From: Macrostomum lignano
Lineage: Eukaryota
Length of the DNA: 64,000 nt
NCBI GenBank assembly: GCA_002269645.1
Contig: NIVC01001912.1
Span: forward strand, 62,001-126,000
Direction of reading: 5' to 3'
This document shows, piece by piece, positions 1 to 64,000 of the stretch. The notes below the pieces were generated by a model. It was not told the origin of the DNA, ran no database searches, and was given only the letters and a program-made list of their open reading frames with translations. How positions within the stretch are numbered: the first letter of the stretch is position 1; each line of letters begins with the position of its first letter. The position numbers and the translations under genes were made by a program.

Positions 1-40
1 GACTTGAAATCAATATAAACTGCTATAAACAGAAGCTGCA

Positions 41-3000
41 ATGTCGGAGGAAGTCCGAGACGGAGAGCAGACCATAACGGCGTCCAGCTCGCAGCAGCAG
101 AATGCTCAACCCCCTGCTCAGCAGCAGCAACCGACTGCAGCGCAAGTCGGCCACGGCTCCTTGAAGCCATTGGCTCTGCACAACACTGCCTCGGTTGCCT
201 CCTTCGGCTCTGTCGTCGGTGGCGCCGCTCCTGCAAGCGCCGCAGGCGCCGCTGCAAGCACCGACGTTTGGCCAAAAGGCAAAGTGAACTACGTGATGGA
301 CAAGCAGCTGGGCAGCGGCGCCACCTCGCGGGTGTACAAAGCATTCTGCCCGCTGAAGAATAACGCCGAAATAGCCGTGAAAGTGGTGAACCTGGACAGC
401 AGCTCCGTGTCAATGGACGAGTTGCACAGAGAGACTCAGGGCATGAAGAAGCTGAGACACGAAAATATTGTTGCCTATTATGGCAGCTTCATCGAGGATC
501 AGTTTCTGTACATTCTGATGGACCTGTGCGAGCGTTCGCTACTGGATATGATTAATCACGTCAAGGCCACCAGGGACATCACGCACGGTGTGCTGGACGA
601 GTGCACCATTGCCACTATAATGCGAGAGGCAATCAAAGGATTGCAGTATATACACGAGAATGGCATTGTGCATCGGTGTGTTCATAATTCAGCTATATGT
701 TTACGTTTAGTTCAATATTTTAATCGCTCAGCTTTGGACTGGCATGAGAATCTCCCTTAGACTGGCATGAGAATCTCCCTTAGACTGGCATGAGAATCTC
801 CCTTAGACTGACATGAGAATCTCCCTTAGACTGACATGAGAATCTCTACTATACTGGCATGAGAATCTCCCTTAGACTGGCATGAGAATCTCCCTTAGAC
901 TGGCATGAGAATCTCCCTTAGACTGACATGAGAATCTCTACTATACTGGCATGAGAATCTCCCTTAGACTGGCATGAGAATCTCCCTTAGACTGGCATGA
1001 GAATCTCCCTTAGACTGACATGAGAATCTCTACTATACTGGCATGAGAATCTCCCTTAGACTGGCATGAGAATCTCCCTTAGACTGACATGAGAATCTCT
1101 ACTATACTGGCATGAGAATCTCCCTTAGACTGACATGAGAATCTCTACTATACTGGCATGAGAATCTCCCTTAGACTGGCATGAGAATCTCTACTATACT
1201 GGCATAAGAATCTCCCTTAGACTGGCATGAGAATCTCCCTTAGACTGGCATGAGAATCTCCCTTAGACTGGCATGAGAATCTCCCTTAGACTGACATGAG
1301 AATCTCCCTTAGACTGTCATGAGAATCTCCCTTAGACTGGCATGAGAATCTCCCTTAGACTGACATGAGAATCTCTACTATACTGGCATGAGAATCTCCC
1401 TTAGACTGGCATGAGAATCTCCCTTAGACTGACATGAGAATCTCTACTATACTGGCATAAGAATCTCCCTTAGACTGGCATGAGAATCTCCCTTAGACTG
1501 GCATGAGAATCTCCCTTAGACTGGCATGAGAATCTCCCTTAGACTGGCATGAGAATCTCCCTTAGACTGGCATGAGAATCTCCCTTAGACTGACATGAGA
1601 ATCTCTACTATACTGGCATGAGAATCTCCCTTAGACTGGCATGAGAATCTCCCTTAGACTGGCATGAGAATCTCCCTTAGACTGGCATGAGAATCTCTAC
1701 TATACTGGCATGAGAATCTCCCTTAGACTGGCATGAGAATCTCCCTTAGACTGGCATGAGAATCTCCCTTAGACTGACATGAGAATCTCTACTATACTGG
1801 CATGAGAATCTCCCTTAGACTGGCATGAGAATCTTCCTTAGACTGGCATGAGAATCTCCCTTAGACTGGCCTGAGAATCTCCCTTAGACTGGCATGAGAA
1901 TCTGATTAATTAATTTAATTCACGGCCAAGATAATTTCAAAAATTCATTGTCTATACATATCGGTAGCTTCTTTAGTCCTGCAACCGGCACAATCTATCT
2001 ACTCCTATTCCAGAGACATTAAGTGCGGCAACATCCTATTAAAAAAGGACGGTTCGGTCCTTATTGCCGACTTTGGCGTTACTGCCTTTATCAACACGAA
2101 CCCGCTGACTGCCATGTCTGTCAACCCCGTGTCCAGGCACACCTTTGTTGGCACTCCATGCTGGATGGCACCTGAGGTATGCAGTTGAGAGTTTGAAATG
2201 TCATAGAAAGAATCGCCCATAAAAGTTTCCCCAAATAATCGCCCCCAAATAATCGCCCTAAAAATTGCCCATAAAGAATCGCCCATAAAGAATCGCCCTA
2301 AAGAATCGCCCATAAAGAATCGCCCATAAAGAATCGCCCATAAAAGTTTCCCCAAACAATCGCCCCTAAATAATCACCCATAAAAAATCGCCCATAAAGA
2401 ATCACCCGTAAAAATTGCCCCAAATAATCGCCCATAAAGAATCGAATCGCCCATAAAGAATTGCCCTAAAGAATCGCCCATAAAAAATCGCCCATAAAGA
2501 ATCACCCGTAAAAATCGCCCCAAAGAATCGCCCATAAAGAATCGAATCGCCCTAAAGAATCGCCCATAAAAATTTCCCTAAAGAATCGCCCCTAAATAAT
2601 CACCCATAAAATATTGCCCATAAAAAATCACCCGTAAAAATTGCCCCAAAGAATCGCCCATAAAGAATCGCCCATAAAGAATTGCCCTAAAGAATCGCCC
2701 ATAAATAATCGCCCTAAAGAATCGCCCTAAGGAATCGCCCATAAAGAATCGCCCATAAAAATTTCCCCGAAGAATCGCCCATAAAGAATCGCCCATAAAA
2801 ATTGCCCCAAAGAATCGCCCATAAATAATCGCCCTAAAGAATCGCCCTAAAGAATCGCCCTAAGGAATCGCCCATAAAGAATCGCCCATAAAAATTTCCC
2901 CAAAGAATCGCCCATAAAGAATCGCCCATAAAAATTTCCCCAAAGAATCGCCCATAAAGAATCGCCCTAAGAATCGCCTTAAAGAATCGCCCATAAATCG

Positions 3001-4267
3001 ATTTTGCCATCGCCAGGTGATGGAGCAGCGCCAGGTCGGCTACACCCAGAAGGCGGACATCTGGAGTGTGGGAATCACTGCACTGGAGCTGGTGACCGGC
3101 AGCGCACCCTACGCCAAGTTCCCGCCAGTAAAGGTGATCGTGCTCACGCTGAACAATGACCCCCCAAACCTGACCTCGGTGGAGGAGAAAGCGGGCCAGT
3201 TCTCCGCCTACGGCCAGAAGTTTCGCAAGTTTGTCTCGGCCTGTTTGCAACGAAACGACGGCGAACGGCCAAGCGCTAAACAGCTGCTGCATCACAGCTT
3301 CATCCGCGGCAAAGCCAAGGACAAGGAAGTCATCGTCAAGGCCCTGCTGAGCGGCGACACACCGCTGCCTTCTGTTAAAGTTAAACGACGTTCAGCCGAT
3401 GCGCTCGAAGCCGGCGAAGGCTGTGAATACGATTCTGACTCGGACGCGGACGAGCAGGACTTCTGGGACTTCTCTGGCGATGCCACTCTCACCGCTGATA
3501 GCCGCGGCGCCGATACTGCTGCGGTGGCCGCGGCCGCCGTCTCCGGCTCAGCGGCATCGGCGTCGGAGACCCTGACCGCTGCCGGGTCTGCAACCGCGGC
3601 CTCCAGCGTCAAGCTGATCGCCGATACCGGCTCGGCGGCGTCTGCAACTACGGCAGCCGGTTCAGCAACATCATCGGAGGCGCAGTCGGACAACGCCGAT
3701 GCGCGTCTGGAATGGCATCGCAAACTGCTCGGCGGCCAGCCCGGCCAAGTCTGCATGAAGCTCCGCCTGCGCAAGCGCAAAGACGCCGATCCGGTCGCTC
3801 CCGGCTCCGACAGCGGCGCCGCATCCGGCAGTGGCGCTCCTAAAGATCCCAGTGGCAGCGGCGCCGCTGCCGGTTCCAGCGCCAACTCGTCATCTTCGGC
3901 GGCCGGTTCCACTGCCGACAGCTCCAGCGAGACGCCCGGCCTGCCGGAGCTGCAGGACATCACCTTCGATCTGACTGTGGGCAAGGACAGGGCCAACGGT
4001 ATCACTATGGAGCTGGTGGAGTCAGAGCTAGTCAGGATGCACGATCTGGTGGTGATCTCGCATGCTCTGCAGACCCTCATCGATCAGCCCTGGCAACAGC
4101 AGCGAGTGATTCCGCTTAATTCGCCTCTGCCTAACGGTGTGTACCCGGATCAGGCCGAGTTCGTCGGATTTGCCGGACTGTCGGTGGTGTCAGTCAGGCT
4201 GGTGCGGTCGGATGCTTCTGAGGAGACTGTCAACCTAGCTACTCTGTCCGCTGCTGCCGCTCAGTGA
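41..4267 (+). CDS. OXSR1: STE20/GCK-VI kinase, OSR1/SPAK (fray)-like; 3 exons, ~682 aa
   Basis: Exons 41-675, 2014-2176, 3017-4267 join in frame (CG|A, phase 0). Kinase motifs [41 protein letters not shown]-terminal [23 protein letters not shown]...FVGFAGLSV matches the OSR1/SPAK CCT domain. Confidence 0.9.
737..1903. repeat. 23-bp minisatellite (CTGGCATGAGAATCTCCCTTAGA), ~50 copies, kinase intron 1
   Basis: Read directly; variant unit ...CTCTACTATA interspersed. Confidence 0.97.
2205..3000. repeat. ~14-bp minisatellite (AAGAATCGCCCATA), kinase intron 2
   Basis: Read directly; degenerate units. Confidence 0.95.
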
Positions 4268-4464
4268 ATCTTATATCCATATCTGCCCGATCTTGTGAGA
4301 CTCGATCATGGACCCCTGAACTGTTGTAGTACTTGGACTGGAAAGCTTAAGTTCTAGATGTTCGCTCACTAACTAAAAATAAATCCTCTTTGTCTATGGT
4401 CAAAACTGACCAATGTAACTATAATTATCTTGCAAGTCAATTAATTCTAGCTGGAGAATCAATC

Positions 4465-4775
4465 TCGCTTTTCAGCATAGTCTATGGCCCAAACAGGGTG
4501 TAGATATTCAGTCTCGCTTTTTATCATAGTCTATGGCCCAAAGCGCGTGTAGCAAATCAGCCTCGATTTCCATCATAGTCTATGGCCCAAAGGGGTGTTA
4601 AATAAATCTGATCGCTTTTCATCATAGTCTATGGCCCAAAGGGGTGTTAAATAAATCTGATCGTTTTCCATCATAGTCTATGGCCCAAAGGGGTGTTAAA
4701 TAAATCTGATCGCTTTTCATCATAGTCTATGGCCCAAAGCGGTTTGAGAGAGTCGATCTCGCTTTTCATCATAGC
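4465..4775. repeat. ~56-bp tandem repeat (TCGCTTTTCATCATAGTCTATGGCCCAAA...), ~6 copies, downstream of kinase
   Basis: CATAGTCTATGGCCCAAA recurs at about 56-bp spacing. Confidence 0.9.
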
Positions 4776-6439
4776 GATTTAAAATAGCTTTCCAGTACAG
4801 ATTTCTTCGGCGTCGGTGGTCCATGAATGGACTTTTATCAATGAAGATTCCTCTATAATAGCTGACTAACAAAGCTTTTTTCAGCTCCAATCTCTTCCCT
4901 TCTATTTTTTCATGGCTCTATTTTTTGCGTCAATTTGACTTTGAAATATGGTCGGTGTCGATTCTTAAAGTAAACAAAAAAATTGATCAAATTTCTTATT
5001 TCATTTTCATTGCTTCTGCTGCTGCTGCTGCTCTTTTGATTATTATGTGCTGTTCAATTCAAACAGTATGTTGTGCGTTATAATCTACAGAATTTATCTT
5101 GGCCCCGATCTATTGTAATTGATTAAATTCTGAATGACCTTCACTTGACCTATGCCTTGACTACATTAAACATTTTTTATGTAGGGTTATTGCCTGGGGC
5201 TATAATTTATAGTTTAATCTAGTGCAAGCGGTGCTGGACTTTTTTTTAAATCCTAAACATCTGGCGCTTATCTTATTACTAATAATAAGTAATAGTAGTA
5301 TTGTTAATGCGTTGAAACAACACAACCCGACTCCGCGCGCTAATTTTGCCTTATATATATGATGTACTATGATAGATAGCTTAGACTGTACTTCTTAATT
5401 AACTTACTAATTCTTTTTTCTCAGCCTTAACCAACAGATACTAAAATGACTAGATGGGCCACTCAGGCATATATACTTAGCAAAACAGCTTTCTACTACT
5501 TTCACTCAGTAGCAAGGAAGAATACATAAGTTATTTTTTTAAATACAGGCGGCTGAAATGACTTTGATAACTGATAAGCTCAGAAGCCCAAGCTTGCGGG
5601 CATAAACAACTTGCTAATTGGTTCAGCAGTGATGTACATTGGCCAGTCCACTGAAATGTACATGGCAGCTTTAGGCTGGAATTCCGAGAAAGGCAATAAA
5701 AATTGGGGCGGTGGCGGGGGGAAGGGGGGGGTAGTGTGGAAAGGCGCGGTTGGAGGGTTTAAGCTGGGGGGGGCTAAGAGACAAGAGTCAATAAATGAGC
5801 CTTGGCTTTAAAAACACATTAAAATGCTTCTGTTTAACTTACTACTGAACTGAAAGTAGCTTACATACAAATGTGCTGATTGGCCTATCTAGTTATTCTA
5901 GTATCTGTGGCATTAACACTGCAGTGAACTGTTTGCAACTATTAACCACACTATAAACATTAGATTGGCAGTATTGGATCTAATGTTAATTAGTTTTAGC
6001 TCATTGATGAACTTAAAAGCGAAGATGTCGCCGAAAGACGTTAGTTTCTTCTCGTTTCATTTTTTAAGACTCCGCGTGTTTCTGATCTATTTCTGTACAT
6101 GTCAAATTGAACTTTAATAAGCATACTTTATTGTAATAAGTTATTATACAGCGTTCATAAAAGTTCACACCAAATACTGTTTGTCTCGCTTTGCCGACTA
6201 GAAGATATGTTTATTAAGAAATGATTATAGTATATGACCCTGCTAATATTTACTGATTTTACTACCAACCATTTAAGTGTTGCGTGGGCGAGTGCTAGTT
6301 TTTTAAAAAGATTTTCGCGCTTCTTGTCTTCGTCAACTGAATTTTGCTATTTCTTTTTTGGCTTTTAGTTTGTTTGGTTGTATATCAGAGTTGCTGAGTG
6401 CATCAGACTTCCTTCAATAAATCAAGCTCGTTCCATTGA

Positions 6440-6900
6440 CTGGATTAGAGTTACTTTAGTAAATTAGAATCACTGAGTAGATTAGAGTCGCTGAGTATAT
6501 CAGAGTCACTGAGTAGATCAGAGTCACTGAGTTGATCAGAGTCACTGAGTATATCAGAGCCACTGAGTAGATCAGAGTCACTAAGCATATTAGAGTCACT
6601 GAGTAGATTAGAGTCACTGAGTAGATCAGAGCAACTGAGTATATCAGAGCCACTGAGTAGATCAGTCACTGAGTATATCAGAGCCACTGAGTAGATCAGT
6701 CACTGAGTATATCAGAGCCACTGAGTAGATCAGAGTCACTAAGCATATTAGAGTCACTGAGTAGATTAGAGTCACTGAGTAGATCAGAGTCGCTGAGTAT
6801 ATCAGAGTCACTGAGTAGATCAGAGTCACTGAGTAGATCAGAGTCGCTGAGTGGATCAGAGTTACTGAGTAGATTAGATATTTTGCTGAATAGATTAGAT
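6440..6900. repeat. 18-bp minisatellite (GATCAGAGTCACTGAGTA)
   Basis: Read directly. Confidence 0.95.
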
Positions 6901-7049
6901 AGTTCGCTGAACAGATTAGATCAGCTGCTGCGAGAGTTTTATCGATTTACAGTATAACAGGCTGCTTATGCCCCACATTTCCATTACTCCAATATCCCAA
7001 ACTGTGCTCACATCTCCCCCCTCTGACCATCCGGTTCCCTGCTCTGACA

Positions 7050-7409
7050 ATGGGCCGCCACTTCATCCAGCACCTGGGCGGCGATCGGGTGTTCTCCTGC
7101 AGCAACTGCGACTGTCCGCTCACCAATCGCAAAGAGCTGGTCAGCACCCGGTTCACCGGTGCCACCGGTAGAGCCTTCCTGTTCAATCGGGTTGTCAATC
7201 TGGAATTCAGCGGTATTCACGATCGCATGATGCTGACTGGCCGTCATCTGGTTCGTGACGTCAGCTGCAAAAAGTGCAAAGCCAAACTGGGCTGGATATA
7301 CGAGTTCGCCATTGAGGAGGGCCAAAAGTACAAGGAGGGCAAAGTCATTCTCGAGCGCGCGCTTATTAACGAGAGCGAAGGCTTCCCGGATCCCGTCAGG
7401 GACTCTTGA
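7050..7409 (+). CDS. YPEL5: Yippee-like protein 5, intronless CDS, 119 aa
   Basis: CxxC...[14 protein letters not shown]...[16 protein letters not shown]...LGWIYE...[12 protein letters not shown], the YPEL5/Yippee pattern. Confidence 0.95.
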
Positions 7410-7414
7410 ATGGT

Positions 7415-7945
7415 AGGGGCGGGTATAGATGCTGAATAGGGGCGGGTATAGATGCTGAATAGGGGCGGGTATAGATGCTGAATAGGGGCGGGTATAGATG
7501 CTGAATAGGGGCGGGTATAGATGCTGAATAGGGGCGGGTATAGATGCTGAATAGGGGCGGGTATAGATGCTGAATAGGGGTGGGTATAGATGCTGAATAG
7601 GGGCGGGTATAGATGCTGAATAGGGGCGGGTATAGATGCTGAATAGGGGCGGGTATAGATGTTGAATAGGGGCGGGTATAGATGCTGAATAAGGGCGGGT
7701 ATAGATGCTGAATAGGGGCGGGTATAGATGCTGAATAGGGGCAGGTATACATGCTGATTAGGGGCGGATATAGATGCTGAATAGGGGTGGATATAGATGC
7801 TGAATAGGGGCGGGTATAGATGCTGAATAGGGGTATAGATGCTGAATAGGGGTGGATATAGATGCTGAATAGGGGCGGGTATAGATGCTGAATAGGGGTA
7901 TAGATGCTGAATAGGGGTGGATATAGATGCTGAATAGAGGCGGAT
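7415..7945. repeat. 23-bp G-rich minisatellite (GGGGCGGGTATAGATGCTGAATA) directly after the YPEL5 stop
   Basis: Read directly. Confidence 0.96.
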
Positions 7946-8335
7946 GCAGTGCACAAACTATGTGAATTAGGAGCAATTGTACAAACTGCCCTTTGGATTT
8001 GAACTAACAGTTGACAGACAACTACTTATTTATAAATATCTTTCCTAACCGTAATTTACGCAGCGTTTTTGTTCTTTGATTTCACTCTGTTTTGTATTCT
8101 GTTTTTTATGCAATGCTATTAATTATAGTTGAACAGTTCCTGTATTTTGCTGTCTTGTGCTAAATCTTCTGATACAGTGTAATCCTTCACTTCTTTGGCG
8201 TTTTTTCTCTTTTAATAGGAAACTTATTATACAGCCTGTTACAATTTTTGGGAGGTGAACTAACAATTAATATTTTTGCCAAATTATTAAATTTATGTTT
8301 CATCCTGCTCTCCATTTTCCGTCTTCTGCTATAAT

Positions 8336-9312
8336 GCCCTCTCCCTCTGCCTCTCTCCCTCCCTCTGCCTCTCCCTCTGCCTCTCTCCCTCCCTCTGCCT
8401 CTCCCCCTCTCCCTCTGCCCCTCCCTCTGCCTCTCCCTCCCTCTGCCTCTCTCCCTCTCCCTCTGCCTCTCTCCCTCCCTCTGCCTCTCCCTCTGCCTCT
8501 CTCCCTCCCTCTGCCTCTCCCCCTCTCCCTCTGCCTCTCCCTCTGCCTCTCTCCCTCTCCCTCTGCCTCTCCCTCCCTCTGCCTCCCCCCCTCTCCCTCT
8601 GCCTCTCCCTCTGCCTCTCTCCCTCTCCCTCTGCCTCTCCCTCCCTCTGCCTCTCTCCCTCTCCCTCTGCCTCTCCCTCCCTCTGCCTCTCTCCCTCTCC
8701 CTCTGCCTCTCCCTCTTCCTCTCCCTCCCTCTGCCTCTCTCCCTCTCCCTCTGCCTCTCCCTCCCTCTGCCTCTCTCCCTCTCCCTCTGCCTCTCCCTCC
8801 CTCTGCCTCTCTCCCTCCCTCTGCCTCTCCCCCTCTCCCTCTGCCTCTCCCTCCCTCTGCCTCTATCCCTCTCCCTCTGCCTCTCCCTCCCTCTGCCTCT
8901 CTCCCTCCCTCTGCCTCTCCCCCTCTCCCTCTGCCTCTCCCTCTGCCTCTCCCTCTGTCTCTCCCTCCCTCTGCCTCTCCCCCTCTCCCTCTGCCTCTCC
9001 CTCTGCCTCTCCCCTCTCCCTCTGCCTCTCCCTCTGCCTCTCTCCCTCCCTCTGCCTCTCCCTCTGCCTCTCCCTCCCTCTGCCTCTCTCCCTCCCTCTG
9101 CCTCTCCCCCTCTCCCTCTGCCTCTCCCCCTCTCCCTCTGCCTCTCCCTCTGCCTCTCTCCCTCCCTCTGCCTCTCTCTCTGCCTCTCCCTCCCTCTGCC
9201 TCTCTCCCTCTCCCTCTGCCTCTCCCTCCCTCTGCCTCTCTCCCTCCCTCTGCCTCTCTCCCTCTCCCTCTGCCTCTCCCTCCCTCTGCCTCTCCCTCCC
9301 TCTGCCTCCCTC
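8336..9312. repeat. ~1-kb polypyrimidine/polypurine hexamer-based tract (CTCTCC/CTCTGC)
   Basis: Plus strand almost entirely C/T with periodic G. Confidence 0.96.
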
Positions 9313-9777
9313 TCTATTAAACTGATCAGCAGCCCGTCAACGACTTTATCATCTGTGCAATCTCTGCAGTTCTTTTCTGGTAATTTCACTTTGTTCAAAG
9401 TTATTTGTTTTCTTGTGTTTTCGTTGTTCCAGCGTATTCGAATGTGTTATTTCACTGTGTGTGTTAAGTCTGTAGCTTTTTTATTAGGCTCAAAGCAAAG
9501 CTTTTCTTATAAATTTCGCGACATACCTGATACACGCTACTTATTAACCACGTTGCATAAGTAGCGTGTTTAATTTTTACACAATAAAATTGTTGTCGCT
9601 ATTCATTAATAAGTTTTATTGCGGCTAAATAAATTCTAATAAATCATTGTTGTGTATAATTATTGACATTACGTGCTTTCAAAATTATATTTCAGCTTTC
9701 TCAACACGATAATACCCGTCTTCTCTACGGCTGTTTTATTTAATGGGGGCAAAATGTCTGCTAGTATCGTTTGAATG

Positions 9778-10221
9778 CCTCTGTCCGTCTGTCTGTCTGT
9801 CCGTCTGTCTGTCTGTCCGTCTGTCTGTCTGTCTCTCTGTCTGTCTGTCTGTCTGTCCGTCTGTCTGTCTGTCTCTCTGTCTGTCTGTCTGTCTTAGTGT
9901 CTGTCTGTTTGTCTGTCTGTCTTAGTGTCTGTCTATTTGTCTGTCTGTCTTAGTGTCTGTCTGTTTGTCTGTCTGTCTTAGTGTCTGTCTGTTTGTCTGT
10001 CTGTCTTAGTGTCTGTCTGTTTGTCTGTCTGTCTTAGTGTCTGTCTGTTTGTCTCTCTGTCTGTCTGTCTGTCTTAGTGTCTGTCTGTTTGTCTGTCTGT
10101 CTTAGTGTCTGTCTGTTTGTCTCTCTGTCTGTCTTAGTGTCTGTCTGTTTGTCTGTCTGTCTTAGTGTCTGTCTGTTTGTCTGTCTGTCTTAGTGTCTGT
10201 CTGTTTGTCTGTCTGTCTTAG

Positions 10222-10253
<32 letters not shown>

Positions 10254-10297
10254 CTAGTGTCTGTCTGTCTCTCTGTCTGTCTGTCTATGTGTCTTAG

Positions 10298-10330
<33 letters not shown>

Positions 10331-10333
10331 TAG

Positions 10334-10366
<33 letters not shown>

Positions 10367-10529
10367 TAGTGTCTGTCTGTTTGGCTGTCTGTCTGTTTGT
10401 CTGTCTGTCTTAGTGTCTGTCTGTTTGTCTGTCTGTCTTAGTGTCTGTCTATTTGTCTGTCTGTCTTAGTGTCTGTCTGTCTGTCTGTCTGTCTTAGTGT
10501 CTGTCTGTCTGTCTGTCTGTCTGTCTTAG

Positions 10530-10574
<45 letters not shown>

Positions 10575-10610
10575 TAGTGTCTGTCTGTCTGTCTGTCTGT
10601 CTGTCTGCCT
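9778..10610. repeat. (TCTG)n microsatellite with CTTAGTG/TTTG interruptions
   Basis: Read directly. Confidence 0.96.
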
Positions 10611-10900
10611 TCCGTCTGGCACAACACAGCTTTAAAATTATTCTATACTGAACTGTTAAAAAGGCCAAGACAGAAGAAGCAGACGCTGGTCGGAGCAGCA
10701 GTGTAGCAAAACAGAAGACTTTTCTGCAACCAATCCGGCCACTGAAAGTCGCCTCTCAGCCAATCGCGCATGTTCTTCTCCTGTGTGTGAACTGGGGCGC
10801 TGTCTCTGCACACAAAATCCCTGCCGCGGGAGCCGCTGAAAGCTGAGAGACGCGTGCAGATAAGGCTTGGCTCTGCAGAGCGGCTAGGAATTGGAATTTA

Positions 10901-23236: not shown

Positions 23237-23859
23237 TATTGTTTGTTTTTACGAAGTAGGTTAGAAAAGAATCTATGAATATTCTACAATTGCATGTTGT
23301 ATTTCAATCACTTTATTTTATAATTGAGAAGCTTTATCAGGCGTGGAATATCGGTTTTATCGGTGAGTCATGCACGAGAATGAATGTACAATCGTTGCCG
23401 GTTTGGGGTTTGAAAGAACCAGCCAAAGTTTGGGGTTTGCTTATCTATCCCTTTCTCTCCCTTTCCTCAACGCTCATTGGCTGGAAGCCTGTCAATACAT
23501 TGATTGCTAATGTACATTTGAATACATGCATGCGCGTCTCCCTTCCCAGAACCCCGATCCGAGCCCAATCGAAAGCCACTACTACAGATAGCCAACACTG
23601 TATTGATACAGAAATTGTTGATTAGTCAGGATATTTTTATTTAACAATAGAACTAAAAAGTGGGGAATCCCCTTGACAATTTTTTTCCGCGCCGGAACGC
23701 AGCAACACAGGCACACGAAACTCCAGAACACGGGCTAACTTTTTGTTGCGCACCTTCTTGAGTTAAGTGAGTAAGTCGCCTGCCCTCCAGTCTGTCGAGA
23801 TATTCGGAAATTCTGCCTGAAGGTCGGATTTTTCCCATAAGCGCCAGTGTATTCAGTAC

Positions 23860-24225
23860 ACCCCTGTGCGCCTATCAGCACTGCGCCTCAGTGCAGCCTG
23901 CCAAGTCTCCAAATTTGATCAGCACGTCGACCACATGTGTCTGCATCAGCTCTGACTTCGTTGGTCACTGACCTACACCCAGGCGGAGCTTCTGGACCTT
24001 CAACAGGTGGCACCAGGGGACTATGGACCAGGGGCAAATTTCTCCAGTTTCGCTGATCAAGCCTTGACAGTGGACAAACCTCAACTGTTGGACATCCTCA
24101 GCTAGTATCTCAAGCATTCCGTCATCACCCCGATGCCGTCAGTACCTTCAACATATAACCTGGACTGGACTAGACTAAACTAGACTAGACTAGACAACAC
24201 TAGCTAGACTAGACTAACAAACTAG
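23860..24225 (+). mobile_element. Possible degenerate non-LTR retrotransposon 3' fragment with (CTAGA)n tail
   Basis: Broken coding-like sequence (...HVDHMCLH...) followed by GGACTAGACTAAACTAGACTAGACTAGAC. No RT motif seen. Confidence 0.3.
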
Positions 24226-24554
24226 ACTCGCTTGACGTACAACATAGCATTGTACGTTATTCATGAGTAAACAGAGAATGAGCCGTTTTCTATGAAAACG
24301 AGAATATGGCGCTCTCATTTGGTGTATAATTATGATACCGTACGCACGTTCGTGCATAGGCACCTCATGCATCTTTACTGTACAACTATAGGGGCCAATT
24401 GTATTCGTTCAAGAAGAGATTTAATAACTCTACTCAAAAGGATCGTCTCTTAGTTCGGAGAAAAACCTGTTAGACAGTTGTACATTCGGTACAGCGAACA
24501 TTTTAAATCATTAACTATTCAGTCATTTTAAAGTCTAAATCGAAGTACTCAAAT

Positions 24555-27639
<3,085 letters not shown>

Positions 27640-29640
27640 TGGTGGCGTATATCGCACAATTTCTGTTTTGTTACGCTCGTAAAAGTTTACTTGACCATTG
27701 TGCTTTAATGGAAATTTTAACTTTGCCTCTTTACGCAGATGTATTTTTCTGCTTAACCGACTTTCGCGCTGGCTTTCGTCTAACATAACCAATCAGCTTA
27801 TACGAGCGTATGTCATTTTATTTAAATCAGACTTTTATTTACTCAACATGGTCAAGATGTTTCCAGTTATAATTAGCTAAGCCCTGACTAACACTGCCAT
27901 CTGAAAAGTAAATAGTGTTCCTAAGACTTTGCTAGCAGGTTAAAAGCTCGCGTAAAATAAATCAAGGCAATTAATGATGCTCTCTACCGATTTATGTAAT
28001 AAGTAAGTAACTTAAACAGGATTATTGAGTGAAAGACAGGCTAGAATGACGACACCATGCTGGGTTTTTTGACATACGAGTAAATTATGCTTGTTGTACG
28101 GATTGCCGTTAGTTTCCAGTTGAATTCGTTTTACTAATTATAACCTGCTTTTCAGTAGTTTAATAATGTGTAGTTTAACTATTTAACCCTCTCAGTTTAT
28201 TGAATCTATGATTTTTAATTCATTAACAATCTTTAACGCTCGTAACTAACGATTTTTTTCAATTCATATTCGAGAGTTTTGCCTGCTATGAAAAATTCCA
28301 TGAAATTTTTTTTTAATATTCTTATTTACCTCGTGTTTTTTTTCATTTTTTGCGAAAGACGGAAAAATAAAATTATGAGCTGAAGCTCATGACAATTCAT
28401 ACTATTGTGTGAAATGGAAACAGCTTCATGAGGGTCTGGTCTGCGTAATGGCTCGAAATTGTTTTTTATTTGCATATGATAAATGGCTGTCTGTCCAGAA
28501 GCTGGGGGCTTTGTCTACTCCTATCCCACGGTATTGCAAGAAGTTTTGAGAGGCTTTGAAGAAGGACCACTGCATGGTTGAAAGACGACCAAAAAACTTA
28601 AGATAAATATAGTTTGATTCGACGTCAGAGTGCGAACTTTCCTTTAAACTTAGCCTCCATTTGCACCGAGCCTAATTTTAAAATGTCACTTATACTCAAC
28701 CTGAACCCGAGCGGAGTTCTTCTCAACACAAGGAAATTTTAAAAAAGAAATGAGAAATCTTTCATAGACCGCGGAGACACTGGCAGTAATATGAACCGCG
28801 TCTTCAACTCATATTAAGACGAATCGAATCAATAATTTTGAGCACAATATATTCGAGTTGAATGCCAAAAGACTTTTCACTATAGTTTTAAGTCAACAAG
28901 TCAAAAATAAAAGTCAAAAATAAATTTTCAAGCGCTGTTATGTCTTATGATTGAATGTTTTTAAAAAATATTTTAAATATGGCATTTTCAAGTAATTTAA
29001 TTGTTCCTCGTAAGTTAGGTTGACTGTGCAGTGCATGTGTATCAAAGATGATAAAATAGATTCATAAAGTCAATGAATCGAGCTGATTTTTAGGTACAGG
29101 ACACTAGCAATCAGCATCCCCCGTTGGGGAGCTATAAATATGTTTCTGTTGGCATTTTTTTTATTATCAGTAATTATTGCTAGATTTGCACAAGTTAATA
29201 CTGACCTTGTTGTCTTCTTGTCTGCTAGGGTCCTCACCTCTCTATACCTCGAGTGTTCTCTGCATAGGCAGACGCATCGTTTTGTTGAGCATAGGACTGG
29301 AGAATGCTAGAAATGCTCAGTGGCAGTGCAACTTTAGCTACTTATTATCATTTGTGTACAGCGCTTGGCCCAGCCAAACTTAATCTGTTGCCTATTACCA
29401 GTAATAATGAAAGTACGTAGACAGACCGGTGCAGGAAGCGTCCGTTAAGTTAGAGATGCCTTGATGGTGTACAGTGCCAGACAAAAGAGAACTTCTGAAG
29501 AAGAAGAAGAATGCGTTTGTACCGACTACTTACTTGTAGAGATAGAGAGCACAGAGTGCAACCGAGCGAAGCAGTACTGCTCTTTACTCGTGTATATGCT
29601 CGTGTAGATTCGAAAAAGTTTTTATTGATTTTCGTTGGCC

Positions 29641-32600
29641 ATGGGTGCCGGACTTGCACGACTAGTAGCAAGCATACGCGTGCTGTTTCGGGACGATGGA
29701 AATGAAAATGCAGATGGAAATGTTGAGCGCGGGCCAGATCCCATTGAGCGTGTTCAACGGAGCGAGACGAAAACAACAACACAACAAAATACGCAGTTGG
29801 CGTCACAGGGTGCGTCTCAAGGCCAGGTTGTGAATGAACGCCACGCCACCCGCCGAATCCGGGGCGCCGGCGTCAGCCAGCAGGCAGTCGACGAAAACTC
29901 GACGAGAACACGCGAACGACGACAAAATAAACAGCAAGACCTGCAGAAGCAGCTGCAACTGAACGCATTCTTATCCCTAGGTAATGGAGGCAATCACCAG
30001 CAGGTAGGTCAGACGCAGCTACAAAACTCATCAGGTCGCAGTAGCCAAACGAGCGCTGCTTGTTGCAATTCAGACAGTAAAGCTACCTGTTCGATCATAT
30101 TTCGGCGTCATCTGATGAGAGTTCTAGAGATTCTATGGTGTGGAAAGCTCCGCTGCATCAATCAATATTCAAATTAAAATCCAATCTGCCACAAAAACTG
30201 CCACACAGACTAAACAATTCATCGAGGAAATTCGAACGAGCATGAGAAACCATTGCAGACTGTTTACGGTTTTCCTACACGACTCATGCCAGCTGGCTAC
30301 AAGGCTTTTTCGCAGCGGAAGGTGCAGTCAAATTAAGATTGATTGCGACGAAGAACTCATTAGAAATGTTTTCATTAGACTTGATCGAGACGTAGGAATT
30401 CGCTTCACGTGTTGGTTTCTGACTCTGTGCACGAAAAGTCTATTTAATATTGAAAGCGTCAATCCTCCGATGAGTCCGATGTCGCTATTCGATGCTGAGT
30501 ACAAAACGGTGTTTAGAAAAAAATTGTCTGAAAAGTGTCAATCCGATTTAGAAGCATCCGGGAAACCTGTTTGCATATTTTACAGCGATTCAGAAGCCTA
30601 TATTCAGAGTATTTCGAGAAATAATTCAACTGCGAGCCCAGCATGGCCTGGAATTTGTCTGTCACCTGTCCTGTGCCGCTGGCCCGCTGATGAAATAAGC
30701 GAGCTCGTCGATCGACCATTGCCGGAGCTCGTACTAACACTGGAGCAGGAGCAGAAAGCGGACAGAAAGCATGGCGGAATCGAAATTATGTTAATTCCTT
30801 GTGCTACATTTCTGGCGTTCCTCGACGAATTCAACGATGAGCAGTAAGCCAGCGTTTTCCGTATTGTTTAAAACATGCATGAAAATATCCATGAAAAATT
30901 ATTCTTTGTTCTGAGCTACATTTACAATTTGTTACGAAACTTCAGACCGGATGAGACCGTGGATTTTATGACCATGGTAAGTATAGTTGGCCTCCTGTCG
31001 ATTTTGGGTCTTATTCGTGCATGCCTCACACACATGCCACCCCTGTGCTTTGGGGATTGGCCTTCATGAGCAAGAATCGCATCAGCCCCAGGCAAATTTT
31101 TGTTCACGAAATCGAAACCAAGTACTCTTTCAATCAAGTTCGACCATGCATACACCACTGCTAGCTCCTAGTTTCAGAACAGTCTTATTACTCGTTTATG
31201 CACTTGGTCACGGGGTCTGTGCAATCTTAGTACATTTTTTCTACCGAATATTTTTATTTTTCTCATCATATAGCTACGATGGGCTGCTGCAAAAGTTTCC
31301 GGACTGTAGCTACTGTGAACGATAGGAATGTCCAAATGAGCTTAGCCGAAACTCCATGCACAGCTGCTCTGTCAAATGGTAAAACTGCAAAACGATTTGA
31401 TATGCTCAGCAAAAGCTGCAAAACTTATAACAGTTTTACGCAGGGGTTTTATAAAACGACTTAGAAGCAATCGCCATGGACAACTTGCTTGTTGAATATC
31501 ACAGGGAAAATGACGAGAATTCGAGCGAATTCAGTGCACTCGTAGGCAAGGCACAGACCAGCTTGCACTTTTAAGCTAGGCATTGGCGGGATCAAAGGAG
31601 AGCCAACGGCTCTTCATTCTGGCATGTCAACGGCAGGGAAAACGGCTAAAAGTGGGAGTGATAGCGGAGTTATCGTTTTTCAGTTTTACCATTTCCAGTG
31701 ACCTTGCAATATCCCTCGTACCACAGATTCCAAAAACACTTATTAGATGTACTCGTATCAACTCAATGTAAAAATGACATATGACGTAGATAGATAGTCA
31801 GTATCTAAATTTAGCGCATTAAATTTAGTTTAGAAGCTTTAGAAATCGGCAGCAATACAATTAAATAGGTGTTATCTGGGGGGTTGAAACTGCGTCAAAC
31901 TCGGGTGCATTCAGGTGCAGCCGAATCATGTGACAGTGGTGAAGAGCTAAAATAGTTACATAGTTAAGCGTCGCCTTTAAGAAAGCAAGCAGTGTCACCA
32001 ACAATATTTGCTACTGCCTACTCTCTAGCAATGAAACTCAGTAGCAACCAGCGTATATATTCAACAAGAAGCTGCTGGTCGACACAGTAAGGTCTGTGCT
32101 TCCGGTTCTAGGTTTGCCTGCAGGCTGTTTTGATGACGCTCTGTTGATGGTCAAAATGGTTCAGCCCACCCAGATGTAGCAATACCTACCAGGTCCAGTG
32201 GCTTTGTCCAATAAGGTCCTATGTAACTAAAAGGCTGCTGTTATTAAAAGAAATAGGCTTTAAAATACAGTATTTAACACTGCATTTCGCTCTGCAGGGT
32301 TAGGGTAAGGCGTATGGTTCAGCCATACGATACTTGGGGAACTGCTGAGTTGCCAAAAATAATGGGGGTCGCTGAGATGCCAAGGGTCAATTGGGAGTTG
32401 TTAGTAGGCCAAGCATCAAAGGAATAGTAAGCGTTGGGGTTAAGCCACAGCTTAAAGCAGGCTTTAATGCCAATTGGTTCAAAGGGGATGCTGATAACAT
32501 AGGCTAGACAGCTGGCTTTCAAGGCCGATGATTTATATTTTAAGCATCATTTTCCTTAATAAACTACCAATAGTGACCGTAATACAAGGTCAAAAGTTAA

Positions 32601-33897
32601 ATGTCTTGCCTACCCAACGGGGGGCGAAGATTGCTAGTCTACATACTAAGTTCATGTAAATTTGAAATACATTCATAGATAATTCAAACGCTATGCATTT
32701 CAGATGAACCGGCGCATAGGTGATGCAATTGTCGAATGGGCCTTCAGCAACATTAGCAGAGAAATTATCCGTCGGGACGATTTAACACCAGCTGAGCTTC
32801 ATAAGTTGAGAATGCGACTGGCACTTCTAGCCGTTTTGTGCTACAATTTTTGCGATACTGAAAATCCAACAGAATCAGCCGACTCGGGTGCATACTTTAG
32901 GAAACTGTTCGAGCTGCTAAATCGAATTTGTTGTCCAACGGAGCCTCTGAAGGTAAATTTAAACAGCGACATTCAACGCCCGAGAGTTCTGAGCTGGTCA
33001 GTTAGGGCAAACAAAAGATCGGCCGCAAGATCGGCCGCGAGAACGTCTTCTGGAAGCTACGTTTGGGAGCTAATTTTAGAGGGTACGGAAAACAAGATTC
33101 TGCTTCAATTCCCGGAAGATTATATTAAAAAAAGAGTTGTGATTGCCATACAATACTTGGCAATGTGCGACTGCTCGGGTTTATTCAAAAAGCTTGCGGA
33201 CAGATGGGATTACTTTGAGTATCCCTGTATCATCGAATTTATGAGGCTAAAAAAGAATGTAGGCGAAGAAGTGAAGCCGCCAACGCATTTTAGTGAATAT
33301 ATCTGCCTTATTAAGATGAGCTGCATGAACAGTAATTATGAATTCTATGAAGCATCTCGTGAGTCGATTGACTTCTCACTAGTTGGCCAAACCGAAAACA
33401 GGCAGGTGTCAGTGAAGTCCTATCACAACAGGGACGCCGATCTTCTGCGCATCTCCAGGATCGACGAAGCCCGTTGTAACCCAGAGAGACTGTACGAGAT
33501 GGCCAAGAAACATTTAGCAGAAGGAAATGGTCACATTTTGGCTGTGCTATACAACTGCGAAGGAGACTTCTGCCGGCAGTCAGACGGACAACTTTGGAAG
33601 AGAAGTGACTTAAAGTATCTGACTTGCGGCTGCAGAGAAGACAAGATGCGCTTTCTGATGAAATTGGAAGAAGAACTTGCTTTCGAATCATCCGAGGACT
33701 GTTTCATTCCTGGGCACATTTACTTTGATCTCCAATTTGGCATGTACAGCTTTCAGCAGCCTCAGGAACAGAGGACCGGTCGTTTCCATTTGCGTGAGCT
33801 GCTGGCGCAGTGCTTCAAAGACTTGGTGAATTTGAAACAACCCGATGGAACGAATGCAGAGACTGTTAGAAAAATCGATCTCAATCCAGCCAATTAA
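29641..33897 (+). CDS. Uncharacterised orphan protein; tentative 4-exon model, ~767 aa
   Basis: Exons 29641-30003, 30128-30843, 30946-30976, 32704-33897 have GT-AG sites in compatible phases; the 397-aa ORF begins exactly at a TTTCAG acceptor. No family recognised; extra exons in 31000-32700 are possible. Confidence 0.5.
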
Positions 33898-34047
33898 AAT
33901 CACTCAGCAAAACTGCATGAATTACTTCAAGTTAAACGGCAACCTACCTTACTCCGTAATTTCGAAGTATCCGTTGAATTACTAAGCCATCGTCCGGCTT
34001 TTTTATGACAAAGGCCCCTGAACTTTTTTGTTCTCCCTTTCAAGCAA

Positions 34048-34402
34048 GGTGGCCGTAGCCCAATGCTCTAGCGCGGCGCTCTGATGTGCCAGCGGCCCAG
34101 GCTCGATTCCAAGTGCAGTCACATTAATTTGGGGCTGAATTGGAATCTCGGCTTGGCTCTGCTCGTGCAATTAACGGCCTTGAGGGCCAACCCCCCAAGG
34201 CACAGTGAAGTGTACATGCATATCGATAAATAAAGTTAGGGCCGCTGTACTCTCCTGTGTGAGTGTGTGGCTGTGCGTATGACTGCGTACGTAACCGCGC
34301 TTGTGTGCCTGCTCAGGCGAGTCGGCGGAATGGGCAGCAATGCCTCTCGCCGGTTGTGTGACAATTTCGCTTAAAATGCGCCAGGGTGCACACATCCTAA
34401 TA
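34048..34402 (+). mobile_element. tRNA-derived SINE, copy 2
   Basis: GGTGGCCGTAGCCCAATG head; body near-identical to 15431-15794 through GCCAGGGTGCACAC. Confidence 0.75.
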
Positions 34403-35064
34403 ATTCTTTGGGTGCAGCCCTGCGTTTGCAGCTATTTGTTCTGGAATTCTTCTGTTTATACTTGTCATAAATCTTTGAGTCAGATGCAGTTGGTAGCTAC
34501 ACTATTAGCAACCACTTGCTAAGTTGAAAACTAGGCTGTGATTTTGTTACTTGCTTATTGTTGTTTTTTAGAACGTTTTTTTATCTATACCAGTCAAATA
34601 TTTTTCACTTCAGTCCTTAAATGAAGCCCTGCAGTTGGTCATCACTGTGTTGAAATTATTGACAACCGTTTATTCGTCTAATATTTGAACTGCACTGTAC
34701 GCGTGAAAATGTCTAGAGTTTGCCGAATATTCCATCATTTCTGTACTGTTTTACTTCTCAACTAAAGCATTAATAGGTTTAGTTATTTATCAATTAATTC
34801 ACTTGCTTTAACTTCGCAACAGATTTATCCAAAAGTTCATAATTAAATGCAAGCAAATATATACTTTCTATACTACTGCCGTAGCTTCTGTATTTAAAAT
34901 ATAATTTTGCCTCTTTCACTTATAAAATTGTTCTAATTTCTGGCTGGCCCAGATTCGTGCAGCAAGATTTTTTTCAACATTCAACCAGAAGCTCAAAAAT
35001 CGATTTTATATTTCGAGAGCTCTCATTTTTCATCCTTTACGCTCGTATCTTAAATTTACAGAGG

Positions 35065-35548
35065 GTAATCTCAAAGGCGATTTTTAAGGATAGAGCCGAT
35101 TTCAAAGGCGATTTTTAAGGATAGGGCCGATGTCAAAGGCGATTTTTAAGGATAGGGCCTATCTCAAAGGCGATTTTTAAGGATAGGGCCGATGTCAAAG
35201 GCGATTTTTAAGGATAGGGCCTATCTCAAAGGCGATTTTTAAGGATAGGGCCGATGTCAAAGGCGATTTTTAAGGATAGGGCCTATCTCAAAGGCGATTT
35301 TTAAGGATAGGGCCGATGTCAAAGGCGATTTTTAAGGATAGGGCCTATCTCAAAGGCGATTTTTAAGGATAGGGCCGATGTCAAAGGCGATTTTTAAGGA
35401 TAGGGCCTATCTCAAAGGCGATTTTTAAGGATAGGGCCGATGTCAAAGGCGATTTTTAAGGATAGGGCCGATGTCAAAGGTGATTTTTAAGGATAGGGCC
35501 GATGTCAAAGGCGATTTTTAAGGATAGGGCCGATGTCAAAGGCGATTT
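35065..35548. repeat. ~31-bp minisatellite (TCAAAGGCGATTTTTAAGGATAGGGCCGATG), ~15 copies
   Basis: Read directly; two alternating variants. Confidence 0.95.
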
Positions 35549-35929
35549 TGGGGAGGTTGATCTTGGATTTACTTTAAATAAAGGGACGTCTTGAACTTCA
35601 CCTAAGCCTTTAGTCAATACCCTAGAAATGTAATGACAAAATAAAAGCAGAGCTAGCGACAAGAAGATAACATTTTTCATTACTCAGCAATGCATGGCAT
35701 CAGAGTAGACTGTCAGCAACACAGGTGGGCAAAGCGAGCCAAATTCAAATTTATTTGTTTGTCTTCATAACAGTTGCGCAACTTTTCAAACCGATTAGAA
35801 TAAATCGGCAATAGTAATAAATACAGCTCAAGGTTCGAGTGCCAGGGCCTTCGCTAGTTCTGATTCTCAATGCGCCCGAATTGGGAAAAATCAGTCAAGG
35901 TAATTCAAACCCGGGATCAAGGTGGTTTA

Positions 35930-36095
35930 AGGCTTGGGTCAAAAAAGTCAAGTTTGAGTCAAAGAGGATTAAAGCTTAGTTCAATAGGGGGTTTAAGCTT
36001 GGGTCAAAAGGGGATTTCAGCTTGGGTCAAAAGGGGATTTCAGCTTGGGTAAAAAGGGGATTTCAGCTTGGGTGAAAGAGGAGTTTAAGCTTGAG
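35930..36095. repeat. ~22-bp repeat (GGGATTTCAGCTTGGGTCAAAA) 3' of RSL24D1
   Basis: Read directly. Confidence 0.8.
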
Positions 36096-36164
36096 CCAAA
36101 GAAGATAAGGACATGAGACAGCGCAGGGAGCAGGGAGGATCAGGGATCAACCTGGCCCAGTCAG

Positions 36165-36785
36165 TCAAGCGTCCTCAGTTTCCATCGCCTCGGCATCCAG
36201 CGTCAGAGCCGCGTTGGCCTTGGCCCGCAGTTTGGCTCGCTTGGCCCTGGCCTCGGCGGCAGCCTTGGCAGTTGCCCGCTTGTCCAGCCGTTGCTGTTTA
36301 GCCGCGGCGGCGGCGGCGTCGGCTCCGGCCACCAGCCGCTTGGTGTCGGGATCGTAGATCTTCCTGGTGGCGTGCGGAGCCTGGACAAGATGCAGCTCCT
36401 GCTCCACCGACCGCACGTCGGCCAGTCGGCGCATCTCGGTGCCCTTAGCCAGGCGCTTGAGAATATGAGACGCCTGTCGCTTCTGGCGCACTTGCACAAT
36501 TTTGCGCATCGCTTCGACTGTCTGGGTCAGCGCCTCGCGGTTGTACTTCGGCAGAGTTGATCGGCGAGCCTCAAATGTCAAGCTGAGATCCTGGCTGAGG
36601 TCTTTGTTCCTAGCCATTCTGTACGCTTTAGTCCAGCGAGTCTTCCTGGGATTGCGCTTCTTTTTAAACGCTTTGTGACATTTGGAGCGGCAGAAGCGGA
36701 ACTCGGTGGAGTCGTTGCGGACAAAACAGATGCCGTGGCCCGGGTAGATGTTGCTGGAGCAGAACCAGCACTTTTGCAGGCGCAT
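36165..36785 (-). CDS. RSL24D1: Ribosome biogenesis protein RLP24, intronless CDS, 206 aa
   Basis: MRLQKCWFCSSNIYPGHG..FVRND...FRFCRSKCHKAFKKKRNPRK.RWTKAYR. Confidence 0.95.
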   Translation of the reverse strand: MRLQKCWFCSSNIYPGHGICFVRNDSTEFRFCRSKCHKAFKKKRNPRKTRWTKAYRMARNKDLSQDLSLTFEARRSTLPKYNREALTQTVEAMRKIVQVRQKRQASHILKRLAKGTEMRRLADVRSVEQELHLVQAPHATRKIYDPDTKRLVAGADAAAAAAKQQRLDKRATAKAAAEARAKRAKLRAKANAALTLDAEAMETEDA

Positions 36786-36874
36786 TGCTAGCCGAGCTGT
36801 TGGAGATTAGGCTCTTGATTTATTGATTGCGGTCTGAACTGTTGCTATGTTTCTCAAATCTGCTCTGATTTCTG

Positions 36875-37385
36875 CATGGGTCAGTGGGATTAGAGTATGG
36901 GTCAATGGGATTCGAGCATGGGTCAAGAGGATTATCATGGGTCAATGGGATTTGAAGATGGGTCAAATGGATTCGAGCATGGGTCAAAGGGGATTCGAGT
37001 ATGGGTCAAGGAGGATTCGAGCATGGTTAAAGGGGGATTCGAGTATGGTTCATGGGGGATTCGAGTAAGGGTCAAGGGGGATTCGAGCATGGTTAAAGGG
37101 GGATTCGAGTATGGGTCAATGGGGATTCGAGCATGGTTCAAGGGGGATTTGAGTATGGGTCAATGAAATTTGAGCATGGATCAAGAGGATTATCATGGGT
37201 CAATGGGATTTGAGAATGGGTCAAAGGGGATTCGAGTATGGGTCAATGGGGATACGAGTATTGGTCAATGGGATTTGAGCATGGGTCAAAGGGGATTTGA
37301 GTAAGGCTCAAGGGGAATTGAGTATGGGTTAAGGGGGATTAGAGTATGGGTCAAGATGATTCTAGCGTTGGTCAAGAGGATTTCA
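36875..37385. repeat. ~21-22-bp degenerate minisatellite (ATGGGTCAAGGGGATTCGAGT) upstream of RSL24D1 ATG
   Basis: Read directly. Confidence 0.9.
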
Positions 37386-37845
37386 AGCTCAAGCTCAAGT
37401 AGTAGGTTTAAAATATTCAATCTGAAAGGTATATGTTCTTAAATTGTACACTTATGAGATCTACCAATACTATGCAATGCAGTAAATCTAGGCACTAGAA
37501 CAATCCCTACTGTTAAACTATAAAATGAAAAAAAAGTTAAAACGCGACACCATAGATAAGAGCCAGACCCAATAATAGAATTGATATAATTTTTGCAATC
37601 TAAATAACAATAACATTTGAAGGACAATAAAGTTAAAACACAAAGAACGCATGCAAGCCAAAACGATCCGACATTTTGATGCCGTGTCGTGCGGATAAAC
37701 AAAAAAAAGTAATTTTTTTCCTCACACTGAATGTAATTCTGCTATTAATTTATCAATAACAGTATCAACAGTAGTATATGCAATCTTTATTAAGCTACGG
37801 ATCACAGACCAACATTGCAATTCAAATCAGGAGGAAACACAATGG

Positions 37846-37901
37846 GTTGGGGCGGGCGGGCGCGCCAGCCACGTAACCATGGCGACGCAGTTAACGATTG
37901 G
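37846..37901 (-). promoter_or_regulatory. Candidate RSL24D1 promoter: GC box, X-box/YY1-like GTAACCATGGCGAC, CCAAT
   Basis: GGGGCGGGCGGG (about 37849-37860), GTAACCATGGCGAC (37873-37886) and ATTGG (37897-37901) cluster in an AT-rich background. Motif match only. Confidence 0.35.
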
Positions 37902-38384
37902 GAATAAATAAATAGATAAAATATATGTGGAATTTATTGCCAAATCATCGAGTTTTAAGAGTATTATTTGCCAATACAGTTCAATCAAAATGAGACAGAA
38001 TAACCAAATGTACACTAATAAATCTAACAACAGAGAGAGGTCGCAGGACTTGACAGCAAAGCAAGGTTGGCAATTTTTGGATAAAAATATATATTTTGTT
38101 AGACACCGATGATTGCGTCACTACTCGCTATTCGCTACTACCTAACTGAAGTAGTGCCTGCCTGACATTAATGTCTTGAGATAAGCACTAAAATTAGTGG
38201 CATTAATTATAAGGAAGACTCTGTTACACTACTAGAAATAGTAATGATGGCAAACACAGAATGTTACAGACGAGTATTGTTAACTACATATCGGTGTACT
38301 ATACCATAGAATGGCGAAAAACTGTAATTTATTAAAATGGAAGTATCTCGAAATTAGAATTGAAGTCTAATCATTTCTTGTAGG

Positions 38385-38565
38385 TCTAATCAAATCTACT
38401 AGATCTAATCTCATTCAGATCTAATCTTCTCTACTACATCTAATCTAATCTAGTAGATAAAATCTATTCTACTAGATGTAATCATATATAGATCCAGTCG
38501 TCTCCTTTACTAGATCTAATCATATCTAGCGAGTAAATCTAATCACATCTACACCGGATAGCAGA
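38385..38565. repeat. Degenerate TAGATCTAATCT repeats, RIC1 3' region
   Basis: Read directly. Confidence 0.7.
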
Positions 38566-38706
38566 TCCAGTTTGGTGAATTGATCTAATTTAGTAATTAA
38601 TAAATAAAAACCCAATCGCACGCACCAAACATGTACAGTGGATGAAAGCATTCAAATACAAGATACACGTACTGTACCAACATACAAATAAAACCAGATA
38701 TGATTT

Positions 38707-41700
38707 CTAAGAAATCGCACAAGCTCCTTCCGACTGCGAGGTTGGCTCAACCGGATTCACCAGTGCAGACTCTGGCTGGTCCGGACTGTCCGAGTCCGGC
38801 AGTGACTGCTGCTGCTTGCCAGCCAGATCGGCTGCACCAGCGGCGGGAAAGTCGAATTGCTGACGACAACCTGACGGTGGCACAGGCGTTGGCGCTCCAG
38901 CGGCAGCTGCAGCCGGGGTTGCTGAGGTATCGCTGAGCACTGGCGACGTTGGGGCGGAAACGGCGGCTGCTGCGGCGGAAGCTAAGGAACCATTGGTTAG
39001 GGATGCTTGCTGCTGTTGTTGCTGCTGTTGCTGTTTGACTTCGTCGCCGCCACCAGACGACGTGTGCTTCCGACGCATCAGGGCGCCGGCTGACGAGCTC
39101 CGGTTGATCGAATAGTCAATCATTGTTGCAGTTGTTGACGATGAAGCTGGAGCAGCTGAAGATGCCGCAGGTGTTGCTGCTGCCGCTGTCGCCGCAGAGG
39201 CATCGTCGCCCGGTTTTCCAGTCCGTCCGCCGGCTGACGAGTCGCTTTTCAGCCGGCGACGCACCAGCATGAGCTGCTGGCGGGCGCGCAGGTCGGCAAA
39301 GAAGCCCCGATAGCCGGGGCACTCGGACTCGGACCAGAGCGTCAGCAGCAGAAGGCCTTCGCGGAGTCGCTCGGCCGTGACCGAATCGGTCGGCGACGAT
39401 AAAGCGGCCTCAGCTGCGGCGGTGTCGCGCAGTACGGCAGCGACTAGGAGGGCCCAGTCTAGACAGCAGGCTTCGTTGAACACCTTCAACAGCCAGCGAA
39501 GTCTAGCGGCCATGCCGGGCGGGCCAGTGTTGGCCAGCTCGGCGGTGAGCTGGTCTAGCTGCTCCTCGGCCAGGCTCTCCGCCGTGGACTGAGTGGCCGA
39601 ATTGCGACCGTCGCTGCTCAGGTCGCCGCCGACGGCAGTTGCCGCCGTCGATGGCGAGTCGTCGGCGGGGACGAAGCGCGGCTTTAGAAACACCTGCTTG
39701 TCTGGCTGGTGCTGCTGTTGCTGCTGCTGCTGCGGGCGACGGGCCAGCGGTGCTGCTAGCGGCGGCTGGGACGGACTGGCGACAGAGGGCGGTGCCGGGT
39801 GGGCCGGCAGCAGCAGGTGCGACGCCTCGCTGATCTCCGCTCCGCCGCTGCCGTTGTTGCCGCCGCTGCTGTTAGCCGCCGTTGGCCGGATAGGCAGGGG
39901 CCATTTGAAGTCCAGGTGGAGCTTCTTCAGCGCGCTGACAAAGTCTGTGACTCGACCGGGACCCAGCCTGCGGTGGGCGTTTGCAGGGAGCCTGTTACAC
40001 ACTGCATGTTACAGTGACTGTTACAGTAATCCTTACACAGTACATGTTACAGTAACTGTTCACACTGCCTGTTACAGTAATCCTTACACAGTACATGTTA
40101 CAGTAACTGTTCACACTGCCTGTTACAGTAATCCTTACACAGTACATGTTACAGTAACTGTTCCCACTGCCTGTTACAGTAATCCTTACACAGTACATGT
40201 TACAGTAACTGTTCACACTGCCTGTTACAGTAATCCTTACACAGTACATGTTACAGTAACTGTTCACACTGCCTGTTACAGTAATCCTTACACAGTACAT
40301 GTTACAGTAACTGTTCACACTGCCTGTTACAGTAATCGTTACACAGTACATGTTACAGTAACTTTTCCCACTGCCTGTTACAGTAATCGTTACACAGTAC
40401 ATGTTACAGTAACTTTTCCCACTGCCTGTTACAGTAATCGTTACACAGTACATGTTACAGTAACTTTTCCCACTGCCTGTTACAGTAATCGTTACACAGT
40501 ACATGTTACAGTAACTTTTCCCACTGCCTGTTACAGTAATCGTTACACAGTACATGTTACAGTAACTGTTCACACTGCCTGTTACAGTAATCCTTACACA
40601 GTACATGTTACAGTAACTGTTCACACTGCCTGTTACAGTAATCCTTACACAGTACATGTTAAAGTAACTGTACACACTGCCTGTTACAGTAATCCTTACA
40701 CAGTACATGTTACAGCAATAACTGCAAACCTTTCCCGCCTGAGCCAGGCCACAAACTGGTTGTTCTCGAACTCGATATTAGCAGCAAATCTGGCCAGCTC
40801 GTGTACCCGATAGTGACCGAGCAGATTGCGGGCGTGCCGCAGCAGAATGCCGTTGACTTCGTCGGAAAGGTTAGGCAGGCCGCTAGCCAGACTGCCGGCG
40901 CTGAAGCCGCCAGCTCCGGCAGAGGCTGTGGAACCAGCTGGACTGGCAATGCCGCTGCCGCCTGTTGTTCCAGCTGCAGCCAGTACAGTCAATTCCGCAT
41001 TGACGCCTGCTGATGAAGTGCCGGCAGCCGATGACGCGCCGGACGTTGTCGACGTTGTGATCGACGCCGCTGCTACGGACGCCGCGGCAGCTGCTGACTT
41101 GCCGGCGCTGCCGTCTCTCTGAGTCCCAGATCTGGCAGAAAAATTTTATTAGAAATTTTAGCCAATTTTCTAAATTTTTAATAGTATTTTCTTGTATTTA
41201 TACTAGCAGTAGTGCAACTAGCACATAATAGTAGCTGTGTTAGTAGTAGAAAAAACACACTAAATCAAGTATATAAATATTTGACATGAGAGAAACAAAT
41301 TAGCCAACTAAATCAATGGTGAGAGTACTATTAGTAGTAAGTAGTTTTTACGCAGAGGTCACCACAATGTCAAGGGACTCCTATCGATACCTTGCTAAGT
41401 CGCAAATCAAGGGGCGACAGTTGACCCGCACAGCCAGGGAGGAGGAGGCAAGCATGTCAATGTTAATTCCCCCGAACCCTGAGCTATAGCTTGTAGATTT
41501 GACTCTTATTAAAGTTAATATAATAGACTACAAGCGAGAGAAAACGTGTTAAACAGTGAAACAGTGCAACAATTAAACAGTGAAGTTATATAAATAACAA
41601 AACGGCTCGAGGCCAAAAGCTGCGCAACTGACTTTGTTTGGTACTGGTTCAGACGGCCAGCTGAAAGGCCGTACGAGGCTGAACTTCTGAAAGAAATTAG

Positions 41701-44700
41701 CGTATAGAAGAGTTAGAGTATGCAGTGTTTGAGTATGGAACTGAAACAACCGCAAATCAATATGAGTCAGTAGCCCGATGAAAACGGTACCCAGGGCACA
41801 AGAAGCGTCCCAGAGTGACTTGTGTCGCCTCAGAGTTGTTTCAGATAACACAGGTAAAATAGGAAAGAAGCGACTCTAGACGACTCTAAGACGACCGAGA
41901 TGTCACGGTACAAGTCGTCAAAAAATCGTCTTAAGAGTCACCCCAGAGTCGCTAAAGTCCCTGTAGGTGTTATTTTTTCACCGTAACGTTTCAACAAGTA
42001 GAGCATGCATTAAAAAAGTAAATTTATTAATAACATCACGCCATGCATACCGAAATTTTGCCATCAAGAGATTACATGTAGGTAAATTAATACTAAAACA
42101 AATAACAATTTTAGTACCTTGAGTGCAACAAGTCGACAACACTACTTTCAAGTTTAATTAATGCATTCATAGGTAGCAACAAGATAACTCTTAACAACAT
42201 CCAACAGCTCATGGAATCACCGAGTTCCCTCAGCCAGTCACTCAACAGAATCACCAAGTTGACTCAGCCAGTCACTAAACAGAATCACCAAGTTCACTCA
42301 GCCAGTCACTCAACAGAATCACTAAGTTCACTCAGCCAGTCACTCCACAGAATCACCAAGTTCACTCAGCCAGTCACTCCACAGAATCACCAAGTTCCCT
42401 CAGCCAGTCACTCCACAGAATCACCTAGATCACTTCGCCAGTCACTCCACAGAATCACCTAGATCACTCCGCCAGTCACTCCACAGAATCACCTAGATCA
42501 CTCCGCCAGTCACTCCACAGAATCGCCTAGATCACTCCGCCAGTCACTCCACAGAATCACCAAGTTCACTCCACCAGTCACTCCACAGAATCGCCTAGAT
42601 CACTCCGCCAGTCACTCCACAGAATCACCAAGTTCACTTCGCCAGTCACTCCACAGAATCACCTAGATCACTCCGCCAGTCACTCCACAGAATCACCTAG
42701 ATCACTCCGCCAGTCACTCCACAGAATCACCAAGTTCACTCCACCAGTCACTCCACAGAATCGCCTAGATCACTCCGCCAGTCACTCCACAGAATCACCA
42801 AGTTCACTTCGCCAGTCACTCCACAGAATCACCTAGATCACTCCGCCAGTCACTCCACAGAATCACCTAGATCACTCCGCCAGTCACTCCACAGAATCAC
42901 CAAGTTCACTCCGACAGTCACTCCACAGAATCGCCTAGATCACTCTGACAGTCCCACCCGTCAGCCTCACCGCCTAGCAGCGAATGTGTCAGCGACATCC
43001 TGGCCAGCAATAGACGAGGAGCCGGACTTCAACGGTCCAGACGGATAGCGCATGGCTCCGGCGTGGTGCCGTTTAGCCTGCGGCGCGGGCGCGGCGGCGG
43101 TGGCGGTGTCAGCCAGCTCGGCCGGGTCGATGCTCTTGAGAAAGCGAATGAGATCGCGAGCCAGATTCCAGTCCTCGCGGTCTAGAGCAGCGTCCAACAG
43201 TAAAGTGGCGTGCTGCTTGCTAACAATGGGTTTCTCGGTGTTCTCCAGTATGAGCAGGTAGGACGCGGCGGTCTTCAATTGGCCATTAACTAAGCTCACT
43301 TCGAATAGGTCTTTAGGACTGCCAACATTGGCGAATAGGTAGGGCCAGAGTGATACTTCGGTTTTCCTGGCGCACCTGGCCACCGTGTCCAGGTATTGGG
43401 CGGGGAACTCTTGTACAAAGGCCACCACCCTGGGCAAGAGAGGGTCAGGCACCGGCTCCTTGCTGGTGGCTTCCTCTTCTAGGACTTCGTGTAGCAGCAG
43501 CTCCAGGCAGTGGTTGAAATAGGTGAGATGGGCGCTGGACTTGGCTATGTGCAGGGCGTGGTGGCCAAGACTGAAAGTGGACCAGGGATTCGCCGATTGA
43601 GTCACTTTTTCGGAGCGGCTCAGATCTACTAAGGCGTATTGTTTGGAGTATGAAGGCGGATGGTGAGATGCAGACAGGTAGAGATAGGGGTAGACATTGA
43701 GATTTAGACAGTAGATGGTGAGATGCAGACAGGTAGAGATTGGGGTAAGACAGTGAGATTTAGACAGTAGATGGTGAGATGCAGACAGGTAGAGATTGGG
43801 GTAAGACAGTGAGATTTAGACAGTAGATGGTGAGATGCAGACAGGTAGATATGGGTAGACAGTGAGATTTAGACAGTAGATGGTGAGATGCAGACAGGTA
43901 GAGATAGGGGTAGACAGTGAGATTTAGACAGTAGAATGGTGAGATGCAGACAGACGAGGACAGAGTAGACAGTGAGATGCAGACAAGTAGACCGGGGGTA
44001 GACAGTGAGATTTACAACTATTCAATAGTGTAACTGACAGCAGATTGATGACTCACTTTTTCCGCAGCAACTGTTTGACAATATGATTAAGGAAAATTTG
44101 ACTCTGAAATGAAAACAAATTGAATAGATACACAGTGATGTACCGTAAATGAAGAATAAATAGAATTCCAACGCAGCCAAATCAACTCTTACAGTTTTCT
44201 CAATGACATTGAAGGGCATCAAAGCCAGAGGCGAGATATTATCGGACGGCCCGGAGACTCGACCCTGGGACAGGGTCAGGCCAATCGACTGGGAGACTTC
44301 GTTAATACAGCTCAGGAATAGGACCTCCTCAAACAGTACAACTGCGGACGGTTAAGGGATTAGGGGATTTTGATAATCAACAGAATTTCCAACAATCCCA
44401 ACCCTTTGAACACAGAAAATTCTCCCTTTAGCTCACCTAGCGGATAAATCTCAACGCAGAATGGCAGCATAATCCGTTTGGACAGGTAGCCTTTAGACTC
44501 GCGATTCGATGATACCAGCGGTAGCCAGACTCGCATGCCCTGCAGGTGTGTTTAATAAGCAGTGAGCACGATTGAGATATTTTGCAAATTGGAATGCACA
44601 GCTTTATTGTTCATGATACGGACATTATCGACCAGACCAGAGAGGAAAAAGATCAGTGAAGGATTAGGAAAGGATTAGGACAAGATCAATAGGGAATTAG

Positions 44701-47700
44701 GACAAGATCAATAGGAGATTAGGACAGGATCAATAGGGGATTAGGAGAGGATCAAGAGGGGATTAGGGCAGGATCAAGAAGGGATTAGGACAATATCAAT
44801 AGGGGATTAGGAAAAGATCAAGAAGGGATTAGGACAGTATCAAGAGGGGATTAGGGCAGGATCAAGAGGGGATTAGGGCAGGATCAAGAAGGGATTAGGA
44901 CAATATCAATAGGGGATTAGGAAGAGATCAAGAAGGGATTAGGACAGTATCAAGAGGGGATTAGGGCAGGATCAATAGGGGATTAAGACAAGATCAAAAG
45001 AGGATTAGGGCAGGATCAAGAGGGGATTAAGACAGGATCAAAAGAGGATTAGGACAGGATCAAGAGGGGATTAAGACAGGATCAAAAGAGGATTAGGACA
45101 GGATCAAGAGGGATTAGGATTAGATAAAAAGAGATTAGGACATAATCAATAGGGATTAGAAGACACCTAGAGGATTAGGATCAGACATTCAGATGATTGT
45201 TCGGGACTATGCAATTAAAGTATTATAGACAGACAGAGTACTTTAAGAATACAAAATACAATAGGCAAACCTGAGACCCGCAGTTCAGCCAGATCGAGTC
45301 GGTCACGTGACGCTGCCGCTGAGCGGGAGTTTTAGGCCGATGCGGCGGTGTCCACACAATTTCAACATTAGTTGCAATCACCATTGGCGAGCAGAATGGC
45401 AGCGGCCTAGCAACCGGTGAGCCAATCACAGCCGACGAGGCCAGCTGATGCTGTTCGTAAGCTGCCGCAGTTGCCGCGGTCACCGGCATGAGCCCGCCGC
45501 GATCGCGCTGAAAGAAGTACAGCCTGCCAGAATAGTTCACTAGCACAGACTCCGGATGCTGCTGTCCGCCTGACTGATGACGGCTGCGACCGGCCAAGTC
45601 AGCCGAGTCAAAGGAGGCGCTGACGCCGCCGCCGCCACTAGCCGATGGGAAAGCGCCGCCAATCTCGGAGCGCAGATTAGTTAAACAGATTTGCAATACG
45701 CAGCCGGCGTCAAGCATATAACTGGATAGGCTTAACTCTTGCACGTGACTCAGCTTAGCCTGGCCGTCAGATTCGGACAGGGTGAACATGTCTAACTGAC
45801 AGTTGGCGCTCAGCAGCACCAGCTGGTTGCCAAGGAGATTCACCAGCTGCGGCTGGCGCACGTGCTGGGCTAGCCGGTGAATGCAGGCCTGGGCATTGTC
45901 TAGGCGAGACTGTCGAGGGTACACGCGCAGCTGAGGGAATCGGAATTGGGGCGGCTTTGGTGCTGTGCGAGAATTTCTCATTGAATGAATCTCTCGTTCG
46001 TTAAAAGGGAATTTCTCATCTTCAAAAAGAGGAATCTCTCATCGATAATGAAGGGTATTTCTCAGCTTTAAAAAGAGCAATCTCTCATCCATAATGAAGC
46101 AGTATTTCTCAGCTTTAAAAAGAGGAATCTCTCATTTAGAATGAAGGGGAATCTCAGCTTTAGAAAGAGGAATCTCTCATCTAGAATGAGGGGGTATTTC
46201 TCAGCTTTAAAAAGAGGAATCTCTCATCTACAATGAGAGGGAATTTCTCATCCTTAAAAACCGAATTTCAATTGACAATGAAAAGTAATTTCTCACCTCG
46301 GCTCGGCCGCTCTCTAAGCTAACATCGCTCATGCAGATATAGTCGGCGCCCCACCAGACTAAGCCGCCTTGCACTGTGAAGCTGCGCTCCTGCGTTTCGT
46401 TGCCAAATAATTTCCATTTTCGAGTAGCGATGGCGTAGTGCAGGAAGCCTCGGCTGCCGGCCACGGCCAGGTAACGGCCGCCTTCGTCTATGCTCACGTG
46501 CTGCGGCAGAGGGGTGCGTTGGGGGCTTAACGGTGACATGGAGGCGATCTCGCGTAATTGAGGAGCTGGGGGAGGGTTAAAGGAGGGTCGTGGGAAGGAC
46601 TAGGGAGGGTCATAGGAGGGCTATTGGAAGAAAAGGGAAGGCGGCAGGGAGGGTCATTGGATGGTCAGGAGATGTTTATTGAAAGGCCAGGGGAGGATCA
46701 TTGGCAGGTCAGAGAAGGATCATGAAATGTCAGGGGAGGGTCATTGGAAAGTCAGGGGAGGAGGGTCTTTGAAGGTCAGAGGAGGGCCGTGGAATGTCAG
46801 GAGAGGGTCAGTGGATGGTCAGGGGAGGAGGGTCATTAGAAGGTCAGGGGAGGAGTCGGAGGACAAGGATCCATTTAAAAGGCAGTAAGGTCCCGCATAT
46901 GCCGGTGACACTCGCAACACACTGAAACTCACCCGTATAGGCCAGTGAGCGGCAGTATACAGGGCCGGCAGGCAGGCAGTGTGCCAGTTTTTACTGCCGC
47001 CGTAGAGCTGAGCGGGCTCAGCGCCGCTAGTATGAGGATGATGCGGCGATAGGAACACCCGATCGGGGCCGCACTGCACAATATGCCGCAGATTGCCCTG
47101 GCAAGGATTATCAACTAATCCGGACTTGACAAAGCTATACAGAGACAGGCCGCCTCGATCGGTGATGGTAGCCATGAGGTAGCCGCTGCAGCACCAGCAG
47201 GCGTCGATAAGGCCCGCTGCTGGCGAGGCTGGAGCCGGAATGGACAGCAGCAGGAAGCCGCCAGCTGTCCAGAGGGCGATGTGTCCCCTGTCCCACAGGC
47301 CTAGCAGCACCGCACAGTCTGGGGTCCATCTCAGAGCCAATAGCTGAGTCTGTTGCCCAGCTGCCAGACCCAGCCCCGGCGGATGGTGCTTCGGCGTCAG
47401 GCGGAACCGATTGCTCATAGCGAATGCGCTAGTATCGTCGTCGGCGGTGAATATGACCACGTCGGTGCCGCGGCCTCCGAATGCAACGGTTCGATATTTA
47501 TTATTGACCGACATGCAGGTGGCGTACTTCAGATTCTCGGCTAGGATGCCTTCGACCAGCTGGATTTTAAATATAGATATTTGAGTGTGTTGTGCTTCAT
47601 ATCAATTGTGTCTCTTCATGCATGCAATGTCTTTTTAATGTAGCGTTTGTCTCTGTCTCATGTAGCCTTGTCTGTCTGCCGCTTTCTACCCGCATCATTG

Positions 47701-50700
47701 TCTGTTCCTGTGTCTAGCTTGTGCTTTTCATGTGTCCGTCCGTATCTTAGTGTGTCTACCAATGTATCTGCCAGTATCTTAATGTGTCTGCCGGTATCTT
47801 CATGTGCCTGCCAGTATCTTCATGTGCCTGCCAGTATCTTCATGTGTCTGCCGGTATCTTAATGTGTCTGCCGGTATCTTCATGTGTCTGCCGGTATCTT
47901 AATGTGTCTGCCGGTATCTTCATGTGCCTGCCAGTATCTTCATGTGCCTGCCAGTATCTTAATGTGTCTGCCGGTATCTTCATGTGCCTGCCAGTATCTT
48001 CATGTGTCTGCCGGTATCTTCATGTGTCTGCCAGTATCTTCATGTGTCTGCCGGTATCTTAATGTGTCTGCCGGTATCTTCATGTGTCTGCCGGTATCTT
48101 CATTTGTCTACCCGTATCTTCATGTGTCTACTAGCATCTTGATGTGTCTGTCAGTATCTTTGTGTCTGCCAGTATCTTGTGTCTGCCAGTATCCCGATGT
48201 GTCTGTCAGTATCTTTATGTGTCTGCCAGTGTCTTCATGTGACTGTCAGTATCTTTATGTGTCTGTCAGTATCTTTATGTGTCTGTCAGTATCTTTATGT
48301 GTCTGTCAGTATCTTTATGTGTCTTCCAGTATCTTTATGTGTCTGCCCGTATCTGCATGTGTCTGTCAGTATCTTGATGTGTCTGTCAGTATCTTTATGT
48401 GTCTGCCAGTATCTTGATGGCTCTGTCAGTATCTTGATGTGTCTGTCAGTATCTTCATACGTCCTACTAGAACAGAAAGAGCATAGAATGAATAATACCG
48501 AACTGAACGCGCACCTTCTGGTCCAGCTTAGTAGCCGAGTTAGTGGCCAGCAGGGCAGCCTTGCCATTGGACAGCAGCAGCACGAAAACGCCTAAACTTG
48601 GACTGAACTCCAAGTGGCGACAGTGCAGGCCCTCCTCGGCGAGTCTAGTTGCTCTTGAATGCTCCAGATCGTAGAAAAACGTCACCTGACCCAGATCTAC
48701 AGACTGATGTTGATTCTGTTGCTGTTGCTGATTCTGCTTTTCGCTAACAATGACAGACTGCGAGGCGCCGCCATTCCAGCGCAACCGACGAATTAGGCCA
48801 TCTTTAGTAGCCACAATCAGGTCGTCTTTGAAGTGGCACATTGACGTCACCTGACTGCCCAGGTGGATTGCGTCAGACAGGCGAAGCGAAACCAGAGGCT
48901 GACGGCCGGGAGCCGACTTGCCTGTTCGACCCTGCCGGCTGGAGCGATCAGTTGGAGTGGGAGATATACGATCGGGGCAGATAGACAGAATCGGGAGCGG
49001 ATAGCCGGAGGATCAGAGGGCGATAGCCGGAGGATCAGAGGGCGGATAGCCGGAGGATCGGGGGCGGATAGCCGGAGGATCGGGGGCGGATAGCCGGAGG
49101 ATCGGGTAGCGGATAGCCGGAGGATCAGAGGGCGGATAGCTGGAGAATCGGGGTGGAAAGCCGGAGGATCGGGGGTAGATAGCTGGAGGCGGATAGCAGG
49201 CCGATCGGGGGCGGATAACCGGAGTATCGGGGAGCGGATAGCCGGAGGATCGGGGAGCGGATAGCCGGAGGATCGGGGAGCGGATAGCCGAAGGATCGGG
49301 GGCGGATAGCCGGAGGATCGGGGAGCGGATAGCCGAAGGATCGGGGAGCGGATAGCCGGAGGATCGGGGGCGGATAGCCGGAGGATCGGGGAGCGGATAG
49401 CCGGAGGATCGGGGGCGGATAGCCGGAGGATCGGGGAGCGGATAGCCGGAGGATCGGGGGCGGATAGCCGGAGGATCGGGGAGCGGATAGCCGGAGGATC
49501 AGAGGGCCGATAGCCGGAGGATCAGAGGGCGGATAGCCGGAGGATCGGGGGCGGATAGCCGGAGGATCGGGGGCGGATAGCCGGAGGATCGGGTAGCGGA
49601 TAGCCGGAGGATCAGAGGGCGGATAGCTGGAGAATCGGGGTGGAAAGCCGGAGGATCGGGGGTAGATAGCTGGAGGCGGATAGCAGGCCGATCGGGGGCG
49701 GATAGCCGGAGGATCGGGTAGCGGATAGCCGGAGGATCGGGGAGCGGATAGCCGGAGGATCGGGGGCGGATAGCAGGCCGATCGGGGAGCGGATAGCCGA
49801 AGGATCGGGGGCGGATAGCCGGAGGATCGGGGGCGGATAGCCGGAGGATCGGGGGCGGATAGCCGGAGGATCGGGGGCGGATAGCTGGAGGTTGCAGCTG
49901 AGCTATTTTTTAGAATCATATAGCAACTATTAGTATTATCCAACAATAATGATCATATGATACTACTGCCACTATCCATACTAGTAGGAACAGCTGAATA
50001 TGACTCACACATCCATGTCGGACACCAATACAGAGCTGTCGCCATCGCCTAAGTCGACAGTGAGAATTAGAATGTAGCCTAGAGTTGTCTGAAATATATT
50101 AATAATTAAATTTATAAACGTAAATAACCTTTAAAAATAAATTATCTAGCAAAATTCCATTTAAATCAATTGGCTATTTGATTACCGAAGCAGCTAGAAT
50201 AGTGTTGGTCTGGCTGAGCAGAACCAGTTGAGTCTCGCCATAGTGATTGACAGACTCTTGAGACCTGTTGTAGGAGCACAGCTGGATGCAGGTCTGAAAT
50301 GGGCAAATTCAATGCAAATCAGTACAGGAACAAGATGAATCAGTACAGGAACAAGATGAATCAGTACAGGAACAAGATGAATCAGTATAGGAACATGATG
50401 AATCAGTACAGGAACAAGATGAATCAGTACAGGAACAAGATGAATCAGTACAGGAACATGATGAATCAGTACAGGAACAAGATGAATCAGTACAGGAACA
50501 AGATGAATCAGTACAGGAGAAAGAATGAATCAGTACAGGAACAAGATGAATCAGTACAGGAACAAGATGAATCAGTACAGGAACAAGATGAATCAGTACA
50601 GGAACAAGATGAATCAGTACAGGAGAAAGAATAAATCAGTACATGAGAAAGTTGAATCAGTACAGAAACAAGAATAATCAGTACAGGAATAATATTAATC

Positions 50701-51161
50701 AGTACAGAAACAAGATTAATCAGTACAGAAACAAGATGAATCAGTACAGAAAGAATATGAATAAGTACAGAAAAACAAGGTTAATCTCATTACAGGAAAG
50801 GCACATCACAAAAAGCAATTATATATCAGGCCTTCAAAATTGAAACCATATAATGCTACAATAAGTAGACTAAAATGTCTATACATATGCTATGTAACAT
50901 ATTGTAACACTTACCCTGACATTGTAAATGTAAAATGAATAGTCAGAAGCAAACAACACAAGATGTGGATGCTCATCAAATGTCTGCAGAAATTGATGGC
51001 CTGAAATTATTTTTTAATCATTTTATTTTTTATTAACTACTATTAGTAGCTTAAAACTTTAAATGCACTTCTGAAAACTGTTACTCACTTAGTAGGCGAT
51101 TTTTCCAGGAATATCCAATACAATTAGTAAGCAGCTGCGGCCATCCTGATAGAAAGTACAT
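38707..51161 (-). CDS. RIC1: RAB6A-GEF complex partner RIC1; 14 exons, ~1607 aa
   Basis: Exons 51161-51089 (MYFLSGWP), 51000-50915, 50293-50186, 50088-50009, 48938-48515, 47559-46933, 46500-46297, 45930-45271, 44539-44437, 44341-44193, 44103-44057, 43570-42971, 41131-40730, 39967-38707; all phases compatible (4824 nt). Motifs [45 protein letters not shown]. Confidence 0.93.
39993..40716. repeat. 51-bp minisatellite, ~14 copies, RIC1 intron 13
   Basis: CACTGCCTGTTACAGTAATCCTTACACAGTACATGTTACAGTAACTGTTCA. Confidence 0.97.
42212..42950. repeat. 33-bp minisatellite (CAGTCACTCCACAGAATCACCTAGATCACTCCGC-type), RIC1 intron 12
   Basis: Read directly. Confidence 0.96.
43655..44015. repeat. ~53-bp minisatellite (GACAGTGAGATTTAGACAGTAGATGGTGAGATGCAGACAGG...), RIC1 intron 11
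   Basis: Read directly. Confidence 0.9.
44655..45180. repeat. ~22-bp purine-rich minisatellite (GGATTAGGACAGGATCAAGAGG), RIC1 intron 8
   Basis: Read directly. Confidence 0.92.
45985..46260. repeat. ~46-bp repeat (TTTCTCAGCTTTAAAAAGAGGAATCTCTCATC...), RIC1 intron 7
   Basis: Read directly. Confidence 0.85.
46560..46870. repeat. Degenerate purine-rich repeat (GGTCAGGGGAGGAGGGTCATT), RIC1 intron 6
   Basis: Read directly. Confidence 0.75.
47755..48462. repeat. 20-bp minisatellite (ATCTTCATGTGTCTGCCGGT), RIC1 intron 5
   Basis: Read directly. Confidence 0.95.
48965..49890. repeat. 22-23-bp minisatellite (GGATAGCCGGAGGATCGGGGGC), RIC1 intron 4
   Basis: Read directly. Confidence 0.96.
50328..50770. 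repeat. 21-bp minisatellite (AATCAGTACAGGAACAAGATG), RIC1 intron 2
   Basis: Read directly. Confidence 0.95.
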
Positions 51162-52734
51162 GCTCACTACTGGCACTTGATTAATATGCTCATTGCTGCA
51201 ATGGGCAAATTGATTTGGTGAAACTTAGTTTATCACCATTTTAAATGAATAAAATATTTAAATTTTAAGACAATTGATAATAAGATCTATAAAAACAAAA
51301 AATTTTAATGCAATAAAAATAATTGCTAAGGTCAAGGGTAAATTGAAAAATTGATGAAATCTTAATATTTTTTTTAAATTATCATTTAGATTTTTCTTAC
51401 TTTTTATTAAAGTAAAATGCAAAGCTAAGTTGTATGGCTAATATAATTTCAAAGGTTATGCATATATATATTTAAATATATATATATATAGTAGTCTATA
51501 TATAGGCAGTGTATATTTATAATCTCTAATGATCTTAACTTTTCCTACAATAACAAAAATTCTTTGCCAAAGCTTGGACTACTCTTAACAAATCATTTGC
51601 CAAAATGGCAAGCTTTAGTCAAAATGGTCACTGCAAAATATTTTTTGTCAAAAGTTCCTTTGCTAATTTGGGTTAAAACTGTCCCAAATAGTATTACTTT
51701 GCATTATATCTCTCATTCTCATTCTAATGACTTGGAGAAATATAAAACTTAAGCAATAATATATTTCTTACAATCTTATATCTAAAGCTGAGTGGATCAA
51801 TCGACTGACTGGGTTTAACATGTATATCCTCCTAGACAGCTGCCAACTCAAATGCAGGACTTATATATATCAATGCAGAATTTTCTTATGCAACAATAGG
51901 CTATTTAAATGTTGAAATTTTCAAAATTAAGTCTGTTAAAAAAACAGAAAACTGTTTTCTTAACCTTCTTTGGCCACTTTTTCTGCTTTGAACTAAAAAT
52001 TCAGAGCATCAAACTGAAAATTTGCATCAATTTTGAGTGATTGCGCCACAACTTTTTCCTATCTTGGCAGTGTATTTTCTCTCCAGTGGGGTGGATAGGG
52101 CATTCTAAGTGGCTGCATGTGTACACTTGGACCCTTGCTAACTGGCAGGCAGTGAAATTCAATGCGTAAACTTGCGAGCCTCTCACTGTAGCAGGCAGTG
52201 AATGTACACTAAAAAATACAATGCTTTAAACTGGGAAATTTCAAACACAAACTGTTCCTCAAGTTTTGAACTTTGAGAGAAAAGACTTATATTGCTGGAA
52301 AGATCTTTCAATGCTGAGTTTGGGGATATAAGTTGTTTGCTTTAAGTATGAAAACTAAAAGCACAGCATTCAAAAACGATTTCTATACTTATAACTTTCT
52401 GCAAAGATTGTACTTATTTTTGCAAGATGCAATAGATAAATTTGGAGGCTTCAACTGCCACTGTGTATTAGAGGGTTGATTTATATTTTGCAATCAATTT
52501 GTTAACTTTAACTGAGACTCATACTGACTAAAAAATCATTTTTGCAATCAATTGATTCAATTGGTTCAATTTTTTTATTATCGGCACCTTTTAATGGGCA
52601 GCACAGTGTAGCTCTAACCCTAACCACTGAATCCTTTTTTGTATATATATATTTAAGACAGACAATTAGAAAGCCTTTTTAATACACTCCAATTGTTGAT
52701 TAAATTGATGGATTTCTGCTTGAAGGAGATAATA

Positions 52735-53185
52735 TTGATAGATTTTTGTTTAATGGAGTGAATTTTGATAAATATTGCATTTCATGGAAAGGATTTTGAT
52801 ATATTTAAGTTTCATAGAGAGGATTTGATGGATTTAAGTTTCACAGAGAGAATTTTGATAGATTTAAGTTTCATAGAGAGGATTTTGATGGATTTATATT
52901 TCACGAAGAGGATTTTGATGGATTTAAACTTTACAGAAAGGATTTTGATGGATTTAAGTTTCACAGAGAGGATTTTGATGAATATCTGTTTCACAGAATG
53001 AATTTTGATTAATATCAGTTTCACGGAGAGGATTTTGATGGATTTAAGTTTCATAGAAAGGATTTTAATGAATATCAGTTTCATGGAGTGAATTTTGGTG
53101 AGTATCAGTTTTACGGAGAGGATTTTGATGGTTTTAGGTTTCACAAAAAATATTGATGAATATCTATTTCATGGAGAGAATTCTG
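52735..53185. repeat. 30-bp minisatellite (GATTTTGATGGATTTAAGTTTCACAGAGAG) upstream of RIC1
   Basis: Read directly. Confidence 0.92.
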
Positions 53186-55325
53186 AGTTGATGAAGCTTT
53201 ATATTATATTAAAACCAATTATTATTAGGCTTAAGACTTTTAAAGTGAACCTAAGATTAAGTTAATTTATTTAATCAAATTGATAGATTTTGCCTAGGCC
53301 TTTAAGTATAATTATTTGGCTGATGCATTTGAAAAAGTTATATATATAAACTTGCCTTTTACTTTAGGCCTAGTCTCTAATATTATATATGATTATGATA
53401 TTAGGTTGATACCTGGGTTTTTTATATGCTTGGATGCATAGTTTGGATGGGAACTAGTTATTTGATGACAGGTTGACTTGGCAACAACCAATTTGGTGAC
53501 AAGTCAATTTGGCAACAGTCAGTTCGGCAACATATGAGGGGGGGGGTTGAAACAGGGCAGTAATTTGTCATCCATTGCGTTGAGTTTGCATATTTACTCT
53601 GATTCCAGAATAAGACAAAATGGTAAGTCTCACATACCACCATACATGTTTTTCCCAGAGTAAATCACACCTGCTAATGTAAAAAATGTGCCATAGAATG
53701 GTAGAGAAAGGTTGAAATTGAAATTGCATTCAGTTAAGTTAATTCAATGCTCGATTTTACATGTAATTGAGACAAAGGGACCATTGCATGGTATGCAAGA
53801 AGATACACAATGAGGTCAGGCTACTGAATCTGCAAACCAAAAGTGGTGAGCTCTTCTTGCCTGATAATCGTGACATCAATATTGACATTGACAGCTGCCG
53901 AGTGCTTTGAGGCTAAAATAGAAGTTCAGCTAGTGATTGAAAGGTTGCACAAGGCATAAGACACAATTTGCCTTGGATCGGCTGGTAATTAAAGAGTGTG
54001 CCATAGACAATGTCATCCAACACACAGCCAAGAAAACTGCCAGATTGAAACAACAGGCAGAGCATGCTTTGCTTGTTCATCTCCCCAATGTTCCAAAAAA
54101 GAAAAAAAAATTGACAACTCACTACACTTGTACTATGACTACTATGCTATTGAACACTGAACATTGAAAAGTTGTCATTCCAATTATTATTCAGTATCTT
54201 TACTAGTTATCACTTTGGTATTTCTAAGTGGGATTGGTTTCCAACTGTTATTGTTGGCATTTATCATTGGTGTTACAATATATTAGTAATACCTATGATG
54301 AAAATGCCCTGTGTTTTTTTTATCAACATTCTTTGTCCCAATGCTTAGTGGCAACACATGGTACATGATATACAATGGTACAAGTACTATATGACAATTC
54401 AATTCTATGTGCAGGCATCTCCAAAAAACAGTATACTCATCTTAAAGTCTGTTGCTTCATTTGACTAGAAATGCAAACAATGCAATCAACAAATACAGGC
54501 AGCAAAGAGAAGTAGAAAAAATGCACTTAATCTGAGTCCAAGACTCCAAGGGGGTGTATACATCTCTTTGAAAATGTTATTCAGCATGATTAAAACAAAA
54601 TTACCTTACTTGAATGGCAAGGACTATAATAGCAATATTTTAAAATTTAATTAGTGTCATATATAGCTTTCTATATATGACATTATATTTATTACTTCAG
54701 TATACTTAAGCTTTCTATATACTTTAGCATTAGCCAAATTGGCTATTGCCAAATTGACTTGTTGCCAAATTGGTTATTGCCTAATTAACTGCAAGCTATT
54801 TGGATCATGTATTAGTATATACCAGGTCTAATTCTAGAGACAGTATTATAAGACAACAATATTATAAGACCTTGTTTGTCCATTAGATCTAAAAAAATAT
54901 GTCATTGATATAGTCCATAGACATAATGTTTCCACTGTGTCATGTATAATATACTAGGTAACTAGGTTATATCACTTTTATGCTAATTTATACCAAAAAA
55001 TGGCAAGTACCCCAATATATGCATATGTATGTCACCTAAACTCATATGCAAAGTATGCAGATATCCCCTGAATTTTGAAATTGCATCCTAAAACTAAAAG
55101 TAGGCCTAGGTGCATTTTAGGTATAGTCTCATTACCTATTTTTCCTTTTTAATATTTATCATAGCAGGAAGTTTTAATATATAAAATGATAAATGAGGTT
55201 AAGGCAATTATTTGGATAGGCTACAAGAAATGATAGCATAACTATGGTTTCGTTTGTTATATTATTTTTTGTTTGTCTGTTTGTCTGTTAGCTGGTGTTG
55301 TCTGTTTTGTTGTGCAGCATTGAAA

Positions 55326-55662
55326 TGTAATAGTGCTCAATTTGCGTGCGCGTGCACTTCTAGTGTTTTCTCCGTATTTCTTTCTGCGTCACCCCACCCC
55401 TGCGTATAGCCTTTTCTAGAAATTTCTTTTTGTTTCTGATTGGCTGAAAACGCGTGAATAACGAGCCCCAACCAATAGAGTGCTTAGTGCCTACCCTATC
55501 GGCGAAATCCGATTGGTTAGGATTTTCTAAGCTGCGTTTTTCACCCTGCCCTCCCCCATCGCGGTCAGTCTATTTAATCAAGCAAGCTGGAACGCAAATA
55601 AATCAAGTTTTTCTCTGACTAAAGAAGTCCCGGCAGTTAAAACTCAAGAATACGCGGCTACA
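55326..55662 (+). repeat. 5' LTR (337 bp)
   Basis: TGTAATAG...GGCTACA; contains CCAAT/ATTGG boxes, TATTTAAT and AATAAA. Confidence 0.97.
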
Positions 55663-55663
55663 T

Positions 55664-55674
55664 TGGCGACCACG
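55664..55674 (+). other. Primer-binding site TGGCGACCACG
   Basis: Begins 2 nt after the LTR. Its complement CGTGGTCG-CCA fits a tRNA 3' end, possibly Arg-type with a GACCACG acceptor stem (inference). Confidence 0.75.
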
Positions 55675-55686
55675 CCAGTTTTCCAC

Positions 55687-56622
55687 ATGTGGAATAACGA
55701 CGACTACCTGGAACTACGTGGACGTCTCGTCGGACGACGGCGCAACGCAGGCGACGAGGCAGCTTCCGTTTCTACAGAGTCTACGAACGCGTCCAACCCC
55801 TTCGTGTCGATGACCACAGTCAGCGAAGCCACAAATCCCTTCCTCGTTGCCAACGACCTTCAGAGGGCACACTCGGCGGAAGTCTCAACCAACCCGTTCC
55901 TTGAAGACATCGACCAAGCGTCAGGGCAGGCCTCAGCAATGCAGCAGTACGCCTATCCTCCAGCTCACGGATACGCAGCGCTGCCAGACTACAATCCAGT
56001 ACCGGCTCTTCCGCCAGTACCTAAGCCTGCACCGTACAACGGTCGGGAGGATTTCGACGACTTTCTCATCAGGATCAGCGCCTATATTAGCCGGTTCCCA
56101 GGCCTTCGAGACGCCGACAAGATCAACACCCTGACTGCGTTCCTCGGACCGGCTTTTGCAACGTACACCACCTGGCTGGCGATCCAGTGTGCCTACGTCG
56201 GACTGCCACCGGGGACAACCCTGGACCAGCTACCTGGTGTCCGCTATGAGGGCCTCGTTGAACACCTCCGGTCTCGTCACGGCGGGGCCAAGAGTGCAGC
56301 GTTACTTCGCCGCGAGTTCCGTGCTCGGCAGCGTCGACCAGAGGAGAGCTTCGAAACGTACCTGACGGAGCTTCAACGGCTAGCTGCAAGGGCATACCCG
56401 GACCCAAGAGCTCAGGCTTACGTCCAACAGACAGTTAGCGAGCAGTTCATGCATGGTCTCAATGACGGCTACGTCACCGAGCGACTACTGAATCAACCAA
56501 CACCACCAAGCACTGTGGAGCAGGTTCTACGAATAGCCCAGCAGCTTCGAGAAACCCGGGCCTACATGGATGCTGGCCGTGGCGAAATCCAGCCCCAGCA
56601 ACCGAGACCACCACAGAGCTAA
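55687..56622 (+). CDS. gag: Gag (311 aa to TAA); same frame continues to 56811 with a CCHC zinc knuckle
   Basis: PAPYNGREDFDDFL and RQRRPEESFETYLTELQRLAARAYP are gag-type motifs; CFGCGQPGHIRRNC lies after the TAA. Confidence 0.85.
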   Translation: MWNNDDYLELRGRLVGRRRNAGDEAASVSTESTNASNPFVSMTTVSEATNPFLVANDLQRAHSAEVSTNPFLEDIDQASGQASAMQQYAYPPAHGYAALPDYNPVPALPPVPKPAPYNGREDFDDFLIRISAYISRFPGLRDADKINTLTAFLGPAFATYTTWLAIQCAYVGLPPGTTLDQLPGVRYEGLVEHLRSRHGGAKSAALLRREFRARQRRPEESFETYLTELQRLAARAYPDPRAQAYVQQTVSEQFMHGLNDGYVTERLLNQPTPPSTVEQVLRIAQQLRETRAYMDAGRGEIQPQQPRPPQS

Positions 56623-56753
56623 CTTTCAGCGCCACCGAAACCACTGATGCCTCAGCAGCCTGCCTCATCTGGCGGTCGAGGACAGCAACGACAGCAATCA
56701 CCGGCTAGTTCCAACTGTTTCGGCTGCGGTCAGCCGGGCCACATCCGACGCAA

Positions 56754-59700
56754 TTGCCCAAACGCCGAGGGGGCTGGTTCACGAGGCCAGCACCGGCCCT
56801 CTCAGCACTAACGCATTCGGCCTCAACACCACGCCTCAGCAGCTGCCAGCCTGGCCAGGTGCGCTTCGTCACAGCGCGCATCCTTAGACGACGGCGCCAC
56901 TGTCTGATCGACACCGGGGCAGAGGTGTCCTGCATCAGCGATGACATATGTAAGAAAGCTAGGCGGCGGCTGCAGCCCAGCAGCATCATCATAAGAGGCG
57001 TGGATGGCAACCTACAGTCTGTGCTGGGCGAGACTACTTTGGCAGTGACTCTGGGAACCGTACAAGTCCATCATCGTTTCGTCGTACTCGAGAAGCTTCA
57101 CCCGACGTCCGTCATCCTGGGCTGTGACTTCCTCAGTGAACACGACGTCTCGGTCCATCTCCAAGCCGGTTGCATCACTTTCAACAGCCTAGGCGTGTCG
57201 ATTCCAGCTCGAAAAAGTAAAGAGGCAGCACAGACCTGCAAGCTCGTATCAGCGGCCTCCGTGCAGCTGCAGCCAGGGGAGCGCTGGATAATCCCCGTTA
57301 AACCAGCAAAGTCGGCCTCGTGGACGCGATCGGAGTGTCCAGGAGTCGTCACCGGCACAAGATCACAGGGGCTCCTGGTGGGTCGTTGTGTTGCCAAGCT
57401 GGTCGAGAGAGGCATGGGCCTAGCAGTCATCAACGTCGACGACCACACGGTCAACATCAGCGACGGCGACATTGTTGGCATCTTTTCCCCGCTAGGAAGT
57501 CAGCCATTCGTTCAGCAATCGGGTGCCGCTGGCAGCACGGCGGCGACGGCCGCTGGCAGCACGGCGGCGACGGCCGCTGGCAGCACGGCGGCGACGGCCA
57601 CTGGCAGCACGGCGGCGACGGCCACTGGCAGCACGGCGGCGACGGCCGCTGGCAGCACGGCGGCGACGGCCGCTGGCAGCACGGCGGCGACGGCCGCTGG
57701 CAGCACGGCGGCGACGGTCGCGGTCAGCACGGCTACATCAACAACAGCTTTAGCGACGGACTTACCTCGCACCAACTGGCTGAACGACGTGCACATCGAA
57801 AGCTCTATCTCCGTCGAAGAGCAACAGTCGGTCAAGGATTTGCTGTTAGAGTTCAGCACCGTTTTTGCATCCCCTGGCAATGCTGGTCGAACTGCAGTCC
57901 TGCAGCATCGCATCGACACCGGCGGGGCAAGGCCGATCCGGCAGGGTTTGCGGCGTGCAGCGCGTCCAGTCATCGACAAGCAGGCCGAATTGATCGACGA
58001 CATGCTGACCAAAGGAGTAATCCGGCCGTCTTCATCGCCTTGGGCTTCGCCAATCGTGCTTGTTCGTAAGAAGGACGGGACAGCGCGCTTTTGCTTAGAC
58101 TATCGACTGCTCAATGAGGTCACCAAGCCGGACGCTTTTCCAATTCCGAGGATCGACGACACACTCGATGCGCTGCAAGGCAACGCCTACTTCTCGGCAC
58201 TCGATCTGGAGAGTGGCTACTGGCAGGTTGAGGTCGAGGAGCGCGACAAAGAGAAAACTGCTTTCATCTGCCATCAAGGCCTCTTCGAGTTCAACGTCAT
58301 GCCGTTTGGTCTGCGCAATGCCCCGGCAACCTTTCAACGCCTCATGCAGCTGGTGCTCCAAGGCCTGACCTGGCAAGCGTGCCTGGTCTTCATCGACGAC
58401 GTTATTGTCATGGGCCGGACTATCGAGGAGCACAACTATCGGCTGCGGGCGGTGTTCGAGCGGCTGCGGGACGCGAACCTACGCTTGAAGCCATCTAAAT
58501 GCCATTTCGCCAACACCACGATGATCGTCTTGGGCCATCGAGTTTCCAAGTCGGGTATCACCGTCGACGAGTCAAAGACTGCTGCGATCCGAGACTGGCC
58601 TACACCCCGAACTTCCAAGGAGGTCAAGAGCTTCCTAGGTCTCGCAGCCTACTATAGACGGTTCATTCGGGATTATTCAAAGATCGCCGAGCCGCTACGA
58701 CGCCTGACGGTTCCGACAGAAAGGTTTCAGTGGACGTCCAAGGCCCAAGAAGCATTCGACCAACTGAAGGCAACACTGACCTCTGCTCCAATCCTCGCCT
58801 TCCCGGATACTAGTGCGACCAGCTCGGAGTTCATTCTGGACACTGACGCCAGCGACTGCGCCATTGGTGCGGTACTCTCTCAACTGCAGGCGGGCGAAGA
58901 ACGAGTCATCGCGTACTCCAGCAGAGCACTAACAAAAGCCGAGCGCAACTACTGTGTAACGAGGCGGGAGCTGCTGTCCGTCGTTGAGCATGTCAGGAAG
59001 TTCCGGAATTACCTGCTGCCTCGGAAGTTCACCGTGCGGGTCGATCATCAGTCTCTAACGCACCTGCTGACATTCAAGGAGCCCGAAGGTCAACTCGCGC
59101 GGTGGCTGCAGACGCTAGACGAGTTCGACTTCAGAGTACTCTATCGGCCGGGCCGTCAACACAACAACGCCGATGCGCTGTCCCGTCAGCAGCAGCGCTG
59201 TACCAACCAGTGTCGGGTGTGTCGACCAACAAATGAGACCACCAGCAGGACGACATCCTCGGTTGCCTGCCAGACCGACGCCAACAGTGATGCCGCCGCT
59301 GCCGCCCAGATCAACGCAGCGACCATCAAGCTAGTGTCGACGGCTACCGACGAAGCTGTTCAGACCGACAATGTGCATGTCTGCGTCGGCACCGTGCCAT
59401 CAAGGCGCAAGCAAATCCATCAGCCCCGGTCGGACGACAGCGAAGAAAGCAGCAGCAGCGAGGACGACACCAACGAAGATGAATCCGCAGCGCCAGCGGC
59501 AGACAACAGGCCACCGACGCTACGTATGCTTCAGCTGCAGGATCCGGTTATCAGTCCGGTGTTCCGACTGCTGGCCGACGGCAAGACTAGGTTTACCGAC
59601 CGACAACGCGACCGAGTACCGCCGGAGAGCCTGGTGCTGGCGCAGAAGGTGCATGACTTGTGTTTCGTGAACGGTACACTGCACAGGCTGGTCAACACAA

Positions 59701-60869
59701 AGCCAGTACCCGTCATTCCCCGCTGCCGACAACGCGAATTTGTCGACGAGATTCACAACGTCGGCCACCTGGGCGAAGTCAAGACGCTGGCCAGCCTAAA
59801 GACGCGTTGCTACTGGCCAAAAATGTCGGAGAGCGTCCGGTTGGCCGTTCGGTCATGCCAGGTTTGCCAGCGGGCAAAGACTCCGGTTATCAAGCGGGCG
59901 CCGCTACAGTCCATCACTGCAGGGTTTCCAATGCAGCGTGTCGGGTTCGACATTGTCAAGGTCGGCGCTTCCAGAAACGGCAACGATCGGATCCTGAGCA
60001 TCGTCGACTACTTCAGCAAGTGGACGGAGCTGGTGCCGATTCCGGACGAGAAGGCGACGACAATTGCCAAGGCCCTCTTCAACAACTGGATCTCCAGGTG
60101 GGGTGCTCCGCATATTCTCCACTCCGACCGCGGCAAGAGCATCGATGGCCGCATCATTCGCAGTCTCTGTACACTATTGGAGGTCGACAAGACTCGAACG
60201 TCGGGCTATCATCCTCAATGTGACGGCCTCGTGGAGAGATTTCATCGGACACTCCATCAGATGTTGCGCTGCCACCTTCAAACTGTCGATCCGCTGGACT
60301 GGGAGGACGCCCTGCCGTACTGTCTCCTAGCCTATCGAAGCAGCATCAGCGCGACGACCGGATTTTCCCCACATTTCCTGATGACGGGCCGGGAGGTGGT
60401 TCTGCCATTGGACGTTGTCTATCGGTCCCCAGAGCCTCCATCCGTCGTCGGCCAGTACGCAGTAGAGACCATTCAACGACTGCAGGACGCCTTTGACGCT
60501 GTGCGGAGGTCAACTGGCGCGGCTCAACGACGGCAGAAGCGGTACTACGATCTGAAAGCCCAGAAGCGCAAGTTTCGCACCGGCGATCTAGTGTGGCTGT
60601 TCGTTCCGCCTGCTGTGCTGTCCAGGACCAACTGTCTGCCTCCGAAGCATCAATCACCGTGGACAGGCCCATTTAAAGTCATGCGCAAGACATCACCTGT
60701 CAACTACTTGGTGCGGCCGATCAATTACACGGACGGGGAGATCAAGGGGCGCGTCGTGCATGTCAACAAGTTGAAGCGAGCGTGTCTGCAACGGACCCAG
60801 TCTGCTCAGCGTGCTGATCAGGACGCCAGTAGTGACGATGAAGGGCAACTTGTTGACGCTGAGGACTGA
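56754..60869 (+). CDS. pol: Pol polyprotein (protease, RT, RNase H, integrase)
   Basis: LIDTGA; PWASPIVLVRKKDG..FCLDYR..N; MPFGLRNAPATFQR; FIDD; LDTDASDCAIGAVL; ELL; NADALSR; H..H...C..C; FD/HSDRG/VERF; GPFKV. In the -1 frame relative to gag. Confidence 0.97.
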   Translation: MPKRRGGWFTRPAPALSALTHSASTPRLSSCQPGQVRFVTARILRRRRHCLIDTGAEVSCISDDICKKARRRLQPSSIIIRGVDGNLQSVLGETTLAVTLGTVQVHHRFVVLEKLHPTSVILGCDFLSEHDVSVHLQAGCITFNSLGVSIPARKSKEAAQTCKLVSAASVQLQPGERWIIPVKPAKSASWTRSECPGVVTGTRSQGLLVGRCVAKLVERGMGLAVINVDDHTVNISDGDIVGIFSPLGSQPFVQQSGAAGSTAATAAGSTAATAAGSTAATATGSTAATATGSTAATAAGSTAATAAGSTAATAAGSTAATVAVSTATSTTALATDLPRTNWLNDVHIESSISVEEQQSVKDLLLEFSTVFASPGNAGRTAVLQHRIDTGGARPIRQGLRRAARPVIDKQAELIDDMLTKGVIRPSSSPWASPIVLVRKKDGTARFCLDYRLLNEVTKPDAFPIPRIDDTLDALQGNAYFSALDLESGYWQVEVEERDKEKTAFICHQGLFEFNVMPFGLRNAPATFQRLMQLVLQGLTWQACLVFIDDVIVMGRTIEEHNYRLRAVFERLRDANLRLKPSKCHFANTTMIVLGHRVSKSGITVDESKTAAIRDWPTPRTSKEVKSFLGLAAYYRRFIRDYSKIAEPLRRLTVPTERFQWTSKAQEAFDQLKATLTSAPILAFPDTSATSSEFILDTDASDCAIGAVLSQLQAGEERVIAYSSRALTKAERNYCVTRRELLSVVEHVRKFRNYLLPRKFTVRVDHQSLTHLLTFKEPEGQLARWLQTLDEFDFRVLYRPGRQHNNADALSRQQQRCTNQCRVCRPTNETTSRTTSSVACQTDANSDAAAAAQINAATIKLVSTATDEAVQTDNVHVCVGTVPSRRKQIHQPRSDDSEESSSSEDDTNEDESAAPAADNRPPTLRMLQLQDPVISPVFRLLADGKTRFTDRQRDRVPPESLVLAQKVHDLCFVNGTLHRLVNTKPVPVIPRCRQREFVDEIHNVGHLGEVKTLASLKTRCYWPKMSESVRLAVRSCQVCQRAKTPVIKRAPLQSITAGFPMQRVGFDIVKVGASRNGNDRILSIVDYFSKWTELVPIPDEKATTIAKALFNNWISRWGAPHILHSDRGKSIDGRIIRSLCTLLEVDKTRTSGYHPQCDGLVERFHRTLHQMLRCHLQTVDPLDWEDALPYCLLAYRSSISATTGFSPHFLMTGREVVLPLDVVYRSPEPPSVVGQYAVETIQRLQDAFDAVRRSTGAAQRRQKRYYDLKAQKRKFRTGDLVWLFVPPAVLSRTNCLPPKHQSPWTGPFKVMRKTSPVNYLVRPINYTDGEIKGRVVHVNKLKRACLQRTQSAQRADQDASSDDEGQLVDAED
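57525..57716 (+). repeat. In-frame 24-bp tandem repeat x8 in pol (AAGSTAAT)
   Basis: GCCGCTGGCAGCACGGCGGCGACG x8; copies 4-5 carry GCCACT. Confidence 0.96.
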
Positions 60870-61111
60870 CTAACGCACGTTGAGGACTGACTGACTGGTT
60901 GTAGCCAGCAGTTTTGCTTTATAGGTCGTAGGTCTAGAACTTTTTAATAGCGTCTATCTATTAGCTTAGTAATCCTGATTTAGATTTAATTGTTCGAAAC
61001 CCGGTTATCTCGAATTGTTCTATTTGCTACAGCTGGTTCTGTTCTTCCCTATTGGAGTAGCTTTCATCTGTCGTTTCCACCCCTTGGGTTTAATGAGGAC
61101 ATTAAACTGTT

Positions 61112-61121
61112 GAAAGGGGAG
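61112..61121 (+). other. Polypurine tract GAAAGGGGAG
   Basis: 4 nt upstream of the 3' LTR. Confidence 0.85.
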
Positions 61122-61125
61122 CTTT

Positions 61126-61462
61126 TGTAATAGTGCTCAATTTGCGTGCGCGTGCACTTCTAGTGTTTTCTCCGTATTTCTTTCTGCGTCACCCCACCCC
61201 TGCGTATAGCCTTTTCTAGAAATTTCTTTTTGTTTCTGATTGGCTGAAAACGCGTGAATAACGAGCCCCAACCAATAGAGTGCTTAGTGCCTACCCTATC
61301 GGCGAAATCCGATTGGTTAGGATTTTCTAAGCTGCGTTTTTCACCCTGCCCTCCCCCATCGCGGTCAGTCTATTTAATCAAGCAAGCTGGAACGCAAATA
61401 AATCAAGTTTTTCTCTGACTAAAGAAGTCCCGGCAGTTAAAACTCAAGAATACGCGGCTACA
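61126..61462 (+). repeat. 3' LTR (337 bp)
   Basis: No differences from the 5' LTR on reading. Confidence 0.97.
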
Positions 61463-61917
61463 GAAAGTCTATTCTAAAAAATGAGCATTTTAAAATACTT
61501 TATTAATATTAGTATAACAAAAAACTATCAACTGTACGCCATGGGTAAAATAATATTATTTGTATTACAAGCTACTCTATTATATGGAAAATTTATTTTA
61601 TTTTTTATTTTACTGTAGCGACGTCTCACTTAGTACAAAAAACTTCTCTAGATAGCCATAGATAGAAAGCTATGCTAACTAGGCTGTCACGAGGAGGTTA
61701 ATTAGGCGCCGGTAGATCAATATAATTTTTGACGTGAGGCAAACTATCTTAGCCTCTTCAAAATCGTTACCGTAGATCATGATCCTACTATATCGGGGGG
61801 GGGGGGTCATAACCTAAATTCCGCATCGCTGAAAGACGGAATCTTTCGGAAGCTCGAATTTTTATATCATGTCAAAAACTCTTGCTTCTGCACCAGCTAC
61901 AAACATGTATAACAACT

Positions 61918-62196
61918 CAGACGTTCGGAATGGGAGATGGTGGCGGGTCGTGCCCCCCCCCACCCGCCCGCTACTTTTTAAATTTTGGTGGTCATGCGCG
62001 CAGCAAGTTTACCATATGCACCCCCACTTTTTGAGCGACCCTTGACACATTTTCATGCCTGATCGATTAGATATATATTTTTTAATTACACTGTACATCT
62101 CTGACTTTATCTATGACTATTGCGCTACCCCCCGGTCGTTAACAGAATTGTTGTCTACCCCATCCCCTCACTTTTTAAAACGTTCCGACGCTTATG
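61918..62196. mobile_element. Putative hAT-type MITE (family C), degenerate
   Basis: Ends CAGACGTTCGGAAT / GTTCCGACGCTTATG; flanks TAACAACT / AAACAACT (7 of 8 match). Confidence 0.6.
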
Positions 62197-62509
62197 AAAC
62201 AACTTAAACGAATTTGATGGATCATGTGAAATTTAGAGCTTATGCGCATATGAAGTCAAATTTTGCTATCGTCGTGAAAAGTATGAAAAATACTTTTCGA
62301 CGATTTGTAGTTTTCGAACTAGTGAAACTGACTAAAAATTTGTCTTTTGTCCTTTTCTCTGGTGGGGAGTATAAGGTCAGCCGATCCCTTGAGCAAATTG
62401 ACTCCCCTTGGATCCGCGCTAGTGTCGTCCTCGATCTGGTTCCAATGCAAAAATTGGCAAAAATTAAAGTATACCCTGCTGAGTCACCTTGACATACGGG
62501 AGCACGAGA

Positions 62510-62692
62510 CAGTAGCGGATCCAGAAAATTTTGAACGGGGGGCGCAGACTACTAATTAAGGCTCATATATATATGCATATCATGTACAAGTATATGTACA
62601 TGATAATGTGTATTTTCAGTAGGCCTATAAAAAAATCGAACTCAACGGGGGGGGGGGCGTGCCCTGTGCGCCCCCCTCTAAATCCGCCATTG
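62510..62692. mobile_element. hAT-type MITE (family B), 183 bp
   Basis: TIRs CAGTAGCGGAT / ATCCGCCATTG; perfect 8-bp TSD GCACGAGA (62502-62509 / 62693-62700). Confidence 0.85.
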
Positions 62693-64000
62693 GCACGAGA
62701 ACGAATTGCCTGCCGAGTTTTTCCCGCAATGCTTTTTTCCCGCAGCACATTTTGAGGAGCATTTGATCGGAGTGGCGGCGGCACGCTGAAAGACATTTAT
62801 ATGCCTACTAGACTACTAGGACTACTAGACTTGAAGGACGCAAGCAACACTTGCAAATCGTGCAAAAATAGTTGAAGGCCGAAGGCCGAATTAAAATGTC
62901 TGCTGTATCTCCGAATCGGTTGCATGTAGAAGGTTCATTTTTTCGCCAGATTGTTGAGATTGTTGACAATTTATAACCTGTAAATTGAAGTGGCTTGCGA
63001 GTGGCAGCAGAATTTTGCAAGCAAACATAGTTGTACCGAGTTTATTTGCTTATAGCTAAACTTATAAACAGCAGTCTGTCCGCCACAAAATTCAGTAGGT
63101 ATGGTAAAACTATATTGAGCAGATTTAATCGTCTGTCGAACAGCGTTGCAAAGTGATAAAACAACAAAAACAAGAAGGAAAATGGAAAAAGTAAACAAGC
63201 AAAACAAGCAAAATGCTTCTATAAATGCCCAAAACGTCTTTTAACGCATTTTGCATTGTAAAAGTGGTAAAAGTGGTGGCTGACCTGGGCATCTCAGTTC
63301 TGGATATCCAAGAGCATCATAGGAGGATAGACAAGTGTGGATCTGCATGGGCCTCAAGTGGTAATTCAAGACCTTCGAAAATCGGCCTTTAACTATTTTT
63401 ACACGAATCGAGTGTTACGTCCATATATAACGAAGTGTTCCTAGTGGTCCTTGTTATATTGGCCCCGCAAACTTTGAATTCAGGCATATGCGTACATCAT
63501 GATGTGGCAACGAACTGCAACTTGGTCTTGCATACGGCTGCCGCGACAGCACTTAACAGCTAGCCAGATTAGTTCTGCTAATGAGAGATTCTTCTTAAAT
63601 TAACAAAGAAAAAATATATAGGTCGTTAACGTTATAATACTGGCATCGAGTTGTGAGTCATTGAAACGCAAATCAAGGTAAAAAGAAAGTTGCGTGCTCC
63701 TACTTTCAGTAGCGCTATTTGCACATTCCGTCCATTAAATCGTAAAACTGTATTTTGTAAGTTATCAGTACAAAATATATAGATTCTTTTACAGAAAAAG
63801 ATTTAGGTTTTAGGTTTTTTTTACTATAAGACGCCTTTTAGACAGGCAATTTACCGTGTTTCTGTACGAATTTTCCAGATTGAGCGCTATTTATGTGTCT
63901 AGACAGTAGATGCTACGAAAACAAGAACTTTTGCTTTGTATATGATTGAGTTTTCTTATTAAAGATGTTGCAAACCTAAAAATTCTTTATCGCTTCTCGG

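Follow-up and report, generated by a model that had tools for sequence, protein, structure and literature searches.

The window, a 64,000-nt stretch of the Macrostomum lignano genome, contains at 55326-61462 a complete LTR retrotransposon whose features are collected in Table 1. Paired TG..CA LTRs, a target-site duplication, a primer-binding-site-like sequence, a polypurine tract, a gag with a CCHC knuckle and a pol ordered protease, reverse transcriptase (RT), RNase H and integrase (PR-RT-RH-IN) identify it as a Ty3/gypsy (Mdg4) element. The pol order comes from Pfam, which found zf-CCHC only in the gag piece that follows a premature in-frame TAA (E 8.5e-6), and a weak Retrotrans_gag signal in the piece before it (20.5 bits, under the cut-off of 24.1); no env was seen downstream of pol. 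Because its two LTRs are identical, the insertion is very young; of three homologous contigs, one carries it and two show the empty site. Between protease and RT, an array of 24-nt units encodes AAGSTAAT-like repeats whose copy number differs among sister copies, and the sister elements measure 6113-6310 nt. Dense minisatellite arrays with units of 8 to 51 nt occupy 600-53200 of the window, and just upstream of the 5' LTR (55236-55274) lies a short, highly repeated element at which contig depth jumps and many contigs have loose ends.

Table 1. Features of the retrotransposon and its gag/pol junction, in window positions
Feature	Position	Strand	Remark
Target-site duplication GAAA	left 55322..55325, right 61463-61466	+	empty site seen on two homologous contigs
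5' LTR, 337 nt, TG..CA	55326..55662	+	equal to 3' LTR letter for letter
Canonical heat-shock element TTCnnGAAnnTTC	55414..55426, also 61214-61226	+	one per LTR
Primer-binding-site-like sequence, begins TGG	55664..55678	+	putative role, from position
gag, from its first ATG to the TAA that ends it family-wide (56809-56811)	55687..56811	+	interrupted in window copy
Premature TAA, private to window copy	56620..56622	+	mutation or assembly error
TAG that shuts pol (-1 frame) ahead of the gag/pol overlap	56706..56708	+	
pol frame: protease, RT, RNase H, integrase	56709..60869	+	1386 codons
CCHC zinc knuckle CFGCGQPGHIRRNC	56716..56757	+	gag frame
Slippery heptamer C_CCA_AAC (X_XXY_YYZ, gag frame)	56757..56763	+	predicted -1 shift site
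Predicted H-type pseudoknot	56767..56824	+	gag stop sits in last loop
24-nt in-frame tandem array within pol	57525..57735 (approximate ends)	+	varies among copies
Polypurine tract	61112..61121	+	
3' LTR	61126..61462	+	

The family appears to have been catalogued already. A 17-nt string from the LTR start has seven matches in supplement 5 of PMC12801592, the first ones in the alignment of Mlig-id38, and about 160 LTR letters of one Mlig-id38 member match the window LTR by eye. In the available text of that paper, Mlig-id38 is a strongly heat-induced M. lignano family of the Ty3/Mdg4 (gypsy) superfamily, in the Gmr1/Osvaldo cluster, with 20 copies, one heat-shock element (HSE) per LTR and the order PR-RT-RH-IN; the corresponding values for the window family are 21 copies and, likewise, one HSE per LTR. 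Judged by LTR sequence, HSE number and copy number, the window element thus apparently matches Mlig-id38. The window copy differs from the available description of Mlig-id38 in its private gag stop, and the words 'gag' and 'frameshift' have no occurrence in the main text of PMC12801592. The nearest named protein is an M. lignano hypothetical protein at 78% identity.

The premature stop had attracted attention in a sequence-only reading, and its observations on the letters were correct: the gag frame runs CCA CAG AGC TAA CTT TCA GCG, remains open after the TAA for 62 sense codons (56623-56808) that include the sole zinc knuckle, and closes at the second TAA, while the upstream TAG makes pol, which lies -1 to gag, enterable only downstream of the premature stop. 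That reading raised the possibility of programmed double recoding, in which readthrough of UAA-C would be followed by a -1 frameshift to give three nested proteins, and it proposed as a fallback a fresh nonsense mutation or a base-call error. In favour of double recoding are the in-frame position of the TAA, the C that follows it, and the intact knuckle and open pol downstream.

A comparison with sister copies decides against double recoding. A search of the animal's own genome with 56400-57000 as query (40 of 49 candidates scored, 30 loci fetched) yielded 21 near-identical copies (99-100% identity) including that of the window, and each of the other 20 reads a sense codon at the position of the TAA, the gag frame running on to the knuckle; in three copies at 93% identity a different sense codon stands there, and at the remaining fetched loci the codon could not be aligned usefully (four distant loci misaligned, two not covering the site). 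Flanking sequences reveal that two sister pairs are each one insertion seen on two contigs, and the 20 sisters therefore amount to at least 18 separate insertions. The 21-mer containing the TAA has a single exact match in the 764 Mb genome, the window copy itself, compared with 15 for the 21-mer containing the sisters' codon. The several independent full-length copies with TAA that the sequence-only reading had suggested seeking are thus not found (0 of 20 sisters), and readthrough followed by frameshifting is left unsupported. A sense codon in sister copies is the very outcome that this reading had named as its refutation. Nor was an equivalent stop seen in copies of four related families in which 386-474 codons of open gag frame lead up to the knuckle. 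The 100 nt 3' of the TAA show no folding stability beyond that of shuffles (z +0.7). UAA is a weak readthrough codon, and none of the four animal-virus genera covered by the available part of a review (PMC13517186) uses it as the stop that is read through. Because all sisters have a sense codon, double recoding is refuted at the level of the family, and we regard it as exceedingly improbable. As the TAA occurs in only 1 of 21 near-identical copies, a recent mutation or a sequencing error likely accounts for it rather than a recoding signal, and it is this fallback that the private nature of the stop supports.

The frequency of such stops is no more than chance gives. Single changes that create a stop make up 128 of the 3357 possible in the window gag (3.8%), which equals the neutral expectation. 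Private substitutions were counted in 16 of the 21 aligned rows, leaving out two truncated and mis-anchored rows (L033, L048), a diverged one (L051) and two whose flanks are those of another copy (L035, L047). The 16 copies have 0-20 private substitutions each (median 1.5), the window copy having two, and 2 of the 67 are nonsense (3%), the second being a TGA elsewhere in the gag of another copy; this rate is what neutral decay predicts.

Whether the TAA exists in the animal is a separate matter, on which our judgement leans modestly towards a true mutation over an assembly error. That the stop arose when a multi-copy repeat was assembled or polished, a sub-case of the preferred explanation, is a serious possibility that falls somewhat short of an even chance. 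The second private substitution of the window copy, at 56646, is synonymous and lies only 26 nt from that at 56620, so that both cluster within 27 nt; by a rough estimate, such spacing has a chance of about 1% if the two changes are independent, pointing to a single event, so far unexplained, or to faulty assembly at this spot. Several sister copies also have single-base indels that resemble long-read errors. The error-like differences elsewhere are, however, mostly indels, whereas the two substitutions considered here are transitions, the class most often seen among private substitutions (in a count that included two mis-anchored rows). At 56620 and 56646, Logan contigs from 4 of the 24 listed runs, representing at most three samples, carry no letter other than that of the sisters, and the TAA is unseen in them, as expected of an error; yet such contigs drop rare variants and would lose a 1-in-20 variant anyway, so they display the state of the family rather than the absence of an allele, and absence of the T from animals cannot be shown by them. 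None of the contig pieces listed for these four runs spans the junction at the 5' end of the insertion.

Should the TAA be real, the product of the window copy would be a 311-residue Gag lacking nucleocapsid, with hardly any Pol, and its transposition would depend on proteins supplied by sister copies. A more elaborate consequence would be that this heat-inducible copy releases large amounts of nucleocapsid-less Gag, which would co-assemble with the particles of its active sisters and poison them as an incipient, home-grown restriction factor; leaky UAA-C readthrough together with the -1 frameshift would in that case yield the three nested products from a single locus. We consider this highly unlikely, and no positive evidence speaks for it.

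The frameshift half of the earlier proposal fares better: it has the support of a slippery heptamer, which is conserved, and of a predicted pseudoknot, neither of which the sequence-only reading had located. C_CCA_AAC is the only X_XXY_YYZ word within 56560-56950 and stands in the gag frame; an in-frame heptamer arose in 359 of 20000 shuffles of the gag/pol overlap. It overlaps the last cysteine of the knuckle and the Pro-Asn that follows. Pattern searches and the stretches retrieved from them led to four related families (B to E); of the 57 matches of one such search, only 20 further regions were retrieved. Families B, C and D share 80-91% amino-acid identity in RT with the window family (A) or with each other, and family E has 66% in RT and 42% in Gag. 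In all five families pol lies in the -1 frame and the same heptamer follows straight after the knuckle, in the zero frame and inside the gag/pol overlap, and gag is open from far upstream to the knuckle in copies that look undamaged. Across A-D, four-fold sites have mostly diverged (28/89 to 46/93 identical), and of the 70 letters of the junction 57-65 are identical, a level to be read with the dual coding of the junction in mind, which alone raises conservation.

Several individual loci from these searches deserve mention. L088 (2075-2140), from the family whose RT is 66% identical, has the same heptamer and a pseudoknot with a 7-nt spacer; a copy of the window family is found some 2 kb away from it on contig C99. 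At L057, L060, L062, L064 and L066 (~2019-2050), which belong to families C and D, the G-run just 3' of the heptamer differs in length, and in two of the five gag and pol are in one frame; these differences are either homopolymer errors or polymerase slippage. Pattern matches L080-L085 were dropped, having no knuckle with pol, and L079 is a decayed family-C copy. L071 (~2000-2700) was set aside as well: it is no retrotransposon junction and belongs to a host gene in which tandem CCHC knuckles run into the start of a DEAD-box-like helicase, which we take to be of the vasa type (vasa-like). Further pattern matches, on C296 and C646, are copies of this type.

Downstream of the heptamer, an exhaustive search returned an H-type pseudoknot in each of the five families, compared with 1, 1, 9, 3 and 1 of 300 dinucleotide shuffles, respectively; the structure was first read off the same sequences on which it was later tested. 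In the window, stem 1 would pair 56767-56778 with 56792-56803, with a 7-bp core at 56771-56777 and 56793-56799, and stem 2 would pair 56783-56788 with 56819-56824. In an alignment of families A-D, 98.4% of cells can pair, against 37-61% in slid controls, several family C and D copies with G-run length changes after the heptamer being left out of this and the other structure alignments. Two pairs of stem 2 are changed on both sides among A-D, and in the stem-1 core, with family E included, one pair is changed on both sides and another on one side; such doubly changed pairs are no more numerous than in column shuffles (218/500 for A-D, 282/500 with E), and in family D the outermost pair is lost from both stems. 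Counted from the heptamer, stem 1 at its full length begins after only 3 nt in families A-C, and the 7-bp core after 7 nt; spacers at -1 frameshift sites are commonly 5-9 nt (PMC5009743). ViennaRNA, which cannot fold pseudoknots, returned stem 1 only (z -2.2), and an Rfam search of 55326-57200 found nothing at E 1 or below. The middle loop of 3-4 nt is long for a classical H-type knot.

Pol might alternatively be made from a spliced or re-initiated message. The word CACTAAC at 56806-56812 resembles a branch point placed upstream of CAG acceptors, and pyrimidine-rich CAG sites are found nearby in the window copy. This word is not kept in families B-E, however, whereas the heptamer and both stems are conserved and pol is -1 to gag throughout the five families; moreover, no methionine stands ahead of the protease DTG motif. 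We therefore hold such a message to be very unlikely. A contig joint that skips 59 nt (56308-56368) was rejected as an intron: the skipped piece has GC..CG ends and the runs concerned are not recorded as RNA, one of them being DNA-like, and for these reasons the joint is read as a deletion in a diverged subfamily.

Taken together, a stop private to one copy combined with a family-wide, single -1 frameshift, likely stimulated by a pseudoknot, is very probably the right account of the locus. The TAA would be a chance nonsense mutation or an assembly error in one copy of a young Ty3/gypsy family, in which Gag would come from normal translation and Gag-Pol from a single -1 slip at C_CCA_AAC. Pol is likely reached by this one predicted shift, and the downstream predicted pseudoknot is likely its stimulator. 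Ribosomes would slip directly after the last knuckle cysteine, so that most products would be full Gag and a minority Gag-Pol.

As a one-copy lesion in a catalogued family, the flagged stop itself matters little; the lesson is that any stop seen in one copy of a repeat has to be compared with the other copies. The by-product has modest value: it is a compact predicted -1 signal with compensatory pairs that is common to five retrotransposon families, one of which is reported to be strongly heat-induced in a flatworm amenable to transgenesis (PMC12801592). The signal offers a test of whether frameshift efficiency, and hence the Gag:Gag-Pol ratio, changes under heat shock. No description of it was found in the literature, among open-licence papers.

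The stop and the frameshift signal compare very differently with known systems. Readthrough in Moloney MuLV and Candida Tca2 likewise involves a stop inside the path along which a polyprotein is read, but there the stop is fixed in the family, follows the nucleocapsid, is UAG or UGA, leads into an in-frame pol and has a pseudoknot on its 3' side (PMC5009743, PMC2194720, as far as their available text describes them). Unlike these, the stop in the window is private, is UAA, precedes the nucleocapsid and is without 3' structure. The likely frameshift signal, by comparison, is a new instance of a standard mechanism. Pol lies in the -1 frame in 28 of the 51 animal retroelements of a 2003 survey, as summarised in PMC5009743, and 9 of 14 CsRn1-like AgCR elements overlap by -1 (PMC2582038). 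Retroviruses, many animal LTR retrotransposons, PEG10 and PNMA3 likewise combine a heptamer in the gag frame, a -1 pol and a 3' stimulator (PMC5009743), the last of which is predicted here. Compared with the X_XXY_YYZ and pseudoknot systems described in the available text of that review, the present signal differs in that its heptamer overlaps a knuckle cysteine and the gag stop would lie inside a loop of the predicted pseudoknot.
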